The notes under the pieces are model-generated. The model saw nothing but the letters and a program-made list of their open reading frames with translations, did not search any database and was not told where the DNA came from. 64,000 nucleotides of DNA, taken from contig JBBSVN010000004.1 in NCBI GenBank assembly GCA_038046765.1, forward strand, positions 64,001 through 128,000, written 5' to 3'. Shown piece by piece: positions 1-64,000 of the stretch. Positions within the stretch are counted from its first letter, which is position 1; each line of letters begins with the position of its first letter. The position numbers were made by a program, and so were the translations under genes. The DNA is from Candidatus Micrarchaeota archaeon (GTDB lineage Archaea > Micrarchaeota > Micrarchaeia > Anstonellales > Bilamarchaeaceae).

Positions 1-513
1 AGGTGGTGCACCTACTTGCAATAAGGTTGATCTAAGAATACTGCAACGCATAAAATCCTGATTCCATATACCGATTTCAATTAATGCAGTATTTTGAATA
101 AAATCCACATTGGAAGCAGAAAATCCAACCAGTGCAGTATTATCTAATGCGAATAGCGTTCGAGTATTTGAGTATATCGATTGAACACTCGAACTCCAAC
201 AAGTTAAAGGAGTCAAATTTGCACTTGTCCAAGCGCATGTTGAACTAGCATCAACACTATTAGAATCACTGATTGCATCATCTGATAATTTTGTATCACC
301 AATATTTTCTGAATTAGAATCAACTGATGTAATTGCATCTAATTTTGTTGAGGCATCAATTGGTCGGTACCCTTTTTCACTACAGCCGGCTAGTGATAAA
401 GAAGCTGCAAGAAACGCATTTCCGATTCGGTTCTTGGCGATTATAGATTTATCCCTAGTAGAATCGATTGAATTTACATCTCTTTTTCGTGCAAAATAAT
501 CTAAAAGTTTCAT
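1..513 (-). CDS. Putative lipoprotein with long N-region and Asp/Ser-rich linker; runs off the window edge
   Basis: ATG at 513 after AGGTGA SD; MKLLDYFARKR...NAFLAASLSLAGCSEK (lipobox LAGC); frame open to position 1. Confidence 0.6.
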   Translation of the reverse strand, partial: MKLLDYFARKRDVNSIDSTRDKSIIAKNRIGNAFLAASLSLAGCSEKGYRPIDASTKLDAITSVDSNSENIGDTKLSDDAISDSNSVDASSTCAWTSANLTPLTCWSSSVQSIYSNTRTLFALDNTALVGFSASNVDFIQNTALIEIGIWNQDFMRCSILRSTLLQVGAPP

Positions 514-543
514 AAGTTCACCTTGAAAACGAATCATTAAACA

Positions 544-1287
544 TTATTCTAAAACTTCTTCCATTCTGATTTTTTTATCAGCTGTTGTAGCTTTTTCGCC
601 TTCTAGAGCAAGAATAACCTTAGCTGGTTCGCGAGCTTCCTCTAACTGTTTTTCTAAAGCTCGCTTTTGTTTTGTGGCTTTAGAAATTTTATATAAAAAA
701 GGAGAAACAAATACCCACATCATTAAACTAACTAGGTATGGTACATTTTTACCAAATATTAGAAGATTTAGTGCAGCGTTAACAAACACAACTGCAAGTG
801 CCGTAACTGCTGCAGTAGTTGATTGACGAACTAAGGTTTGTAGTTTTTTTTCTAAATCTTTAACCTCCGTTGTCTTAAAGACAGATGCTTCGAGATTTCT
901 TTCAGCGCTAATTACTAAGGCAAGTTGTAACTGTATTTCTTGGCGTTTCGCACGAAGAGCGTCTAATTGTTCCTTTTGATTTCTAGTATCACGTAAAAGT
1001 ATGGCAATATCAGAAACTTGTCTTGTTAATCGATCAATATACTCTTTCAATAAAGCGTCGCTTGAAAAAGGTGCCAGTTCTTTTCTCATTTCTTGTAAAA
1101 CTAAAGCTTCTGAAACGCAAGGAAGATTTTTTGCAGAGTTTTCTGGAGATGGGGATGGGTTTTGTACTGCGAATTTATCCTTAGATCTTTGAAATGAATG
1201 GTAAGGTAAAATATTTGCAAGGTTGAGGCTAGGAGTATTCGTTCTTGTTGAAATCCGATCTTTTCTATAAAAAATGAGACTTTGCAT
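544..1287 (-). CDS. Hypothetical coiled-coil protein with two TM helices
   Basis: 247-aa ORF, heptad-rich segments flanking a hydrophobic hairpin. Confidence 0.55.
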   Translation of the reverse strand: MQSLIFYRKDRISTRTNTPSLNLANILPYHSFQRSKDKFAVQNPSPSPENSAKNLPCVSEALVLQEMRKELAPFSSDALLKEYIDRLTRQVSDIAILLRDTRNQKEQLDALRAKRQEIQLQLALVISAERNLEASVFKTTEVKDLEKKLQTLVRQSTTAAVTALAVVFVNAALNLLIFGKNVPYLVSLMMWVFVSPFLYKISKATKQKRALEKQLEEAREPAKVILALEGEKATTADKKIRMEEVLE

Positions 1288-1340
1288 TATTTTATTTTAT
1301 CTGCTAGGATTTTTAAATGTTGTATAAAATGAAAAAATAG

Positions 1341-1769
1341 TTATTTGAACGGATTTGTAACTTTCAACCCATGCAACTTAGAAAAATCTCGTTCATTTTC
1401 AGTGACAATTTCATTGACAAAATTACTTTCCATAGTCGCAGCTAATAAGGAGTCAAAAAAGTGTAAACCATAGTTAGAGGCAAGATGCAATGCTTCTACT
1501 ACCTCCTGTTCATTATAAGCTATTATCTGATAAAGGCTTTTAAGCTGTAAAACATATATTCGTACCTGATTATAGGATATCGAAGGTCTTGCCTTTTCGC
1601 AAAGAACTCTGGAAAATTCTGCAAGATTTTGAGCACTTATTAGTCCTTCACCATTTTCGTCTAGTTCTTTTAGAACCTTTTTTGCAATTTCGTGCTTGAT
1701 AGGGTCACTATTATCATAGGCATAGATAAGAATGTTCGTATCAATCAGTTTTTTAGTCATAAATTTCAT
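1341..1769 (-). CDS. vapC: PIN-domain toxin (VapC-like)
   Basis: LIDTNILIY, SAQNLAEF, FFDSLLAAT, IVTENERDF motifs. Confidence 0.85.
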   Translation of the reverse strand: MKFMTKKLIDTNILIYAYDNSDPIKHEIAKKVLKELDENGEGLISAQNLAEFSRVLCEKARPSISYNQVRIYVLQLKSLYQIIAYNEQEVVEALHLASNYGLHFFDSLLAATMESNFVNEIVTENERDFSKLHGLKVTNPFK

Positions 1770-1995
1770 CTCGTGATGTATAAGCTTTGCCCTTAAAACC
1801 TAAATTTATGCCCTTATCAATAGTTTGAAAAAATTGTTTTCGAATCTGTTCTTTTTTTTCTTTTTCCCTTAGTTCGTCCAAAGCTTGTTGTATAACTGTA
1901 CTTATTGAGCCTTTTTTAGATCCATATTTTTCCTGAACCTGTTGACGAAGAAATATTTCATGTTCCTCATCTAGAGTGATATAAACATTACCCAT
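1753..1995 (-). CDS. Ribbon-helix-helix-like antitoxin
   Basis: Small ORF overlapping vapC start; GGTGA SD before ATG 1995; ends SRDEIYD. Confidence 0.7.
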   Translation of the reverse strand: MGNVYITLDEEHEIFLRQQVQEKYGSKKGSISTVIQQALDELREKEKKEQIRKQFFQTIDKGINLGFKGKAYTSRDEIYD

Positions 1996-2054
1996 AAAAT
2001 CACCAAACATATTTAAATATACAATACATATTTAAATATCTTTCTACTATAACG

Positions 2055-3794
2055 TTATCTCCTTTGTCTTTCAAACATTGATATGACTTCCCTAGTCGTC
2101 GTTATATCTGCAACAGACTTATCATCCCTTAATCTTTGCATCCTGGGAAACCTTAATGCATATCCTTTTGTCCCTTTACTTTCTTTACTATCCATTCCAC
2201 ATGTATGATTTGATGAAACAGTTATTTCATCAAAAGCAACTTCAACAATATACTTTGGTTCAACCCAATAATCGGGAACTAGTGCATCTGCAAAGTCCAG
2301 ATTAGCTGGCGGTGTCTTTGTTTTTATCTTGTCCAGAGTTTTTCTAAACTCTTTCATCTCTTGTTCACTATAACCGGAACCAATCTTCGCAACAGTCTCA
2401 AGACGATTTGTGTCCTCATTATAAACCGCAACAAGAAGCCCGCCAAACTCAAACTCTGCCCGACTTCCTTTTCCTAGGAAATATCCGACAATAACCGCGT
2501 CAACTGTATCAACCGCTTTTCCATAAGATTTTTTCAGTTTTATCCAGGCAAATTTCCTTTTTCCTGCAGTATAAGGAGAATTGAGGTCTTTTGCCATAAT
2601 CCCTTCCAGACCCTTGTCGATTGACTCTTTAAACATTTTTTCTAGGTTTGAAGAATCATTAATCATACGCATTTCAGATAGTTTAAGAACACCAGATGGA
2701 AATGTTTCTTCAAGAATTCGTCGTCGTTTTTTGTAGCTTTCAAAAGTAAGGTCTTGCCCATCCAGATAAACTATGTCAAAACAAAAAACGTATAGTGGCA
2801 ATTCCTTTTGTGCCTTATCAATCCCATATTTTCTTCTTCGGTGCATAGTTTCCTGAAAAGAATGGAACCGTTTTTCTGATTCATTATAAGCTAGTGCCTC
2901 ACCTTCAAAAATTATCTCGTTAATGTTAAGGTCTTTTATAGATGCTACTACCTCTGGAAGCATATTTGTTATATCTTTCAGGCTTCTTGAATAAATTCGA
3001 ACTTCGTTGTCTTTTTTGTGGCATTGCATCCGAAAGCCGTCAAGCTTAAACTCTACAGCACACTCCCCAATTTTTTCGATAATTTCCTCGGGATTAGATA
3101 AGCGCTCAGCTAGGGCGGGCATCAGAGGCTTGAATGGCGTTACTTTGAATTTATCGATTTTTTCCGGATAAGAAAAGAAAACTTCTGCAACATAACCTAG
3201 GTCAGCACAAACATTAAACGCACGTTCTAATGGTTCGCGAAGAGATTTATCCCCCACCGAACAAACCGAAAGCGCATCTAAAATAGTTGGATCACCAACC
3301 CCGAGCCTAAGCCTACCTAGAACAAAACGAATAATATATATTGAATCAGCTGGATTGCAATTATTCAGTAGTTCCACAAGGTGTTTGATTTTAAGTTCCT
3401 GACTCCCAAGGCCAGCAGTCCCGGCAATTTTATAAAAGGAATCATAAACGTACAAAATATCAAGATCTTTAGCACTAAGTGAAAGTTGTTTTTTTTCTTT
3501 TAAAAGTGAGGCTGAAGTAAGACCCAAATCACCAGATTTCTTGTAGTTTTTTTCTACTTCGGTCTTTGTGTAACCGCTAGCTGAAGCAATCGCAGCAATA
3601 GCAAATTTTTCGCCAAGACCAAGTTCAATTCCCAAATAAGGAGGGGCAAGAATTCCCTGAACAATATAAACTAATTTACGTATTTCATCTTTTTTTGCAT
3701 TTTTAAAAAGTTCTGCAAGAATATCCGTCATCTCCAACCTGCCACTTTTTGATTCGATTTTGGAAAAGGCATTTGCAACATCAGTAAAAAGCAT
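2055..3794 (-). CDS. lig: ATP-dependent DNA ligase (archaeal type)
   Basis: EFKLDGFR adenylation motif, EGIMAK, WIKLK, ALRFPR. Confidence 0.97.
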   Translation of the reverse strand: MLFTDVANAFSKIESKSGRLEMTDILAELFKNAKKDEIRKLVYIVQGILAPPYLGIELGLGEKFAIAAIASASGYTKTEVEKNYKKSGDLGLTSASLLKEKKQLSLSAKDLDILYVYDSFYKIAGTAGLGSQELKIKHLVELLNNCNPADSIYIIRFVLGRLRLGVGDPTILDALSVCSVGDKSLREPLERAFNVCADLGYVAEVFFSYPEKIDKFKVTPFKPLMPALAERLSNPEEIIEKIGECAVEFKLDGFRMQCHKKDNEVRIYSRSLKDITNMLPEVVASIKDLNINEIIFEGEALAYNESEKRFHSFQETMHRRRKYGIDKAQKELPLYVFCFDIVYLDGQDLTFESYKKRRRILEETFPSGVLKLSEMRMINDSSNLEKMFKESIDKGLEGIMAKDLNSPYTAGKRKFAWIKLKKSYGKAVDTVDAVIVGYFLGKGSRAEFEFGGLLVAVYNEDTNRLETVAKIGSGYSEQEMKEFRKTLDKIKTKTPPANLDFADALVPDYWVEPKYIVEVAFDEITVSSNHTCGMDSKESKGTKGYALRFPRMQRLRDDKSVADITTTREVISMFERQRR

Positions 3795-3898
3795 GAAGAT
3801 AATTAGAAGAGGGTGTTTTAATTATTAACTATATTTGCAAGGGAATGAAAAGAGATAAAAAAGTAAAATAAAAAATTATAAAAAATAAAAAAATATTA

Positions 3899-4333
3899 CT
3901 AAGAACAGAGACCCTGTGTTCCAGACTTTATTGCAGGTGCACCATTTATCGTACATCTTAGGTATAAACCAGTGGTTTTATTTCCTGCATCACAAGTTGT
4001 TGTATTATCAACTAAACAACATTTTGTATCAGTTTGTGCCTTAAGAATTGCAGCACTTGTAGCCGTACAAGTAGCATTATAATTTTGCTGCTGTGTCGAA
4101 TCAGTTATTGCTTTTAAAAATGGAGGATTATCAAAATCAATACCAAAAGACGTATTTAGAACATACGCAAAAGACAGTGCAATTACAAACAAGGATAACG
4201 CTAAAAACATAGGATTATGTTCCAGATGATTTCCCATTACCTTGGACATGCCATTAGAACTCTTTTGTTTGGAGGATTTAGAGTTCGTTTCACTATTCCC
4301 TTTTATTTTTAAATTTTTCTTTCTAGTCGCCAT
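3899..4333 (-). CDS. Hypothetical single-TM protein with Cys-rich C-terminus
   Basis: Basic N-terminus, one TM helix, six Cys. Confidence 0.55.
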   Translation of the reverse strand: MATRKKNLKIKGNSETNSKSSKQKSSNGMSKVMGNHLEHNPMFLALSLFVIALSFAYVLNTSFGIDFDNPPFLKAITDSTQQQNYNATCTATSAAILKAQTDTKCCLVDNTTTCDAGNKTTGLYLRCTINGAPAIKSGTQGLCS

Positions 4334-4436
4334 ACTCTACAAATATTCGTTATAAGTATTTAAATATTTGCATAAGATTTTAAGTAAAAATCACATAAGC
4401 ACTAAACTAATAATCAGAAAACAAAGGAAAAGAAAT

Positions 4437-4553
4437 TGGGGGAGCCGTGATAGTCAGTCTTGAGTCTCCAGTTTATGTTTTGGAAACGAAAACATTTGAA
4501 CACAGATCACCGGCTCCCAAAGCCGACAGTCTACCAGGTTAGCCCACTCCCCC
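4437..4553 (-). tRNA. tRNA-Pro(TGG) with a 44-nt intron (4451-4494) at T-loop position about 59/60
   Basis: Acceptor GGGGGAG/CTCCCCC-A; anticodon arm TCGGC-TTTGGGA-GCCGG; T arm CTGTG-TTCAAA|T-CACGG restored on intron removal; BHB-like junction. Confidence 0.9.
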
Positions 4554-4663
4554 ACGTAAATAATAAATTAAATGGAAACAAAAGTAAATAAAAAACTAGG
4601 CTTTTTTGATTATGCTCAAAAAGCTAGAAAAATATACTGGAAAAATACATCATTTTCTGAAGT

Positions 4664-5833
4664 TTAGGCCAACTCGGGATTTACAACTTCAACCGAAGCA
4701 CGTTTACTCTTGCTTCTTCGAGCTTTCTTCGTTTTAATCTTTTTTACCTGCGCGATAACGGAAACAGGGTTCTTTTGAGAATTTCCCTTATTCAGATCAA
4801 TTTTCTTAGAAGTTTCTTTTGATGCAACCAATTCTTCAGAAGCAACAGAATCGGATTTGACCTTAGGCTTATTTTTTATAAGTATATAATAAGAAACAAA
4901 GGCGATTGCAATAAAGACTAATACAGCAGATAGGGCAATTGCGCCAGTAAAGTCAGTTTGTGTAACCTGGGTTGGCACTTGCGATCCCCCATCAACTTTA
5001 ACCCCAGGAGTGATTTTTGCACTTTTAGCCAAAGCAATCGCTTCGTTAGCTAAAGAAATAGATTTTTCGTAGTATTGGGATACTAAAGCAATCTTTGAAA
5101 GAGAAAGTTTCACATTGGCATCAGATACATCTGACCCATTCTTTTTTGCAATCTCAATTTCTTTCTGGGCATTATTAATTAAATCCTGTGCTGTTGCAGC
5201 TAATTTTGCATCAGATAAAATAACTGCCGGAACATAGGTGTCAGAAACAACAGGAGAAATTACAGATGAATTATCCGCAGTATTATTTATTGATTTATTA
5301 ACAGATACATTAGTTTGATTAGCAACCATTATGTTGGAAGTATTTAGATTAGTGGAATTATTGGATGTTGATGCATTATTAGAAGATAAAGACAATAGGT
5401 TAGAATCTGCAACTTGCTTACATGCAGCATAATCAAAATAAAATTTTAATGTTTCTGGCCTCTGATAACCAGCTAGTGAACCGTCGACTTCGTAATTTCC
5501 AGAGCGTGTGAGGTTAACTTGTACACCACCAGTATAATTGGAAAGCTGACCTGAAACTTCTCCAACAAAAGGACTTACAAGAACTACGCTAATATTTGCA
5601 TTTGCAATTTCATCCCCCACAGATGTTGCATAGATCGTAAGTAAACCTTGGGGGCAAGTAACGTTTTGTTTTAATGTCAATGGTCTAATAGATGTCCCTT
5701 GATTATCGCTGGACCAAGCAAAGCCAGCATAATTGTAACCAATAGAATACCCAAATGCTACAAGTAAAATTCCTGCAGATAGAGCAATTACTAAAAATAT
5801 TGGTATAAAATGTCGAAATTCCAAAATAATCAA
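4664..5833 (-). CDS. Surface/secreted protein with N-terminal signal and C-terminal TM anchor
   Basis: N-terminal hydrophobic stretch, Asn/Ser-rich linker with N-x-S/T sequons, TM plus Lys-rich tail. Confidence 0.6.
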   Translation of the reverse strand: MIILEFRHFIPIFLVIALSAGILLVAFGYSIGYNYAGFAWSSDNQGTSIRPLTLKQNVTCPQGLLTIYATSVGDEIANANISVVLVSPFVGEVSGQLSNYTGGVQVNLTRSGNYEVDGSLAGYQRPETLKFYFDYAACKQVADSNLLSLSSNNASTSNNSTNLNTSNIMVANQTNVSVNKSINNTADNSSVISPVVSDTYVPAVILSDAKLAATAQDLINNAQKEIEIAKKNGSDVSDANVKLSLSKIALVSQYYEKSISLANEAIALAKSAKITPGVKVDGGSQVPTQVTQTDFTGAIALSAVLVFIAIAFVSYYILIKNKPKVKSDSVASEELVASKETSKKIDLNKGNSQKNPVSVIAQVKKIKTKKARRSKSKRASVEVVNPELA

Positions 5834-5859
5834 CCTGTTTAATTTTTTTAAATTTTATT

Positions 5860-6600
5860 TTATTTTTTCTTATTAAATGATTTTTGATAGGACTTAACTT
5901 TTACAGATATTATTTTTTCTTTTTTAAAGAATTTAAAGGAAACGTAAGCCAAAACAAATATAACAACTATCAAAAGAATAGCTGCCACATTAAGTTCTTT
6001 TGATTCGAGTATAAACGGCTCTGAATTTTGCAGTACCTCTGCCATATCAAAAACACCAGTATTACCTTGGATTTTTGCACTGTAATTACCGGAAATAGCA
6101 AGACTAATCTGACCGGGCATTTTTACTGTATATAAAAAAATCATTTTGCTTTGCAGCAAAGATTTTGCAAGCTCAGAATTGATTTGTTTTTTTGTTAGAT
6201 CTAGTGCTTCAGGATTATTTGATACGCCAATACCCGTAGGCAATTGATTGACAATCGAAGTATAAAATGAAGAAAATTTATCTGTTGGAAGCCTGGTAAT
6301 TTTTGCTCGATAAACATTAAAAGGAAATTCGAAAGCACTTGAAAAAGTATAATAAGTATTATCTGGAATAAGCGAAGTTTGAAGCGTTAAAGTATTATTT
6401 GTAAAAGAACAATTACTGGTTTTTTGACATTCACTTTGCACTATTGAAGTAAAATTCTCATAGCCTTCCACAGAATTTGTTTTTGTAATTTGTGAAAGTT
6501 TTGAAGTACCATCAGCACTAAAATTTTGCAGATATGTTTGTGAAATGCATCCAGATAACAGAACGATCGTAAAAACAATAGCGAATAATAAATTTTTCAT
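5860..6600 (-). CDS. Putative lipoprotein with C-terminal TM
   Basis: MKNLLFAIVFTIVLLSGC lipobox; C-terminal TM and basic tail. Confidence 0.65.
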   Translation of the reverse strand: MKNLLFAIVFTIVLLSGCISQTYLQNFSADGTSKLSQITKTNSVEGYENFTSIVQSECQKTSNCSFTNNTLTLQTSLIPDNTYYTFSSAFEFPFNVYRAKITRLPTDKFSSFYTSIVNQLPTGIGVSNNPEALDLTKKQINSELAKSLLQSKMIFLYTVKMPGQISLAISGNYSAKIQGNTGVFDMAEVLQNSEPFILESKELNVAAILLIVVIFVLAYVSFKFFKKEKIISVKVKSYQKSFNKKK

Positions 6601-6708
6601 AAACAGTACGACACTGATTTTAATTTTAAACCTTTGCATTTGTTACATCTCATTATTTACTACATTTTTGCGTTTCTCTAATGTATTTTCTTATTATATA
6701 CCGCCCAA

Positions 6709-6742
6709 GACGCGACACAAAAACAAATCTTATGGTCGCGTC
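6709..6742. other. GC-rich inverted repeat immediately 3' of the RT gene
   Basis: GACGCGAC-N18-GTCGCGTC perfect 8-bp stem in AT-rich context. Confidence 0.5.
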
Positions 6743-6752
6743 AGTCGAATTA

Positions 6753-7825
6753 TTATATCGGAAACAAACCATTAAATTTTGCAATAACTCTTTTGCGAAA
6801 TTTATAAGTGTCGGCAAATTTGGCATAAGCTAGCCAACCTTCCAAACTTTGCAAAACTTCTGATCGATTAATTTCTCCTTTTTCATATTTCTGCTTAAAT
6901 TTTTCTAATCGTTTCCATATTCTTCCTGAATTACTTTTCTTTAACAAACGATATTTTGGAAATATCCTAAAACCTAAGAAAGTTACTCCTCTTTTTATCG
7001 ATATTAATCGGGATTTTTCAGGATGCAACTCGAGCATCAATTTTTCCTTCAAAAAAATATTGAGTTCATTCTTCCATTTTTGCAGAATATTTTTATCTCT
7101 GTGTAGAATTACAAAATCATCAACATAGCGAATGTAGCATCTTGCTTTCAATTTATGTTTTACAAACTGATCAAGTTCGTTGAGATAAACATTTGCAAAG
7201 AATTGAGAGGTTAAATTTCCAATAGACATACCTTTTCCTTGAACTGGATTCTTGTAATTTTCCAATATTTTTCTTATTAGCAAAAATACAGCCCGATCTT
7301 TTATCTTTCGTTCAATTATGCCCAGTAAAACTTCATGATCTACAGTGTCAAAATAATGCCGAATATCAGCTTTAAGGACATAACCAATTACTGCATTTTC
7401 AGAGCTCTCTCTCTCTCTTCAAATTTTTGGTGGTTAAGTGTGGTCTTTCTCAAGAATTGTTCAAACCGATTAATGGCGTTGTGAGTTCCTTTTCCTTTTC
7501 TGTTTGCAAATGAATCAAAAATAAAATCTTTTTCAAAAATAGGGGAAAGTATATTACATATTGCATGGTGAACAACCCTATCCCTAAAGTAAGAAGCACT
7601 TATCTTTCTTGTCTTTGGATCTCTTACAATAAAGGTACTTAGTGGGGAGGGCGAATAGGTAAACTTTTCTAATTCGTTACTGAGCTTGATTAAATTCTGC
7701 TTTAAATCAGATTCAAATTCTATTACGTAATCCTTCAGGGTTTTCCTTTCCCTTGCCTTTTTGAAGGCAAGTTGGAGGTTTTCAATGGAACATATTTGAG
7801 AATACAAATTCTTGTAAACTTTCAT
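6753..7825 (-). CDS. DGR reverse transcriptase, frameshifted at an (AG)7 tract (356 aa if one AG is removed)
   Basis: MKVYKNLY start; FRDRVVHHA; after the shift YVLKADIRHYFD, GMSIGNLTSQFFANVYL, YIRYVDDF, FLGFR; the two track ORFs join by a -1/+2 shift. Confidence 0.9.
7405..7418 (-). repeat. (AG)7 simple sequence repeat at the RT frameshift
   Basis: ctctctctctctct on the + strand. Confidence 0.9.
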
Positions 7826-7856
7826 AGATGTCAAGTCCCATGGGCTGTAAGCCAGA

Positions 7857-7947
7857 GTCATTTCGTAACCGTTGTCGTGCCTTCTGTTGGCATTGACATT
7901 CTGCCTGTTGATGTCGTTCCTGTTGAAGTTACGGATCAAAGGGCGCA
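7857..7947 (-). ncRNA. DGR template repeat (TR)
   Basis: 91-bp ungapped match to 8416-8506; AAC/AAT-rich codons (RNFNRNDINRQNVNAN). Confidence 0.95.
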
Positions 7948-8204
7948 GAGGTAACCCATCCACTCTAGCAAGCTGCAATTAGATTGCAGATTGCAACGGT
8001 GCCTAGCACCAACACCACAGTTTCACGTTTTCATCAAGCTAGACTACTTGGTGTCACTGTTGAATTTCATTGAGAAATATTTAGATTTCAAAATAGTGAA
8101 AATTTCTAAAGATTTTCATTCATGTCTAACTACCAAAAGGTAGCTAGCACTGTGGATGAGTGTGTGGCCCTAAGCTTACAACCTAGGGAAAAAGATAAAG
8201 AAGG
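7948..8204 (-). ncRNA. Putative structured 5' leader of the TR RNA
   Basis: Hairpins at 7973-7989, 7998-8010, about 8098-8119 and 8126-8147; long-range CATCCAC/GTGGATG complementarity; no ORF of Avd size. Confidence 0.5.
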
Positions 8205-9056
8205 TTACTCTTTTATTTCTAACGCTTTGATTAGTCTGCTCAATGCTTCAAGTTTTTCTGGCCTTACGGTTTGAGCAATATCACTTAAGCTTGCATTAGC
8301 ATCTTCAACTATGGCTCTAAAGGCTTCAAGAGTTACTCCTTTTACTAAAATGCCCTGATTTTCAGGCGCCCGAGCAACCTCAATTTTCGGCGCTGCCTCT
8401 TCGAGGCCAACATACGCCACCCCGTAACCGTTGTCGTGCCCCCTGTCGGCACTGACACCCTGCCCGTAGATGCCGTACCTGTCGAAGCCACGGATCAAAG
8501 GGCGCACTCCTACACCAGAGATTCTGAATAACCATCGTTTTTCTGAATCAGAAAGATTATCAAAAAGTTCTTTTGAGATTTCTAATGGAACTCTAGTTTT
8601 TTCATCTACTTTTCCAGCAGTACCTGATTCTTGAATAAACCCTTCAAGAACTACAACTGATTTTGGCAGAATAACTACTCTTTTATCATTTACTTCAACC
8701 TGCTCTGGATCGATAAATAGACCTACTTTTGCTCTTCCTATTGCCTGCTCTGGAATAGATGAAGCAGGCAATATCCACTCTCTTCCTGCATTATCTTTAT
8801 TTACGTCAACTACATCAATTCCTTTTCTAAATTGACCGCTTTGTTCTGGGTATACTAAAACTTCTCTTGCCCAAGCAGCATAATACCCACTTGGCAATTC
8901 TTTCCATTTTTCTGAACCAACTAAATAATCATCATGAAGAACGTGTGATGGCAATCCACCTTTTTCTTTGACTGCTTTTCTGGCTTCAAGCCAACTTAAA
9001 TCTTGACCAGTTGGAACAATTACTTGTCTTTTTTGAACTTGAACTGTTGCACTCAT
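8205..9056 (-). CDS. DGR target protein (283 aa, probably C-type-lectin-like fold) with internal VR
   Basis: GAGGTG SD before ATG 9056; VR encodes RPLIRGFDRYGIYGQGVSADRGHDNGYGVA. Confidence 0.9.
   Translation of the reverse strand: MSATVQVQKRQVIVPTGQDLSWLEARKAVKEKGGLPSHVLHDDYLVGSEKWKELPSGYYAAWAREVLVYPEQSGQFRKGIDVVDVNKDNAGREWILPASSIPEQAIGRAKVGLFIDPEQVEVNDKRVVILPKSVVVLEGFIQESGTAGKVDEKTRVPLEISKELFDNLSDSEKRWLFRISGVGVRPLIRGFDRYGIYGQGVSADRGHDNGYGVAYVGLEEAAPKIEVARAPENQGILVKGVTLEAFRAIVEDANASLSDIAQTVRPEKLEALSRLIKALEIKE
8416..8506 (-). repeat. DGR variable repeat (VR)
   Basis: 17 mismatches to TR, all at coding-strand TR adenines. Confidence 0.95.
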
Positions 9057-9225
9057 AAATTTAACACCTCTAAAGTTGATATTCTTAGTAAATATATTGT
9101 GCACCGAAGTATTTATAAACCATTCTTTTACATTAAAGTTAACTAAATTGAAAAGATACTTTGGAAAAATCAATAGCGAATTAACAATCACAAACATTTA
9201 AAAGCGTGAGAACATAAATATCGCC

Positions 9226-9519
9226 ATGACAGAAATCAAAAGAAGCTTAAAATGTTCAAGTTGCAACAGTGAGTCAAGTATATACATAAGCACAGAAATG
9301 AATGTTTCTGAACTTTTAATACACGGTAAATGCCCTCGATGTGGCAACTCGCTTCAGATCAATTATAATTTAATTGAGCCTGCAACAACAAACACACCAA
9401 CAACTACAAAAAGCACTAATGAAACTGGTTCAGCAAACCAAATGCAAAACCTTGATGAAACTCTTTTTGACCCGGAGTTTCCAACGCAGAGTATAAAAGA
9501 CTTAATAGAGGGAGAATAA
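9226..9519 (+). CDS. Zn-ribbon protein
   Basis: CSSC and CPRC pairs; acidic tail. Confidence 0.65.
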   Translation: MTEIKRSLKCSSCNSESSIYISTEMNVSELLIHGKCPRCGNSLQINYNLIEPATTNTPTTTKSTNETGSANQMQNLDETLFDPEFPTQSIKDLIEGE

Positions 9520-9524
9520 CCTCT

Positions 9525-10961
9525 ATGAAAATTTCTTATCTTTTATCTAGAGATCTTGCAAAAAGAATGCTTTTAGTGCATCCCCCAGAACCAAAAAAGG
9601 AAATGCTTATTTCAAATGTTGATGAAGGAATTTACCTTGGAAAAACCCGATTTCTTGGAACGCCTGTTTTTTGGGATTTTAAAAAACTAATCAACCCACA
9701 TATAGGGATAGTTGGTATAAGCGGATCTGGAAAAAGTTATTTTATAAAAAGTTTTCTTACTCGTGCAGCATTAGTTTGGAGAAGTAATGCGATTATTATT
9801 GACTGGGTTGGAGAATATAATAAATGGGTAAAACAAGCAGGAGGGTTAGTTATCGATTTAGGAAAAGAAAAACTTAACTTACTTGATTTAGTTGGGCTTA
9901 AAAAAAGTGACAGGATAAAACAGATAATGTCGGCTTTAGATATACTTTTAGAGCTTAAAACTTACCCAAATGAACGGGATGAAATTGAAGCTGGACTTGA
10001 AGAGATATATGAAAAACAAACAAAACCTAAATTAAAGGATTTAGTAACGCTTCTTGAAAAAAGAAAAAATTTACGCGCTTCCAGATTAATAAAAAGATTC
10101 ACAGTTGAAGGGAGTGATTTTTTTGCTGGAGATAGTACATTTGACATAAAAAAACTCACAACTTCCGGGTTAGTTTGCCTAGATTTACATAACTTGCCTA
10201 CTGAAGAAATTCGTTCATTAGCCGGTTTAACCGTTTTACAGTATATAAAAGAAATAATGCGAAGCGAAGGCGCAACAGACGAGAAGGGAATTAAACTTTT
10301 TGTCGTTTTAGATGAAGCTTGGAAGATTGCGCAGGATGAAAAAAGCGATGTCATAACAATCGTAAGAGAAGGGAGAAAATACAATTTCGCACTAATTGTT
10401 GCAAGCCAAAATCCAAACGACATGCATAAAACGATATTTAGCAATACTGGCTCGATGATAATTTTAAGGCTAGTTTTAAAGGAGTTTAGGGATTATGTAA
10501 AAGAGTCTATTGGCTACGGAGATTTTATCGATGATCAGATATCCAAATTTGGTGTAGGTGATGCTGCAATAAATATGATATTTGCCCAAAGGCAGGCTAG
10601 GGCCCAGACATTTCTTTTAAATAAGATAGATGGTGAAGAACCATTATTTTTATTTAAAATACGAGGTGGGGATATGGAGATCGAAATTGAAAGAGAACAA
10701 CTAATAAAAATGCTTTATGAATTACAGCTAAATGAGAGTCAGATAGAACTAGTAAAGGCAGAATTTGAAAGAAACGATGGAATTATGGATGCTGAAAAGA
10801 TTGTTTCAATGCTTGAGAAGTTTGGATATGCTAAATCAATAATAATGTCCCTCTTAAGGCAACTTGGCATTGATGAGAAAAACTTAATAAAGGTATTTTC
10901 ATTAGTAAAGATGAGAAAGGCAAGAAAAGGAGTAGCAAACATAGTTTTGGACAAGGGTTAA
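9525..10961 (+). CDS. VirB4/HerA-like P-loop ATPase
   Basis: NPHIGIVGISGSGKS Walker A, VVLDEAW Walker B, REGRKY, ASQ motif. Confidence 0.85.
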   Translation: MKISYLLSRDLAKRMLLVHPPEPKKEMLISNVDEGIYLGKTRFLGTPVFWDFKKLINPHIGIVGISGSGKSYFIKSFLTRAALVWRSNAIIIDWVGEYNKWVKQAGGLVIDLGKEKLNLLDLVGLKKSDRIKQIMSALDILLELKTYPNERDEIEAGLEEIYEKQTKPKLKDLVTLLEKRKNLRASRLIKRFTVEGSDFFAGDSTFDIKKLTTSGLVCLDLHNLPTEEIRSLAGLTVLQYIKEIMRSEGATDEKGIKLFVVLDEAWKIAQDEKSDVITIVREGRKYNFALIVASQNPNDMHKTIFSNTGSMIILRLVLKEFRDYVKESIGYGDFIDDQISKFGVGDAAINMIFAQRQARAQTFLLNKIDGEEPLFLFKIRGGDMEIEIEREQLIKMLYELQLNESQIELVKAEFERNDGIMDAEKIVSMLEKFGYAKSIIMSLLRQLGIDEKNLIKVFSLVKMRKARKGVANIVLDKG

Positions 10962-10965
10962 GCAC

Positions 10966-11649
10966 ATGGAAGGGGAAATAAAAATTAGTGCAAAAAAGAA
11001 GAAGAAACTAAATGAACTAGCTAAGACACTGGGGGATCTTGGATTTACTAAGATGAATTTTTCAAAGGATAAGATAGTAGTGGAAAAACATAAAGATCAA
11101 CAGACGGATTACCGTATGATTTTTGGATCTGACGCAATAACATTTATTTATACAATACCTGAAAACAAAAAGAGCAAGATTGTAGAATTTGAATTTCTGC
11201 CACTGTTTCTAAATACACTTACGATTGCAACTGATTTTTACGAACTTGATTCTAAAGATATAATAAATTATATTCAAAAAATATGGGCAGAACTTGGAAA
11301 GACCATGGACAAAGATATAATTGAAATTTCAAGCGAACTAAATGATACAAAAACAAAGCATTTTGAATTACAAAGAAAGTATTCGGATCTGCTTAGGTCT
11401 AGCGAAGAAAATGCGAGAATACTAATTGAATGTGAAAGTAAAAGAGATGAATTGCAAAAAAGAACCAGTCAACTTGAAAAAATAAGCGACCAGACATTAA
11501 AAGAAGAATTATATAACTGGATAAAATTGCATGGCGGGAGCATAGATATGATGCAATTTTGTAAAAGCTATAGTATAGCAACGGCACGGGCTGAAGAGGG
11601 AGTTATACTTCTTGTAAAAGAAGGATATATCAGAAAAAGAAGCGAGTAG
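10966..11649 (+). CDS. Coiled-coil protein with possible C-terminal winged helix
   Basis: 227-aa ORF co-oriented with the ATPase. Confidence 0.6.
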   Translation: MEGEIKISAKKKKKLNELAKTLGDLGFTKMNFSKDKIVVEKHKDQQTDYRMIFGSDAITFIYTIPENKKSKIVEFEFLPLFLNTLTIATDFYELDSKDIINYIQKIWAELGKTMDKDIIEISSELNDTKTKHFELQRKYSDLLRSSEENARILIECESKRDELQKRTSQLEKISDQTLKEELYNWIKLHGGSIDMMQFCKSYSIATARAEEGVILLVKEGYIRKRSE

Positions 11650-11655
11650 ATTTTT

Positions 11656-11784
11656 ATGGGAGAAGAAGAAAATAAGTATTATGATTTTGCATTACTAAAG
11701 AATTACTCTAAGGAAAGGAAATTTATCATTCTAAAAACCCTTAAAAACAGTTTTTTAGATATGTTAAATATATTTAAGAGGTAG
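11656..11784 (+). CDS. Small hypothetical protein (42 aa)
   Basis: MGEEENKYYDF...IFKR*, starting 6 nt after the previous stop. Confidence 0.4.
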   Translation: MGEEENKYYDFALLKNYSKERKFIILKTLKNSFLDMLNIFKR

Positions 11785-11919
11785 CATTGAGCAATGTGCC
11801 GTGAGCTTTGAGCACGGAGCAAATTTTAGTTCTGTTCATTGCATCGGCAAGTGCTTGCACTTGACGAGCTAGTAAAGGCTTGTGCTCTTTACTGGACAAG
11901 GCCCACTATGCAAGGCTAA
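11781..11919. repeat. Heptamer-repeat palindromic element, copy 1 (with nested hairpins)
   Basis: gtagcat/tgagcaa/tgtgccg/tgagctt/tgagcac/ggagcaa ... ctggaca/aggccca/ctatgca/aggctaa. Confidence 0.7.
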
Positions 11920-11933
11920 AACATGTGATTAAT

Positions 11934-13250
11934 ATGCGCGTTTTATTAATAGGTAACGGAGCTAGAGAGCATGCCATCGCAGAAAAAATATCTGCTGATG
12001 CAGAACTTATTACAATAATGGCTAAGAAAAACCCAGCTATTGCAAAACTTTCTAAAAAGCATTTTATATGCGATATAAACAACCCGCTTGAAGTTAGCGC
12101 TTGCGCAAAAGACCTTGATATTGATGTTGCTTTTGCTTCTCCTGATTCTACGCTTGCTAACGGAATAACTGACGCATTAGATAAAATCGGAATAAGTACA
12201 TCTTCCCCAACTAAAAGCGCGGCCAGAATCGAATGGGACAAAGAGTATATGCGTTCACTTATGAAAGACAATAAACTTAGCGGAAGGGTTGAACACGAAA
12301 TAGTACACAATTTGAAAGACGCGAAAGAAGTAATGACTAGGCTAGGGAATGTAGCGCTAAAACCGATTGGACTCACAGGGGGCAAGGGAGTAAAAGTAAG
12401 CGGAGATCATTTTACAAATATCCAAGGAGCGCTTAGTTACGCAAACGAAGTACTGTTAAAGGACAAGAAACTTTTAATAGAAGAAAAAATAGAAGGCGAA
12501 GAATTTAGTTTGCAGGTTTTTAGTGATGGAACCCACATTTATGATATGCCGCCAGTCCAAGACCATAAACGAGCTTTTGAAAATGATTTGGGAGATAACA
12601 CAGGCGGAATGGGTTCATATTCTACTGGAAAATTACTTCCATTTATAGAACAAAATGATATTGAACAGGGTCGTAAAATTTTACAGGAGATAGTTCACGC
12701 AATGCGAAAAGAAAAAAACTCTTTTAAAGGCGTAATGTATGGCCAGTTTATGGCATGTAAGGGGGGGGTAAAGGTAATAGAAATAAATGCGAGATTTGGG
12801 GACCCAGAGGCAATAAACGTGCTAGCGTTACTTAAGAATTCATTAACAGATATGTTTCTTTCTATTGCAGATGGAAATTTAGAGAGACCGGAATTTTCTG
12901 ACCAGTCTACCGTAGTAAAATATTTAGTTCCAGAGGGTTATCCAACAAAACCAATCGCAGATAGTCCGCTACTAATCGATGAACAAAAAGTTTTAGCATC
13001 GAATGCAAAATTATATTATGCAAGCGTTTATGAAAAAGACAGCGTAATATACACTAGCTCATCTAGAGCCATTGCAACGCTCGGAATCGCAAATACGCTT
13101 GAAGAAGCAGAACAGAAAGCCCAGATTGCCTGCAATGCAGTAAAAGGTAAGGTTTGGCATAGGAAAGATATAGGTACTAAAGAACTTGTAAATAAAAGAA
13201 TTGTACACATGAAAATAATTAGACAGGGTGCAGGTAGCGATGGGCAATGA
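11934..13250 (+). CDS. purD: Phosphoribosylamine--glycine ligase
   Basis: MRVLLIGNGAREHAI, GGKGV, QDHKRAF, GDNTGGMG, EINARFGDPE. Confidence 0.95.
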   Translation: MRVLLIGNGAREHAIAEKISADAELITIMAKKNPAIAKLSKKHFICDINNPLEVSACAKDLDIDVAFASPDSTLANGITDALDKIGISTSSPTKSAARIEWDKEYMRSLMKDNKLSGRVEHEIVHNLKDAKEVMTRLGNVALKPIGLTGGKGVKVSGDHFTNIQGALSYANEVLLKDKKLLIEEKIEGEEFSLQVFSDGTHIYDMPPVQDHKRAFENDLGDNTGGMGSYSTGKLLPFIEQNDIEQGRKILQEIVHAMRKEKNSFKGVMYGQFMACKGGVKVIEINARFGDPEAINVLALLKNSLTDMFLSIADGNLERPEFSDQSTVVKYLVPEGYPTKPIADSPLLIDEQKVLASNAKLYYASVYEKDSVIYTSSSRAIATLGIANTLEEAEQKAQIACNAVKGKVWHRKDIGTKELVNKRIVHMKIIRQGAGSDGQ

Positions 13251-13500
13251 GCACGAATACGATTTAGAAAAAATGAAGGAACGAACTAAAAAAGATATTG
13301 ATAAACTAGTTGGTATAATAGCGGAATTTAGAAAGCTTAAACTCGATCAAAAATACCCTGCTGCGCTAAAATGGGCAGAGAATTATCTTTTTGATTCAGA
13401 ACATTTTTACAAGGAAAAAAAATATTTTACTGCTTTTGGTGCAGCTAATTACGCTTATGGGATAATTGAAGGATTGTTAATTACAGAGGGTAAAAAATAA
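13240..13500 (+). CDS. DUF357-like small archaeal protein
   Basis: AENYLFDSEHFY...AFGAANYAYGIIEG pattern. Confidence 0.7.
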   Translation: MGNEHEYDLEKMKERTKKDIDKLVGIIAEFRKLKLDQKYPAALKWAENYLFDSEHFYKEKKYFTAFGAANYAYGIIEGLLITEGKK

Positions 13501-14252
13501 TGGAATTTCATCTTAAAAAATCATTAGGCCAAAACTTTCTAAAAGACCAGAACATACTTAGAAAAGAAGTAAGCGTTGCTAATGTTACTGGTAAAAAAGT
13601 TTTAGAGATAGGTCCGGGAGATGGCGGCTTAACACAGATGATACTTGAAGCTAATCCCTCTAGATTAACAGTTATAGAAAAGGACGAGAGATTTGCATAT
13701 TTACTTAAGGATAAATTTAAAACAACAATTTCAATAGTCAAAGATGACTTTCTTAAACACGAATTTACAGATGATTTTGATGTAATTATTGGCAACATCC
13801 CTTATTATATAACCAGTCCAATAATTTTTAAAGTAAAGGACATGAAGTTTGAACGAGCAGTATTCATAGTGCAAAAAGAGTTTGCGATGAAAATGATTGC
13901 TAACCCAAATGATAGCAATTATGGAAGGTTAAGCGTAACAAGCCAGCTATTTTTTGAAGTCAAATACATCCAGACTATTTCAAGAAGGGTTTTTTCACCA
14001 GTTCCTAGGGTTGACTCTGCAATGATTGAACTTAAAAGGACAAACTCAAAATTAGATTCATTTGATCAGGACATTGTTCGCTACTTATTCCAGCATAAAA
14101 ACCAAAGTGTAAAAAAATCATTAGGACACTCGAAGCAGTTTAGTAAAGAACAGCTGGAAAAACTAAATGATTACTCAAAGGTAAAGGTTAGAACGCTAAC
14201 AAAAGAAGAAGTTTTGAAGATTGTTGGAATAATGAAAGAATCGAAGAAATAA
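13500..14252 (+). CDS. rsmA: 16S rRNA adenine dimethyltransferase (KsgA/Dim1)
   Basis: KKSLGQNFL, VLEIGPG, GNIPYYIT, YGRLSV, PVPRVDS. Confidence 0.95.
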   Translation: MEFHLKKSLGQNFLKDQNILRKEVSVANVTGKKVLEIGPGDGGLTQMILEANPSRLTVIEKDERFAYLLKDKFKTTISIVKDDFLKHEFTDDFDVIIGNIPYYITSPIIFKVKDMKFERAVFIVQKEFAMKMIANPNDSNYGRLSVTSQLFFEVKYIQTISRRVFSPVPRVDSAMIELKRTNSKLDSFDQDIVRYLFQHKNQSVKKSLGHSKQFSKEQLEKLNDYSKVKVRTLTKEEVLKIVGIMKESKK

Positions 14253-14275
14253 AATAAAGAAAATAAAAAGAAAAA

Positions 14276-14854
14276 TTATTGGCTTGGAACTTCTCTTAGT
14301 GAAACATCACTAGACATATTCCAAGAACCATTAGATGATAGATTAAACTTCAGGCCACTAAAAGCAGCCTCCATGCATGCCTTGAATTTATTATGACAGA
14401 GTACTGCAACAGAACCGTCACTTACATTAATGTCCCCACTTGTCTGTGCAACTTTATTTAAATAAAGATCCCATGAGCTAGATTTTTCATAGCTTTTACA
14501 GGAATTATTTGCAATAACTGCGTAAGCGGTTGCAGTATTTTTTGAAAGATCTACATCTGCGCCGCTTATATAAACAGACGCATTTAAACTAGGCAATAAA
14601 TCAGGCATGTTAAAAACAATAAACTGAGTTTCATCACCGCTTGTTTTCAATGTATACGCGGTTTGCGTAGTACTCACTAATTTGACTGTACTTGAGTCAT
14701 AAGTGCAAGTACCAGAAACTCCTGCTCTGAATTTTTGTACTGTTTCTTCTTGACCTCCACATCCAGCAGAGTGTAATGCAAAAGCTACTGCTGCAGTTCT
14801 TAGAACAGATTTAGCAGTCTGATAAAGATTACTTCTCGATAAATTTGCATTCAT
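14276..14854 (-). CDS. Putative lipoprotein/secreted protein
   Basis: Long N-region then AFALHSAGCGG. Confidence 0.55.
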   Translation of the reverse strand: MNANLSRSNLYQTAKSVLRTAAVAFALHSAGCGGQEETVQKFRAGVSGTCTYDSSTVKLVSTTQTAYTLKTSGDETQFIVFNMPDLLPSLNASVYISGADVDLSKNTATAYAVIANNSCKSYEKSSSWDLYLNKVAQTSGDINVSDGSVAVLCHNKFKACMEAAFSGLKFNLSSNGSWNMSSDVSLREVPSQ

Positions 14855-15051
14855 ATAATACGCACCCCGATTAGTCTTAAATTATAGTTTATATTATTGT
14901 TTTAGTATGATAATAAATAAGCCAAAACGTTTTTAAATACATAATAAAACATTAGGACAAACGCTAAGGATAAAGAAACTGAATTTATTGGAAAACTAGA
15001 CTAAGAAATTGATAGATAAAAAATAATAAAAAAGAAATAAAAAATTAAAAT

Positions 15052-15864
15052 TTACCTTGAACCTGCGTCTGCTGTACCGTTTGATACAGATGGTTCATAA
15101 TTAACTAAACTCGTTAAACCAGATAAGGTTACGGTTAAGTTAGTACCATCGGAAGTTAAATTTGCGGTATCTAAAGCCACTTCCTTACCTCTACCTTCAG
15201 TTGTGTTAAAGATAACAATTTTGGTTGTAAGTGCAGATGAACCTGAAGAGTTTAAGCTAGTTCCGTATTGGAATGAACCTATACTATTTAATGCGTAAGT
15301 TAAACCCATATCGTAGCTTGTGTATACTTTTTCATCGCTAGCAACACATCCTTCAGTTCCGTTTAAACCACTAACAGTATATGTACCGTTTGAAGCAAGT
15401 ATGCTTGACATCCATAATGTTGAGACAACTGTTGCGCCTGCATCTGGTGCTGACAAAACTGCTGCTGCAACTATATCTGAACCTCTTGAACTATTATCAG
15501 ACAAGCTGAATTGAGCTGAAAAAGTTACTGCTTGAGTTTGTACCATTCCAGTTACTGGATCATATCCCAATTCTAATACTGATGCAGTTTTACCAAAGCA
15601 TGAAACAGTTCTTCCGCCAGATTGTGCATCAGGTGTTGCTACTGAATCAATTTTTGAATCAGTTGTTGCATCGTTCATTGCGCCTACATCGACTGCTCTT
15701 CCACCGTCTAATACTGGTGTTGGGCCGCCTGTTGCTGAATCTCCGCAACCTAATTTACCAACCAAAACTGCTACTTTTGCAAATCTCTTTGCTGCAGATA
15801 ATACCATTGATTCAGACTTAACTGCCTGAGGACCTACTTTGTTCATTTTCAATTCACTTACCAT
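15052..15864 (-). CDS. Putative lipoprotein/secreted protein with Asp-rich linker
   Basis: AGGTGG SD; VAVLVGKLGCG; Ser/Thr-rich beta body. Confidence 0.55.
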   Translation of the reverse strand: MVSELKMNKVGPQAVKSESMVLSAAKRFAKVAVLVGKLGCGDSATGGPTPVLDGGRAVDVGAMNDATTDSKIDSVATPDAQSGGRTVSCFGKTASVLELGYDPVTGMVQTQAVTFSAQFSLSDNSSRGSDIVAAAVLSAPDAGATVVSTLWMSSILASNGTYTVSGLNGTEGCVASDEKVYTSYDMGLTYALNSIGSFQYGTSLNSSGSSALTTKIVIFNTTEGRGKEVALDTANLTSDGTNLTVTLSGLTSLVNYEPSVSNGTADAGSR

Positions 15865-16137
15865 TCATAACCACCTTAATCATTAATTGTTTATTTTACT
15901 AGTTAAATATGTTTATGCACCAAAACATTTTTAAACATATCTTTTAACCTCCGTTTCACACTTTTAGAAACAGATAGTGCTTAAGTAGCACATCTTGTCG
16001 CCGATTATTTAACTTAATGATAATATAATGTGGGTTTCCATTTATAAATAAGTAGTCTATAGTTAGGTACAAACCTAATTAGCGATTTTATAGGAGTTGA
16101 CTAGATGATTGTGAGTAATACGCAATACTTTTAATAG

Positions 16138-16536
16138 ATGAACAATAATATAGAAGATATGAAAACAGCAGTTTTAGACACAAACTTCCTTCTTATCCCC
16201 CAGCAATTTAAAATAGATATATTTAGTGAGTTAAATTATCTTCTAGAAGAATATAAAATGGTTGTATCTTCGGCAACAGTGAGGGAGCTAGAGAATATAT
16301 CTAAAAAGATGAGCAAAGCCGGCAGGGCAGCAAAATTTGCAAGAAAATTACTAGAAAGCCATCCTGAAATAGAAGTAATACCAACAACCCTAAATGCAGA
16401 TGATTTTATTGTTGCTTACGCTAAAGAGAACAGGGTAGTAGTCTGTACGAACGACATAGCATTAAAGAAAAGGATGAACCGGATCAGAGTTAAACTTATA
16501 ACTTTAAAATCAAAAGCTAAGATTGGATTTGTCTAG
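16138..16536 (+). CDS. PIN-domain ribosome biogenesis nuclease (Utp24/Fcf1-like)
   Basis: VLDTNFL, V.RELE, ADDFI, VCTND. Confidence 0.8.
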   Translation: MNNNIEDMKTAVLDTNFLLIPQQFKIDIFSELNYLLEEYKMVVSSATVRELENISKKMSKAGRAAKFARKLLESHPEIEVIPTTLNADDFIVAYAKENRVVVCTNDIALKKRMNRIRVKLITLKSKAKIGFV

Positions 16537-16545
16537 TGATACCTA

Positions 16546-16863
16546 ATGATTGTTGAAATAATAATAGGAGTAACTGTTGGATGCATAGTACTATACTTTC
16601 TATGGAACCACAATCAAAAAATAATCAACTACGAAAAAGCAATAGAAAATGGCAAAACTAACTTGAAGATACACGCAAATAAAGATTTAAAGAAGCTTAC
16701 AATTAAGGATGTTTACGAAGGACAACCAATAGAATTTGTCAGAAAAAATATCGAATCGGGAGAAGATGTTGAATTTACCTACCCAAAAGGAGAAAAAATT
16801 ACCCGAATTTTTGTAGAAGAAGAAAATGGTAAAAAGCACGAGATAGAGTGTACGTATAAATGA
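16546..16863 (+). CDS. Hypothetical protein with N-terminal TM
   Basis: 105-aa ORF in an apparent operon. Confidence 0.55.
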   Translation: MIVEIIIGVTVGCIVLYFLWNHNQKIINYEKAIENGKTNLKIHANKDLKKLTIKDVYEGQPIEFVRKNIESGEDVEFTYPKGEKITRIFVEEENGKKHEIECTYK

Positions 16864-16881
16864 AAATAAAGAGGAGATATT

Positions 16882-18336
16882 ATGCAAATTAACATAAAAA
16901 AAATAGAACCAGCAGATGTTAAAAGCGAAATACTTGCGATTGCATTGTATCAGGACGAAAGTTTACCATTTGCAGAAATTACTAAAGGAATAAGAAAAGA
17001 AGAATTTACTGGAAAATCTGGACAAGTATCTATAATAGACAGCCAGGGAAAAACTAATTTTAGAAAAGTACTACTTTATGGACTAGGAGAAAGTAAAGAA
17101 TTTAACCTGGATTTATTAAGAAGATTTGGAGGAACTGCGCTTAGATATGCTGCGGGAATTAAAACAACGAGCTTGTCAATTAGTGCGAATATTGTGGAGG
17201 TTAATTCAAGCGATGCAGTACAAGCGATATGCGAGGGAGCGATTTTAGCAAATTACAAACCAATCCAGTTTAAGAGTAAGCAAGATGATTACTTCGAATT
17301 AAAAGAATTTGATGTGATTTCTAAAGAGAACATTGCTGAATATGTAAATCGCGCATCGATACTAGCTAATTCTCAAAATTATGTTCGGGAAATTAACGAA
17401 AATCCAGCGAATATTGCAACACCGCAAAAACTAGCTGAACATGCAAAGAATTTAGCCAAACAAAATAAGCTTGACATTACAATTCTAGAGAAAAAAGATA
17501 TGGAAAAACTTAAGATGAATGCAATACTCGGAGTAAATCAGGGAAGTCCATTACCTCCTGTTATGGCAATTTTAGAGTATAATAAAGGTAAAATGAACTT
17601 GCCACTTTATGCAGTAATCGGGAAAGGAATTACATTTGATAGTGGCGGTATTTCGATTAAGCCAGCTAAAGGAATGCAGGAAATGAAGTATGATAAAACT
17701 GGTGCAGTCACAACATTAGGAATTGCAAAGGCAGTAAGCGAGCTTAAATTACCGATTCGATTAGTTGCAGTATTTACTGCTACTGAGAATATGCCATCAG
17801 GCAGTGCGCAAAAACCAGGCGACATCGTAACAGCATATAATGGAAAAACTATTGAAGTACTAAATACAGATGCAGAGGGGAGATTAATTTTATCAGATAC
17901 ACTCTCGTACATTGCTAAAGAGAAAAAACCAGAAGTTATGATCGACCTTGCAACTTTAACTGGTGCAATGATAGTAGCGCTTGGAAAATATAGAATCGGA
18001 TTATTTAGTAACGATGATACCGTTTCAAATGCATTATACGGCGCTGGAGAAAAAACTTTTGAACGAGTTTGGAGAATGCCAATGGATAAAGAGTACAGTG
18101 AGATGATTAAAGCTGATTTTGCGGATATTAAAAATATCGGAAGCGAAGGCGGAGAAGCGGGTTCGATTACTGCAGCTTGTTTTCTAAAGGAATTTATCGG
18201 GGAAACTAAATGGGCTCACTTAGATATTGCAGGAGTTGATAACATTGCGGAACGACATGCTTATTTAGATAAAGGAGCGAGTGGGATTGGTGTTAGATTA
18301 GTTTGTGAAGCGCTAGAGAAGATGGCGAAGAAATAA
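16882..18336 (+). CDS. pepA: Leucyl aminopeptidase (M17)
   Basis: GKGITFDSGG, MKYDK, NTDAEGRL, ATLTGA, WAHLDIAG. Confidence 0.95.
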   Translation: MQINIKKIEPADVKSEILAIALYQDESLPFAEITKGIRKEEFTGKSGQVSIIDSQGKTNFRKVLLYGLGESKEFNLDLLRRFGGTALRYAAGIKTTSLSISANIVEVNSSDAVQAICEGAILANYKPIQFKSKQDDYFELKEFDVISKENIAEYVNRASILANSQNYVREINENPANIATPQKLAEHAKNLAKQNKLDITILEKKDMEKLKMNAILGVNQGSPLPPVMAILEYNKGKMNLPLYAVIGKGITFDSGGISIKPAKGMQEMKYDKTGAVTTLGIAKAVSELKLPIRLVAVFTATENMPSGSAQKPGDIVTAYNGKTIEVLNTDAEGRLILSDTLSYIAKEKKPEVMIDLATLTGAMIVALGKYRIGLFSNDDTVSNALYGAGEKTFERVWRMPMDKEYSEMIKADFADIKNIGSEGGEAGSITAACFLKEFIGETKWAHLDIAGVDNIAERHAYLDKGASGIGVRLVCEALEKMAKK

Positions 18337-18379
18337 CTAATTGCCAATATTTAAATATTTTGCCATTTATAAGATAGAT

Positions 18380-18613
18380 ATGGCAAACGAGAGTATTACA
18401 TTAATTGATCAATACGGAAGGTTAGTTGTACCAAAATCAATAAGAGACAAATTCGAAACTAAGCAAGTTGTTTTGATTTATGATGAAAAAAATAAAGATG
18501 CACATATCATCCCAGTAAAGAATATATCCGAATGGAAAGGAAAATTTAAAGGAATACTAAAAAATTATATGAAAGAACACGAGGAAGACCAGAATGATAC
18601 TCATCGTAGATAG
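18380..18613 (+). CDS. AbrB/MazE-type antitoxin
   Basis: IDQYGRLVVPKSIR; overlaps the downstream PIN gene. Confidence 0.75.
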   Translation: MANESITLIDQYGRLVVPKSIRDKFETKQVVLIYDEKNKDAHIIPVKNISEWKGKFKGILKNYMKEHEEDQNDTHRR

Positions 18614-18971
18614 TTGGGCTTGGCTAGCAACTGGTGAAGAGGGAAGACACGCAGATGAATCAATAGAACTAATAAGCAACAAGAAAAATGAAATTTTAAC
18701 AACAATGCTCAATATATACGAAGTATACTATAGGGTTACGCAAGCGTATGGAGAAGAAAAGGCAAGAAAATTCATAGAATCGATAAAACAAAGAGCCAGA
18801 ATTGTCGAAGTGGATGAGGAGCTAACATTTCTTGCAGCAAATTTGCATTTAAAAGAAAAACTTTCAGTAATAGATGCATTTGTTTATGCTACCGCACTAA
18901 AGGAAAACGGACAAGTTCTTACAGGAGACCCTCATTTTAAAGGAAAGGAAATGGTAATTTTTATTGAATAA
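18594..18971 (+). CDS. vapC: PIN-domain toxin (VapC-like)
   Basis: IVDSWAW, E, LSVIDAFVYA, LTGDPHF. Confidence 0.85.
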   Translation: MILIVDSWAWLATGEEGRHADESIELISNKKNEILTTMLNIYEVYYRVTQAYGEEKARKFIESIKQRARIVEVDEELTFLAANLHLKEKLSVIDAFVYATALKENGQVLTGDPHFKGKEMVIFIE

Positions 18972-18974
18972 TTT

Positions 18975-19166
18975 TTATCCTCTTTTTGGTTTTGATGCAG
19001 ATAGTGAATCCGTCAAACCTTTATTAGCAAAAGCATCATGTGCAATTGGTTTTCCGGATGCCCAAGGTGGAGAACTTAATTTTGCACCTGCAAAAATACT
19101 TTTTGGATTATCCATACAAGTTCGATATTTTGGTTGTTGAGCTTGGTTCACAGAAACGATAGACAT
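18975..19166 (-). CDS. Small hypothetical protein
   Basis: 63-aa ORF preceded by GAGGTG SD. Confidence 0.4.
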   Translation of the reverse strand: MSIVSVNQAQQPKYRTCMDNPKSIFAGAKLSSPPWASGKPIAHDAFANKGLTDSLSASKPKRG

Positions 19167-19287
19167 AAACGCACCTCGAAATTATTTGTTAGTTCGAATT
19201 TGTATTTTATTCCAATTTAAATCCTGCGTTATGTTTGTTACAAAAATATTTATTTTTGTTTTTTATGGAACAGATTGCAAACCTTTT

Positions 19288-19340
19288 TATAGTGGGACAA
19301 CATCAGAGCAGTTACAAACCAATAGATTTATATAGTGGGA
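19288..19340 (+). promoter_or_regulatory. Duplicated TATAGTGGGA boxes upstream of the AbrB operon
   Basis: Identical 10-mers at 19288-19297 and 19331-19340, each with a TATA-like prefix. Confidence 0.45.
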
Positions 19341-19443
19341 AAGAGTTAGTCAATATGTTAAAAGAAATTAAACATTATTTATAATTAAGAAAAGATGTAA
19401 TAGAGGTTTGTAAAATGGTTAAAAGGGATGTTCTTCACGAGGG

Positions 19444-19692
19444 ATTTTCTTCATTGTGCTCGATTCAAAGGCACGCCTAGTTTTACCATTAGAAATTCGT
19501 GACACCCTTAATGTAAAAAAGAACGAGAAAATTCTAATTAGCGTTAGCGATGCTAAGGAAGACAAAATCACTATAGAAATTTCTAAGCCTAGCATAAGCG
19601 ATGAAACGGATTCAATCTCATACTCCAGGAATGGAAAATATGTGAATCGGAGAAATACAGAAACTAAAGACAAACAGAATGAGGTGGATTAA
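19444..19692 (+). CDS. AbrB/MazE-family DNA-binding regulator (non-canonical start or frameshift)
   Basis: IFFIVLDSKARLVLPLEIRDTL AbrB motif; no in-frame ATG (GTG at 19456). Confidence 0.75.
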   Translation: MFFIVLDSKARLVLPLEIRDTLNVKKNEKILISVSDAKEDKITIEISKPSISDETDSISYSRNGKYVNRRNTETKDKQNEVD

Positions 19693-19738
19693 ATGAACAA
19701 AACAAAAAAAGGTGAAAAAGGAAAAGAGGTAAAAAGGG

Positions 19739-20488
19739 ATTTACTTCATCAAAAAAGATAGACAACTGAAGGAAAGAACTCGGAGAGTTTTTCGTTCGTT
19801 ATACAAGCAAGACATAATCTCTGAAGAAGAAATTGATAAAATCGAGATTCAGGAATGCGGGGAAAAATTAGTTCGTATTGAAGACCCAAAGATTATAATA
19901 GAAAAATCCGTAAAAAGACAGAAATTTGATGGAGAGGGTATTCTTTATGCTCGCCAAACCGTTGCAAAAATGCTGTATCAAGCTGCGGATACTTTGCCTT
20001 TAGGTTTTAAACTAAAATTTTTTGATGCATACAGACCATTAGAATTCCAACGAATGTTATTTGAAGAGGAATATCAAAGAACTAAAAAAGCAAATCCTGG
20101 TTTAGATGAGAGCGAAATCAGAAAGATTGTTTTTGTTTCAGTTTACCCTCCTAGCTATGATTTACAGAAACCCCCTCCGCACAGTACAGGTGGTGCGATT
20201 GATCTAACGATTTTAGATCAAAGTGAAAAGGAATTGGATATGGGTTCTAGATATTGTGAATTTGGAGAGAGCATGCACACAAATTACCCGAACTTGACTA
20301 GTTCTCAAGCCAAAAATCGATTGATACTATTAAATACGATGCTCAATGCAGGTTTTGCTAACTTTCCAGGTGAATGGTGGCACTACATGTATGGCGAAAG
20401 AGAGTATGTTGCGTATACATCAAAAATAATAGGAAAGGCAATGACTGCGATATATGCAGGTACAAAAACAAAACAAGAGGTGGAGTAA
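19739..20488 (+). CDS. D-Ala-D-Ala dipeptidase family (M15D, VanX/DdpX-like); frame open from 19733
   Basis: IQECGEKLV...YARQTVA, FDAYRP, PPHSTGGAIDLT, EWWHY motifs; conserved N-terminal part lies upstream of the first ATG (19970). Confidence 0.85.
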   Translation: MYFIKKDRQLKERTRRVFRSLYKQDIISEEEIDKIEIQECGEKLVRIEDPKIIIEKSVKRQKFDGEGILYARQTVAKMLYQAADTLPLGFKLKFFDAYRPLEFQRMLFEEEYQRTKKANPGLDESEIRKIVFVSVYPPSYDLQKPPPHSTGGAIDLTILDQSEKELDMGSRYCEFGESMHTNYPNLTSSQAKNRLILLNTMLNAGFANFPGEWWHYMYGEREYVAYTSKIIGKAMTAIYAGTKTKQEVE

Positions 20489-20534
20489 ATGAATAGAATG
20501 AAACAAGGTGAAAAAGGAAAAGAGGTAAAAAGGG

Positions 20535-21677
20535 ATTTACGGCACAGATACTAAGAAAGTATTTGTTTCGAGAAGTACTTGCGAAATTGAAACAATACGC
20601 AAACCATATTATGGAATAAATGTATCCCAAGGTGAAGAACCAATAGATCAACTAGATTTTCTTTTCTTTGTAAAGCGATTAGGGATTCCAATAACTGTTT
20701 TTATAGCAGGGCAATATGGAGTATTAAACGACAAAAACGGATCTGAATTAGCTAGAAAAGAGATGATAAAGGAAAATCTTTTTAGAAAATTATTTGAAAT
20801 TTTTAAAGTAAATGGACAAACTCTCGTAACCCGTCAATTATGGAGCGGTTCACCTTACTGGCAATGTGTTCTGGATTTAATAGATAATAAAGAAATGCCT
20901 TACAAAGCTAAACAGAATAATGAAAGATTTCAAAGAATAAAAACAGCATTACAAACTGATATTAAAGGATCTGCAAGACAATTATCAGAAAAAGTATTTG
21001 ATAGATTAGCTGATTTTGAGCCATCTTCATTTTATACTTTGTTTGAAGTAGCAGAAGCAAAATATTTTAGAGAAATATCGAAATATGATTCTAAAATAGG
21101 TCCGGAAAGCGAAGAACCTTATGATAGGTTCATTCGGGAATTTATGCCAACAATCCAGTTATACCAACCAATATACTTGGATTCAACATTAGAAAAAACA
21201 AGCAGAGCAATTCCGTATATGACTGGCAAATGGGGCGGAGAAAGAGTTTACTTAACTGACTCAAAAGAGGATTTATTGACAAAAGTTTACAAAGCATCCC
21301 AAAGAACTGATAGAACTCCGGTTTTTTGGAAGATAAATGGTTATTCTGCAGAGGAAACACTAACTATAAATCCATTTGCAAGATTAACTATTTTTGCACT
21401 TGAATCAGCAAGAATAGTTGATTGTTTACCCTTAAGGTTGGGCAATAGAAGCATCTATTCTTCAGAAGAAGCTCTAGAGTTCTTAGATAAATCAGGTTCC
21501 CGAGATTTACCTAAAATGGCTGGCGTTGTGGGAGAAGCGATTTGGAATTACATCCTAAGGCCAGTTCAACAACCCCTTATAAAAAAATACTTCGAAATTT
21601 CGCGCAGTTATAATGACTTTGGTGAAGAATATTTTCGTAAAGAAATAGCGCACATGAGGAGGGATGATCTACTATGA
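20535..21677 (+). CDS. Uncharacterised protein, possibly class I aaRS-like (TyrRS/TrpRS/CDPS-like); frame open from 20529
   Basis: YYGINVS, TVFIAGQYGVLN, YTLFEVAEA, KIGPESEEPYD; 76 open codons before the first ATG (20763). Confidence 0.55.
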   Translation: MYGTDTKKVFVSRSTCEIETIRKPYYGINVSQGEEPIDQLDFLFFVKRLGIPITVFIAGQYGVLNDKNGSELARKEMIKENLFRKLFEIFKVNGQTLVTRQLWSGSPYWQCVLDLIDNKEMPYKAKQNNERFQRIKTALQTDIKGSARQLSEKVFDRLADFEPSSFYTLFEVAEAKYFREISKYDSKIGPESEEPYDRFIREFMPTIQLYQPIYLDSTLEKTSRAIPYMTGKWGGERVYLTDSKEDLLTKVYKASQRTDRTPVFWKINGYSAEETLTINPFARLTIFALESARIVDCLPLRLGNRSIYSSEEALEFLDKSGSRDLPKMAGVVGEAIWNYILRPVQQPLIKKYFEISRSYNDFGEEYFRKEIAHMRRDDLL

Positions 21678-22387
21678 AAAAAATTGGGATTTTAGGGGGG
21701 ATGGGACCAGAAAGTACGGCCCATACATACATGAAAATGATTGAATATTGTCAGAAAGAGTATGGGGCAAAACAAGATGCTGATTTCCCCCCAATTGTCA
21801 TTTATAGTTGCCCTATTCCGGACGTAGTAAACATAAATAATAAAGAAGTCGAGCTACTGGAAAACTTAGAAAGTGGAATAGATTTGCTAAAGAACGCAGG
21901 TTGTAAATTTGCAATAATTCCTTGCAATTCAGTACAGAGTTTTTTACCTGTACTTAGCAAAAAACTTCCGATAATTTCAATAGTCGAAGAAACTATCGAA
22001 GAACTAACGAAATTAGGAATAAAGAAAGTCGGACTCCTAGCTACGCAAACAACGCTTTCTAAAAGAATTTATCAACAGGCTTTGGAAAAACAAGGAATCG
22101 AAATGATTCTGCCAGAAAACCAAAAAGAAGTAACAGAGGTAATTAGGAAAATCCTTGAGGGTAAGAAAGAAGAAACCAAAGAAAAATTATACAACATAAT
22201 AAATAATCTGAAACGCAAAGGTGCAGGTGCAGTAATATTAGCGTGTACAGATTTACCATTAATAGTTGACAAAAAAGATTTTGATATCGCAATATTAGAC
22301 ACTGTAGAAATTCTCGCAAAAGCCGCAGTTAAAAAATATTACCAGTTAATTGATTATAGGTTAAAAAGTTCGAGGTCAAATAAATGA
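21674..22387 (+). CDS. Aspartate/glutamate racemase family (PLP-independent)
   Basis: IGILGGMGPEST, IPCNS and LACTDLP catalytic cysteines. Confidence 0.92.
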   Translation: MKKIGILGGMGPESTAHTYMKMIEYCQKEYGAKQDADFPPIVIYSCPIPDVVNINNKEVELLENLESGIDLLKNAGCKFAIIPCNSVQSFLPVLSKKLPIISIVEETIEELTKLGIKKVGLLATQTTLSKRIYQQALEKQGIEMILPENQKEVTEVIRKILEGKKEETKEKLYNIINNLKRKGAGAVILACTDLPLIVDKKDFDIAILDTVEILAKAAVKKYYQLIDYRLKSSRSNK

Positions 22388-23619
22388 AAGGAACACCAAA
22401 AGGAATGCGGGATATACTCCCTGAAGACGCAATGCTGCGAAGGCAAGTGCTAGAACTGGTTGAAAAAGTTTATCGAAGTTACGGTTATGTTCCAATTGAA
22501 ACTCCTGCAATTGAATATTTATCAACACTTAAAGCAAAAGGCGGAGAAGAAATTAACAAACAAATATTTATTTTCAAAGATGAAGAAGTTGGATTACGCT
22601 TTGATTTAACCGTCCCTCTTGCTCGAGTAGCAGCTACAAATGTATTTACTAAGCCATTCAAACGATACGCATTTGCACCAGTCTGGAGATATGAAGAACC
22701 TCAAAAAGGAAGGTTTCGGGAATTTTGGCAGGCAGATATTGATATTATTGGAACTAAAGGTATGCGGGCTGAAGCTGAATTATTGACAGCAGCTAGAAAC
22801 GCACTAGTTGCACTTGGATTTAAGGAACTAAGAATTTTACTAAATAACCGAAAAATACTTGATGCATTAGCTAAGAAACTAGAAATAGAAGACAAAAAAG
22901 AATCAGTATTCAGATTACTAGATAAGATAGACAAAGTTGGAAAAGAAAAAGTTGAAGAAGAATTAAATGAAGTAATTGGAAGCGAAAAAACTAAGGAACT
23001 ACTCTCAATTCTAACTGTTTCGGGCGATAACAAAAAGAAACTTGAAATAATTAAATCAATAAGCGAAGACGGCGCAAAAGAACTGGAGGACATTTTAGCA
23101 CTAACTAACTTTGAAATCGAAATAGATTTGCTACTTGTTCGTGGTTTAGGATACTATACTGGACCAATATTTGAAATAAAAGGTAGCGAGAATATAGGTT
23201 CAATAGCAGGTGGCGGAAGGTATGATAATCTTCTAGCGGTTTATGGAAAGGAAGACGCTGCAGTTGGAATTAGTTTAGGAATTGAGCGAATAATTACACT
23301 TTTAAAAGAAAAACAAATTCAACTAAAGCGAACTTATAGTAGCGTACTAGTTGCAAATGTAAAACCAGAGTTCTATTCTTATGCAGCACAAATAGCGGGA
23401 AAACTACGAGAAAATGGAATAAATGTAGAGACAGATTTAAACGAACGAAACTTAAGAAAACAATTTGATTATGCAAATTCTTTAGGGATAAGTTATGTAA
23501 TAATTGTCGGGGAAAAGGAAATTAAAGAAAACAAGGTAACGCTAAGGAATATGAATTTAGGGGATGAAAAATTCCTAGACTTAGGGGCAACAGTTAGCCT
23601 TTTAAAAGCTTCTGTGTAA
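22384..23619 (+). CDS. hisS: Histidyl-tRNA synthetase
   Basis: PKGMRD, LRFDLTVP, GRFREFWQ, LVRGLGYYTG, GGGRYD. Confidence 0.96.
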   Translation: MKGTPKGMRDILPEDAMLRRQVLELVEKVYRSYGYVPIETPAIEYLSTLKAKGGEEINKQIFIFKDEEVGLRFDLTVPLARVAATNVFTKPFKRYAFAPVWRYEEPQKGRFREFWQADIDIIGTKGMRAEAELLTAARNALVALGFKELRILLNNRKILDALAKKLEIEDKKESVFRLLDKIDKVGKEKVEEELNEVIGSEKTKELLSILTVSGDNKKKLEIIKSISEDGAKELEDILALTNFEIEIDLLLVRGLGYYTGPIFEIKGSENIGSIAGGGRYDNLLAVYGKEDAAVGISLGIERIITLLKEKQIQLKRTYSSVLVANVKPEFYSYAAQIAGKLRENGINVETDLNERNLRKQFDYANSLGISYVIIVGEKEIKENKVTLRNMNLGDEKFLDLGATVSLLKASV

Positions 23620-23623
23620 ATTT

Positions 23624-24445
23624 ATGTATATGTCTGGAAAAATGATTGAATACATGAGACGGGGTAGGAGTTCAAGACCTAGCCGTTTTTCAGCACTTCT
23701 TTTAGGTGCAGTAGCATCTTTTTCATCAAGATTACTAAATGCAGATGAACCTGCTACAAAAAATAGACCAGCAGTTACTACTGTAGCAAACAAAGCAGAT
23801 GATGATTTAAGGCGAAAAATTGTAGATGGGGCAATTGACCAAATAAGCAAAGAATATTGTGGCATTGGAGGTACAAACCCAAAAAATAAACATTGTTTAA
23901 ACTGTTTAGGATTAGTATATGCTGCATTAGAAAAAATAGGAGTAAACTCACAAAAATTAAGCCGAAACGGAACGCAAATGATTCCACAACTTTTAGGCTT
24001 GCATGGGATTGCAACATACCAATTCAAAGCAGATATGACAAATGACAAATTATTTTTACTTGTGCTCGAACAAGAGGATGGCAAGGTAAAGGAAACATTT
24101 ATTGAAAATGTCACCAAGAAAAGTCTTGAGAAAAATCTGCCACCAGGATATGTATTATTTTTGGTAAATCCTAGGCCAAATAAAAATGAAAACGGCCAAT
24201 TAAAAGAAAATCCTGTTGCAATAATTAATACACAAACAGGAAAACTTAATAGATATTGGATTTGGCACACAGGTATAAGCTCGGATTCGCTAGGGGAAAT
24301 GGTTCATGCTTCTTATGTACCTGAAGGGAATGTAATGCACGGACACGTCCAATCGGAAGATTTAACAGCATTCGTTTCGAATTTAGGTTACAGTGGAGTT
24401 ATTGCTGTAAAACCAAACTTTGCAGCACTTAGGAAAGTTAAATAG
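23624..24445 (+). CDS. NlpC/P60-like papain-fold protein with signal-like N-terminus
   Basis: NCLGLVYAAL (Cys), WHTGI (His), MVHAS. Confidence 0.65.
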   Translation: MYMSGKMIEYMRRGRSSRPSRFSALLLGAVASFSSRLLNADEPATKNRPAVTTVANKADDDLRRKIVDGAIDQISKEYCGIGGTNPKNKHCLNCLGLVYAALEKIGVNSQKLSRNGTQMIPQLLGLHGIATYQFKADMTNDKLFLLVLEQEDGKVKETFIENVTKKSLEKNLPPGYVLFLVNPRPNKNENGQLKENPVAIINTQTGKLNRYWIWHTGISSDSLGEMVHASYVPEGNVMHGHVQSEDLTAFVSNLGYSGVIAVKPNFAALRKVK

Positions 24446-24451
24446 AACTAG

Positions 24452-25729
24452 TTGAAAATTATGGCAGAAGCAATGGAAATAGGAAAACCAAGAGAAATTA
24501 CAAATGCGCCCCTAGATTCAAAAAGAAAGAAAATGCTTGAGTATATAAGAGAAAGAATCGCACAGAACCAACCAGTTTTAGGAGAAAAAATATATAAACT
24601 AGATATTAATTTAAAATCTAAGTATAAAAAAGCCGAATTTAGTGATGTATTTAAGAAATTAGTTGGAATAGAAATGGAAAAAGATTTTCCAGATTTAGCA
24701 GCGATAAATGCCAAAGTTGAAAATCAGGACATCAGAGTAGCATTAGATAAGACCACAGTTAATTGGCTTTATTTAAAGATGAATGGAAAGAAAACAGATG
24801 GAATTGAAGCAAAGATAAAACCAGACACTCTGAAAAAGTTAAACCTGACTTATGATCAGATAAGGAAAAAATCCATAATTTCAATTGAAATAAAAGTTAA
24901 TTTAGGGGTAGTACCAACTTTAGCTGCTGAAAATAGAAATTTATCAGAAGAATCAAGAAAAGCATATGAAAGCGAGCAACCGTTTATTATATTTGGTTTT
25001 AAAAGAGAATATTTAGGACAGGTGTTAGCTCTTTACGAGAACACAGGCGAGCCTGCCAGAGTAAATAAAAAGCCTTCGGATAAGCCCTGGAAAGGAGAGA
25101 TAGAAAATGATCAGACTAAAGTAGTTGACGCTCAGATAAAAGAGCAGATACTAGCTAATTTAAACAAAGGCTTTCCATCTGGAATTTTTATATCAAAACC
25201 GTATGATTGTATCACACTAATAAACCGAGCTTTGGCAAGCGCAGGATTAAGAAGAGTAAATAATAATGCAGGAAATACACTGTTTCAAGCCATAGATAAA
25301 AAAGGATCGACTTTAGTTACAGCGGAAAAACTGGTTGCTAGTCCTAAAAAAGTTTTTGAAGATGCTAAACCAAAAGATGGGGACATCGTCTTTTTTCTAA
25401 AAGCAATTGATGCCAAGGAAATAGAATGGAGAAAAAAGGTGGGTGACCGGGTTTTTAAAAATCCAACAGACGGACTTACATATGCTGTATCCCACGTTTC
25501 TATGTACACAAAAGGAGGTAGTAGTGGCCATCTTCTTTTACAGGCACATATAAACAGAGGGACAATTAAGTCTGATGATGCAGTCAAATATATTGCAAAC
25601 AATGTTCGACCGTATAATCAAGAAAATAAAAAACCTTTTAACGCAATCGCAATTCTGCCATTAAGCGCACTTGGAGTAACAAGCCAACTTCTAGCAACAG
25701 TACCAAAAAAATCACAAAAAACAATGTGA
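24452..25729 (+). CDS. C-terminal NlpC/P60-like domain protein
   Basis: YDCITLIN, PKDGDIVFF, SHVSMY, LLQAH. Confidence 0.7.
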   Translation: MKIMAEAMEIGKPREITNAPLDSKRKKMLEYIRERIAQNQPVLGEKIYKLDINLKSKYKKAEFSDVFKKLVGIEMEKDFPDLAAINAKVENQDIRVALDKTTVNWLYLKMNGKKTDGIEAKIKPDTLKKLNLTYDQIRKKSIISIEIKVNLGVVPTLAAENRNLSEESRKAYESEQPFIIFGFKREYLGQVLALYENTGEPARVNKKPSDKPWKGEIENDQTKVVDAQIKEQILANLNKGFPSGIFISKPYDCITLINRALASAGLRRVNNNAGNTLFQAIDKKGSTLVTAEKLVASPKKVFEDAKPKDGDIVFFLKAIDAKEIEWRKKVGDRVFKNPTDGLTYAVSHVSMYTKGGSSGHLLLQAHINRGTIKSDDAVKYIANNVRPYNQENKKPFNAIAILPLSALGVTSQLLATVPKKSQKTM

Positions 25730-25730
25730 A

Positions 25731-26990
25731 GTGATAAACTTGAGTGAGCAAACCTTATCACAAGAAAGTAAAAAACCATTAGTCAAAATAAGGTTCGATA
25801 CAGACACGCAAGGCAGAGACCAAGCATTAGAACAAGCTACAAAACTAATCGAAAGCAGTAAAAAGGAAAAATCAGCAAAGGTCATTTATGTAAATGCGGA
25901 ATTTGATTTAAGTAAACTAAAACTAGCAGATCAAATAGCTAAAGTAAAACTTAATAATTTTACCAGCCTTCTTCGAATGGACAATGAAACAACAGATAAA
26001 ATTACATTTACAGCAAACTCTGGAACAAAGACAAATTTAAAGCTAGATTGGAGCATCCAGCAGTATCTTCTTTATTTAATTTCCCAAAAGCAGGGACAGA
26101 CATACACATTGCCAAGAAACTTTTTTATAGCAGATAAAAATAAACTTGACACTGAAGGGTTTGTTAAGAGAATTTTTGAAGGGGGAAAAATAAATGTAAA
26201 TGTAAGGGTAGAAATAATACAAAAAGATGCAGTAGCTGCAAATGGAACGACATCTGACAAAAGGTATATTGTTTTAGAAAGGACTAGCGGGAAAAAATAC
26301 GAGTATCTGGCATTTACTCCTGCTAATAATAGAAATACTAGTAAGAAGGAACTTAGGATACTAGCAAAAGACAGCATAGAACTAGGAAGACCGATAAAAA
26401 ATATATACATAGCTGCCCCATATAGTTGCATTGGTTTTGTTAATAAGGTACTAGAAAAATCGGGAGCAAATAAAGTTAAGCCATCACCCGCAATAGACTT
26501 TAATCGGTCTAATAAGGGCGAATCTGTTTTTGTAACGAGCGAAGAGGTAACAAAAAGGGGAAAAATAGATGGAACTACAATTGAGGAGACATTAAAAGCA
26601 GCACATAAAGGAGATATAATACTTTGTTTTACCTCGTTAATTAGCCGCGAGCAAATGATGACACAGGGTAAAGGTTGGGAAAAATTTGCCGAAGCTAAAG
26701 CAACGGAGTATACAAAAATAAACGGTGCACAAAGCGTGGTATGGAAAGGTAATGTTCCTTACATTGTAGGTCATGCTGCAATTTATGCAGGTAAAAACGA
26801 AAAGGGAGAACATATGATAAACCAGGCACATATTGGAAATGGTTTAATAGTAAGTGAACCAATAACCCCCTATTTTAAGATCGTTCTACCTAATCATTTC
26901 AACGCCTTTGCAATAATCTCTTATGATTATTTTAAGGACAAAAAATCAACAGAAGAAAAACTAGCAGCAATACCTAAAAGATCAATTTGA
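25731..26990 (+). CDS. C-terminal NlpC/P60-like domain protein
   Basis: YSCIGFVNKVL, KGDIILCF, GHAAIYAG, INQAH. Confidence 0.7.
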   Translation: MINLSEQTLSQESKKPLVKIRFDTDTQGRDQALEQATKLIESSKKEKSAKVIYVNAEFDLSKLKLADQIAKVKLNNFTSLLRMDNETTDKITFTANSGTKTNLKLDWSIQQYLLYLISQKQGQTYTLPRNFFIADKNKLDTEGFVKRIFEGGKINVNVRVEIIQKDAVAANGTTSDKRYIVLERTSGKKYEYLAFTPANNRNTSKKELRILAKDSIELGRPIKNIYIAAPYSCIGFVNKVLEKSGANKVKPSPAIDFNRSNKGESVFVTSEEVTKRGKIDGTTIEETLKAAHKGDIILCFTSLISREQMMTQGKGWEKFAEAKATEYTKINGAQSVVWKGNVPYIVGHAAIYAGKNEKGEHMINQAHIGNGLIVSEPITPYFKIVLPNHFNAFAIISYDYFKDKKSTEEKLAAIPKRSI

Positions 26991-26995
26991 TTTTT

Positions 26996-27505
26996 ATGTT
27001 AAAAGCAAAACTACTTTATTTAAAAGATAAACAATTTTTCATAGATGAAAAAGGAGTCCTAAAATTCTTTGGAAAACCATTTGACTGCGCTCGGGATTTG
27101 AAAAAAGAGGGCTATGAATTATTGCATATTATAGATGTCGATGCACAAAAAGGCGTAAACACAAATATGGATGTTTATGATAAATTAACCTACAACATAA
27201 ACGTACAGGTTGAAATAGATTATAACGAAGCTTTAATTGCGAAACTCCTTCGAATGAATACAAGAATAGTTTTAGTTCTTCCTCCAAAAATTGACCTTGA
27301 AAAATTAGGTGAAAGGAAAAGATTATTAGTTGGAAAAGTTACGGCAAACTACGATGGGGACATAAGCAATGTGTTTGATGTTGTAATTGAAAACGCAACT
27401 ATGAAAGCAGTGGAAAAATTCAGCAAACTTGGAAAAAGAGTAATTGTTTACAATAAAGATTTCACTAAAGAAATGAAGAAACTAGTTTTTGCTGTTATTG
27501 AATAA
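26996..27505 (+). CDS. HisA/HisF-like TIM-barrel protein (short)
   Basis: GKPFDCA...GYELLHIIDVDA...INVQV resembles the HisA N-terminal half. Confidence 0.55.
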   Translation: MLKAKLLYLKDKQFFIDEKGVLKFFGKPFDCARDLKKEGYELLHIIDVDAQKGVNTNMDVYDKLTYNINVQVEIDYNEALIAKLLRMNTRIVLVLPPKIDLEKLGERKRLLVGKVTANYDGDISNVFDVVIENATMKAVEKFSKLGKRVIVYNKDFTKEMKKLVFAVIE

Positions 27506-27509
27506 AATT

Positions 27510-28262
27510 TTAAAAGCGATCTGTAATCCTAGACCATTGGTTTTGAACTATACGTGCGTAATTTTCAATTCCTTTTATAACATCCTCAATTTTCTGAGTT
27601 GCAGCAAGATGATCAGAATTTAACGGCCAGGTAACTGCAAAACTATCGCAAATATACGGACTATTGTAAGTACCTGGCTCTTTGGATTCTAGAGAATATA
27701 AAATAAAACCAATTATATCTGGACTACTAAGAGTAATATCTACCTTATGTGTATAATCATCGCATGAAAGAGTAAGACTACGATCAACTATGCCGCCCTC
27801 CGCGGTTTCTTTTATAGTAAGTTGTTCAATAGAGGATTCATCGTTTCCAAACGATTCTTCTCCAGCTGGATTCTGGAAAATCTCGATAGGACCGTTTACA
27901 TTTCCAGATATTTTTTTAGATAATTGACCAGTTTTACTTACTGCAACTAATAACGCTTGGTTAAAATCAGTCTCAAGTCCGACATCAATAGTTTCAATGC
28001 CTCTTGTATAAATAGACCCCACTCTTCCTTCAACACGATAAGACTTTGATAAGTCAAAACAGGCAGATGGTTCTTTGACTTCTTGAGAAAGAACATCAGT
28101 TAAAAGAAGATTAGTAAAATGTTTCATACGAAGTGTCGATTTTGCTTTTTCTTGGAACGCATCAACTGAATCCAACATGGTCAGACGAGATTTGCATATA
28201 ACCGTAATTAAATCTCGTTCACCGCGCATTGGAACGCATTTGACAGTATGTAGAGAAGACAT
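27510..28262 (-). CDS. Hypothetical protein
   Basis: 250-aa ORF. Confidence 0.5.
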   Translation of the reverse strand: MSSLHTVKCVPMRGERDLITVICKSRLTMLDSVDAFQEKAKSTLRMKHFTNLLLTDVLSQEVKEPSACFDLSKSYRVEGRVGSIYTRGIETIDVGLETDFNQALLVAVSKTGQLSKKISGNVNGPIEIFQNPAGEESFGNDESSIEQLTIKETAEGGIVDRSLTLSCDDYTHKVDITLSSPDIIGFILYSLESKEPGTYNSPYICDSFAVTWPLNSDHLAATQKIEDVIKGIENYARIVQNQWSRITDRF

Positions 28263-28271
28263 TTGAAAACC

Positions 28272-28961
28272 TTAAACCAGCACAAACCCATTATCAGATA
28301 TCTCACAGGGATAAATCTTAGTTGAATGCGCAACTCCTTTCATTTTTAAAACTTCGATTGCTCTTGTTCTTTGCTTTTCTTTTGGAGAATATAAATAATA
28401 AATATGTATCCAACCATCTGAAAATGTTTCTACACCGTATTTTGTATCAGGTAAAACATCAAGAGTTGTAGCCGGAACGTCTTCTGAAATTAGTAGTACG
28501 GTTACGCCCCATTTACGTAAACCATCGATAAATTTTATAAAGTTCTTTTTCCGTTCATCATCAGTTTGAAAATGCAGAGCAAGGGGGAGTATGGAATCGA
28601 TAACTACTCGCTTAATTCCAAAACTATTTATTAATTCCTGAATTGCACCGCTATTATTAAGAAGCTGGTCAACCTCGTGAAATGGATAATCAAGGAAAAC
28701 AATTTGTTTATTTTTTTCAAATTTAGCAATATCCCAAGAGTAACTTCTAAGATGATCAAAAACAGCCTGTCTGCCCTCTTCAATTGAAATGTATAATCCA
28801 GACTCCTTATTTTTAGCTCCTTCAACTAAAAACTGCATGCCGAAGGTACTTTTACCAGATCCAGTTGAACCGCTTAAAGTAATTACACTGCCCTTAAGCA
28901 ATCCTCCACCTAAAATTTCATCGAAATCTTCAACACCGCTTTTTATGAATGTCCGCTCCAT
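28272..28961 (-). CDS. KaiC/RecA-superfamily ATPase
   Basis: GSTGSGKST, YISIEE, RVVIDS, IEVLKMKG. Confidence 0.9.
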   Translation of the reverse strand: MERTFIKSGVEDFDEILGGGLLKGSVITLSGSTGSGKSTFGMQFLVEGAKNKESGLYISIEEGRQAVFDHLRSYSWDIAKFEKNKQIVFLDYPFHEVDQLLNNSGAIQELINSFGIKRVVIDSILPLALHFQTDDERKKNFIKFIDGLRKWGVTVLLISEDVPATTLDVLPDTKYGVETFSDGWIHIYYLYSPKEKQRTRAIEVLKMKGVAHSTKIYPCEISDNGFVLV

Positions 28962-28969
28962 GGAAAAAA

Positions 28970-29458
28970 TCACTTATCATCTTTTTTATCCAAAATTGCC
29001 CGACCAACTTTTATTCTATTTTCTAAGTACACCTTATATCTTTCTAAATCTTCCGTAGATGAGGTTTTTTCTGCAATAGTCTTTTTAATACCAAACCAAT
29101 TCGCAGAAACAGACATTAGTATATCTTGTATCGTCTGAACGCTAAGTTCAAAATGATTAGGCCTAAGGATTTCAACATTTAGCGGATTAAAAAGAGAACA
29201 TAAGTTTATCAAAGTAAGTAAATCTTTTACAAGAACTTTTACCTCGATAGATGTGGAAAAAACTTTATCTGTTTCTACGGGTTCGTTAATTTCGCCTAGC
29301 GCGTATATTACACCCTGGGTTTTAATTATTGAATCAATAAATCCTGTTGAAAGACTAGTTAAATTGTCTTTATCAGAAGAGTGTAAGTCAAAATATAATA
29401 GGCAGAGCGTACCTCCCTTGCTTATTGCATCATTAGTTATTTTATCAGCGTCAACCAT
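28970..29458 (-). CDS. Hypothetical protein
   Basis: ORF co-oriented with the KaiC-like gene. Confidence 0.55.
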   Translation of the reverse strand: MVDADKITNDAISKGGTLCLLYFDLHSSDKDNLTSLSTGFIDSIIKTQGVIYALGEINEPVETDKVFSTSIEVKVLVKDLLTLINLCSLFNPLNVEILRPNHFELSVQTIQDILMSVSANWFGIKKTIAEKTSSTEDLERYKVYLENRIKVGRAILDKKDDK

Positions 29459-29595
29459 AATTACAGTAGACCTCAAAGTAAATAAAAACTGATTGGTTTG
29501 CAAGACGCGATTTCGAATTTTATAATAAAAAATAAACTATTTTTATAAAAATCGTTCGATTTTACTTAGAAAGATATACAAAAAGTACCATATTA

Positions 29596-29853
29596 GCGCC
29601 CGACAGTAAACCAAGACATACGCTCCCACTTGGGCAGAAAGAGGTCAGTCTATATTACATACTTGTAGGGCATCGCACTAAAATATGCTAATAGCGATCC
29701 AGAGAACTTCGTTCTCTAAATCGTCAAGTGTGCGCACTTGCCGATACCAGCAGATGCATGCTTCTCTCATACTCGAATTTACTTTGGAGATTACTGCCCG
29801 AGGCTCTCGGATTACAAAAGATGTTAAGGATCACTACAATTAGCATTTAACAT
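29596..29853. ncRNA. Candidate structured non-coding element upstream of nop5
   Basis: GC-enriched, no long ORF; hairpins AGAGAAC-TTC-GTTCTCT, CAAGTG-TGCG-CACTTG, CCGAG-GCT-CTCGG, ATGTTAA...TTAACAT. Confidence 0.4.
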
Positions 29854-29888
29854 ATTATTATTTAAATACAAACTGGCAAATTAAATTC

Positions 29889-30848
29889 ATGGAAAATTCT
29901 ACTATTACTAGTTCGAACAAGAGAGATTTATTTGTAAAAAAGTCCAGGCTCGCAGTTACAGAGGCACTAAAAAGCAGAGATATGCTTTTAGTCGGAGTTA
30001 CACGTACACTTGATGATTTAGATAAAACGATAAACTTGCTAAATGAGCGTTTACAGGACTGGTATGGAGTTTATTTTCCTGAGCTTAAAGTTGAAGAGCC
30101 ACAAAAATATGCTCAAGTCGTATTAGGTTTTGACAAAGAAACCCCAGACTTAGAATTCCTTAAAGGAATTGTTGGCGATAATAGAGCTCACGATTTAGTT
30201 AACCGAAGCCAGAGAAGCTTAGGTGCAAAAATAAGTGCAACAGACTTAGGTGCTTGTAGGATGCTGGCACAACAAGTAACGGACATGTATTCTTTAAGGG
30301 AAAAATATCAAAAATACCAACAGGAATTAACAGAAGACATTTGCCCAAACATTGCATATATTACAGGATATATGCTTGCTGCAAAATTAATTACCCACAT
30401 AGGTTCAATTAAAAGATTTGCGATTCTTCCAGCTAGTACAATACAGGTTCTTGGTGCTGAAAAGGCATTATTTAAGCACTTAAAAAATAGAAGAATTGCA
30501 CCACCAAAGCACGGTTTAATTTTCCAGTTCCCGCAATTAGGAAGCGCTCCTAAAAGAGTTCGAGGAAAGATCGCAAGAGCATTAGCTAATAAGATTTCAT
30601 TAGCAGCTAAAGCAGATGCATTTACAAAGAATTTTATTGCCGAACAAATCAAAAAGGACTTTGAAGTCCGAATGAAACAAATAATGGAGGAAAGTAAGGG
30701 CGAGAAGAAAGTAAAAGAAGGGGCAATCAAGTATATAACCGAAGATGAAGCAGAAGGAAATAAACAAGAAGGCGGTCGTGGCGGTGGAAATCGCGGAGGA
30801 AATAGAGGCGGCTTTAGAAGAAATGATAGAAAAGGAGGAAGACGTTAA
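29889..30848 (+). CDS. nop5: Nop5/NOP56-58 box C/D RNP protein with RGG-rich tail
   Basis: ERLQDWYGVYFPEL, PASTIQVLGAEKALF, PKHGLIF, RGKIARALA. Confidence 0.92.
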   Translation: MENSTITSSNKRDLFVKKSRLAVTEALKSRDMLLVGVTRTLDDLDKTINLLNERLQDWYGVYFPELKVEEPQKYAQVVLGFDKETPDLEFLKGIVGDNRAHDLVNRSQRSLGAKISATDLGACRMLAQQVTDMYSLREKYQKYQQELTEDICPNIAYITGYMLAAKLITHIGSIKRFAILPASTIQVLGAEKALFKHLKNRRIAPPKHGLIFQFPQLGSAPKRVRGKIARALANKISLAAKADAFTKNFIAEQIKKDFEVRMKQIMEESKGEKKVKEGAIKYITEDEAEGNKQEGGRGGGNRGGNRGGFRRNDRKGGRR

Positions 30849-30919
30849 ACTTGATTTTATTAGGTAATTATAAATGTAAATACGTGTCTTTATAAATATT
30901 TTGGAGCATAACAATTTAT

Positions 30920-31396
30920 ATGAAAAAACTTCTTTTTCGTAGTGATTTAACCTCCCGCAGCCCTGCAGAAATAAAAAAAGAACTAAGTAAAGCCAGAAGC
31001 GCGACGCATCCTAAAAAAATGGCTCTATTTTTTGATGATGACGAAAGATCTATAATTTATGCAGAACCAAAAAAAGTGACGCGTGAAGACATCCACCTAA
31101 GCTTTGAAAGCGATTATACTGGTGAGAGGACAAGTTTAACAGATATACAAATAGAATTAATTGTAGGTATAGAAACTTACGCTTATAGCGGAAATATGGA
31201 TAGATTTGGTAATTATCCAAAAGGTAGTACAGACCATTATCAATTTGCAGCTTTAGAAGAATTGATTAATGCAGGCTTACTTATAGAAACAACAGGTGCT
31301 AACGGTACCAGAATGGCACAAATATCAGATCTTGCTCGTGCTGGAAAATACAGAATTGTAGCTGAAGTTTACGAGGAACAAATTGAAACAGATTAA
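30920..31396 (+). CDS. Hypothetical protein
   Basis: 158-aa ORF. Confidence 0.5.
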   Translation: MKKLLFRSDLTSRSPAEIKKELSKARSATHPKKMALFFDDDERSIIYAEPKKVTREDIHLSFESDYTGERTSLTDIQIELIVGIETYAYSGNMDRFGNYPKGSTDHYQFAALEELINAGLLIETTGANGTRMAQISDLARAGKYRIVAEVYEEQIETD

Positions 31397-31426
31397 GCTA
31401 AGTATAAAAGTCAACAAACTTATCTA

Positions 31427-31888
31427 CTATTTTGGTTCCTTCTCAAAAACTACTTTTCTACCTGTTTCTTTTTCTAGTTGTGTTGCGACTTTTTCTTGCA
31501 TCTCTGATTCAGTAATGTCCGATTTATCGATAAATTTTATATTAAAACTGGATCCCTTAAAAAGACGATAATAGGCTGTAATAAAAGGAGTAGCAAGCGT
31601 CCAAAGTATTCTCTGTGCAACAGATGGATTAAATAATTCTATTCCTGTCTCGGTTCTTACTTGAAAATGATAAGTTACATAACTGCGTCTAATTTCTTTT
31701 GTTTCTTTAACTTCTTTAGCAGGTAAAACCACCGGAGGGTACTTCCCAGTAATAATAATTTCTGATGACGAACCTAGAGTCGGATGTGTTTTTAGAGGAA
31801 CAGGGGTCTTAAATAATTGAAAATAATATCTTGAATTAGGGGATTCGCATTTTGGAGCTTGAGGTTTTTTAGATATTGGTCTTGACAT
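31427..31888 (-). CDS. Hypothetical protein
   Basis: GGTGA SD before ATG 31888. Confidence 0.5.
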   Translation of the reverse strand: MSRPISKKPQAPKCESPNSRYYFQLFKTPVPLKTHPTLGSSSEIIITGKYPPVVLPAKEVKETKEIRRSYVTYHFQVRTETGIELFNPSVAQRILWTLATPFITAYYRLFKGSSFNIKFIDKSDITESEMQEKVATQLEKETGRKVVFEKEPK

Positions 31889-32021
31889 AAGTATATCACC
31901 AATAATAAGTGCACAGAGAGAGTATTTATATCTTTCGTTTTTTATCTTTTTTAACAACATTTAGTGAAATTCGCTTAATTTTATAAATATTTGTATGCAC
32001 ATATTACAAATAGGTGTTAAT

Positions 32022-32270
32022 ATGGTAAACATGACATTATCTATTCCAGAAGAATTATACAAAGAAATGCAAATCCATTCTGAATTAAAATGGAGTGAAG
32101 TAGCTAGAAAAGCTTTTGAAATGAAAATAAGGGAATTACACTGGATGGATAAATTAGTTGAAAAAAGTGAATTGACAGAAAAGGATGTAAACGAAATCGG
32201 ACACAAAATAAAAGCTGGGATAAGAAAAAGAATAGAGGCGAAATTAGATGAAGCTAGTCTTGGACAGTAA
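32022..32270 (+). CDS. RHH-type antitoxin
   Basis: MVNMTLSIPEEL...IKWS-like (LKWSEVAR); overlaps the PIN gene. Confidence 0.75.
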   Translation: MVNMTLSIPEELYKEMQIHSELKWSEVARKAFEMKIRELHWMDKLVEKSELTEKDVNEIGHKIKAGIRKRIEAKLDEASLGQ

Positions 32271-32655
32271 CATACTTTTTGCAGCAGCGATTCGTGATTC
32301 AGTAACACGAAAAATTATTTCTGATTCTACAGAAGAATTTTTTATAATTCCAATGAATTATGAGGAATTAGAGGAACATAAAGAAGAACTTATTAAGAAG
32401 TCAAAAATAGGTAGAGTCGGATTCGAATTGATTTTAGAACAGATAACTAGAAAATGCATATTTATTGAGGACGGCTCACTCGCAGGATATTGGCAAAAAG
32501 CCAAGAAAATTATGGACGAAATTGATCCGGATGACACACCATTTATAGCAGCAGCATTGGCAATTAAAGCAGATATCTGGAGTGATGACCCTCATTTTGA
32601 TGAACAAAGAGTAGTAAAGATTTGGAAAACACACCAATTAATAAACAAAATTTAA
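32248..32655 (+). CDS. vapC: PIN-domain toxin
   Basis: LVLDSNIL, DPDDTPFIAAA, IWSDDPHF. Confidence 0.85.
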   Translation: MKLVLDSNILFAAAIRDSVTRKIISDSTEEFFIIPMNYEELEEHKEELIKKSKIGRVGFELILEQITRKCIFIEDGSLAGYWQKAKKIMDEIDPDDTPFIAAALAIKADIWSDDPHFDEQRVVKIWKTHQLINKI

Positions 32656-32677
32656 ATATAAATTACCTCAAAGTTAG

Positions 32678-33481
32678 ATGGAGTGCATAAAAACTAAAAA
32701 ACATTCAAATGATAATTTACCCGTGTCAAAAATGAAACTGTCAGATTTGAAACCAATTGATTTTGGTCCTGGAAGCGAAAAAGGTAGTGTTGAAGTAGAT
32801 AAAATTGTTTACAGCAATAAGAACAACATTAAACTTCTAATTTTAAGCGACATTCACGATGAAGAGATAGTACTTGAAAAGGCAAAAACGATTTGTGAAA
32901 AAGAAAAACCAGATTATATCTTTATTGCAGGAGACACAACGAACTGCTCGGTTTCGTTTGTTGAAGATACATTAGATATGTTCAAAACTTTTGCGCCAAC
33001 TTTTATTGTACCCGGAAATAATGAACCAGAAAATGTGCTAAAATTTCTTGAAAGTAGAAAAGAATACATTCATGAAAAAAGAATAGAACTCGCAGACAGT
33101 TTAAACATCGTTGGTTTTGGATTTTCAAATATTACTCCTTATGGAACGCCCGGAGAATTAAGCGAAGAAGAAATTTATGAGCGAATGAGTAGGTTAGATA
33201 TTGACCAAAACACGCTTTTACTTTGTCATTGCCCGCCTTATGGGATTTTCGACCAGGGTGCGGGAAGTAGCAGGGAAAAGCACATTGGAAGCGTAGCAAT
33301 AAGAAAGATAATAGAAGAGAAAAAACCTTTTTTAATGTTCTGCGGTCATGCTCACGAATGGTTTGGAACTAAAAAATTGGGTGAAACTACAATAGTCAAA
33401 GTACTAGCTGCTAAATTAGGCGGAGCTGTAATACTAACCATAACAAATAAAAGAATAAACGCTGAATTTATAAGAATATGA
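32678..33481 (+). CDS. Metallophosphoesterase (calcineurin-like)
   Basis: SDIH, AGD, PGNNE, HCPP, CGHAHE. Confidence 0.9.
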   Translation: MECIKTKKHSNDNLPVSKMKLSDLKPIDFGPGSEKGSVEVDKIVYSNKNNIKLLILSDIHDEEIVLEKAKTICEKEKPDYIFIAGDTTNCSVSFVEDTLDMFKTFAPTFIVPGNNEPENVLKFLESRKEYIHEKRIELADSLNIVGFGFSNITPYGTPGELSEEEIYERMSRLDIDQNTLLLCHCPPYGIFDQGAGSSREKHIGSVAIRKIIEEKKPFLMFCGHAHEWFGTKKLGETTIVKVLAAKLGGAVILTITNKRINAEFIRI

Positions 33482-33876
33482 ATGAAATTACAATAACCGA
33501 AGCGAAGGGAACAGAATCACCAGAATTAATAGAATTCATCAAAACGATTTTTCCAAAATCAAGAATTAAAATAAGTGAACAAGACATCGTTTTTATTGCA
33601 AAAGATAACGAAAAACTAGTTGGTTTTGTTCACTTTCGAGAGTTGAAGAAGAGACAAGTATTGCAAGGAATAGGCGTGAGCGAAAGCCATAGGAATAGAG
33701 GCATAGGAAACATGCTCGTAAAAAAAGCCTTGCAAAATAAAGGTTTACAAAATCAGGAAATTTTATTAAAGGTTAAATCAACGAACATTGCAGCAATAAA
33801 TTTATACCAGAAAAATGGATTTACACAAAAGACGTTTGGAAGCGTAATTACGATGACTAAGAAGGTGAATAATTAG
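33478..33876 (+). CDS. GNAT acetyltransferase
   Basis: V.ESHRNRGIG, N.AAINLYQKNGF. Confidence 0.88.
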   Translation: MNEITITEAKGTESPELIEFIKTIFPKSRIKISEQDIVFIAKDNEKLVGFVHFRELKKRQVLQGIGVSESHRNRGIGNMLVKKALQNKGLQNQEILLKVKSTNIAAINLYQKNGFTQKTFGSVITMTKKVNN

Positions 33877-34511
33877 CAGGTTTCTTTAATCTGCGCTTCT
33901 CCGCTCGTCTTCTCCCAAGTCTTTTTCCACTTCTTTATTTTTATTGCATGTTTGAAAAAAGGAGCATTTGATACGAAAGTTTCGCCTTCTCCGCCTTCCA
34001 AATAAATGTTAATTTCTTTTTCTTTTCCTTTAGCTTTTACTTGTTCGACAAGTTTCTTGTATGGTTTACCAAGCAAATCTTTTTCTAAACCATCTGCCGC
34101 AACAGCAGTAACGTAGATTTCGAAATATTCTAAAAGTTCACTTAGCATCTCTTCTTTCTTATGCCAAAGCGGGGCGTAGGTCGGAATTCCTAATTCTTCT
34201 CCTAATTTATCGATTCGTCTTCTTTGATATTCACTAGCTAGAGCACCCGCAGCGATTCCTTCAACTTTTAATTTCTTTAGTAATTTCTTTAAATTTTCGA
34301 ACCAGTGAGCATCATCAGTCTCTAGAAAGTACTGCTTTAGACCTAAGGCTTTCGCCTGCAATTTAGTTTTATCAATATTAGGATGATGGAACATCATTGA
34401 GTGTTTTTCTCCTTTAACGGTAATTAAAATAGGTTCAAATCCTTGCGTAAGCGCCCAGAATACTGCGAAATTACTATCTTTTCCACCCGAATATAAACAC
34501 GCTACACGCAT
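33873..34511 (-). CDS. dph6: Diphthine--ammonia ligase
   Basis: LYSGGKDS PP-loop, GALASEYQ, APLW, GEGET. Confidence 0.88.
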   Translation of the reverse strand: MRVACLYSGGKDSNFAVFWALTQGFEPILITVKGEKHSMMFHHPNIDKTKLQAKALGLKQYFLETDDAHWFENLKKLLKKLKVEGIAAGALASEYQRRRIDKLGEELGIPTYAPLWHKKEEMLSELLEYFEIYVTAVAADGLEKDLLGKPYKKLVEQVKAKGKEKEINIYLEGGEGETFVSNAPFFKHAIKIKKWKKTWEKTSGEAQIKETC

Positions 34512-34560
34512 AAGCAAAACCAATATTAGAATTTATATTATTTGACATTTAAGTATCTGT

Positions 34561-35355
34561 ATGTTAAAAGCAATCTTATTCGATTTAGATGGCACAATTT
34601 ACGCGGGTAAAAATCCAATAAAAGGAGCAAAGGAAACAATAACAAAACTTAGGAACTCTGGACTCCAGATTTTCTTTATTTCTAATGCGAGTATGCGAAC
34701 AAGAAAAGAAGTTGCAACTAGATTAAACGACATGAAAATTTTCTGCGATGAAAAAGAAATTTATAATTCTGCTTACGTATCCGCTCGCTACATTGCTAAA
34801 AATTTTCCAGATGCAAATGTTTATTGCATTAGTTTAGGTGGACTGCAACAAGAACTTAGAGAAGCTGGAGTTAAGACAACCGAAAAGGAAGACACCAACA
34901 TCGTTCTTGCAGGGCTTGATACTAATTTTACTTATGACAAACTAAAAATCGCCTTTCGTGCAATTTATTATAATAATGCAAAGTTCTTTGCAACAAATAA
35001 GGATCATGTTTATACTTTAGAAGAGGGATTAGTACCAGGAGGGGGGACTATAATTGCAGCACTAGAGTATGCGACAAGAAGGAAGGCAATAAACCTGGGA
35101 AAACCAGAAAAATATTTGCTTGACGCGATACTTGCGGATAATCACCTGAAAAAGAGCGAAGTAATCTTAATTGGTGATAATTACGAAACAGATATTTTAA
35201 TGGCTAAAAAAGAAGGAATACGAAGCGTTCTTGTTTTAAGCGGAGTAACAAAAAAGAACGAACTTAAAAAGCTAAAGAAAAAACAAATGCCTGATTTTGT
35301 GATTGAAAAAATGAAGGAACTTGAAACGATCGTACAAGGATTATTTTCTTTTTAA
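34561..35355 (+). CDS. HAD-IIA hydrolase (NagD-like)
   Basis: FDLDGTIY, GKP, IGDNYETDI. Confidence 0.9.
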   Translation: MLKAILFDLDGTIYAGKNPIKGAKETITKLRNSGLQIFFISNASMRTRKEVATRLNDMKIFCDEKEIYNSAYVSARYIAKNFPDANVYCISLGGLQQELREAGVKTTEKEDTNIVLAGLDTNFTYDKLKIAFRAIYYNNAKFFATNKDHVYTLEEGLVPGGGTIIAALEYATRRKAINLGKPEKYLLDAILADNHLKKSEVILIGDNYETDILMAKKEGIRSVLVLSGVTKKNELKKLKKKQMPDFVIEKMKELETIVQGLFSF

Positions 35356-36231
35356 TGTTTCTGAAAATCTGGCAAGAGCTTCTAATTGTTCTTTTGAACC
35401 ACGAAAGGTCAACTCTTCTGAATCGCCCCCTAAATTAATGATTCCTTGAGCCGTTGGATGTACAAGAGCAAGACGTTGGACAAACGCCGGAGAACTTAAT
35501 TCTATTAAGCTACCAAGAGCTGTGTCTGGATTTTGATTAAAACATACGGTAGAACCAAGTCCTTGTTGCTTCCGATTCATGCCGCGTATCATAAGTCCAA
35601 TTTTTGGAGAATCTGAAACTAGAAGAATTAAATCGTAAGGGCTACCCACACCACCTGTTGGCATATAATCTGCATACGCTATTTGATAACCAAATTCATG
35701 TTTATTATCATATCCAAAATCATTATAATTAAGGGAGCGAATTTTACCTTTTAACTCAATTAAAATTTCATCGGCTTCATGCATTTCTTGATCATTAACT
35801 ATAGGCCTTAGGGTTCGCATATCCCGTAGTAATAAAAAAGGCGCATTATCAGCTGCAAAACCATGGTCACAATTTAATAAAGTATGACTCATCCCGCGGT
35901 AAACTGGAGGAACAAGTGCACGAACCTTTTTTGTCCTGCCTTCAAAGTTACATGTTATGGATACTGTTTCTCTAAAAATGCCATCTTTGCTAGTAGACAT
36001 GCCAAAAGTACCGCTATACCACAGGTATTTCCCAAGAGCGGATTCATGTATCATCTTGCAAACTTCTGGAAACATACCCTTTCCTTTTTCATTCTGCCGG
36101 AACATAGCTTCCTGAAAAGCAAAAGATGACATAATAGTAGCATGCTTCATATTAGATCTATGAATTAGTTCAAGCCATGTACATGGAGGAACGATCTCAA
36201 ACCGTTTACCAGCAACTAAGGATGTACGCAT
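35341..36231 (-). CDS. Hypothetical protein; probable diverged paralog of the DGR target
   Basis: Similar size and ordered motifs TWLE, GLMIRG and C-terminal EQLEALARF. Confidence 0.55.
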   Translation of the reverse strand: MRTSLVAGKRFEIVPPCTWLELIHRSNMKHATIMSSFAFQEAMFRQNEKGKGMFPEVCKMIHESALGKYLWYSGTFGMSTSKDGIFRETVSITCNFEGRTKKVRALVPPVYRGMSHTLLNCDHGFAADNAPFLLLRDMRTLRPIVNDQEMHEADEILIELKGKIRSLNYNDFGYDNKHEFGYQIAYADYMPTGGVGSPYDLILLVSDSPKIGLMIRGMNRKQQGLGSTVCFNQNPDTALGSLIELSSPAFVQRLALVHPTAQGIINLGGDSEELTFRGSKEQLEALARFSETLKRK

Positions 36232-36323
36232 AATTAATGATTGAGCAATTAAACTTTATATACCTTTCTTTTACATAAAAAGTAACTAAAATGATTATAT
36301 AATTAAGATTATGATGGCATCTT

Positions 36324-36363
36324 GTCCACTCCATTTACCAAAACCATACCGATTTCGTTCAAT
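36324..36363. repeat. Left direct repeat flanking the AAA ATPase gene
   Basis: 31-bp ATTTACCAAAACCATACCGATTTCGTTCAAT (36333-36363) identical to 37643-37673. Confidence 0.85.
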
Positions 36364-36413
36364 CAATTTACTAAAATAGGTAGATTTATAAATTCCTTTG
36401 AGCATATCTTGTT

Positions 36414-37610
36414 ATGGATGATCGACTTATTGCTGCAAACTTACGTGCTATTGAAGAAGGTAAACGATACGTTAGAAAAAGATTTCTTTATGATAAGATG
36501 AAAACTTACCTTGGCGAGAAAATTTATCTTGGACTTGTTGGGCCTAGAGGAGCAGGAAAAACAATCCTCTTAAAGCAATTGCTAAGTGAATCACAAACAA
36601 CTGCATTCTATATTTCACTTGAAGAAAATCCAATAACTTCACTTTTTGACTTAGTTAAGGAACTTGAAAGCAAAGAATACAAAATCCTTCTTTTAGACGA
36701 AGTGCAGTTTTATCCTCATTTTGACTTAGCATTGAAAACTATTTATGAATCGACCAAAATAAAAATCATTTTTACAAGTTCAATTGCACTAGAATTATAC
36801 AAACTTGGTGCAGATTTATCAAGAAGAGTACGCTTACAGGAAATTCCTCCTCTTTCTTATAGAGAGTATCTTTTCTTCTCCCAAAAGGCAGTGTTTAGGG
36901 AATTCATTTTGGAGGACTTAAAAAATATAAGAACATGCGAAGAATTTGAAGCTTTGATTAGGCCGTATAATTCACTATTTGAAGAATACCTTAAAGGCAG
37001 AAACCTTATATTTAGCCTTGATGTAGTTGAACCATTACCGCTTTATCGTAACATAATTGACAAAATAATAAATCATGATTTAGTAAAAGCACAAGTGATA
37101 ACTGCGAATGAAACGATAACTGTGCAAAAGGTTCTGGAATTTATTGGAGCTTCTCCAGCTGAAAGCATAAGTTTTTCTTCTGTTGCAAAGAATCTTCAGG
37201 TAACAAAATACCTTGCTGAAAAATACTTAAGAGCACTTGAAAAAAGTTTTATTATTAACCTTGTTTTCCCTAAGGGAACGAATGTTTTAAAGGAGCCAAA
37301 AGTAACGATGATGTTGCCATATCGATTGTTATACAATAATTTTGATTCTTGCTTAGGGGCATTGAAAGAAGATTTCTTTACAGGAATTTTAAGATTTTCT
37401 AATCATGAATTTTATTATCTAAAATCTACAGAAGGAACAAAAACTCCCGATTATTTAGTTGGATCAGATGTAATCGAGATTGGGGGAACTTCAAAAGGAA
37501 GGTCACAATTTAAAGGTTTTGAAAATAAAACAAAGTGGATTTTAACTTACCCTGCTACGCCAATTGATGACATCAGGCGTCCGCTTACGTTTGCTGGGTT
37601 TTTATATTGA
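36414..37610 (+). CDS. AAA_14-family ATPase with DUF4143-like C-terminus
   Basis: GPRGAGKT, LLDEVQ, KTPDY...IEIG. Confidence 0.82.
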   Translation: MDDRLIAANLRAIEEGKRYVRKRFLYDKMKTYLGEKIYLGLVGPRGAGKTILLKQLLSESQTTAFYISLEENPITSLFDLVKELESKEYKILLLDEVQFYPHFDLALKTIYESTKIKIIFTSSIALELYKLGADLSRRVRLQEIPPLSYREYLFFSQKAVFREFILEDLKNIRTCEEFEALIRPYNSLFEEYLKGRNLIFSLDVVEPLPLYRNIIDKIINHDLVKAQVITANETITVQKVLEFIGASPAESISFSSVAKNLQVTKYLAEKYLRALEKSFIINLVFPKGTNVLKEPKVTMMLPYRLLYNNFDSCLGALKEDFFTGILRFSNHEFYYLKSTEGTKTPDYLVGSDVIEIGGTSKGRSQFKGFENKTKWILTYPATPIDDIRRPLTFAGFLY

Positions 37611-37633
37611 GGATTAATTTAAAGTCCGATTTC

Positions 37634-37673
37634 GTCCACTTGATTTACCAAAACCATACCGATTTCGTTCAAT
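37634..37673. repeat. Right direct repeat flanking the AAA ATPase gene
   Basis: 38/40 identical to 36324-36363. Confidence 0.85.
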
Positions 37674-37848
37674 TGATTTGACAAGATTGGATAATGATAT
37701 ACTAACTCAAAGAACTTTAAGAATGACCAACACCGACTGAAGCAGATTGAAACTAGAACATGCAAAGACAATCTGCTTCCTAAGCCACATCTACCAGAAT
37801 GACATAAGAATAGTGGCGTTGACTTGCCAAAGAAACAGATATTCCAAG

Positions 37849-38631
37849 TCAGAAGACTTCATCATGCATTTCGTCAGTACTAGCTGGAAGAAATACATCC
37901 CATTCAAAGCATCTAAGCATATCACGATCAACTAAATCATGAATGTCTGATCCAAGTGAACTAGAAAGAATTGTTTTAAGCTCCTTAGCCTGCCGATTAA
38001 CTTTTGCAATAGCTTCTTCCCGAGTTAAACCAAATGAGGTAGTTGACGCAAATGCGATTAATTCAACTGGACGTTCACCATGAGTTATTTTGTCAAGAAG
38101 CCGATTATACATTGCAATTTCACGATCAAGCATAATAGATTCTGAAGAGCTATCTTTAGTGTATTTTGACTTTTTAGATTCAGCAGAGCTTCTTTTAGTT
38201 TTTATTTCTTCTATATGCTTTGACAAATCAATTGCAGAAATTAAAAGAGAAATTTTAACTACATATTTTAAGGAACTTATTGCACGCTCGAAAGCTTCTA
38301 GCATAGATGTTTTCTGACTTTCCCCTTTTTCAATCGCACTTTCATAGAATTTAATTTCTAAGAACTTGCTGGCATAGTAACCATTTTCATTTTTTTTAAT
38401 TATATAGTCTCGTGAAGAAGGAACTTCGTAACTACCCCGTATTTCTACAATATTTGTTGCCTTGCTAAGCATTGGAAAGATAACATAGCCATATTTCCAA
38501 AACATTAATGCAAGTAAAAAACAGATACTTGCGAATGCGCTAAAAATTACACTTCCAAAACTCATAGATAAGAGCAGGGTAATTAATCCCCCAATCAAAC
38601 ATGCAATTGTGATTATACGATTGTAAAACAT
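37849..38631 (-). CDS. Two-TM protein with cytoplasmic domain reminiscent of VirB4 N-terminal/PrgI-like components
   Basis: Two N-terminal TMs then alpha/beta and coiled-coil; ATG 38631. Confidence 0.5.
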   Translation of the reverse strand: MFYNRIITIACLIGGLITLLLSMSFGSVIFSAFASICFLLALMFWKYGYVIFPMLSKATNIVEIRGSYEVPSSRDYIIKKNENGYYASKFLEIKFYESAIEKGESQKTSMLEAFERAISSLKYVVKISLLISAIDLSKHIEEIKTKRSSAESKKSKYTKDSSSESIMLDREIAMYNRLLDKITHGERPVELIAFASTTSFGLTREEAIAKVNRQAKELKTILSSSLGSDIHDLVDRDMLRCFEWDVFLPASTDEMHDEVF

Positions 38632-38642
38632 AGGTATCAACT

Positions 38643-38724
38643 CTAGCAATGAGCAGTGCGCATTGGGCAGTGAGCTACTAACTAAACGTTGCTCACGGCA
38701 CAAGGCTCAAGGCACAATAGCCAA
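38643..38724. repeat. Heptamer-repeat palindromic element, copy 2
   Basis: ctagcaa/tgagcag/tgcgcat/tgggcag/tgagcta - ctaactaaacg - ttgctca/cggcaca/aggctca/aggcaca. Confidence 0.85.
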
Positions 38725-39768
38725 TTATATATTTTTCGTTATTGAAATACTTATCATTTCACCACTAAGAATATTCCCGAACTCTTTTATAAATATGATA
38801 CTAACTACTAAAGAAAATATAGGTGCAAGAACTGAATAAAGCAGCACTTTTGAAATTGCAGCATTCGTACTTTGTATCATTACGGTCAGGTCATTAGTTA
38901 AATCAGTAGTAACTTTAGGAACAATAGTAATATTTGAGGAATTATTATTTGTAGAATTATTTTGGAACAGACTTTCCCGTCCTGCCAAAAAATCTAATTT
39001 TTCCGCAACCGCATTGTTATTGTTAAGATCGATTATTGGCGAAGGCGCGTATTCAGGGCTTTTAGTTATAACAGATATTTTCTCAACTGCAGCGGAGATT
39101 TCTATTTCTGGAGAACTGAACATTAATATAAATACTGGATAGAGCAGGAATAATGAAAGTGAAAGGGCAACTAAGAATCCACCTAGTTTACGTGTTGCAA
39201 AAAATGACCTGAACAATAACCCTAAGGGAAACAAGACTTGTACTGCATTTTGAGAAATGAATAATAATATTTGTAATTGTAACATTAACATTACAAGGAG
39301 AAACTGCGAGGTAGTAAGTTGAGAAAAAATCACGTTACTTATACCTTGTAAATTAGCTAATGGAGTAATCGAAAACGCCCCGAAATTTAACACAAGCGAT
39401 TGGTAATACCCTAAAATGTTTGAGGCCTTTGCTAGTTCACTAAAGAGAGTAAAAAAATTAGTACTTAGTTTATCAAATATACAGTATAGAATAGAAACTC
39501 CGTTTGGATTTGATATGTCACCACAAGACTGTCCTTTTACTGCTTCGTGGCTAATTATAGATAATGTTTCGTTAATTGTTACAAAACCCCCAACTAATGC
39601 AGCATTAACTATTGCTTGTAAAAGTTCTTCGACACCAAAATTTTCTATGCGTTTGTAACCAAATGCACGTCCTAAACCGATTGCGATACCAGAAATGATA
39701 ATCGAAATGACAACTAATAGAACTGCAATGTGCTGTACGTTTGGGTCAAAAATTAAAGCTTCGCTCAT
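38725..39768 (-). CDS. Polytopic membrane protein (possibly VirB6/CedA-like channel subunit)
   Basis: Multiple TMs; LFPLGLLFRSFFATRKLGGFLVALSL pattern. Confidence 0.55.
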   Translation of the reverse strand: MSEALIFDPNVQHIAVLLVVISIIISGIAIGLGRAFGYKRIENFGVEELLQAIVNAALVGGFVTINETLSIISHEAVKGQSCGDISNPNGVSILYCIFDKLSTNFFTLFSELAKASNILGYYQSLVLNFGAFSITPLANLQGISNVIFSQLTTSQFLLVMLMLQLQILLFISQNAVQVLFPLGLLFRSFFATRKLGGFLVALSLSLFLLYPVFILMFSSPEIEISAAVEKISVITKSPEYAPSPIIDLNNNNAVAEKLDFLAGRESLFQNNSTNNNSSNITIVPKVTTDLTNDLTVMIQSTNAAISKVLLYSVLAPIFSLVVSIIFIKEFGNILSGEMISISITKNI

Positions 39769-39818
39769 TTAATCACACTATAAGATTAGATGAAAATCTT
39801 AGGCAAGGAATATAAATA

Positions 39819-40068
39819 TGAGCCGTGCGCCATCTGAGCCTTGAGCAGTTGAGCAACGTTTAGTTAAATATACCTTCCACTAATTAAACGCATCAAATAA
39901 GCACAAATAAAACTTACACGGTCAAACAAAATACCTCTTGTGCGTGCGCCTGAAAAAGAGCAGATAATTATTTTTTTTACCCTTGTAGCGCCGAGCTAAT
40001 TCGTAGCGAGCGAATAGCAGATGGTGTAGTTAATAGCTCAAAGCCCATTGCACAAGGCTCAATGCTAA
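39819..40068. repeat. Heptamer-repeat palindromic element, copy 3, interrupted by a 159-bp insertion
   Basis: Left arm 39819-39856, right arm 40034-40068; TAGTTAA duplicated at 39861-39867 and 40027-40033. Confidence 0.8.
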
Positions 40069-41319
40069 CTACAACTTTATCGTCTGCCCGATTTCTGGCG
40101 CAATCGCATCATAACCAAAGTCTTCCTTAAGTTCTGTTTCAAAAGCTTTAGCACAGTCACTATGCACGATAATTACTTTCTCTGCATTGGCATGTTTTAT
40201 GAAATTTAGAATGTCGCTTCGACCAGCGTGTGCGCTTAGATCTACGTAGTCAACTGGAAGCCCAACTTCAAGATCATGTTCATCAATCGTAACATAACCA
40301 TCATGACGCAGTTTCCACCCATTTGTTCCTTCAACAGAATACCCTGTAAAAATGATCATTGATTCAGGTGGAAGCCTTGTAAGATAACCTAGCACAGGAC
40401 CACCTTCCATCATACCTGCACTTGAAATTATCACGCTAGGATGCTCTGTCGCAAATTTTCTATCGCGCTCTCCGCCAATCATGTTAATAGTTTTTATTTT
40501 TCTTGAAAAATCATCGGGATTTTGTATATATCCCCTGTGTTTTTGATAAATAGAACTCATTGCCCTGCCCATGCCGTCAAGAAATATCGGAACTTTTTTG
40601 TTATGTTCCCTGATTATACTTACTAATTCCTGGCTTCTGCCCAAGGCAAATGAAGGAAATAAAACGCACCCTCCTTTTTTTATCGTTTCGTTTACCTGAT
40701 CCATAATTTTCTTTTCGCTTTTTAAGCGGTCGGGATGTTCTTTTTGGGCATAAGTTGAATCAATAATTACGACTCCTGCATCTTCAACGTATCTTGCGCC
40801 TTTATGCATTCTTGTTTCCTGGACTTTGAGGTCTCCAGTATAAAATATCCGCTTATTATTAAAATTAACATCAATCATTGAGGACCCCGATATATGTCCA
40901 GCATCAAGATATTTTACTTTTGTTTCCCCAAATGAAATTTCTTTATTATAGTGAATTGGCTGGAACTGGGTTAATGCTTTTTTAAAGTGATGTTCACGAT
41001 AAGGCAAATCATCCCCCATGATTTTCATCGAATCTCGCCAGAGTAATTCGCACAAATCCTTCGTAGGGGGGGTTGAAACCCATTTGACGTCACAGAAGGT
41101 ATAAAGATGTGGAACAAATCCCGCATGATCCATATGTGCGTGACTTATTAACGCTATATCCAGAGATTCTTTAACTGGCAATGGGTACTCGGGTTTATCA
41201 TCCTTACCAAAAATCTTAATACCATAATCTAAAAGCATAGTTTTATCTGTTCTTAGGACAAACGCACTTCTGCCTACTTCCTGGCTTGCGCCCAAACAAT
41301 GTAATGAAATATCTTGCAT
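40069..41319 (-). CDS. Beta-CASP metallo-beta-lactamase ribonuclease (aCPSF2-like)
   Basis: GASQEVGRS, SHAHMDH, AGHISGS, YTGD, LSAHA. Confidence 0.9.
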   Translation of the reverse strand: MQDISLHCLGASQEVGRSAFVLRTDKTMLLDYGIKIFGKDDKPEYPLPVKESLDIALISHAHMDHAGFVPHLYTFCDVKWVSTPPTKDLCELLWRDSMKIMGDDLPYREHHFKKALTQFQPIHYNKEISFGETKVKYLDAGHISGSSMIDVNFNNKRIFYTGDLKVQETRMHKGARYVEDAGVVIIDSTYAQKEHPDRLKSEKKIMDQVNETIKKGGCVLFPSFALGRSQELVSIIREHNKKVPIFLDGMGRAMSSIYQKHRGYIQNPDDFSRKIKTINMIGGERDRKFATEHPSVIISSAGMMEGGPVLGYLTRLPPESMIIFTGYSVEGTNGWKLRHDGYVTIDEHDLEVGLPVDYVDLSAHAGRSDILNFIKHANAEKVIIVHSDCAKAFETELKEDFGYDAIAPEIGQTIKL

Positions 41320-41359
41320 ACATAGTATTAGCATACTTCTACAATTAAATAGTTTTCGA

Positions 41360-41797
41360 ATGCTTTACTTATTGATTAATATGGATTATTTCATACTTGA
41401 TGAGAACGACCCGCTTTGGCCAATTAAGAAAAACTTACTTTTAGCAATATTTTTAATAACAATACTTTACGCGATAGGTATAATTGTATATACGAATTTA
41501 GAAGGCTGGACTATCTTAGATTCTGCACTTTTTTTAACTGCAACGTTCACTACGATAGGTTATGGCGAAGTTCTTCCTAAAACGACTTTAGGAAAACTAT
41601 TTACAATTGCAATCGCATGGATAGGTATATCTACAGGATTTTTCTTACTTTATAGTATAGCTGCATATCGGGAAAAAGTAGTTGACAAAAATTTATTGCA
41701 AAGACTAAAGGTACTTAGAAATATTATGAGTGGAGAAGAAGAAAAGATAATTAATTTAAAACAAGAAAAAGAAAAAACAGTTAAGAATAAGAGGTAA
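41360..41797 (+). CDS. Potassium channel pore protein
   Basis: TFTTIGYG selectivity filter between two TMs. Confidence 0.9.
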   Translation: MLYLLINMDYFILDENDPLWPIKKNLLLAIFLITILYAIGIIVYTNLEGWTILDSALFLTATFTTIGYGEVLPKTTLGKLFTIAIAWIGISTGFFLLYSIAAYREKVVDKNLLQRLKVLRNIMSGEEEKIINLKQEKEKTVKNKR

Positions 41798-41805
41798 ATA
41801 TTCAG

Positions 41806-42513
41806 ATGGACATAATTTATCAAGAGAAATTTTTTCGAAACCTCGGCTTAGATGCACTAAGTAAAAAAGAACATGAAAAAATTGCTAAAACAAATTTTTG
41901 CATAATTGGTGTTGGCGGTACTGGATGTGCGGCTATAGAAATGCTTGCACGGATGGGGGCGCAAAACTTTACGATCTTTGATTATGACAGGGTCGAACTA
42001 AGTAATTTTAACAGACAAATATTTACAACAGATAATACGATTGACAGGAAGAAAACTGATGTTGCAAAAGAACGAATCCATTTGATTAATTCGAATGCTA
42101 AAGTCAAAACTTATTTTGAAAAATTCGAGTCAAAGGACATTAAAAAAATAAAAAACTGCGATATAATTATTGACTGTAGCGATAGCGTAACAACGCATAT
42201 AGAAATCGATAATGCGAGTAAAAAATTAAAAATTCCTTTTGTGTGTTGTTCCGCAAATAATTCAATCGGTTTAGTTAGCATATTTAGCGACAAAACAAAA
42301 TTTGAGACAGTTTTCCAGATAAACAAGAAAAACATGAGAGCTTATTTGACTTGTAGAAGTATCTTGGCTCCTGTTGCAAATATCTCAGGAAACCTTGCAG
42401 CAATGCAAGCAGTTAACAAAGTAATAGGAAAACAATTTGTCAAAGCACCCGATGTTTTATTTTTTGACTTGTTTAGAAACAAGGAAATGTTTTATGTGAA
42501 AAGGCTGGAATAA
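41806..42513 (+). CDS. ThiF/MoeB/UbaA-family adenylyltransferase
   Basis: IGVGGTG, D.V.LSNFNRQ, IIDCSD. Confidence 0.9.
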   Translation: MDIIYQEKFFRNLGLDALSKKEHEKIAKTNFCIIGVGGTGCAAIEMLARMGAQNFTIFDYDRVELSNFNRQIFTTDNTIDRKKTDVAKERIHLINSNAKVKTYFEKFESKDIKKIKNCDIIIDCSDSVTTHIEIDNASKKLKIPFVCCSANNSIGLVSIFSDKTKFETVFQINKKNMRAYLTCRSILAPVANISGNLAAMQAVNKVIGKQFVKAPDVLFFDLFRNKEMFYVKRLE

Positions 42514-42538
42514 AAACGTACAGAATGAAGAAGATTTT

Positions 42539-43318
42539 TCAATCGGATTTCTTTGTCAAAATTGAAACCTGTTCTTCAGAAAGTGAATAATTTGCATGGG
42601 GATTTGGATAATAAAAAAGGTTATATGTAACAAAAAATTTGACTGATTTTTTAAGCAAAATTCCTGATACCCATGGTATTTTGATTGGTCCGGGAGAACA
42701 TTTTAATTCGTCTCCTGATAATGCATATCTTACGCTTACTTCGTCTATTCCTGCATAATCACAATCTATAGCCAAAATAACGGGTAATTTGAATCCTTCA
42801 GAAATTCCATTTTTACTTAATTTTTCTGCGATATCCCCCCTTAGATTTTGTGTGATCTCTGCACTACCTATATAATTTGATTCTTTGTTTTTCAATCTCC
42901 TTACCCACGCCTCTAAAATAATTTTCTTATCGTTCAAAATAAGCATAAAATCGGCATTAGAGTTACCTGATGTTTTAGGTTCTACTTCAAAACCAATTCC
43001 ATTTTTAATCAAGAACAAAGCAATTTCTAACTCCCATTTTGTTGAGATCGGAGTTGAAATTATCTTGTCTCTTAATTTTTTCTTATTATTTTACCTGGAA
43101 ATTACAACCCCCAAAATTCCCTCGAATTCATTCAAAAAGTTTTTCCAATATGAATCTTGTTCATATGCGGTAATAATATGTTTAAGGTCAAATTCTCCTT
43201 GATTGGAAGTTTTGCAATTTAAAATATCTTTAGGATTTAAATTAACTGATGCTAGATTAGGATAATTAGATAAAAAAGTCTGGATAGTATTTTCACTTGG
43301 AATTTTTTCAGAATCCAT
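42539..43318 (-). pseudogene. PD-(D/E)XK-like nuclease interrupted by an in-frame TAA (43091-43093)
   Basis: Both track ORFs share a frame with 24 sense codons between them; WELEIA...EVEP...ADF...IILEA pattern. Confidence 0.6.
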
Positions 43319-43321
43319 ATT

Positions 43322-44671
43322 CTAACCCCTCCCTTCAACTTCCCAATGTCCGGCAGTTGTTTTCCCTACCCTTCTTAATAACCCCTTACTTTTGAGTTTC
43401 TCTATGTATTCCTTGACCGTATCTAGACTTATATCTAGTTTTTGGGCAATTTGGTTTCTTGATATCTTTGGATTTGATTTTATTAGAGAAATCATCTTTC
43501 CTTCAAGCTCTGGAAGGGTAACTAGGGGGGTAACTAGGGGGGTAACTAGGGGGGTAGAAGGCCTTTTGAAAACTACAGTAAAGAAATTATTAAAGTCAAA
43601 TTTAGGCTCCGGCAATCCTGCATTTTTCATGCTCTTTTTCATCCTTACTATTCCGGATCCTACTTTTTCAACCAGATTAGCGGTTTTAAATAAGCTAAAC
43701 AAAAGTGGATTTCTAGAAATACTTTTAGTACCAAATTCCTCTTTTTTAATAGCCAAAACTAATCCGCCTGGATTAACGATTTCAACGCGATCATCGTAAA
43801 TGTCAATTTGAATGTTTGCTCCTTTTTCATTATAATCTCGATGAACTATCGCATTTACAACTGCTTCCCGCAATGCTTCTTCTGGAATCTCTAAAATTTC
43901 CATTCTTGGCCCGGCAGTTTCTATTTTATATTCTAATCTTAAGTTTCTAATTAGGAAAGTTAATGAGTTATTATAATTGGAAAGAGCGTCTTGCGTAAAA
44001 TCTTTTCTATCTATAATCTTGAATTTATCTGTTCCTTTGTACAAAACACAGGTAATAATTGCATGTCTAAAAAAATTCTCAATGTTATCACAAAAAAATA
44101 GAACACCCGCATTTCTAAATTTTCCAGATTCTGATAAAACCCCAAGATTCTTTAAAATATCCTTATCTGAAATAACTCGGCTTATTTTTGCTTTTTGTAA
44201 GAATGAGTCGAATTTATCTGAACTAAAACCATTTTTAAAATCAAAACCAGAATTTATGGTTTCATCAAATAATATTTGTCCTTCTTTATTAAAAAAATTA
44301 CGAATCTCATCTGTTGTTAATTTTTGAGAATTGCTTCCTTGTCGGATAAAGAAACCACTTGAGCAGCGATAAGGTTTATTTAATCCCGAATTAACCCTAA
44401 CAATCAAAACATTTTCCAAGGTTTCTATTTCAATAGTTATAGGTGGATCAGAATTCCTTGCAATGTCCTGAATTTCTGATTTTAGTTTATTTGTGATTTG
44501 AACGCCTACAACTTGCCAGTTATCATTAACTCCAATAAATATCAAGCCGCCTTCGGCATTGGCAAATGCAACTAGTTCTTTAGACAAGTTTTTTGAATCA
44601 AAATTTTCTTTAAATTCTAATTTTAGGCCTTCTCCTTGAGAAAGTAAAAAGTTAAATTCCTTTTTGTCCAT
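43322..44671 (-). CDS. Schlafen/AlbA_2 + HATPase-like + HTH protein
   Basis: EGLKLEFK, VAFANAEGG, REAVVNAIVHRDY, SRNP, GSGI, C-terminal HTH. Confidence 0.88.
   Translation of the reverse strand: MDKKEFNFLLSQGEGLKLEFKENFDSKNLSKELVAFANAEGGLIFIGVNDNWQVVGVQITNKLKSEIQDIARNSDPPITIEIETLENVLIVRVNSGLNKPYRCSSGFFIRQGSNSQKLTTDEIRNFFNKEGQILFDETINSGFDFKNGFSSDKFDSFLQKAKISRVISDKDILKNLGVLSESGKFRNAGVLFFCDNIENFFRHAIITCVLYKGTDKFKIIDRKDFTQDALSNYNNSLTFLIRNLRLEYKIETAGPRMEILEIPEEALREAVVNAIVHRDYNEKGANIQIDIYDDRVEIVNPGGLVLAIKKEEFGTKSISRNPLLFSLFKTANLVEKVGSGIVRMKKSMKNAGLPEPKFDFNNFFTVVFKRPSTPLVTPLVTPLVTLPELEGKMISLIKSNPKISRNQIAQKLDISLDTVKEYIEKLKSKGLLRRVGKTTAGHWEVEGRG
43516..43556 (-). repeat. In-frame 12-bp tandem repeat (TPLV x3)
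   Basis: gggtaactaggg x3.4. Confidence 0.85.
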
Positions 44672-44871
44672 TAATTCGCCTCACAATAACGCCAATTTCC
44701 ATGCGAGTGTAATATAAAATTTATCATCTTATAGATTAATTGTCTTTTAGTTCTTTTAAATGTTGGTAAATAAAAGCACGGATCTCTTTAGGAACTTATG
44801 CGATTATAGCACATCAATTTAGGATACACTGCCTCCCAAATTCTTTTTTAAGTTTATTTACGCAAATAACT

Positions 44872-45135
44872 ATGAAAGGTACTTATATGCATTACATAAT
44901 CGAACCATGCGCAACTGCAAAAGCTTTTGAAATAAAGTTTGGCAAAACGCTGGATTTGGAAAAACTTGCAGGAAAATTTAAAGAAAACGAAGTATTTTCG
45001 TTAACAAAAGTAGTCTTACTAGTTAAAATTAACCAAGCACCAGTAAGCATTTACGCTAGCGGAAGAGCGATGGTAAAGGAAGCGACTAAAGAAGAAACGC
45101 AAAAGATTGCGGAGAAACTTGGGAAAATGGTATAA
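44872..45135 (+). CDS. Small hypothetical protein (TBP-like fold possible)
   Basis: VSIYASGRAMVK...EE pattern. Confidence 0.5.
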   Translation: MKGTYMHYIIEPCATAKAFEIKFGKTLDLEKLAGKFKENEVFSLTKVVLLVKINQAPVSIYASGRAMVKEATKEETQKIAEKLGKMV

Positions 45136-45191
45136 ATAAAAAACATAAGATTTATAAGATATATCTTACTAATAAGATTAGGTGAAAACTA

Positions 45192-45440
45192 ATGACAGAG
45201 ATATTAGAAATGGGAAAAATAAGTTCAAGAGGACAAATAGCCATCCCTGCAGATATACGCAATCAAATGCACCTTGAAGAAGGCTCAAAAGTTATTTTCT
45301 TTTTGGAAGATGATACCTTACTTATAAAAAAAGTAAACACGCAAACTTGGGAAGATGTTACCCGTCCCTTACGATTAGCTAAAAAGAAAATAAATGAAAA
45401 TGATGTAGACGAACTTGTACACAGGTTACGAAAAAAATGA
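45192..45440 (+). CDS. AbrB-type antitoxin
   Basis: ISSRGQIAIPADIR. Confidence 0.85.
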   Translation: MTEILEMGKISSRGQIAIPADIRNQMHLEEGSKVIFFLEDDTLLIKKVNTQTWEDVTRPLRLAKKKINENDVDELVHRLRKK

Positions 45441-45859
45441 AAGTCGTTTTGGACACAAATGTTCTACTATCCGGAACATTTTGGACGGGTGATTCTTTTA
45501 GAGTCTTGCAATTAATTGAAAAAGGAAGCTTGAAATGCTTTATATCCGAAGCGATTCTATCCGAGTACCATAAAGTAGTCCACAGCCAAGAGATTGTTGA
45601 TAAGATTAATGAAAAGAATTTAGACATAAAGTCCACAGCATTAAAAGCAATGGAGTTTTTCATAATTATTGATCCGAAAAGAAAAATTGATTTCGTAAAA
45701 GATGACCCCGACGATAATAAAATAATAGAATGTGCAATAGAGGCACAAGCAGATTACATAATAACACAAGATCAAAGGCATCTTCTGAAACTAAAAGAAT
45801 TTGAAGGAATTAAAATTATTTCACCAACCGAATTTTTGAAAATATTTGGACAAAGGTAG
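45437..45859 (+). CDS. vapC: PIN-domain toxin
   Basis: VVLDTNVLLS, DPDDNKIIECA, ITQD..LL. Confidence 0.88.
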   Translation: MKVVLDTNVLLSGTFWTGDSFRVLQLIEKGSLKCFISEAILSEYHKVVHSQEIVDKINEKNLDIKSTALKAMEFFIIIDPKRKIDFVKDDPDDNKIIECAIEAQADYIITQDQRHLLKLKEFEGIKIISPTEFLKIFGQR

Positions 45860-45864
45860 ATGTT

Positions 45865-46530
45865 ATGAAGATCGATTTTCACGTACACACAAATAAATCA
45901 ATGGACTCTATTATTAAGCCGCGGGAGCTATCAACTAAAGCCAAAAAACTTGGAATTGTTCCATGTAGTACCGACCATAATGTTATGAGTGCACATGCCG
46001 AACTTAAAGAATTAGGTTTAGAATTTATCCCTGGTGAAGAGATAAGAACGGTTGAAGGAGACTTAATCGGGCTTTATTTAAACGAAGCAATACCAAAGAA
46101 AACACCTTTTTTAGAAGCGATCGATCAAATACGCGAACAAGGAGCGATTGCATATTTACCCCACCCTTTCGATTACTCAAGACACGCAGTACAGGAAAAA
46201 GAACTAGCTAGTAAAGTTGATGCAATAGAAATATTTAATGCAAGATGCCCATTTCAAATTTACAACCAAAAGGCAGATGAATTAGCAAACGAATTAGGAA
46301 AACTAAAATCAATTGGAAGCGACTCGCATTTCTTATTTGAGTTTGGACACAATTATATAGAAATTGATGGGGAATTTTCTGATTATTATGATAACCCAAA
46401 AGAGTTACTTAAGGCATTAAGAAGTAAGAACTTAAAGTTTGTAACAAAAAAAGCTCCGTTTTATGTACGGGGAACTACATTAGCAGTTAAGCATGTAAGA
46501 ACTATTTTTAGGAAGTTGAACTTGCATTAG
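45865..46530 (+). CDS. PHP-domain phosphoesterase
   Basis: DFHVHT, TDHN, GEEI, PHPF, GSDSH. Confidence 0.9.
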   Translation: MKIDFHVHTNKSMDSIIKPRELSTKAKKLGIVPCSTDHNVMSAHAELKELGLEFIPGEEIRTVEGDLIGLYLNEAIPKKTPFLEAIDQIREQGAIAYLPHPFDYSRHAVQEKELASKVDAIEIFNARCPFQIYNQKADELANELGKLKSIGSDSHFLFEFGHNYIEIDGEFSDYYDNPKELLKALRSKNLKFVTKKAPFYVRGTTLAVKHVRTIFRKLNLH

Positions 46531-46768
46531 AATAAAATAGAAAGAAGGATTAAGATCGAAAGTAATTCGCAGGTTTTATGAACCGCAAGGCCACGAAGAA
46601 ACATCTGGTCGTAAAGAAGTGTCTTGTAGAGAAGAAGCATCTTCTCTAACATGCTCGTGAACGCTGCTGCTGTTCACTACATCACGATCATGCTCAAGAA
46701 AGACATTTCCCTTCGACATCCATTAAAAGCTAGTGAACGATACAGTTCACTAAATGGCATTTTTCAAA

Positions 46769-48019
46769 TTATATAGTTGGGCGACTATCTTCTTTTTTTG
46801 CAGTTTTGGTAGCTGGCTTTAGCAATGTTTCGAGAGTTTGTCGATCAGAAACATATTTAACTCCAACTTTAAAACCAGGTAAGTCAATAAAGTTGTTTTC
46901 AATTTCATCCGCATTTTCTGAACTCAGAATTGCAATTTTGTACTTTGCCCCCATACCATCAAACCATTTACTTACTTCTTGCCCTTGTGCAGCATCCGTT
47001 ACATAAGCAATTACCAATTGGCTTTCTTTTTCTTGTTTTTCAGGGACAGCCTTGGGCTTTTGTGCTTGTAAATACGCAGTTAATTTTTTAGGATTAAAAA
47101 CATATTCTCCGTTTTTATCTTTAAGAAGCATAGAATACAATTGAACTGCACGATCATAGATAGCATCTTGCATATTTGAAGGTTTTTCCTCCAATTCATT
47201 ATTTGCAATTGAAGAAGCAATCAGATATTGTCCAGCCAGACCTACTTCTTTAATTAATAATCTTTGAGTGCCTTCATCAAATGCAGCTGCACTTTTAACG
47301 GGTTTTGATACGACAGTAGGTTTTGGTTCTTCTACTTTTTTTGCAGTAACTCCCTTAAATTCGGGAATAACCGGATTAGATTCAGGAATTGTTTTATCAG
47401 CTTTTGCTACAGCAATAGTTTCTGAACCGATTACAGAACGATATGCAGCAATAGCATCTGAATTAAGGAATAGTTCGCCTTGTTTATTTTTCTTTAGAAG
47501 ATTGGCAATTTGTTCTGCTTGTTCATAAGTTTTATCATTTACACCTTTGAGTTGAGTAACATCTTCTCCTGATTTAGTTTCCATGAATAACCTTACTTGC
47601 TCTAGACCAGCTTCGCCAAGGTTTTTAGTAATCCATTGTTCAGATGCAGGACTAAATTCAGCTGCAACTTTTGTTTGTTCAACGCGGGATATTTTAAATG
47701 CCTTTACTCCTTCGCCTTTTGGAACGAAGTATTGCCCTCGATCATTAAGTTCAAGTGCAGAAATCATTTTTTCAGATTGCCCAGTTAATAACGCAATTAC
47801 CTGATTATAAGTTTTTTCACTTATATCGGAGGGTTTTTTTCCAAGTGCTTTTTTTGCTTCTTGTTCTGTTCCTACCTGACTAAATATATCTTTACCCATC
47901 TTCGCAAGAGAACGTTCTAGATAATTAAATCCATCTTCTCCCAAAGTTTTAGTTAGCCATTCTTTACTTTTTGAAGTAAATAAAACTTCTTCTTTTTCTA
48001 TTGCTTGTTTTACTGCCAT
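46769..48019 (-). CDS. Hypothetical protein with internal repeated domains; paralog of the next gene
   Basis: Three F..(S/T)..(W/L)L...(L/V)G..G repeats; PEFKGVTAKK shared with the neighbour. Confidence 0.65.
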   Translation of the reverse strand: MAVKQAIEKEEVLFTSKSKEWLTKTLGEDGFNYLERSLAKMGKDIFSQVGTEQEAKKALGKKPSDISEKTYNQVIALLTGQSEKMISALELNDRGQYFVPKGEGVKAFKISRVEQTKVAAEFSPASEQWITKNLGEAGLEQVRLFMETKSGEDVTQLKGVNDKTYEQAEQIANLLKKNKQGELFLNSDAIAAYRSVIGSETIAVAKADKTIPESNPVIPEFKGVTAKKVEEPKPTVVSKPVKSAAAFDEGTQRLLIKEVGLAGQYLIASSIANNELEEKPSNMQDAIYDRAVQLYSMLLKDKNGEYVFNPKKLTAYLQAQKPKAVPEKQEKESQLVIAYVTDAAQGQEVSKWFDGMGAKYKIAILSSENADEIENNFIDLPGFKVGVKYVSDRQTLETLLKPATKTAKKEDSRPTI

Positions 48020-48028
48020 GAACATCAC

Positions 48029-49378
48029 CTACATAGATGGTTCTCCAGATTTTTTACCTTTAAGGATTTCTTTCATTCGTTCATTTTCTTTTGCCAGCTC
48101 TTCTGCACTAACTCGACCAGAAGGAGTAACAACAGGATTTTCTGGTTTAGCGCCTTTTGAAACTAAGTATTCAACAATATCATACTTTCTGTTTTTTACT
48201 GCTTCGATTAAAGCAGTAGATGGTCCTTTTAAGCCATTATGAACTCCATTATGAACTTGATCCACAAGAGTTGAATCTACTTCAAGAACTTCTTTTACAA
48301 CAGCTAAATTACCAGCACCTGCGCTAAGAACTAATTTTGCAACTTGTTGATTCCTTGCTTTGATATCTGGTGATGGAGAATATAGTTCTGTTTCTTTTGG
48401 CTTCTCTTCTGCTAATTCTTTTGGCTTTGGTGCAGCAATTTCTCTTTCGCTTCTTTTAAAATCAGGCGCGCTACCTGATGAAACTTCTTCTACAGGTTTA
48501 GGTTTTTCTTCTTTAACTTCTTTTACAACTACTTTTTCTTTCGCTATTGAACGAACTGCAAATTCATCTTCCTCTTTTTTATCTGCCCGCTTACCAGATT
48601 TCCAATCAGGTTCAGTCCAATCTGGTTTTGCAGAAGCAAATTCTTCATCTTTTATTTCCTGCCATTGTGAATCTTGTGTTTTTTTTGCAGTAACTCCCTT
48701 AAATTCAGGAACATCCCAATCGTTATTAGAAGCTTTTGCATCAGCGGCTTTTTCCTCAGTTTTTTCTTTTTTATTTGCACTATATCCAAACTCATCTCTG
48801 TAAGCCATAATTATCGATTTATCAACAAAGAAACTTCCATCTTTTGCTTGTTTCATAGTTTCAGCTAAAAAATCTGCTTTTTCGGCTAGATCTTCATCTA
48901 AATCAGATAAATCAACATCTTCTTCTTCTGGTGTTTCTAAGAGTTTTCTTATTGCATTTACAGCATCTTCTCCAAGTTCATTTTGTAGCCATTCGCTAGT
49001 TCTTGCAGTAAATTCAGTATGTTGTTGCTGTTCTTTTCTTATTGGCCAATAAAGCGCAATATCCTGCTTTGTGATATAATATTGTCCTTTGGAATTTTTT
49101 CCAACGTAGTGTTCATATTCGCCATTTACTTCATGACCCGTTAGAAGAATCTTTATAGTGTTCCATTGTCTCTCAGAAATATCCTTTGGTTTTTTTCCCA
49201 TAACTTCTGCAACGTTTTCGCTTGTTATATCTGCGTCTTCAAATTTCCCTTGATTTCGCTTTACAAGTAAACTTGAAAATACTTCTAATGCACGTTCTCC
49301 CCCGAGCTTATCTAGTAGCCATTTTTTTGAGTTTTCAACAAATTTTACTTCTTCTTTTTCGACTGATTTTATCGCCAT
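48029..49378 (-). CDS. Paralogous repeat protein with C-terminal ankyrin repeats
   Basis: TALIEAVKNRKYDIVEYLVSKGA ankyrin motif. Confidence 0.7.
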   Translation of the reverse strand: MAIKSVEKEEVKFVENSKKWLLDKLGGERALEVFSSLLVKRNQGKFEDADITSENVAEVMGKKPKDISERQWNTIKILLTGHEVNGEYEHYVGKNSKGQYYITKQDIALYWPIRKEQQQHTEFTARTSEWLQNELGEDAVNAIRKLLETPEEEDVDLSDLDEDLAEKADFLAETMKQAKDGSFFVDKSIIMAYRDEFGYSANKKEKTEEKAADAKASNNDWDVPEFKGVTAKKTQDSQWQEIKDEEFASAKPDWTEPDWKSGKRADKKEEDEFAVRSIAKEKVVVKEVKEEKPKPVEEVSSGSAPDFKRSEREIAAPKPKELAEEKPKETELYSPSPDIKARNQQVAKLVLSAGAGNLAVVKEVLEVDSTLVDQVHNGVHNGLKGPSTALIEAVKNRKYDIVEYLVSKGAKPENPVVTPSGRVSAEELAKENERMKEILKGKKSGEPSM

Positions 49379-49513
49379 TAGGATCACCAGATTTCTTTTA
49401 TTTAAATGAACATGAGATTAATTTGCAAAGACAATTAAACGACCTTAAAAATTAATAAAAAATAAAAAAACAAATGGAAAAATAATAAATAAAAATAAAA
49501 GAAAAAAGAAAGA

Positions 49514-50092
49514 TTAGTTACCTTGTGTTCTTTCAAGTACAGTACCAGTAACTGTTGCACTAGCTTGTCTTACGACATTTCCACCAGTAACTTGTACTTC
49601 TGGATCAAAGTTGTACCAGATAACAAATATACCTTTGAAATCGCTGTTCTTAGATAATCTAAGTGGGTTACCTGTCGCATCCTTACATGCTACGTTAATA
49701 TCATAACTTCCGCCCGCAACAATAGTTGGATTATTTGAGACAGTATCCGCATTTGCAAGACTCGCCTGATCAATATTACCCTTAAGACAAACTGCTTTGC
49801 TTACTTTTATGTTCTGGCCTTGCTGATTGAAAACTCGTACTGCCATAGAAACATCATTAGTTGCTACAGTTGAAATGTATATACTTGGTTTTGGATCAGA
49901 ACAGCTAAATCCAGGTTGTGAGAACAAACATCCTTCAGGAGTTTTAATAAGCTGGGGTAAGTAGAACGCTAAAATAGTTATTACGATTACGATAACTAGA
50001 ATTGCCCATCCATAGGTCATCAAATATTCCATGGCGGCCTGCCCACGCTTAGTGCGCCCGAAATCTTTATTTTTTATTAATTTTTCAAACAT
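49514..50092 (-). CDS. Type IV pilin (class III signal peptide)
   Basis: KRG/QAAMEYLMTYGWAILVIVIV. Confidence 0.88.
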   Translation of the reverse strand: MFEKLIKNKDFGRTKRGQAAMEYLMTYGWAILVIVIVITILAFYLPQLIKTPEGCLFSQPGFSCSDPKPSIYISTVATNDVSMAVRVFNQQGQNIKVSKAVCLKGNIDQASLANADTVSNNPTIVAGGSYDINVACKDATGNPLRLSKNSDFKGIFVIWYNFDPEVQVTGGNVVRQASATVTGTVLERTQGN

Positions 50093-50115
50093 GATACTTT
50101 CACCTCATTTATTTA

Positions 50116-50197
50116 TCAGCAATGAGCAGTGAGCTTTTGAGCTATGAGCTACGAAACGAACTTTGCTCAGGGCACAATGCTCAATGCACATGGCCAA
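50116..50197. repeat. Heptamer-repeat palindromic element, copy 4
   Basis: tcagcaa/tgagcag/tgagctt/tgagcta/tgagcta - cgaaacgaact - ttgctca/gggcaca/atgctca/atgcaca/tggccaa. Confidence 0.85.
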
Positions 50198-50198
50198 A

Positions 50199-51251
50199 CT
50201 ATAATATACTAGCAAAAAAGCTAGATAAAACTATTCCGACAATTGCATAAACAAGAAATGAACCGATTAATATGAATGGGAAATATTTTACCCCCTCATT
50301 TCGTGAACCGGATCGAATAGTACTAATAATAAGTGAAGAAAACAAGGAAGTTATGAATATTGTCGCTAGTGAAAAATAATAAAAGTCATTTGCAGTAATA
50401 ACATTTGTTGGTATTGCAACACTGCCAAATGGCCCAAAGCTGGAACTTGTTGTTGGCAAAGCATTTCTTTGAAGTTCAAACACGCTAATTAGACGCGAGG
50501 AAACTGCGAATAAGAAAGGAGTCCCAAGTACGCTTGCAAAAAGCACAAATATTTCATATAATATAAGTGATGCACCTACTTCTTTTTTGACAATCGATGT
50601 ATTCCTTAAGTCTTGTGAAGTTTCTTCAAGTACTTTTGAAATCTCACCACCAGTTGCAAATGCCTGCTTTAGGAGAATAATCGTTCGAGTAAATACTTTT
50701 GAATCAAACCTAGCAGCGAGTTTATCTAGGGCAGATTCTAATGGTTCACCACTAAATGCACTTTTAATACCATTTTTTACTTCAATAGCAAGCAAACCAA
50801 ATTCAGGTTTAGCCGAATACCACATTGCCTGATCAATACTCATACCAGCTTTTATATTTGCACTAACTAACATAAGAAAATCAGGTAGTGCGTTTTCAAG
50901 GGCATTTCTGCGGATATCTGATTGTAAATTAAGGATACCACTTACGATTAAAAATACACCAAAGTAACAAATAAGAAAAGAGAGTATTGGAAATATTACG
51001 CCCATCACAAACCTAGAGATAGGAATTATTTTGTAAATAAAAAGATAAAATCCATTATAAATTGATGGAAATGCAAAGTAAGTTAAGCTTAGCAAAATTG
51101 TAAGACCAAGTATCGCAAACGCAAGATAACCTAAAAATGCCCCTGCAGGGATTAGATAACCTGAAGATGCAAGCACCCGTGAGAACTCTTTTACCTGTTT
51201 TTTAGGAAAAAGAAACCGTCCAAGATATTCAAAATTATTTGTAATTGCCAT
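50199..51251 (-). CDS. Type IV pilus platform protein (TadC/PilC, T2SSF family)
   Basis: LPDFL..VSANIKAGM, FGLL..E, multiple TMs. Confidence 0.88.
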   Translation of the reverse strand: MAITNNFEYLGRFLFPKKQVKEFSRVLASSGYLIPAGAFLGYLAFAILGLTILLSLTYFAFPSIYNGFYLFIYKIIPISRFVMGVIFPILSFLICYFGVFLIVSGILNLQSDIRRNALENALPDFLMLVSANIKAGMSIDQAMWYSAKPEFGLLAIEVKNGIKSAFSGEPLESALDKLAARFDSKVFTRTIILLKQAFATGGEISKVLEETSQDLRNTSIVKKEVGASLILYEIFVLFASVLGTPFLFAVSSRLISVFELQRNALPTTSSSFGPFGSVAIPTNVITANDFYYFSLATIFITSLFSSLIISTIRSGSRNEGVKYFPFILIGSFLVYAIVGIVLSSFFASIL

Positions 51252-51256
51252 AAAAA

Positions 51257-52126
51257 TCACAGTAGATATTTGGGCCTCGAAGTTTCAATGATTCCAAGGA
51301 ACAAAAATTGTACGATTGCTATTAAAACGAATATTGCAACTAAGATTGATGAGGTTAAACCAAGCTTACTCCCACTTATAACTGAAAATAAAACAGTCGC
51401 CAGAACAACCCCAATACTTGGTAAAATAATTCCAAAAATCATGAAGAACATTACTGCAGGAGTAAGTTTTTGCCCATATTCTTTTAACTGTATTAGCTGT
51501 TCTTTTGCAATTTGATCTAAAACGGAATCAACCGAACTAGCTACATCAGAACCACTTGCAACAGAATTTGCAATTTGTACAGATATACGAACAAAATATT
51601 TTGATGGATTGTTTTGTACGACTTCCCTTATTGCCTGAGTAGTTGGAACTCCTAGCATTACTTTTTCTACAATTTTCTCAAACTCTCTACTCACTTCCCC
51701 ATAACCAGTTCTAAGACCGACAATTGAATCAAATAAAGGCATACCAGATTTAAGTGCGATAACAAAATGTCTGCCCGCAAACAAGATTTCATAGTCAATT
51801 TCCCTTTGCCGTTTTAGCACCATTGCTTCAGGCTCTAGCATAAAGTAAAATAAAAATAATAGGACATAAAGGACAAACAGGGGCAAAATTAGAAGTAAGG
51901 ACAAATTATTAATAATAATAAATACCAAAGTCACAAAAGTCATAACAAAGGTAAGCATAATTGTTGCAAATGCTGCATTTTCCAAAAACTGAGTTGGAAC
52001 ATATTTCGAATTGGCAAGCAAAAGCTTCTTTTTAAGGTCTGGAAAATAGGGCAATAGTAACTCTGCGAGGGGTGTAAAAAATGACTTTCTTGACCTTTGC
52101 GTTCCAACACTATTTTGTCCATCCAT
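51257..52126 (-). CDS. Type IV pilus platform protein (TadB/TadC-like)
   Basis: LKSGMPLF, YGEVSREF, multiple TMs. Confidence 0.85.
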   Translation of the reverse strand: MDGQNSVGTQRSRKSFFTPLAELLLPYFPDLKKKLLLANSKYVPTQFLENAAFATIMLTFVMTFVTLVFIIINNLSLLLILPLFVLYVLLFLFYFMLEPEAMVLKRQREIDYEILFAGRHFVIALKSGMPLFDSIVGLRTGYGEVSREFEKIVEKVMLGVPTTQAIREVVQNNPSKYFVRISVQIANSVASGSDVASSVDSVLDQIAKEQLIQLKEYGQKLTPAVMFFMIFGIILPSIGVVLATVLFSVISGSKLGLTSSILVAIFVLIAIVQFLFLGIIETSRPKYLL

Positions 52127-52131
52127 GTTTA

Positions 52132-53724
52132 TCATTCACCTTCAAAGGAAGAAATATCCCCGAAATATTTTTTAATCTCATCAGCATTTAATCCTTTTTC
52201 TTTTGCCATAAGTATTTTAGAGTATTGTATTGCTTCGCTTTTTGTTAAGTGACCCCGTTCATATTTTTTGTAAAATGTCGGATTGTTAGAGTGTAAATAG
52301 TAAAGCATAGTTCCTTCATCAGTAGAATTTATTTCAGAAGTTATGGAGGATAATTCAGTTACAGCTGTTTCTTTGGAAGATATTTCACTAGATGTTGATT
52401 CAATAATAGACTCTATATATTTAGTAACTAATTGATCAGTAGAAGATAAATTCTTTAAGTATTCTAAAAATGCCTGCTTTCTAGCATCAGCTTTTTCCAA
52501 AGTAGCCTTATCAACAGATTTATTGGAGGCCAAAAAGGTATCTACTTCAGTTTTATGCTTTTCTAGCAAATACTCAGATGTTTTTGTTATTTCATCCTTT
52601 GCCTGTGAATTAAGATTTAGCAGGGCATTGACAAAATTTTCATAAAGCTTGGACTTTTGATCCATGTCATCTATTAATTTTATTTTATCATAAAACTGCA
52701 TTTTTAATGAATCAGCAGATTTTTTGTATTTAACAGTTAAATTATCAGCAGAATTTCTTAGTTCATAGGCCTGAGTATTTACAATTGTATCGAATAAACC
52801 AACGGTGTAATTTTGTTCCGTAGTCTTCTTACTTTTTGTTTTTTGTGTAAGCTGACTTATGTTTGAAAGCATATTTTTAAGAACTACAATTTCAAGCTTA
52901 ATCTGATCTCTTTTTTGCGAACTCTTTTCCTTAAAGAGTTCTTTTGTAAGGTCGAGCATTTTTCTTTTTATTTTAGTTTCATCAATTTGTCCGCCCCATT
53001 CCTGTGTAAAGTAAGATTCAACATCCCCATACTTGGCAGTTGCATGCTCCTGAGCCTTTAAAATATCCGGAACTCCAGATTCAGTTTTTACAGACTTTTC
53101 TATAATGGGAGATAACGGAGTAGGTATTTGAATAGATGGTTCAGATATTTTTACGGGTTTTGGAGTTGGAACGGAAGTAGATAAATTTTCTTGAACATGC
53201 TCGATTTCTAAATCTAAATTAGTTTTTTCTTCTTTTTGTTCGGATTCTTCTTTTTCAAATGAAAGAGATTCATCCTCTGTTTTTACCGTAGGAATTAGGC
53301 TGGGTTTAGGCTCTTCTTTTTGTGTCTCAAACTCCAAATCTACGTGTTCTTTAGATTTTATCTCTGAAACAACAACTGGAATTGCTTGAACAGGTTTTTG
53401 AATTTCTTTGACTTCTTCTACAGTAATGCGCCGAACCTTTTGTTCAATTTCTAAACTTCTTTTTACTACTAATCCTTCAGCTTTTGATGGCGCATAGAAA
53501 TCCGCTGTAGAAGTACGAATGATCTTTTGCACTCTTTCATAGATATTAATAGCATCAGCATAGCCTAGGTCAAGCATATCTTCCGGATAAAAATCGATAG
53601 TACTTTTAAGTTCAATTGGACCTTTAAACTGGGTTTTAGCTAATGCATTCTTTTCAATAGCTCTAGCAGATTCGCAAAGTATTGAAAAATCTCCCCCAGT
53701 TAATTCATCCATATTTACTCCCAT
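52132..53724 (-). CDS. Hypothetical coiled-coil protein in the pilus operon
   Basis: 530-aa ORF between the ATPase and platform genes. Confidence 0.6.
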   Translation of the reverse strand: MGVNMDELTGGDFSILCESARAIEKNALAKTQFKGPIELKSTIDFYPEDMLDLGYADAINIYERVQKIIRTSTADFYAPSKAEGLVVKRSLEIEQKVRRITVEEVKEIQKPVQAIPVVVSEIKSKEHVDLEFETQKEEPKPSLIPTVKTEDESLSFEKEESEQKEEKTNLDLEIEHVQENLSTSVPTPKPVKISEPSIQIPTPLSPIIEKSVKTESGVPDILKAQEHATAKYGDVESYFTQEWGGQIDETKIKRKMLDLTKELFKEKSSQKRDQIKLEIVVLKNMLSNISQLTQKTKSKKTTEQNYTVGLFDTIVNTQAYELRNSADNLTVKYKKSADSLKMQFYDKIKLIDDMDQKSKLYENFVNALLNLNSQAKDEITKTSEYLLEKHKTEVDTFLASNKSVDKATLEKADARKQAFLEYLKNLSSTDQLVTKYIESIIESTSSEISSKETAVTELSSITSEINSTDEGTMLYYLHSNNPTFYKKYERGHLTKSEAIQYSKILMAKEKGLNADEIKKYFGDISSFEGE

Positions 53725-53736
53725 GTATTTGCAAGC

Positions 53737-55470
53737 TTAAAATTGCCATTTTTCCTTTTTTCTTACAGACTCAAGCACCGCTTCAGGATCAAGATAGTAA
53801 CTAGATACGACTGCACCAACTTGATCAACATTATCGTAGTCATTTTTGACCATCCAATTAAGCACTTCGGTTTTTTCATTAATGTCATCACGTATTTCTT
53901 TTTCCTGCATACCCGCATAAAGCGATAAAAGATCTTTTAATCGAGACATTTGTCCGACCTGCTTTATTTTGTCGCTCTTAACATCCCATTTATATAAGAC
54001 ATTATAATCTCCTTTCTTTTCTACTTCCGAAAATTCTAGTACTCGCCTGATGTTAAATCTTCTGTGCCTAAAAGTTACAACTACCCCGCCTAGGGCATCA
54101 AGCATAACTTTCGGGATATTGATAGGTGGATTGGTTAATCGGGAGATTGTCTGATCAGTATCATCAGCGTGGAGCGTTGCATAGACACTGTGACCAGTGT
54201 GCATTGCTTCAAACAATACTTCAGCTTCCCTCTGCCTTCTGATTTCTCCAACTAGGATTCGATCAGGTCTTTGTCTTAATGCATTGACCATCAAATCAAG
54301 CATCGTTACTTCACCTTTTCCTTCAGGATTAGCTTCCCGAACTACCATCGGAACCCAGTGCAAAAATTTTGGCAATGTTAACTCTCGCGTATCTTCAATA
54401 CTAACTATACGTTGATTTGCTGGAATAAGTGCAGCCATGGCATTAAGGAAACTTGTCTTACCGCTACCAGTACCACCAGTTACAAGCAAACTTAGTTCGT
54501 TCTGAATACATAACCAGATTAATGCCGCTACTTCTGATGAAACAGTTTTTGATTTTATAAAAGTCGAGATAGTCCAAGGATTCCTCGAGAACTTTCTTAT
54601 TGTGAGCGTGTTTCCGAAATTTGAAATTGGAAATAATGTTGAATTAACACGGTCTCCGGTTGGTAACCTTGCATCTAAAGTCGCATTAAGAATATTAATC
54701 TGTTTACCGACTTTCCTTGCAATTGTACTTGCGTAATCATAGATCATTTGTTCATTCTTAACTTTTAAGTTTGTTTTACACCAGCCAAATTTTTTATGAT
54801 AAACCCATACTGGTTCTTGTGAATTATTTATTACTACTTCTTCCAATTTGTCATCGTGCAATAGACTTTCCAGCTCACCTAAGCCAATCGCATTTTGTAA
54901 AAGAAATACTGCCAGAATATTCTGCTTATCCGAGGGTAAAGAAGGGAAATTTCGCTCTAAAATTCTGTTTGCTGCTTCTAGTAATTTTGCCTTTACTTCT
55001 TCGTATTTCTTAGGATCTAATATTTCGCTAATATCTAGTTTAACTTCAGTTACAAGTTCTCCCCTTAGTTTTGTTTCTAATATTAATTTTGTTCCTTCAG
55101 CAATTCCAGGAATACTAAGTTCATACTTTGGTACAAAATCAGCTCTTTTTACAATTTGTACATTTACAGGTATACCTTCGCTTGCAAAAGAATAGGAATC
55201 TAAAACCCCTTGACCGGAAATAATCATTCTCTTTTCATGAGTTACGATTTCATTTTTAGTTTCATCTTCGTGCTCATTATCATTTTGATCGGCATTTGCA
55301 GTACCAACCGGAGTAGGAACTACTTGAGATAAAGGTTCTTCTGGTTGCTCTGGAATTTCAAGTTCTTCTTGAACAGGTTCTTTCTTAGTTTGTTCTTCCT
55401 TTTTAGATGAGTTTTGCTTTAGTTTTTCCTTTATTATGTCCTTAATTTCCCTTTCCTTATCTTTTGCCAT
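53737..55470 (-). CDS. Type IV pilus assembly ATPase (PilB/FlaI/CpaF-like)
   Basis: GGTGSGKT, SIEDTREL, LRQRPDRILVGEIR, HTGH...TLHA. Confidence 0.93.
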   Translation of the reverse strand: MAKDKEREIKDIIKEKLKQNSSKKEEQTKKEPVQEELEIPEQPEEPLSQVVPTPVGTANADQNDNEHEDETKNEIVTHEKRMIISGQGVLDSYSFASEGIPVNVQIVKRADFVPKYELSIPGIAEGTKLILETKLRGELVTEVKLDISEILDPKKYEEVKAKLLEAANRILERNFPSLPSDKQNILAVFLLQNAIGLGELESLLHDDKLEEVVINNSQEPVWVYHKKFGWCKTNLKVKNEQMIYDYASTIARKVGKQINILNATLDARLPTGDRVNSTLFPISNFGNTLTIRKFSRNPWTISTFIKSKTVSSEVAALIWLCIQNELSLLVTGGTGSGKTSFLNAMAALIPANQRIVSIEDTRELTLPKFLHWVPMVVREANPEGKGEVTMLDLMVNALRQRPDRILVGEIRRQREAEVLFEAMHTGHSVYATLHADDTDQTISRLTNPPINIPKVMLDALGGVVVTFRHRRFNIRRVLEFSEVEKKGDYNVLYKWDVKSDKIKQVGQMSRLKDLLSLYAGMQEKEIRDDINEKTEVLNWMVKNDYDNVDQVGAVVSSYYLDPEAVLESVRKKEKWQF

Positions 55471-55540
55471 AGAAACACCTTAAGATAACGTATAAGACTA
55501 TTGTCATTGCCTTTTTAAATATGTTATGTATGGAGCAAAA

Positions 55541-56515
55541 TCAGAAATAACGCAGTACAATCTCTTTTGAAACTGCAAATGAATCGCGTTTTTTGATTAG
55601 ATGGTGAAACTTTTCCTTAAATCGATTAATAAATGACCTAAATTCTTCTGCCGATGGAACTTCTATTTCTATTGAAAATGAGTAACTTCCAATTAAGTGA
55701 CTTGTCCAAAGAACATATTCATTAAAACTTAGAAAAGAGTAGACTATATCCCAGTCCTTTTTTGAAAGAGCATTTAACCTAAACCAAAGTTTATAATAAG
55801 AATAACCGCGCTCTGCAAAACTCGTGAAGACTCGATATCCTTGGATGATTTTTTCGTTTTCTAGTTTTTTTAACATTGAAATTGCTGTTGGAAGTGAAAC
55901 CGAAAGTTCTTTTGCAACATCTGTTATTGGCTTTCGTGCATTTGCTGCAATTAAATGTAGTAGTTTTTCTTCATTTTTAGTTAGTGAAATTTTTTCTTTA
56001 GTTTCACTCATTTGATAAATTGTACGTTCTTGCTTATCTATCCCAAAGTTTCGTTTGAAATAATTTACAGAATATGTATACATTAGCTCTTTTTCCGCAA
56101 TAAAATTACCAAATTTATTTTCAAAATCTTCAAAGAATTTTGTAAGTTCATAAGCACTTCTTATTCTTAGGGTCAGATTGACATCCCAAGATCCGCTTTC
56201 GCATACTGCCGCCCAAGAGACCGATTCACAATTCTTTATATATTCGTAAATTATATTTTCTTGTTCTTTTGGTATTTCATAGAATTTAATTAAAACAGAA
56301 TAAACTAGGTAACCTAATTTATAGATATCAACAGGAGTAATATATTTTCGTATTATGCCTATTTTTTCAAGATTTTTGATGCGATACAGAACTACTTCTT
56401 TACTTAGCCCAACCTTTTTGGCAATTTTCCCATAACTTTGTCTTGAATTATTTTCAAGTTCTACGAGAATCTTTAGGTCTTTGATATCTAACTTATCTGT
56501 TTTTTTTTCTAACAT
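55541..56515 (-). CDS. Tandem Lrp/AsnC-family regulator
   Basis: Two HTH-RAM units: LDIKDLKIL..LENNSRQSY.. and NARKPITDVAKEL. Confidence 0.85.
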   Translation of the reverse strand: MLEKKTDKLDIKDLKILVELENNSRQSYGKIAKKVGLSKEVVLYRIKNLEKIGIIRKYITPVDIYKLGYLVYSVLIKFYEIPKEQENIIYEYIKNCESVSWAAVCESGSWDVNLTLRIRSAYELTKFFEDFENKFGNFIAEKELMYTYSVNYFKRNFGIDKQERTIYQMSETKEKISLTKNEEKLLHLIAANARKPITDVAKELSVSLPTAISMLKKLENEKIIQGYRVFTSFAERGYSYYKLWFRLNALSKKDWDIVYSFLSFNEYVLWTSHLIGSYSFSIEIEVPSAEEFRSFINRFKEKFHHLIKKRDSFAVSKEIVLRYF

Positions 56516-56608
56516 ATCATCAAAACTTAAATTTTTTCTAATTATTTTTATATTTGATAAGATTTTTAAAAGAAACTTTTATTTAAAAGAAAATAATAGT
56601 TATAATTG

Positions 56609-57619
56609 ATGTCAATTATAGAAAAGAGAGATACCTCAATCGAAAAAATAGTTGCACGTACTTTGGAGGTTAGAGCGAACTTTCAAAAAGCAGAGTATGT
56701 GCATTTGTTGCAATTAAAAAGAAAAATTCAAAGAACTCTAGAAACTTCAAAATCGCTTCTTGAAGGAATACAAATTCCACCAACTCTTTCAATGCAATTA
56801 ATTTGGCCAAGCGGTGATTATTTAGGTGACCAAAGACAAGTAATAATCAGAAGGGCAAGCACACTCTTGTTTGATACGATTTGTGCGATAGATGTACTAC
56901 AAAAAGAAATCGAAGAAACGGAAAAAGAATCTGGTACAGGTTACTTAGGTGGATGGAAAAATGCCTTAAGATATATTAAATTGGCTGATCACTTGCTTAG
57001 TGAATATAAAGGATTAAGGGACGTAAAAGGTATCGAAAGAGAAACGATTTTATCCGAAGCAAAAATACTTGACCATAAGCCAGCAGTCCTTGATGTCGGA
57101 TGCGGAATCGGATCGGATATCAAATTTTTACGAGCAAGAATTGACGGATATTTTTATGGAATAGATAATAACTTACTTGCAATACACGAATGCAACGCTA
57201 AAATTAATGGAACATTCTTACATATGGATGCTAGAAAAATGTTTTTTGCTGATGATTATTTTGATATATCTTATGTAACGGTAAACACTCTTGGAAATTT
57301 AAATGCAGAAAATAGACTAGCTTGGATAAGGGAGATGTTGAGGGTTTCTAGTGGAGATATACTTGCAACATTTTACATAAATACGCAAGATTACCAAAAA
57401 ATGAGGATAGCTGATCGAATAGATTATTATACACGGGCAACAGAAGGCAGGAGAACAATTTTTGATGGCAAACAATTCCAAATCCCCAGCTTAGGGTGGA
57501 CTGGAAGATTGTTTACAATGCCAGAACTAAAAGAAATGTTCGAAAGATTTGGAATAAAAAATTACGAAATAAAATTTTTAAATGAGATTATGACAATTGT
57601 AAAGATACCAAAAACATGA
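56609..57619 (+). CDS. Class I SAM-dependent methyltransferase with N-terminal helical domain
   Basis: VLDVGCGIG, YGID, MDARKM.F.D.YFD. Confidence 0.82.
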   Translation: MSIIEKRDTSIEKIVARTLEVRANFQKAEYVHLLQLKRKIQRTLETSKSLLEGIQIPPTLSMQLIWPSGDYLGDQRQVIIRRASTLLFDTICAIDVLQKEIEETEKESGTGYLGGWKNALRYIKLADHLLSEYKGLRDVKGIERETILSEAKILDHKPAVLDVGCGIGSDIKFLRARIDGYFYGIDNNLLAIHECNAKINGTFLHMDARKMFFADDYFDISYVTVNTLGNLNAENRLAWIREMLRVSSGDILATFYINTQDYQKMRIADRIDYYTRATEGRRTIFDGKQFQIPSLGWTGRLFTMPELKEMFERFGIKNYEIKFLNEIMTIVKIPKT

Positions 57620-57621
57620 AA

Positions 57622-58014
57622 CTAAATCATCCCAAGTATTTCCTGCTTAGTTATCTGCATCCGTGGCAACTGGTCAACTTCTAGTTTTCGATAATAGTAA
57701 AAATATTCGTAGAGTTCGCCTTCGTCTTTTGCGAAAATAATTTTATGGTTGTGGATAACTTGCCATTTCATAAAAAGAGGTAACTCTTCAAAACAATGAA
57801 CATCGTAATTTTTTGCAGTCACATCTAGGTTTTGATAGACTTTTTTCATAATTATTTTAGAGCCTGATTTTGGTGCAACAATGCAAATATCAGTATCCCG
57901 ACCTTCGCTTGAAGTTGAAGAACCAAAAAGAAGTATTCCAAGAATAAAATCATTTTGCAAAAATGAAAAATCAGAATTTAATTTTTCGAGTCTTGAGGTT
58001 GTATTTTGAGCCAT
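57622..58014 (-). CDS. Minimal nucleotidyltransferase (MNT) antitoxin
   Basis: LLFGS...RDTDICIV. Confidence 0.8.
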   Translation of the reverse strand: MAQNTTSRLEKLNSDFSFLQNDFILGILLFGSSTSSEGRDTDICIVAPKSGSKIIMKKVYQNLDVTAKNYDVHCFEELPLFMKWQVIHNHKIIFAKDEGELYEYFYYYRKLEVDQLPRMQITKQEILGMI

Positions 58015-58409
58015 TGGTCCACCATTTCTAAAAAGTCTTCTAAATCAGGCAATAACTCAACCATTGATTCGTAAGCGAGTTCGCTATCCAGGCCTTCGTA
58101 GTTTTGAACGATACGATTTCTTAAACCGCTAGCTACTTTTAAAGATTTAGAGATTGTATCGCTAATAATCTTTTTTTCTAATATGCATTCGATATTTGAA
58201 AAATTATCTTTTGGCAAAGAACTAGTGTCTTTACATATCATAGCAGTTAAATCCATTGAAAATTCAATTATCTGCTCAAACGCCATGTAACACGCAAGCC
58301 GGGATTTTTCATCATCTAAAAAATCGTCTTTCCATTCTTCAAACTCGCCCATACGTTTTTCGATTAACTTGAATTTGTCAGTGTAACGCTTTAATCGCTC
58401 GATTTCCAT
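57978..58409 (-). CDS. HEPN (DUF86/HepT-like) protein with degenerate Rx4H motif
   Basis: GLRNRIVQNY where RNxIVHxY is expected. Confidence 0.8.
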   Translation of the reverse strand: MEIERLKRYTDKFKLIEKRMGEFEEWKDDFLDDEKSRLACYMAFEQIIEFSMDLTAMICKDTSSLPKDNFSNIECILEKKIISDTISKSLKVASGLRNRIVQNYEGLDSELAYESMVELLPDLEDFLEMVDQWLKIQPQDSKN

Positions 58410-58456
58410 AAATTGCCCCTATTAGTTATTTCTAATACCTAACCCGCCAATAATAG

Positions 58457-58822
58457 TTATATTAGTTTAGCATCTTCAAAGTTTTTGAAATCTGGATCGC
58501 CAGTTAACACGATTACTTTTTTCGACCTTGCAGTGGCTAAAACGATGCAATCAGCCAAACCCATTTGATATTGAACTTTTAATTTTGAAGCGTCGGTTGC
58601 AATTTCTTTGCTAACGTCTACTAAAGTCGCTCTTGTTAACATAAATGCTCGTTTTTCTTCTGCTTGATCAGGACGTTCCCTCAAATATTTAGAGTATACT
58701 TCAACTAAATTTATCGATGAAGTAAAAATTTCCTGGTCAGAGTCAATGATTTCTTTTACAATTTTGCCTTTTTCTGAGCCAAAAAAATATTCAAACCATG
58801 CGAAAGAATCAAAAAGATACAT
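58457..58822 (-). CDS. vapC: PIN-domain toxin
   Basis: FDSFAW, E, GLADCIVLA, LTGDPDF. Confidence 0.87.
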   Translation of the reverse strand: MYLFDSFAWFEYFFGSEKGKIVKEIIDSDQEIFTSSINLVEVYSKYLRERPDQAEEKRAFMLTRATLVDVSKEIATDASKLKVQYQMGLADCIVLATARSKKVIVLTGDPDFKNFEDAKLI

Positions 58823-58831
58823 TTAAACACC

Positions 58832-59032
58832 CTAGAACCGGTCTTTTTCTTCTCGAACATCGTCTAAATTAAACCTTTTTGTCGAACCAAATAAATTTTT
58901 TTTCTTTGAGAAATGTTTGGCTAATATGACATTAACAAGTTCAGATAATTTTCTCATTGAACCGTACTCTTCTTTAGCTTCCCGCACGAGCAAACTATAA
59001 AGTTCATCTTTTATAAGAACAGTTGTCTTCAT
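58832..59032 (-). CDS. Putative antitoxin
   Basis: MKTTVLIKDELY; directly upstream of the PIN gene. Confidence 0.7.
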   Translation of the reverse strand: MKTTVLIKDELYSLLVREAKEEYGSMRKLSELVNVILAKHFSKKKNLFGSTKRFNLDDVREEKDRF

Positions 59033-59077
59033 GTTTTCACCATATAATTAGTATGGTATAAGGTTTTATAAACCTTC

Positions 59078-60247
59078 TTATTTTTTCATAAAAACTTCAA
59101 TCCGATCAAGTGCTTCGTCTAGTTTTTCCAAACTGGGTAAATAAACAATCCTAAAGAACATCCGGTCTGGCATTGTGCTAGTAAAGCCGCTACCTGGAAC
59201 GACTACGACTCCTTCCTTAAGTAAAGCGCGAACGAATTCCCAATCATTTTTGAATTTCTTTTTATCAGTAACTTCGACAAATGCGTAAAATGCCCCTTGG
59301 GGTTTAACCATCTTTAACCCTGGGATTTGTTTAATTCGTTTGTCCAAGAGGTCGCAGCGAATCTTTAACTCATGATTAAATGTTTTTACATGATCCTTTG
59401 GTCCACGTATCGCAGTAATTGCTGCTCGCTGCATTTCCCAATTAATACTAAGTCTTTGATTACAAAGTCTTTGAATTGCATCTTTTACGCTTTTCCATTC
59501 GTCGCCTTGCGAGCGAAACGCTAAGTAACCAACTCTTGCTCCAGGGTAAATATAATTTTTAGATAACGAGCTTCCGTTTACGATTGGAACATCTTTACAT
59601 AAATCTCTTAAATTCGCATGTTCACCATCGAATATAAGCATCTCATAAGCATCATCGCTAATTATGGGCAGTTTGAATTCACCAGCAATATTAACTATTT
59701 CCTGTAAAGTTTTCTTAGAATAAACTGCGCCTGTTGGATTATTTGGAGAAATCACCAGAATTGCTTTAGTATATTTATTGATCTTTTTTCGCATGTCATC
59801 GCAATCAGGTTCCCACTTTTCATCGCTTTCGTAAAAGAGTTCACTTCCAAAAGCAACTCTTTGTTTGGTTAAGTACAGTGGATAGGTTGGAGATGGTAAA
59901 ATAATATTTCTTCCTGGGTCAACCATTGCCTGGAATAAAAAATCAATTCCTTCGCTTAGGCCCGAACAAACAAAAACGTCAGATGGAGTTACTTTTTCAA
60001 AATCAGCTACTGCTTGTTTTAATTCCGGATCTCCCTCGCTTGGAGCGTAACCTGAATAATTTTTAGCGAGCGCTTCTTTAGCCGCATCTAATATATGCTT
60101 AGGGGGCCTAAATCCAAATGGGCCAGGATCCCCTATATTTAGGTAAATCATATTTTTTCCGGATTTTTCAAGGGCTTTTGCTTCCTGAACGATATCACGA
60201 ATTGGATAGCTAATTAGTTCGCTTTTTTTACTTGATTCGATTAACAT
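59078..60247 (-). CDS. PLP-dependent aminotransferase class I/II (alanine aminotransferase-like)
   Basis: LNIGDP, SPNNPTG, DDAY, SLSK...PGARVG. Confidence 0.92.
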   Translation of the reverse strand: MLIESSKKSELISYPIRDIVQEAKALEKSGKNMIYLNIGDPGPFGFRPPKHILDAAKEALAKNYSGYAPSEGDPELKQAVADFEKVTPSDVFVCSGLSEGIDFLFQAMVDPGRNIILPSPTYPLYLTKQRVAFGSELFYESDEKWEPDCDDMRKKINKYTKAILVISPNNPTGAVYSKKTLQEIVNIAGEFKLPIISDDAYEMLIFDGEHANLRDLCKDVPIVNGSSLSKNYIYPGARVGYLAFRSQGDEWKSVKDAIQRLCNQRLSINWEMQRAAITAIRGPKDHVKTFNHELKIRCDLLDKRIKQIPGLKMVKPQGAFYAFVEVTDKKKFKNDWEFVRALLKEGVVVVPGSGFTSTMPDRMFFRIVYLPSLEKLDEALDRIEVFMKK

Positions 60248-60344
60248 AAGAGATCACCAATTAAAGAGAAATTAGATATTTAATATAGCTAATAAAACGA
60301 AAATGATAAAAAAGAATACGCGTAAATTTAATTTAGGTGAAAAC

Positions 60345-60827
60345 ATGAAAAATAAATTAATATTAGGATTATTAATATTAGGAATTCTTTTCGTTTTTGG
60401 TTGTACCAAGATAGGTCAAGGTTCAACTTACATGCCTACACAAGGCGGAGGAACAATCGATTTAGCTGCCTGCGTACTTAAATGCAATAGTACAACTGAA
60501 GGAGGCGCAGTTGGTCTAGGAAGAATGGGCTGTAAATTAAATTGTTACTCTAACAAAGCAGTTGAAACAAAGCAACCTGAAACTTGTGATCCATTATTAA
60601 CTGATCCGGATGCAGGAATAAATGCATACACTGTTTGTCTGCAAACTTTAGGCAAGGATATAAGGAGTGCTGAACCTTGTAAACGAGTAGCTAACGAACC
60701 AGTTCAATATAACATATGTGTAAGCAACATCGCACAAAAAATAAATGACCCATCAATGTGCGAATTAATTGTCCCAGCAAATGGATATCTTGGAGAAAAA
60801 GCAGACTGTACAAAAGGTTCTAGATAA
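60345..60827 (+). CDS. Cys-rich lipoprotein
   Basis: AGGTGA SD; LFVFGC lipobox; repeated C...A.....C units. Confidence 0.7.
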   Translation: MKNKLILGLLILGILFVFGCTKIGQGSTYMPTQGGGTIDLAACVLKCNSTTEGGAVGLGRMGCKLNCYSNKAVETKQPETCDPLLTDPDAGINAYTVCLQTLGKDIRSAEPCKRVANEPVQYNICVSNIAQKINDPSMCELIVPANGYLGEKADCTKGSR

Positions 60828-60911
60828 GTTTTATAACTTTTTCTTTTTTTTTATTTTAATTTTGTTCGATAGGTATTTAATTGTGCAAGAGCTCATTAAA
60901 TTGGTGAACTT

Positions 60912-61822
60912 ATGGTATTTAGAGAAAAATTTGAAGAGAGAGAGAGAGTACTCCCAAGGCGAATATAACACCAGTTAAAGTAAACGATAATTATGTTCAA
61001 AACGTTGTCGCACTCCTTGCAAATAAAGATGATAAAATTCGGGAAAATGCCAGATCAGAACTAATTGAACTTGCTTCTAAAAATAAAGCTAATTTGGAAA
61101 AGATATGTAACTCGCTAGTTATGGTACTTGGTAAAGTTGGCTCAAGTGACAAGACAACTAAAGAACTTGACTCATTAGATAAAAAAATGAGTCTTATATC
61201 AGACCCAGTTAGTTTACAACTAGAGAAGATTGAGGGTAGAAAAGTGACTTATAACGAAACAATCAATTACCTAGAAAAAAATTCTCCCAAGCTTTTTGAA
61301 GAATGGCTAGGACTATCAACAAAAAGAAGGAAAATATTAGAGGGGAGTACTGAAGAAATAAAAATTTTGGAACATTTTGCAAAAGAGGGTATGATCCCAA
61401 AAGCAACGATTGGAAAGACAGTAGATCTGCTTATGAGTGATGGTCGTGCAACTGAAATGAGCTATGCTGCTTTGGCTATTTTTCAAAAATATAAAATGGA
61501 CATCTCCGAATTTATTCCAAGGATAATAAAAAGTGTTGAGAAGGCAGATAAATATAAAGACCCTGGAGTTTCTGTTTTATGGCTTGCTTTAAAAAATGGA
61601 GATTACTTTTATGACCAGGTAGCAAACCTAATGAAATTGCTAAAAAAACCGAATGCAGGCGAATTTGCAACAACTTTTCTTGCTGAAATAGCCAGTAAAA
61701 ATGAAAAATACTTGAACATGATAAAAAAAGAACTAATAAAAGTTAGAAAAACAGAAGATCTTGAAGACTTACAGGAAAAACGTATCGAATGGTTGGAAAG
61801 AAAGGTAGGTTTAAAGGAATAA
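60912..61822 (+). CDS. Helical (HEAT-like) protein frameshifted at an (AG)7 tract (302 aa if one AG is removed)
   Basis: GGTGA SD and ATG 60912 give MVFREKFEERER; the -1/+2 frame continues STPKANI...VALLANKDDKIRENARSEL into track ORF 61094. Confidence 0.7.
60935..60948 (+). repeat. (AG)7 simple sequence repeat
   Basis: agagagagagagag. Confidence 0.9.
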
Positions 61823-61870
61823 GACATACCATTTTATAATCTGTATTTTTTTTATTTTCTTTTTCTGAAT

Positions 61871-62254
61871 TTATTGTTTTTTAGCAATGCTAATAGTAAC
61901 TTTTTGAGGAGTACCGTTTACGATCAAAACTTTTTCTGTTGAAATCAATGTAACAGAGTCATCTTGACGACAATTAGTCACATCAATGCCACGAATAAAG
62001 TAACAATTTCCAGTTAAAGCACCAATAGTTTTTAGGTCAACTTCAGCTTTATTTTTTGCGGCGTTCCCAGAAATGAGATTTAGATAATTAAAATCCCCTT
62101 TCAAATAAAGCACACGATAAACATCGTTAACTTGATAATATTTGTAAAGCGAAGTATTCAGTTGCAAATTTGGCACATAAAGTATAAACTGTACAATTGA
62201 AAGAAAAACCAATAAAGATAGAACTGCTTCCAAAGTTTGCATATTAACCCCCAC
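61871..62254 (-). CDS. Pilin-like protein
   Basis: QTLEAVLSLLVF hydrophobic N-terminus. Confidence 0.55.
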   Translation of the reverse strand: MGVNMQTLEAVLSLLVFLSIVQFILYVPNLQLNTSLYKYYQVNDVYRVLYLKGDFNYLNLISGNAAKNKAEVDLKTIGALTGNCYFIRGIDVTNCRQDDSVTLISTEKVLIVNGTPQKVTISIAKKQ

Positions 62255-62711
62255 ATATAAATAATTGTCTTATTTCTTGATTGCTACCAGAACTCTCTTC
62301 ATACAACACTAAACGATAGATGCAGAAACGATAATCTTTTTGAACCCAGTCAATCGAAAGATTATTTAGTCCAGCTTCCTTAGCTAATGGTCCAAGATTT
62401 GAATCGATTTTAAGAAGTTCAGATTGGTTAACTAGATTCGGATAAATAATATTATTTTCAGAAGTATCGGATATTTCTTTTTTAGCAACAAGATTTTGTA
62501 CAGCATACTCGCTTATTGTAGTTAATTTATCAAATAGGATTTGATCTTCTAGGGCATTTTGGGAAAAATTTGAAAGTGTAAATTGTATTGAAATTGTTTG
62601 AACAATAATGATAACAATAACAAGTATGCTAAGTAACGCATCAAAAGATGCGAAGGCAGAACGGCTTTTCAAACAGACAATTTTTTTATACTGGTTCGTA
62701 GTTTTTGTCAT
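62244..62711 (-). CDS. Pilin-like protein
   Basis: RSA/FASFDALLSILV class III-like signal. Confidence 0.55.
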   Translation of the reverse strand: MTKTTNQYKKIVCLKSRSAFASFDALLSILVIVIIIVQTISIQFTLSNFSQNALEDQILFDKLTTISEYAVQNLVAKKEISDTSENNIIYPNLVNQSELLKIDSNLGPLAKEAGLNNLSIDWVQKDYRFCIYRLVLYEESSGSNQEIRQLFICGG

Positions 62712-63015
62712 TTAAATACCCGATTGTAGATCTTTTTATAGTTTGATTTTCATAAACAATGTAAATTGTCCGATTTTGAAAAATAAAATTTGTTTTTGAT
62801 GTATCAATCCATTTGTTCTTTGAAAATGCTAAGATATCGTAGGTCGTAGCCATTTCTTCAAGTTTAACTTTTAATTTTACAAAATCGATAAACAAATTAT
62901 TTGATTTTGCATAATTAATAAGCCCCGTAGATAGAATAATTAAGATGGATAAGTAAATTAAAAAGTTCAGCAGTACTTCAAGAGTAATCTGTCCTTTGAA
63001 ACAATTTCTCTTCAT
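62686..63015 (-). CDS. Pilin-like protein
   Basis: KG/QITLEVLL class III signal. Confidence 0.65.
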   Translation of the reverse strand: MKRNCFKGQITLEVLLNFLIYLSILIILSTGLINYAKSNNLFIDFVKLKVKLEEMATTYDILAFSKNKWIDTSKTNFIFQNRTIYIVYENQTIKRSTIGYLNDKNYEPV

Positions 63016-63019
63016 AAAT

Positions 63020-63664
63020 TTAACCCGTTATTTTATAATTACTTGGAACGTATCCGATGCTAACGACGCGGTAAGCTTTGTCAAAAACCGAAATCCCAAT
63101 TATCCCTTGTCTGGTCGAATCAGTTAATTGAACGGATTCTAAAATAGGGTAACCTGTTGAAACATCGACTTTTGAAATAATCATATTAGAACAAAAATCC
63201 AGATTCGAGCATGATGAACAAATTAACGCAGAGTTAGAACGTAACATGCTATCTTTGAGAATAGAAAAACTAGATGGAACATAATTATTGCACCAGAATT
63301 TGACTTCTACACTGTCCGCAAAATTTACATTTTTAATTGACATTATTTTTAGATAAACTGCGAGATTTACTGCATCTTCTGCTTCTTTCTCTTTATAGTT
63401 AGGTTTTGTTGGTTTTCTAGTGGCAACGGTAATGGCAATAGCCTTCTCTTCTTGTTCTTGAATATATTTATTTAACCCATCCCGTGCTCCTTCCCGAGCG
63501 AGTTCAATTATCGCATCTTTTGCATTAAGGTCTATTTTAGATACTCGGGAAAAGGAGATCGCTTGACTAAGATTTGTTTTATCAGAATAGGTTAAAGCTT
63601 CAAGAGATAAGAGTAACAAAATAACTGCAAAGAAAACTAGGATAAATGTAACGTAACCGCGCAT
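63020..63664 (-). CDS. Pilin-like protein
   Basis: MRG/YVTFILVFF class III-like signal. Confidence 0.55.
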   Translation of the reverse strand: MRGYVTFILVFFAVILLLLSLEALTYSDKTNLSQAISFSRVSKIDLNAKDAIIELAREGARDGLNKYIQEQEEKAIAITVATRKPTKPNYKEKEAEDAVNLAVYLKIMSIKNVNFADSVEVKFWCNNYVPSSFSILKDSMLRSNSALICSSCSNLDFCSNMIISKVDVSTGYPILESVQLTDSTRQGIIGISVFDKAYRVVSIGYVPSNYKITG

Positions 63665-63700
63665 AAAAATATTAAAAAGAAGGAAAATATAAAACTAGGT

Positions 63701-63880
63701 TTATTTTACCTTAACAGCGTAGCTCCCAACAGTAGTTATTTCTGCTACCTTTGCTACTTCTGAGCGTTCTGGATCAAGAATAATTACCATACCAGAGAAT
63801 TTTTCTGATAAGTCACCCTGGCATTTGGGACATTGTTTTTCTGTTGAAACGATATAACGACAATTTCTGCAAGCTTTCAT
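63701..63880 (-). CDS. spt4: Transcription elongation factor Spt4 (RpoE'')
   Basis: MKACRNC...CPKC...SGMVIILDPERSEVAK...GSYAVKVK; GGAGGT SD. Confidence 0.93.
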   Translation of the reverse strand: MKACRNCRYIVSTEKQCPKCQGDLSEKFSGMVIILDPERSEVAKVAEITTVGSYAVKVK

Positions 63881-63897
63881 AGGAATGTACCTCCGTG

Positions 63898-63981
63898 TTA
63901 GCATTGAGCTTTGAGTAATGAGCATTGAGCAACGTATTAGTTTCGTGACTCATTGCCCATGATACAATAGCCCATGGCTAG
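63898..63981. repeat. Heptamer-repeat palindromic element, copy 5
   Basis: ttagcat/tgagctt/tgagtaa/tgagcat/tgagcaa - cgtattagtttcg - tgactca/ttgccca/tgataca/tagccca/tggctag. Confidence 0.85.
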
Positions 63982-64000
63982 TAATGATTATTTCTCTTTC

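Follow-up and report, generated by a model that had tools for sequence, protein, structure and literature searches.

Candidate amino-acid-starvation +1 frameshift cassettes upstream of hisS in a Micrarchaeota archaeon

Introduction

How can a row of genes be translated if their reading frames show no ATG at the 5' end and each is preceded by a short ORF that is led by a Shine-Dalgarno (SD) element and lies in another frame? A locus ending in hisS raises this question in the 1.5-Mb genome of a Micrarchaeota (DPANN) groundwater archaeon, represented by a metagenome bin, of which a stretch of 64,000 nucleotides (the window) was analyzed. A similar layout is known from bacterial prfB, where the sequence AGG GGG UAU CUU UGA C directs an SD-stimulated +1 shift by which RF2 autoregulates its synthesis. 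An initial annotation of the archaeal locus had proposed a related shift tied to histidine supply or, alternatively, initiation at an AUU codon. Here, we weigh these and further explanations against the window, its genome and related genomes.

Results

Genes and leader ORFs of the locus

Frames for an AbrB-like regulator, an M15 dipeptidase, a third protein (gene 3), an amino-acid racemase and histidine-tRNA ligase follow one another in the window (Table 1). The AbrB-like assignment is accompanied by weak PF04014 matches in 3/3 AbrB-like orthologues (E 0.0015-0.011, below the cut-off). In the M15 protein, the PF01427 match spans residues 61-225 of the open frame, and the best NCBIfam match, below its cut-off, is a D-Ala-D-Ala dipeptidase. 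For gene 3, a Pfam search gave no match, a related-locus search with gene 3 as query gave no relative, and comparison with the 'RLPYV' family gave no detectable kinship (hhalign probability 0.2); an Atlas search returned no usable match. By alignment and by its AlphaFold2 model (pLDDT 78.4), for which the top Foldseek matches of the predicted structure are archaeal TyrRS (E ~1e-9), gene 3 is a predicted TyrRS-like class I aminoacyl-tRNA-synthetase paralogue. The racemase ORF overlaps the stop codon of gene 3, and hisS closes what is putatively a single operon with presumed co-transcription of its genes. A single metatranscriptome contig covers 19851-20002 only, which is too little to claim transcription.

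All three leader ORFs that had been described ahead of the first three genes are present in the sequence. The accompanying statement that these genes have no ATG at their natural 5' ends holds for the M15 gene, whose frame is open from 19733 and offers its first ATG, GTG or TTG only at 19970, and for gene 3, which is open from 20529 with a first canonical start at 20763; as one correction, the AbrB-like frame does have a GTG two codons past its second signal. Starting gene 3 at 20763 would cost about 78 residues, among them invariant ones in the alignment. Both the M15 frame and gene 3 lie in the +1 frame of their leaders and open directly past a TAA (19730-32 and 20526-28). The SD consensus GAGGUGAU follows from the 16S 3' end (...GAUCACCUCAU).

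Table 1. Features of the locus in window coordinates; P-site and sensed codons are proposed assignments.
Feature	Position	Strand	Remarks
SD core GAGGT	19403..19407	+	7 nt 5' of leader-1 ATG
Leader ORF 1, zero frame, 21 aa	19415..19480	+	MVKRDVLHEGFSSLCSIQRHA
Shift signal copy 1, AGG GAT GTT CTT CAC	19424..19438	+	P-site CTT 19433-35; sensed His codon 19436-38; post-shift codon ACG at 19437
Intermediate-frame ORF, MFFTRDFLH...	19428..19502	+	has second signal in frame
Shift signal copy 2, AGG GAT TTT CTT CAT	19440..19454	+	16 nt past copy 1 (1 mod 3); P-site CTT 19449-51; sensed His codon 19452-54
AbrB/MazE-like (swapped-hairpin) frame	19453..19692	+	would be reached after two +1 shifts; GTG at 19456
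64-nt repeat copy A	19681..19744	+	SD GAGGTGGA, TAA-ATG junction, leader 2, signal
Leader ORF 2, 22 aa	19693..19761	+	MNKTKKGEKGKEVKRDLLHQKR
Shift signal of M15 gene, AGG GAT TTA CTT CAT	19735..19749	+	P-site CTT 19744-46; sensed His codon 19747-49
M15 (VanX-like) dipeptidase frame after proposed shift	19748..20488	+	PF01427 E 1.6e-20
64-nt repeat copy B	20477..20540	+	91% identity to copy A
Leader ORF 3, 21 aa	20489..20554	+	MNRMKQGEKGKEVKRDLRHRY
Variant shift signal of gene 3, AGG GAT TTA CGG CAC	20531..20545	+	CGG replaces CTT; sensed His codon 20543-45
Gene 3, predicted TyrRS-like class I aminoacyl-tRNA-synthetase paralogue	20544..21677	+	alignment, AlphaFold2, Foldseek
Amino-acid racemase	21674..22387	+	PF01177 E 2.9e-35; TIGR00035 158.6 bits, above cut-off
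hisS, histidine-tRNA ligase	22384..23619	+	TIGR00442 384.6 bits, cut-off 286.75

A rare signal at gene starts

Within the leaders stands a short signal, xGG GAU NUN CUU, followed by what we call the sensed codon. The pattern AGGGAT.T.C..CA[CT] has four matches in the whole genome, counting both strands, and these are the four RDxxH-coding copies already noted in the window (19424, 19440, 19735 and 20531). Three exact copies of the 15-mer AAAAGGGATTTACTT occur in the genome, every one at a gene 5' end, where a rough base-composition estimate predicts about 0.01; the bare 9-mer AAAAGGGAT is found three times in the window versus 1.34 expected, which is not significant (17 of 100 shuffles reach three). 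Other matches to the motif in this genome (C10:39954, C12:94568, the latter assessed from its flanks only, and C12:27648) were set aside, lying inside ordinary ORFs or having an ordinary ATG. The identical block shared by leaders 2 and 3 (19709-19744 = 20505-20540) is real and turned out to be part of a longer direct repeat; a 34-mer taken from it has exactly two copies in the 1.5-Mb genome, with none for the reversed control. The 64-nt repeat suggests that the cassette was copied between genes.

Distribution among relatives

A signal preceded by ATG occurs in 35/176 genomes of the order, against five matches for a reversed-pattern control (order-wide scan, hand count). Within the host family, the cassette is found in 33 of 98 genomes, across genera; the two next largest families of the order have the signal in 0/42 and 0/19 genomes. 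With a looser 13-nt pattern, a 401-genome phylum sample gave 36/75 for f1, 4/94 for f13 and 9/83 for f14, the f13 and f14 matches being, as judged by eye, no commoner than those of the reversed control. Beyond the host family, the signal was seen in one f8 genome (L011) and in one record titled Ca. Iainarchaeum (L066), and our claim extends to the family and these two, not wider. Short +1 ORFs stand behind the signal in the relatives L005, L017, L022, L025 and L038.

The sensed codon matches the pathway

What do the genes behind the signal have in common? In site lists that were partly picked with the motif itself, and from which about nine sites with short +1 ORFs were left out (all with a His codon bar one Phe), the codon past CUU is cognate to the pathway at 24/24 sites that have an identified amino-acid enzyme as their +1 ORF (hisG 6, hisD 3, proB 3, proC 2, trpE 9, cysteine synthase 1). 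His codons precede hisG, hisD and whole his operons, Pro codons proB and proC, Trp codons trpE, and a Cys codon cysteine synthase. When loci were chosen by protein instead, the cassette was present in eight of 16 trpE relatives, always with UGG, the remaining eight having ordinary SD and ATG starts; among 29 hisG loci, six had it, all with CAY, and 20 were internal operon genes with ordinary starts. In 13 genomes, hisG has a His signal on its own strand no more than 4.5 kb upstream. The A-site codons found (CAY, UGG, CCA, UGC and UUC) all begin with U or C, as would be needed for CUU to re-pair as UUY. Each signal has one sensed codon, not several, and the genes behind the signals are unrelated to release factors. 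Usage of the sensed codons is ordinary (per 1000: CAT 9.8, CAC 5.0, CCA 17.7, TGG 6.8).

Such a match would be unexpected if the frame breaks were artefacts such as sequencing errors, if they marked pseudogenes in decay, or if they reflected a constitutive shift without sensing, an explanation that we find scarcely credible. The origin of the genome from a metagenome bin speaks for it, and the five relatives' signals with only short +1 ORFs may be remnants. Against it, the same architecture recurs across genera of the family, and conservation extends to the downstream ORFs, which are intact. Moreover, independent contigs from two samples, X1 (a possible source) and X3, span 19715-20534 and 20511-20700 and match the window there without a single difference or gap, which rules out an assembly error at genes 2 and 3.

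Initiation frame and position of the shift

SD-led starts (spacing 5-8) up to 45 nt upstream of 48 sites fall in the leader frame in 47/48 cases, in the main frame once and never in the third. Between 2 and 14 codons separate the leader AUG from the signal, and the leader stops 1 to 38 codons past it, whereas the +1 ORFs reach 472 aa. Four sites have a TAG within the signal that keeps the +1 frame closed until nt +10, and their ORFs (68 to 359 aa) start precisely with TTC; at three sites the leader frame ends at nt +15, right past the sensed codon. These stop codons place the shift at the step where CUU occupies the P site and the sensed codon the A site. Other shift sites were considered and dropped: a 'hungry' AGG is at odds with AGG being the second commonest Arg codon (6.4 per 1000), slippage at AAA-AGG would depend on an A-run found in this genome alone, GGA AGG being the usual sequence in relatives, and both would put the shift earlier than the stop codons do. 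The signal pair 16 nt apart ahead of the AbrB-like gene, which the initial annotation had read as two successive +1 shifts, has counterparts in 13/13 AbrB-like loci, where the distance between the two signals is 16, 19 (11 times) or 28 nt, in every case 1 mod 3.

The same data bear on initiation at AUU or AUG inside the signal (GGG AUU UAC), with the leader acting as a stalling uORF and no frameshift, which we regard as very unlikely. In its favor, most copies have ATT or ATG as the +1-frame codon following GGG, GAGGT lies about 7-8 nt before the ATT in genes 2 and 3 of the window, and leader translation would explain the match of codon and pathway equally well. But at the four TAG sites the ATT is directly followed by this stop in the final frame, which excludes AUU initiation there; one gene-3 orthologue has ATC at the position, and GTT or GTC stands there in five hisG loci. 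An SD is well placed for the leader start at 38/48 sites (the other ten have no SD-led leader start under the pattern used) and for the +1-frame ATT at only 10/48, and GAGGT ahead of ATT is a feature of this genome's duplicated block only. A ribosome stalled on CUU would also be expected to hide a start 6 to 8 nt upstream, so that starvation would repress biosynthesis genes, the wrong direction. AUU initiation, which had been offered as the alternative, was rejected as a general mechanism on the strength of the TAG sites, SD placement, start frames and hisG codons.

Signal composition and RNA context

Among 60 curated copies, most of them retrieved with a pattern that fixes CTT, position 9 is C in 55, position 10 is T in 59 and position 11 is T in 60. 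P-site variants comprise CGG (gene 3 of the window, whose orthologues have CTT or GTT, then CAT), CGU (L061), CUC (L046) and GUU (at least five sites), CGG and CTC lying outside the 60. As these re-pair poorly or not at all in the +1 frame, simple slippage cannot be the whole mechanism. The first signal codon varies between AGG, AAG, UGG and GGG, and GAU is replaced by GGU in six copies, which then read AGGGGU; the purine-rich element lies exactly 3 nt (one E-site codon) 5' of CUU, a spacing that is invariant in the curated copies and the listed variants. That the peptide varies and the purine-rich G-run stays at fixed spacing argues for a signal at the RNA level. Judged from the sequence, GG(G)AU may pair with the 16S 3' tail as an internal SD: the predicted duplex of signal and tail (-7.8 kcal/mol) ranks within roughly the top 4% among random 15-mers, although it needs a bulge and is only moderately strong. 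ARAGORN finds tRNA-Leu(GAG) in the genome, within an incomplete set of eight tRNAs (12 with introns allowed).

A stalled leader ribosome could in principle sense the amino acid and act through the folding or lifetime of the mRNA, through transcription attenuation or through termination-reinitiation at a downstream start, which we likewise consider very unlikely. Leader peptides with cognate codons mark bacterial attenuation, and canonical starts follow closely in proC (ATG 8 codons past the signal) and in the AbrB-like gene of the window (GTG); the trpE of this genome likewise has a TTG shortly after its signal, and at these genes the frameshift may not be the sole route. RNA around and after the signal, however, shows no excess of structure (mean z -0.12 for +15..+75 and -0.25 for -40..+60, n=32; z < -2 in 1/32 and 3/32 loci, respectively), the same z-scores reveal no terminator or antiterminator hairpin downstream of the leader, and an Rfam E-value scan of 18900-23700 found only a sub-threshold snoRNA match within gene 3. 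A downstream stimulatory structure or attenuator hairpin was discarded as a candidate on these grounds. In addition, the distance of 1 to 38 codons from signal to leader stop leaves no fixed restart point, conserved protein sequence begins at the signal, ahead of the leader stop, and the M15 gene and gene 3 offer no canonical start for 78-79 codons; starting at the first canonical codon would trim their conserved domains.

Discussion

Taken together, the cognate codons of the relatives and the mapping by stop codons support a prfB-like +1 frameshift tied to histidine supply, as first proposed. On this comparative evidence, we think it likely that an empty A site triggers the shift and that shortage of an amino acid thereby turns on its genes. 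The ribosome would start at the SD-led AUG and read xGG GAU NUN CUU in the leader, which brings CUU, decoded by tRNA-Leu GAG, into the P site and a single sensed codon, here CAU or CAC for His, into the A site. With ample His-tRNA the leader would be finished within a few codons and the gene product not made. With His-tRNA scarce, the A site would stay empty, the ribosome would move from CUU C to UUC more often, and the gene would be read as a fusion to the short leader. Histidine shortage would in this way switch on the AbrB-like regulator, the M15 dipeptidase and the TyrRS-like paralogue, and with them the downstream racemase and HisRS; the AbrB-like regulator, for which two successive shifts would be required, would respond more steeply. 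The likely trigger is a lack of charged tRNA that leaves the A site empty, and not binding of uncharged tRNA-His, which the initial annotation had named as the possible trigger.

With somewhat less confidence, we favor a wider reading in which a family of DPANN archaea relies for its amino-acid starvation response on one portable translational device, a 'specifier' cassette of about 15 nt with its target set by one codon, as an archaeal counterpart of T-box and attenuation control. The cassette would have been copied between genes, would elicit a squared, switch-like response where it stands in tandem on the AbrB-like regulator, and would also control the TyrRS-like paralogue, the 'RLPYV' family and a radical-SAM enzyme as new players in histidine economy.

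The proposed switch resembles prfB in several respects: a short zero-frame ORF precedes a product encoded in the +1 frame, the P-site codon would be CUU, a purine-rich, putatively SD-like element lies exactly 3 nt before it, and an A site that fills slowly would act as sensor; some archaeal copies come close to the prfB sequence with AGGGGU. In passages of a 2016 review, the prfB frameshift is described as both sensor and effector (PMC5009743). Antizyme is similar in that the frameshift is sensor and effector of a feedback loop, but there polyamines are sensed at a stop codon. In contrast to the UGA of prfB, the archaeal A-site codon is a sense codon, which would make charged tRNA, instead of RF2, the factor that is sensed. 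The archaeal cassette further differs from prfB in being movable, in serving many unrelated genes with four or five sensed codons, in standing in tandem on one gene, and in having P-site variants that are unable to re-pair.

Bacterial hisL, trpL and pheL exemplify transcription attenuation by leader peptides. Here, too, a leader ORF contains the pathway's own codons and a translating ribosome would read charged tRNA; yet a single sensed codon replaces the run of codons, the hairpins of attenuation were not detected, and leader and main ORF overlap in different frames, the main ORF often having no start of its own. The frameshifting seen at E. coli pheL is treated as incidental in the corresponding passages of the review (PMC5009743). 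T-boxes likewise sense tRNA charging in cis through a swappable specifier codon, but they are structured tRNA-binding RNAs, and neither such a structure nor an Rfam match was found in the archaeal locus.

Frameshifting to +1 at hungry codons is known from Gallant's starvation experiments and from the yeast elements Ty1, with CUU AGG C, and Ty3. The A-site codon of the Ty elements is constitutively rare and sets a fixed ratio, whereas the sensed codons here are common, so that they would become slow only under starvation, and the site would serve cellular regulation. At Ty3-like sites the shift takes place without re-pairing (PMC5009743, PMC12661321), and by analogy such shifting may explain the CGG, CGU and CUC variants. 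Hungry-codon shifting is presented in the cited passages of the 2016 review as experimental or incidental and not as a natural amino-acid sensor (PMC5009743), and the pertinent passages of a 2021 review of archaeal recoding name fucA1, with a -1 shift, as the single proven frameshift in a cellular gene and give no cellular +1 example (PMC8211752). Our literature search found no precedent for such a frameshift switch and no archaeal cis-acting amino-acid sensor that works via tRNA charging.

If the proposal is true, the cassette would be the basis of the first natural regulon to depend on +1 frameshifting induced by starvation. A sensor this compact, retargeted by one codon change, would also be of use in synthetic biology. 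Gene callers miss or shorten genes of this kind. For several protein families of unknown function, the cassette would supply a physiological context, histidine shortage, and it would give a handle on how uncultivated DPANN archaea manage their amino-acid supply.

Three leader-led genes in one cluster

As the initial annotation had described, there are three leader ORFs, each starting at an SD-preceded ATG and running into the beginning of a longer frame that has no canonical start close by (Table). The frame of gene 1, AbrB-like, is +2 relative to its leader. In gene 2, an M15 peptidase, the frame opens at 19733 and reaches its first ATG at 19970; in gene 3 the corresponding positions are 20529 and 20763. 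A start at 19970 would cut into the M15 domain, which by Pfam spans residues 61-225 of the open frame. A direct repeat covers the junctions leading into genes 2 and 3; a 34-mer of it occurs genome-wide only there, and all four matches to AGGGAT.T.C..CA[CT] in the 1,515,479-bp genome lie in this region. Against a consensus error, contigs from two samples agree at the gene 2 and gene 3 sites with 0 differences and 0 gaps; the 36-nt repeat is a break point of the assembler's contigs, its depth being about the sum of the flank depths.

Just upstream, a 90-aa AbrB-like ORF overlaps a PIN-domain ORF; the two resemble a toxin-antitoxin pair of the VapBC type whose starts are ordinary. A sub-threshold match to a C/D-box snoRNA model inside gene 3 is probably due to chance.

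Features in the window and at related loci (plain numbers, window positions; C4 and C6, contigs of the same genome; L numbers, loci from related genomes)
Feature	Location	Remark
Leader ORF 1	19415-19480	ATG with SD before it
Leader ORF 2	19693-19761	ATG with SD before it
Leader ORF 3	20489-20554	ATG with SD before it
64-nt direct repeat	19681-19744 and 20477-20540	91% identity; junctions before genes 2 and 3
Gene 3	20544-21677	
AbrB-like and PIN-domain ORFs	18341-18971	PF01850, E 3e-16
snoZ43 match (Rfam)	21104-21185	25.3 bits against gathering score 43, E 0.059
Signal, anthranilate synthase I gene	C4:57482, minus	just outside the window
Signal, HTH_7 protein gene	C6:8597	
Small HTH_7 protein loci	C6:8585-8810 (L013:1488-1707); L011; L015; L047	
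GTT signals	L018@1551; L029@430; L043@2063; L043@2318	AGG/TGG GAT TTA GTT CAT
Proteins of 360 to 470 aa	L020:1535-2944; L050:1955-3037 (minus); L054:578-1681; L024:252-1511 (minus)	His-codon signals; several genera
Signals with short +1 ORFs	L017:1524; L022 (minus) 1374; L025 (minus) 1512; L023:1351; L005:1502; L038 (minus) 1506	His signals, SD-led leaders; ORFs only 20 to 42 aa
Radical-SAM/SPASM protein	L008 (minus) 462-1511	His signal; directly after AbrB-like gene; one genus

The signal recurs across the order

The 15-mer AAAAGGGATTTACTT recurs exactly in the same genome before an anthranilate synthase I gene (trpE) and a small HTH_7 protein gene, and in both cases an SD-led leader runs in the -1 frame with respect to the gene. 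CTT is followed by TGG at trpE and by TGC at the HTH_7 gene. A search with a 14-mer recovered the signal from 6 of 40 related genomes (reversed control, 1 match), and the pattern ATG N(0-30) AGGGATTTACTT, run on 176 genomes of the order, found it in 35 (reversed control, 5 matches by hand count). These include 33/98 genomes of the own family and 1/3 of family f8; there were none in f6 (0/42) or f9 (0/19). The order-wide table holds 48 distinct sites (hand count), of which seven were set aside as interior to ordinary ORFs or otherwise without the architecture (L021, L027, L030, L034, L035, L051 and C12:94568 of the own genome).

All 60 curated copies have GGAT at positions 2-5 and T at positions 7 and 11; for most of them, the search pattern itself fixed these positions. 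About nine short-ORF sites (L005, L016, L017, L022, L023, L025, L028, L038 and L046), all with His codons except for Phe at L028, were left out of that table. Copies found without the motif (second copies and the trpE and hisG sets) begin with AGG, AAG, TGG or GGG, and their GAT may be GGT. The E-site codon is NTN (TTA, GTN, TTY, TTG, CTA, CTG). CTT is the usual P-site codon; GTT is less frequent, and CGT, CGG and CTC occur once each. The encoded peptide thus varies (R/K/W/G, then D/G), whereas the purine-rich G-run, GG(G)AU or, in GGU copies, AGGGGU, stays at a fixed 3-nt distance, which points to a signal acting at the RNA level. Pairing of the motif with the 16S tail is calculated at -7.8 kcal/mol (random 15-mers: mean -3.1, with 4.1% reaching -7); no excess RNA structure was found around or downstream of the signal, and Rfam gave no match.

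SD-led starts lie in the leader frame, and the proposed frame change maps to CUU

In the 45 nt preceding each of 48 sites (single signals or first copies), SD-led starts (SD core 5 to 8 nt before the start) likewise numbered 48, of which 47 lay in the leader frame, one in the main frame and none in the third. An SD is in place for the leader start at 38/48 sites, with a modal spacing of 7 nt, and for a +1-frame ATT or ATG at 10/48. The latter arrangement is what the alternative offered by the initial annotation, AUU initiation at GGG-ATT, would need. It is excluded at four sites: their GTT signals read GGG ATT TAG TTC in the +1 frame, so that ATT is followed by TAG in the final frame. It is likewise excluded in one gene-3 orthologue, which has ATC at that place, and in five hisG loci, which have GTT or GTC. 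At the four sites, ORFs of 68, 92, 71 and 359 aa (three AbrB-like, one of the gene-3 family) open exactly at TTC, the first canonical start being 13 to 88 codons downstream. At three sites the leader stop directly follows the sensed codon. Together, these features place the proposed frame change after the frame-0 [C/G]TT and before the codon past the sensed one, that is, with CUU in the P site and the sensed codon in the A site.

The two AbrB signals noticed 16 nt apart in the window have counterparts throughout: the AbrB-like gene carries two signals in 13/13 loci, at spacings of 16 nt (window), 19 nt (11 loci) or 28 nt, each of them 1 mod 3. A first +1 shift would therefore put the second signal in frame.

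The sensed codon matches the pathway

Translation and scanning of the +1 frames identified the genes behind the signals. His CAT/CAC precedes histidinol dehydrogenase (L014, L032, L033) and ATP phosphoribosyltransferase (L023), Pro CCA precedes glutamate 5-kinase (L006, L037, L041) and pyrroline-5-carboxylate reductase (L006, L052), Trp TGG precedes anthranilate synthase I (9 loci), and Cys TGC precedes cysteine synthase (L049; TIGR01136, 360.7 bits, above cut-off). Counting five more hisG loci, the sensed codon is cognate at 24/24 enzyme genes of six families, although shared descent brings the independent count nearer six than 24. Further His-codon signals stand in front of the AbrB-like gene (23 motif copies), members of the gene-3 family (5), a radical-SAM/SPASM protein and uncharacterized proteins of 221 to 470 aa. 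In relatives, the frame offset and a His codon recur before some hisG and hisD genes, the AbrB-like gene and the gene-3 family. The HTH_7 family has a Cys codon at three loci and Phe at one, with no obvious link of the protein to either amino acid; a hypothetical protein of 110 aa follows the HTH_7 gene in the own genome.

Sets selected by protein similarity give the same picture. Among 16 trpE relatives, eight carry the cassette, all with TGG and including the variants AAG GAT GTT CTT, AGG GAT GTA CTT, AGG GAT GTA CGT and GGG GAT TTA CTT; the other eight have ordinary SD+ATG starts. hisG occurs in 33/99 family genomes. Of 30 loci fetched, 29 were examined: 20 lie inside operons, behind a hisB-like ORF, and have ordinary starts, six have the cassette with CAY, two others have ordinary starts and one was not orientable. 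Five of the six cassettes read AGG GGT (TTA or CTG) CTT CAC, a form outside the reach of the earlier patterns and closer to the AGGGGG of prfB than the GGGAT copies are. In 13 genomes, coordinates place a His signal on the strand of hisG and no more than 4.5 kb upstream of it, so a signal-bearing AbrB-like or hisD gene leads his operons.

Other proteins under the signal

Neither Pfam nor Atlas gave a match for gene 3. Its predicted fold resembles that of archaeal tyrosyl-tRNA synthetases: an AlphaFold2 model built with six homologues (pLDDT 78.4, pTM 0.79) aligns with these enzymes over nearly the full length (Foldseek E ~1e-9, probability 1.00, TM 0.5-0.64, 15-19% identity). At the place of the HIGH motif the family has, by eye, EP(L/I)DQ(L/F)D, which appears degenerate, so gene 3 is probably not a working synthetase. 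The family stands under the His signal in 6/6 aligned homologues.

The proteins of 360 to 470 aa have no Pfam or NCBIfam match. When those of L020, L050 and L054 were compared, the first two proved homologous (E 5e-44) and an RLPYV N-terminus was common to the third; this family has no detectable relationship to gene 3. For the radical-SAM/SPASM protein, the best NCBIfam matches, which are weak, are MoaA-like and peptide-maturase families. The signals with short +1 ORFs, several of them a short way ahead of hisG or a further signal-led gene, may be what is left of a lost AbrB-like lead gene, or they may encode small regulatory peptides.

A candidate sensor of aminoacyl-tRNA supply

In the mechanism that we propose, translation would begin at the leader AUG, and an SD-like element would pair with 16S 3 nt behind the P site while CUU occupies it and the A site presents the sensed codon. 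If charged tRNA is at hand, the frame would be kept and translation would terminate early; if it is missing, a +1 shift would produce a leader-gene fusion. The outcome would be induction on starvation, the expected direction for biosynthesis, scavenging and synthetase genes. For the prfB-like +1 shift at a His codon first proposed, the sequences establish the anatomy, conservation, codon-pathway match, initiation frame and position of the shift site; the shift itself, its starvation trigger, the part played by 16S pairing and co-transcription as far as hisS are inferred. All sensed codons start with U or C, as required for CUU to UUY re-pairing by a GAG anticodon, and tRNA-Leu(GAG) is present in the own genome. 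As rare P-site variants could not re-pair, out-of-frame A-site binding, by analogy with yeast Ty3, may contribute.

Bacterial prfB has the same architecture, but its UGA is replaced here by a sense codon, and the logic is that of leader-peptide attenuation and the T-box specifier codon. Regulatory frameshift sensors for RF2, polyamines and antibiotics are described in a 2016 review (PMC5009743); where it deals with them, it regards frameshifting at pheL as incidental and presents hungry codons as a phenomenon of experiments. For archaeal recoding, the relevant part of a 2021 review (PMC8211752) gives a -1 shift as the one proven cellular case and has no +1 case in cellular genes. In searches of openly available full text, no system resembling the cassette appeared among the matches listed.

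The host is archaeal by its SSU fragment (594 bits with the archaeal model vs 447 with the bacterial one), and its 16S ends in ...GAUCACCUCAU, making the SD GAGGUGAU. In this genome (1.5 Mb, 34% G+C), AGG, CTT and the sensed codons show ordinary usage. ARAGORN finds eight tRNA genes, or 12 with introns allowed, three intron-bearing calls having long introns (22 to 131 nt); presumably most tRNAs are non-canonical or unassembled. Neither hisD nor hisG was detected at 89.7% completeness. The cassette on the dipeptidase, the TyrRS-like paralogue, the racemase and hisS, if these are co-transcribed, would fit a scavenging and charging response, and the organism may be a histidine auxotroph that has kept a His-sensing cassette on its scavenging and charging genes.

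Follow-up and report, generated by a model that had tools for sequence, protein, structure and literature searches.

A dinucleotide repeat that breaks the reading frame of two retroelement reverse transcriptases and an orphan gene in a Micrarchaeota-type archaeon: a probable phase-variation switch

The tract (AG)7 occurs three times in the genome of a Micrarchaeota-type DPANN archaeon from groundwater (G000; 1,515,479 bases), and each time it throws a gene out of frame at the same offset: in two reverse transcriptases (RT1 and RT2) of diversity-generating retroelements (DGRs), and in an orphan gene whose product may resemble ARM/HEAT proteins. Removal of one AG unit restores the frame in every case. 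Our reading of these tracts is that they are probably simple-sequence-repeat (SSR) contingency switches, turning their genes on and off stochastically; given that relatives of the RTs carry a repeat at the same site of the enzyme, a stochastic switch is the most likely role of the tract. To our knowledge, DGRs are the only dedicated protein-hypermutation devices of prokaryotes, and we are aware of very little on how cells restrain them. The recurrence of a repeat in one RT loop across a clade suggests that hypermutation is itself under a stochastic on/off switch, a second-order contingency that places a mutator under the control of a mutable switch.

The DNA that was analysed, hereafter the window, is a stretch of 64,000 nucleotides that contains RT1 and the orphan gene. 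The features on which the argument depends are as follows, in window positions except for the last.

7405..7428, minus strand: RT1 24-mer AAAAATTTGA(AG)7, with the (AG)7 at 7405-7418; X1 and X3 contigs agree
7388..7825, minus strand: N-terminal part of RT1, 145 codons and a stop, RT motifs 1-2; Pfam RVT_1 8-64 of 205, E 0.0077, a match that for this part alone is below the cut-off
6753..7418, minus strand: C-terminal part of RT1 in the -1/+2 frame, 221 codons and a stop, motifs 3-7 and thumb; Pfam RVT_1 69-205, E 6.1e-17
7864..7947, minus strand: DGR template repeat (TR) of the TR/VR pair, 84 nt
7946..8188, minus strand: RT-16 RNA (Rfam RF03019) between target gene and TR; bit score 59.8, gathering score 50
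8423..8506, minus strand: DGR variable repeat (VR) inside the target ORF 8205-9197, 85% identical to the TR
60912..60968, plus strand: zero-frame start segment of the orphan gene, 18 codons and TAA, with the ATG at 60912
60925..60948, plus strand: orphan-gene 24-mer AAAAATTTGA(AG)7, with the (AG)7 at 60935-60948, eight codons past the start
60935..61822, plus strand: continuing -1/+2 frame of the orphan gene, predicted all-alpha repeat protein, open from the TGA at 60932-60934
G000:C4:12866-12879, minus strand, outside the window: TTTGA(AG)7 tract of RT2, a paralogue about 70% identical to RT1, with the same offset

RT1 belongs to a DGR, as an RVT_1 reverse transcriptase lies beside a TR/VR pair whose differences are adenine-specific (13 differences, 13/13 at TR adenines on the coding strand). 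Its zero frame meets a stop five codons past the tract, while the continuing frame has a TGA at 7421-7419. A split gene specifying two polypeptides was considered and rejected for RT1, because no start codon was found near the 5' end of the C-terminal frame. In the orphan gene the zero frame reads M-V-F-R-E-K-F-E-E-R-E-R and stops at 60966-60968, six codons past the tract; GGTGA at 60903-60907, upstream of the ATG, may serve as a Shine-Dalgarno-like element, and we propose that the segment 60912..60968 would be the OFF-state product. The first start codon in the continuing frame is a TTG at 61094, and the probability of finding no stop in 53 codons is 0.035. The frames of both genes, including the TGA just 5' of each tract, are thus as they were first described.

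The two loci had been singled out for sharing a 24-mer, and this identity is exact: AAAAATTTGA(AG)7 at 60925-60948 on the plus strand matches 7405-7428 on the minus strand with 0 mismatches, giving two matches where 100 dinucleotide-preserving shuffles gave a mean of 0.00. The 10-nt flank AAAAATTTGA has 31 occurrences in the 3,030,958 strand positions of G000 (a 10-mer frequency of 1e-5). A whole-genome scan returned the three (AG)7 tracts as the only dinucleotide tracts of at least seven units, every other one having five units or fewer. All three follow TTTGA, share the zero-frame reading F-E-E-R-E-R and break the frame with one common offset. The genome-wide check of motif and frame status proposed in the preliminary description brought out a third TTTGA(AG)7, that of RT2, and its argument against two independent random microsatellites is borne out. 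Runs of G elsewhere in G000 (G11 at C1:11169, G9 at C3:85430, G10 at C8:19798 and G8 at C4:76761) are intergenic, in a 5' leader or in frame, and none breaks a frame. Searches of G000 (89.7% complete) for the mismatch repair families MutS_V and NucS_C gave no match, with both searches positive in control genomes.

The (AG)7 observation is real, and is due neither to chance nor to an assembler artefact. An error of sequencing or assembly with a true count of (AG)6 was raised at the outset, and it is attractive in that one correction would mend all three sites; we nevertheless hold it to be extremely improbable. Contigs built independently from two runs have (AG)7 at RT1 without indels, a single X1 contig spanning 6500-9097 with 0 differences and a single X3 contig spanning 7087-8931 with 0 gaps. 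Moreover, the rest of the window is dense with intact ORFs, and many unrelated assemblies have analogous tracts at this position of the RT. The contig of run X4 stops 13 nt beyond the RT1 tract and leaves it unbridged. Joints and loose ends in the run contigs stem from RT relatives in other organisms. In these contigs, which drop rare variants, there is no length variant of G000's own (AG)7, X1 and X3 both having seven units at the RT1 site, and the VR is identical in the contigs of X1, X3, X4 and X7 (four runs, three studies), a constancy that would fit an RT switched off in the bulk of the population. Scans of metagenomes and genomes yielded no near-identical relatives of RT1 or RT2.

In related Micrarchaeota RTs, the site of the tract is the loop between RT motifs 2 and 3, exactly as in RT1. 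The repeats that occupy this fixed site are of several types, namely (AG)6-12, G8-22, C9-12 and (AC)n, including (AC)6. Surveying 168 deduplicated RT loci in which both halves are present, and counting as a tract any long G/C or dinucleotide repeat at the junction, we found 25 of 31 tract-bearing loci to be out of frame, against 2 of 137 loci lacking a tract. The 31 loci divide into 17 with an offset of +1, eight with -1 and six with none. Among loci whose C-terminal part is at least 58% identical to that of RT1, 24 of 36 carry a tract, and a single one of those 24 is in frame. Compared with an expectation of one third, the six in-frame DNA loci of 31 give P = 0.068, and 1 of 24 in the close clade gives a binomial value of about 8e-4, in a set of related genomes that are not independent. 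A strong depletion of in-frame tracts had appeared in a family sample (3 of 22 loci), a reading that was set aside because the effect is milder in larger tallies (6 of 31 tract-bearing DNA loci in frame; 15 tract-bearing in-frame proteins against 86 that do not span the junction).

The junction was also followed in a protein collection. RT calls there are mostly C-terminal fragments, and among the best 120 matches, 34 cross the junction in frame and 86 do not; 15 of the 34 carry the tract in translated form, as G3-5, P3, (ER)n or THT. Four other genomes have (AG)n RTs, and there (AG) tracts of at least six units are confined to RT genes, bar one in-frame exception. The exact motif, which the preliminary description had treated as a shared signal, is not conserved in this sense: it is present in 2 of 401 genomes of the phylum, and RT homologues have other repeats at the same site. 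The sole further TTTGA(AG)5 match in these 401 genomes (G045) is in frame and encodes a Glu/Arg-rich tail on a HerA-like ATPase, an unrelated protein. The (AG)7 of the RTs is the local form of a clade-wide repeat at one site.

Frame-breaking repeats might also be nothing more than mutational hot spots, RT1, RT2 and the orphan gene being recent pseudogenes in which no switching takes place. None of the three genes is indeed in frame, the VR does not vary between runs, and some relatives have decayed, one (L035) having further breaks and three (L098, L121 and L133) being shifted without a long tract. Such inactivation is nonetheless doubtful in our judgement, given the state of the coding sequence on either side of the junction. 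None of 20 out-of-frame loci (0/20) has an internal stop or a further frameshift in either RT half, and their median dN/dS is 0.081 for the N-terminal part and 0.095 for the C-terminal part, as calculated from the unsaturated pairs (9 of 190 and 22 of 190, respectively). With dN/dS of about 0.05-0.15 and dS saturated, both RT halves are under strong purifying selection. RT1 and RT2 themselves are otherwise intact despite an old divergence, the (AG)7 being kept in both while synonymous divergence is saturated. The repeat is also maintained at one site across genera as its type changes, and alleles exist that carry the tract and are ON.

These ON alleles bear on the reading of the tracts as phase-variation switches, and polymorphism is seen directly in the DNA of the clade. 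The in-frame protein P0007 (368 aa) and the out-of-frame locus L034, which has (AC)6, share 136 of the 137 residues that precede the tract and all 110 that follow it, and so form an ON/OFF pair one AC unit apart with 246 of 247 flanking residues identical. In the scaffold of L016 an N gap is flanked by two copies of the tract region, one with G9 and the other with G11; the tract is also the point where two other contigs break; and L020 (C10) and L120 (C9) differ in tract length at 89% identity. Since genomic ON alleles with in-frame tracts exist, the unit number would seem to change at the level of DNA.

The switch would then probably operate in the following manner. The loop between RT motifs 2 and 3 is tolerant and holds a slippage-prone repeat, and slipped-strand mispairing during DNA replication would alter the repeat's number of units. 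At (AG)7 the RT would be OFF, yielding a 145-aa fragment, and the loss of one unit or the gain of two would give full-length RT. If (AG)7 is the OFF state and a change in unit number restores the enzyme, then DGR hypermutation would be silent in most cells and switched on stochastically in a few. Slippage in DNA would also let each tract switch independently of the others. We infer that switching has an appreciable frequency in this organism and that the OFF state is selected.

Several observations touch on the lengths of the tracts. That all three have the same length, kept in both RT1 and RT2, speaks against DNA-level switching in so far as it is somewhat unexpected under fast, independent drift. 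Equal lengths are not rare, however, if the only OFF lengths, 7 and 8, lie between ON lengths of 6 and 9. OFF alleles exceed the random expectation of two thirds, a bias that would also suit slippage at the RNA level. A model of pure DNA slippage gives no part to the 10-nt flank that RT1 and the orphan gene share exactly.

Slippage at the RNA level would leave the DNA fixed out of frame, with the archaeal RNA polymerase dropping one AG in some transcripts, and would supply full-length RT1, RT2 and orphan protein at a low, constant level, much as IS transposases are held low. We regard this as unlikely, though several observations fit it. An RNA:DNA hybrid plus one unit is shorter than 14 nt, and thus the 14-nt (AG)7 exceeds it. 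OFF forms dominate (25 of 31 loci in assemblies, 86 of the best 120 proteins without a junction span), a one-unit change would suffice to rescue either offset, the three G000 tracts are equal in length and offset, the (AG)7 of RT1 is stable in two samples (X1 and X3), and an identical 24-mer would be expected to slip identically. What makes us sceptical is the nature of the repeats: they are G, C, AG and AC tracts in A+T-rich genomes, whereas known slippage sites are typically A/T runs, and the accessible text of a 2016 recoding review (PMC5009743) has 0 mentions of 'dinucleotide'. In addition, genomic ON alleles with in-frame tracts exist, and the VR is invariant in four runs, albeit in contigs that hide rare variants.

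A more specific version of the RNA-level idea takes AAAAAUUUGA(AG)7 as a shared cis signal that defines a 'slippage regulon', in which the polymerase or a recognising factor drops one AG at a set rate, so that three genes which are always out of frame give small amounts of RT1, RT2 and orphan protein together, and the orphan is a lineage-specific partner of the retroelement. Were this so, a transcriptional recoding signal made of a dinucleotide repeat would be without precedent, as would a DGR accessory factor tied to its element by a recoding signal rather than by gene neighbourhood; we give this version only a slim chance of being correct.

The preliminary description had read the shared tract as a slippage or recoding signal. 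That part of it which sees real slippage-prone sites deciding whether full-length protein is made holds good, and that part which proposes a programmed -1 frameshift is not supported. A ribosomal shift at a common signal, either -1 or +2 with the tRNA re-pairing on the AG repeat, would account for the same offset and the zero-frame F-E-E-R-E-R at three sites, and a +2 shift could in principle re-pair perfectly on GAG/AGA. The possibility is largely refuted, and we deem it very improbable. The shift could take place only in the AG tract and the 15-27 nt that follow it, no X_XXY_YYZ heptamer occurs between the -1-frame TGA and the zero-frame stop, and a shift at the A5T3 run would meet the TGA at once. 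No RNA structure was found in the 100 nt downstream of the three tracts (z of -0.49, -0.94 and 0.00; the RT2 stretch starts 15 nt past the tract). Furthermore, homologues would need a shift of +1, -1 or none, on different types of repeat (17, eight and six of the 31 loci, respectively).

The orphan gene differs from the RTs in having no family with which to compare it. Its only homologue is itself, whether in 80 family genomes, in a word-indexed collection or in a HMMER search of 1.84 billion representatives; PADLOC and PHROGs gave no match for it or for its unknown neighbours, and the protein matches no Pfam family at E <= 0.01, HEAT and ARM repeats included. A structural model is all-helical, with 15 helices and a pLDDT of 64. 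Foldseek aligns this model to designed armadillo proteins (E 5e-5, TM ~0.3), and its look-alikes in a structural atlas are importin-, PSMD5- and HEAT-type models (TM ~0.5), while atlas feature matches, at 0.85 or below, are leads only. The idea that DGR activity is coupled to a HEAT-like protein is conjectural: the gene is an orphan, has only 24 nt in common with RT1, and has no VR matching a TR in its vicinity; past the 24-mer, its 5' region has no similarity to the rest of the genome. The most likely source of the 24-nt identity is a small copy or conversion event, and we do not take the shared sequence for a dedicated recognition signal. We propose that the orphan gene would be switched in the same way as the RTs, by the identical tract, in which case the device in G000 would extend beyond the RT.

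If the tracts are phase-variation switches, a lineage could let a small number of cells diversify a binding protein and afterwards lock in a variant that succeeds, and the loci would offer a clear archaeal example of SSR phase variation. Automated annotation labels these RTs split or partial, and DGR surveys may therefore undercount switched-off elements or mislabel them as dead.

Among known systems, -1 programmed frameshifting is described in part of a review (PMC5009743) for IS3-family transposases, dnaX and viral gag-pol. The RTs resemble these in that the coding sequence for a single retro- or mobile-element enzyme is spread over two overlapping frames, and differ in lacking a heptamer, a stimulatory structure and a conserved direction. 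The same portion of that review gives Thermus thermophilus dnaX, Shigella spa13 and many IS transposases as cases of transcriptional slippage. There too a mobile or retroelement enzyme is out of frame with a minority made at full length, and the tract is long enough for realignment; known cases, however, involve A/T runs and a fixed direction, and here we see G, C, AG and AC tracts, offsets of either sign and ON alleles in genomes.

DGRs of DPANN archaea and CPR bacteria were reportedly described by Paul et al. in 2015 and 2017. The RT1 locus is like them in its order of target gene with VR, RT-16 RNA, TR and RT, and in its adenine-specific differences, and remote VRs in addition match each TR; such remote VRs lie at C4:137372-137448, C1:24793-24873, C4:13796-13882 and C1:53856-53951. 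It is unlike the DGRs surveyed by Wu et al. in 2018, where, in the accessible portion of the survey (PMC5758913), frameshifting indels appear only in TR-VR comparisons. In the literature searched, including the accessible portions of PMC5758913, PMC5009743 and PMC2831843, we found no DGR RT reported to be interrupted by a repeat tract.

The SSR contingency loci of host-adapted bacteria include intragenic poly-G/C tracts in Neisseria, Campylobacter and Haemophilus, as parts of four papers describe (PMC11868660, PMC5084427, PMC8355987, PMC3315296). As at those loci, the number of units within the gene sets the frame here, and both ON and OFF alleles occur among close relatives. Dinucleotide CT repeats act as contingency loci in outer-membrane genes of Helicobacter pylori. 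Two further points of likeness to the bacterial loci are that no mismatch repair was found in G000, and that the orphan tract is near the 5' end of its gene. The archaeal tracts differ from the bacterial loci in that the host is a DPANN archaeon, that the switched gene is a DGR RT, a mutator, rather than a surface or restriction-modification gene, and that the RT tract lies mid-gene in a fixed structural loop, where the type of repeat varies and the site is conserved.

The first 145 codons of RT1, the reverse transcriptase (RT) of a diversity-generating retroelement (DGR) with (AG)7 at window 7405-7418 (-), pass through the tract on the minus strand and meet a stop 5 codons later, while the remaining 221 codons lie in the -1/+2 frame and begin directly after a TGA. 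The Pfam RVT_1 domain is split between these two parts (hereafter the N part and the C part), with profile positions 8-64 in the former and 69-205 in the latter. The DGR to which RT1 belongs is complete and has the following features:

7864-7947: template repeat TR1, 84 nt, 85% identical to the variable repeat
8423-8506: variable repeat (VR), within ORF 8205-9197
7946-8188 (-): Rfam RT-16 RNA (RF03019), 59.8 bits, between the target gene and the template repeat

The end of the RT-16 RNA overlaps the first 2 nt of the template repeat. On the coding strand, the template and variable repeats differ only at template adenines, which shows that the RT1 element was functional in the past. TR1 and the template repeat of RT2, a paralogous RT outside the window, each match additional variable repeats elsewhere in the genome (G000); given these remote VR-like matches (G000:C4:137372-137448, C1:24793-24873 and C1:53856-53951), each DGR has targets in trans. 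The VR is the same in contigs of four sequencing runs from three studies, with 0 differences inside it in X1, X3 and X7 and a single difference, outside it, in X4. Such invariance would be expected with the RT off in the bulk of the population, although rare variants are hidden in contigs.

The preliminary description had named an (AG)6 tract, misread through assembly or basecalling error, as one case that would undo its reading. Twelve public groundwater runs from 4 studies cover the RT1 region wholly or partly in independently built contigs, and the contigs of four runs were compared with window 6500-9300. X1, possibly the source sample, gave a single contig over 6500-9097 with 0 differences, and X3, a different sample, a single contig over 7087-8931 with 3 substitutions (at 7933, 7955 and 7121, the first within the template repeat) and 0 gaps. 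There were no indels in the contigs of the four compared runs; the low-depth contig of X4 starts 13 nt past the RT1 tract and so does not bridge it. Both X1 and X3 give (AG)7 at RT1, and the tract is not an assembly artefact.

The same description had reported a 24-mer, AAAAATTTGA(AG)7, shared by RT1 and a second, unrelated gene, here called the orphan gene. The identity is exact, with 0 mismatches between 60925-60948 (+) and 7405-7428 (-), and against the 2 matches observed, 100 shuffles that preserve dinucleotides averaged 0.00. Its account of the frames also stands: both sites are read through the tract to a stop, the long frame being -1/+2 with a TGA 5' of the tract. A census of the whole genome (20 contigs, 1,515,479 bases, ~34% G+C, 89.7% completeness, the window being G000:C4:64001-128000) found nine dinucleotide repeats of at least 5 units, of which exactly three have 7 units, all AG/CT and each directly after TTTGA; apart from these three, none exceeds 5 units. 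The third lies outside the window at C4:12866-12879 (-), within RT2, also a DGR-type RT; compared half by half, it shares 77% and 68% identity with RT1. Its codon position and offset equal those of RT1 (flank AAATTTTTGA), the offset is identical at all three tracts, and RT1, RT2 and the orphan gene would each be restored in frame by the loss of one AG unit or the gain of two. The 10-nt flank common to RT1 and the orphan gene occurs 31 times in 3,030,958 strand positions, a rarity that makes its recurrence beside a second (AG)7 unlikely by chance and agrees with the earlier view that these are not independent random microsatellites. The remaining long runs of the genome are G8-G11; they lie between genes or in 5' leaders, or else leave the frame intact. 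Two paralogous genes outside the window (G000:C3:85430-85438 and G000:C8:19798-19807) share a conserved leader whose coding strand has a run of C9 or C10 between a TATA-like TTATAAA and GGTGAT-ATG, possibly a repeat switch in the promoter or leader.

Of 401 genomes of the phylum, 2 contain TTTGA(AG)5, and the one besides G000 carries it in an unrelated gene as an in-frame Glu/Arg tail. The exact motif is thus nearly unique to G000, and what is found in RT relatives is a repeat at the same site. A search of 81 family genomes with the RT C part gave matches in 25, most of their open frames being about the length of the C part only. Where both halves were mapped, they lay in different frames in most loci of this sample, and nearly every locus had a junction repeat: (AG)6-12, G8-22, C9-12 or (AC)6. 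We extended the sample with two further sets of 80 loci each, one drawn from one-genome-per-species contigs and the other from metagenome contigs; with 9 duplicates removed and both halves required, 168 loci were kept.

Frame of the two RT halves at the loci kept, by junction type
Long G/C or dinucleotide tract at junction: n = 31; in frame, 6; +1, 17; -1, 8
No such tract at junction: n = 137; in frame, 135; shifted, 2 in total

When the loci were binned by identity to RT1, and not by tract presence, 24 of the 36 with at least 58% identity carried a tract (1 of these 24 in frame), as did 7 of the 132 below 58% (5 of the 7 in frame). The more distant RTs are Woese-, Nano-, Pace- and Aenigmatarchaeota records, whose junction has no tract, measures 57-60 or 87-90 nt and encodes an ordinary loop. 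In four other genomes with an (AG)n RT, all (AG) repeats of at least 6 units lie in RT genes with one exception, L201 (G345:C117:3809-3820), where (AG)6 is in frame within an unrelated ORF (...IHIETERESTLNEEN...) and is followed, as at the orphan gene tract, by TAC. The metagenome contig L120 has a junction of 229 nt, with an extra G+C-rich insert of ~120 nt containing repeated GAACG-like words before its C9. L035 (G263:C7), the second RT copy of its genome, carries (AG)7 and then TGTG; the part matching C-part residues 45-126 is missing, so that this copy is decayed.

Across 20 out-of-frame tract-bearing loci there are 0 stops in either half. Synonymous sites are saturated (median pS 0.85-0.87), so that dN/dS could be estimated for 9 of 190 pairs in the N part (median 0.081) and 22 of 190 in the C part (median 0.095); between RT1 and RT2 the values are 0.078 and 0.149. 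Judged by these comparisons, the split RT genes do not appear to be dead, and low dN/dS without stops indicates that the downstream part has long been translated in its own frame. We found no start codon of the C part's own near the junction, which makes a two-polypeptide enzyme unlikely.

Our conclusion is that the feature is real: a clade-wide, slippage-prone switch in the DGR RT, present here in two paralogues and in an orphan gene with an identical tract. Programmed -1 frameshifting, proposed earlier, is not supported at any of the three tracts. From the -1-frame TGA to the zero-frame stop there are just the tract and 15-27 nt, which include no slippery heptamer, no structure lies downstream, and homologues differ in offset.

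DNA-level phase variation is the best-supported mechanism, and we think it the probable one. Tract length varies in genomic DNA within the RT clade. The direct evidence is a pair comprising the collection protein P0007 (368 aa, in frame) and the locus L034 ((AC)6, out of frame), which agree at 136 of 137 residues upstream of the tract and at all 110 downstream; P0007, known from protein only, reads as one AC unit fewer. Among the best 120 matches to the RT1 C part in the protein collection, 34 cross the junction in frame, and in 15 of these the tract appears in translation as G3-5, P3, (ER)n or THT; the remaining 86 leave the junction uncovered (72 are C part only and 14 start even later), some perhaps being cut by contig ends. 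L020 (C10) and L120 (C9) are 89% identical; L042, where the run is interrupted (G5TG4), is in frame, and its relative L122, with G8, is out of frame. The scaffold of L016 (G294:C24) carries the tract region twice around an N gap, as G9 and G11, and contigs L013 and L026 end at the RT tract, which points to variable tract length, or to difficult sequencing, in those samples. Searches of G000 (89.7% complete) for MutS_V and NucS_C gave no homologue, and both matched their control genomes.

The main rival is transcriptional slippage, at the level of RNA. Four observations sit uneasily with a purely DNA-level view: the RT1 tract of G000 is (AG)7 in two samples, the three tracts of the genome are equal in length, OFF (out-of-frame) alleles in the close clade exceed the two-thirds expected from random lengths, and the exact flank identity has no role under it. 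Against slippage in RNA stand the variation of tract length in the clade's genomic DNA and the tract types themselves. Junction tracts are runs of G, C, AG or AC, though A/T runs would be the easiest to evolve in these genomes, and this preference matches DNA-level contingency loci and not the sites known for transcriptional slippage. We consider RNA-level slippage the less likely of the two; were it true, RT1, RT2 and the orphan gene would be co-expressed.

The orphan gene starts at ATG 60912, with GGTGA upstream at 60903-60907, and its frame crosses the tract (60935-60948 (+)) to a stop at 60966-60968 (+); the long frame, -1/+2, is open directly after the TGA at 60932-60934. The tract thus sits 8 codons downstream of a well-placed start, the classical position in simple-sequence repeat (SSR) contingency loci. 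From the tract to the first in-frame start codon 53 codons are open (P = 0.035 from stop-triplet frequency). No homologue was found in 80 family genomes at E <= 1e-4, and both the word-indexed collection and an exhaustive search of 1.84 billion representatives returned the self-match only. The collection holds the product only as a 233-aa form from a downstream ATG, on 3 contigs, and no longer in-frame product in the 159-508 aa range searched. The predicted structure is all-helical (15 helices, pLDDT 64), and the folds it resembles, at weak scores, are armadillo or HEAT solenoids, so that the earlier label 'HEAT-like' is valid as a fold class and no further. Neighbouring PIN and HepT/MNT toxin-antitoxin genes and more unknown ORFs mark the region as accessory; the toxin-antitoxin-type modules, at 57622-58822 and 2-3 kb upstream of the orphan gene, comprise a HepT-like RNase, a nucleotidyltransferase (MNT) and a PIN-domain gene.

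There is no detectable tie between the orphan gene and the DGR. It has only the 24 nt in common with RT1, in the same reading frame and with no similarity past them, and comparison of TR1 and the RT2 template repeat with the genome placed no matching variable repeat near it. If slippage acts on the DNA, each of the three tracts would switch on its own, and the suggested coupling of DGR activity to this protein is accordingly not supported. In our reading, a small copying or conversion event produced the 24-nt identity and thereby seeded a second switch; that the common flank is functional is conceivable.

Our literature searches brought up no description of a repeat-tract switch in a DGR RT. 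The mechanism works like that of bacterial SSR contingency loci. The differences are that the host here is a DPANN archaeon, that what is switched is a hypermutation retroelement's RT, that the site is a fixed mid-gene loop, and that this site is conserved even as the type of repeat changes.
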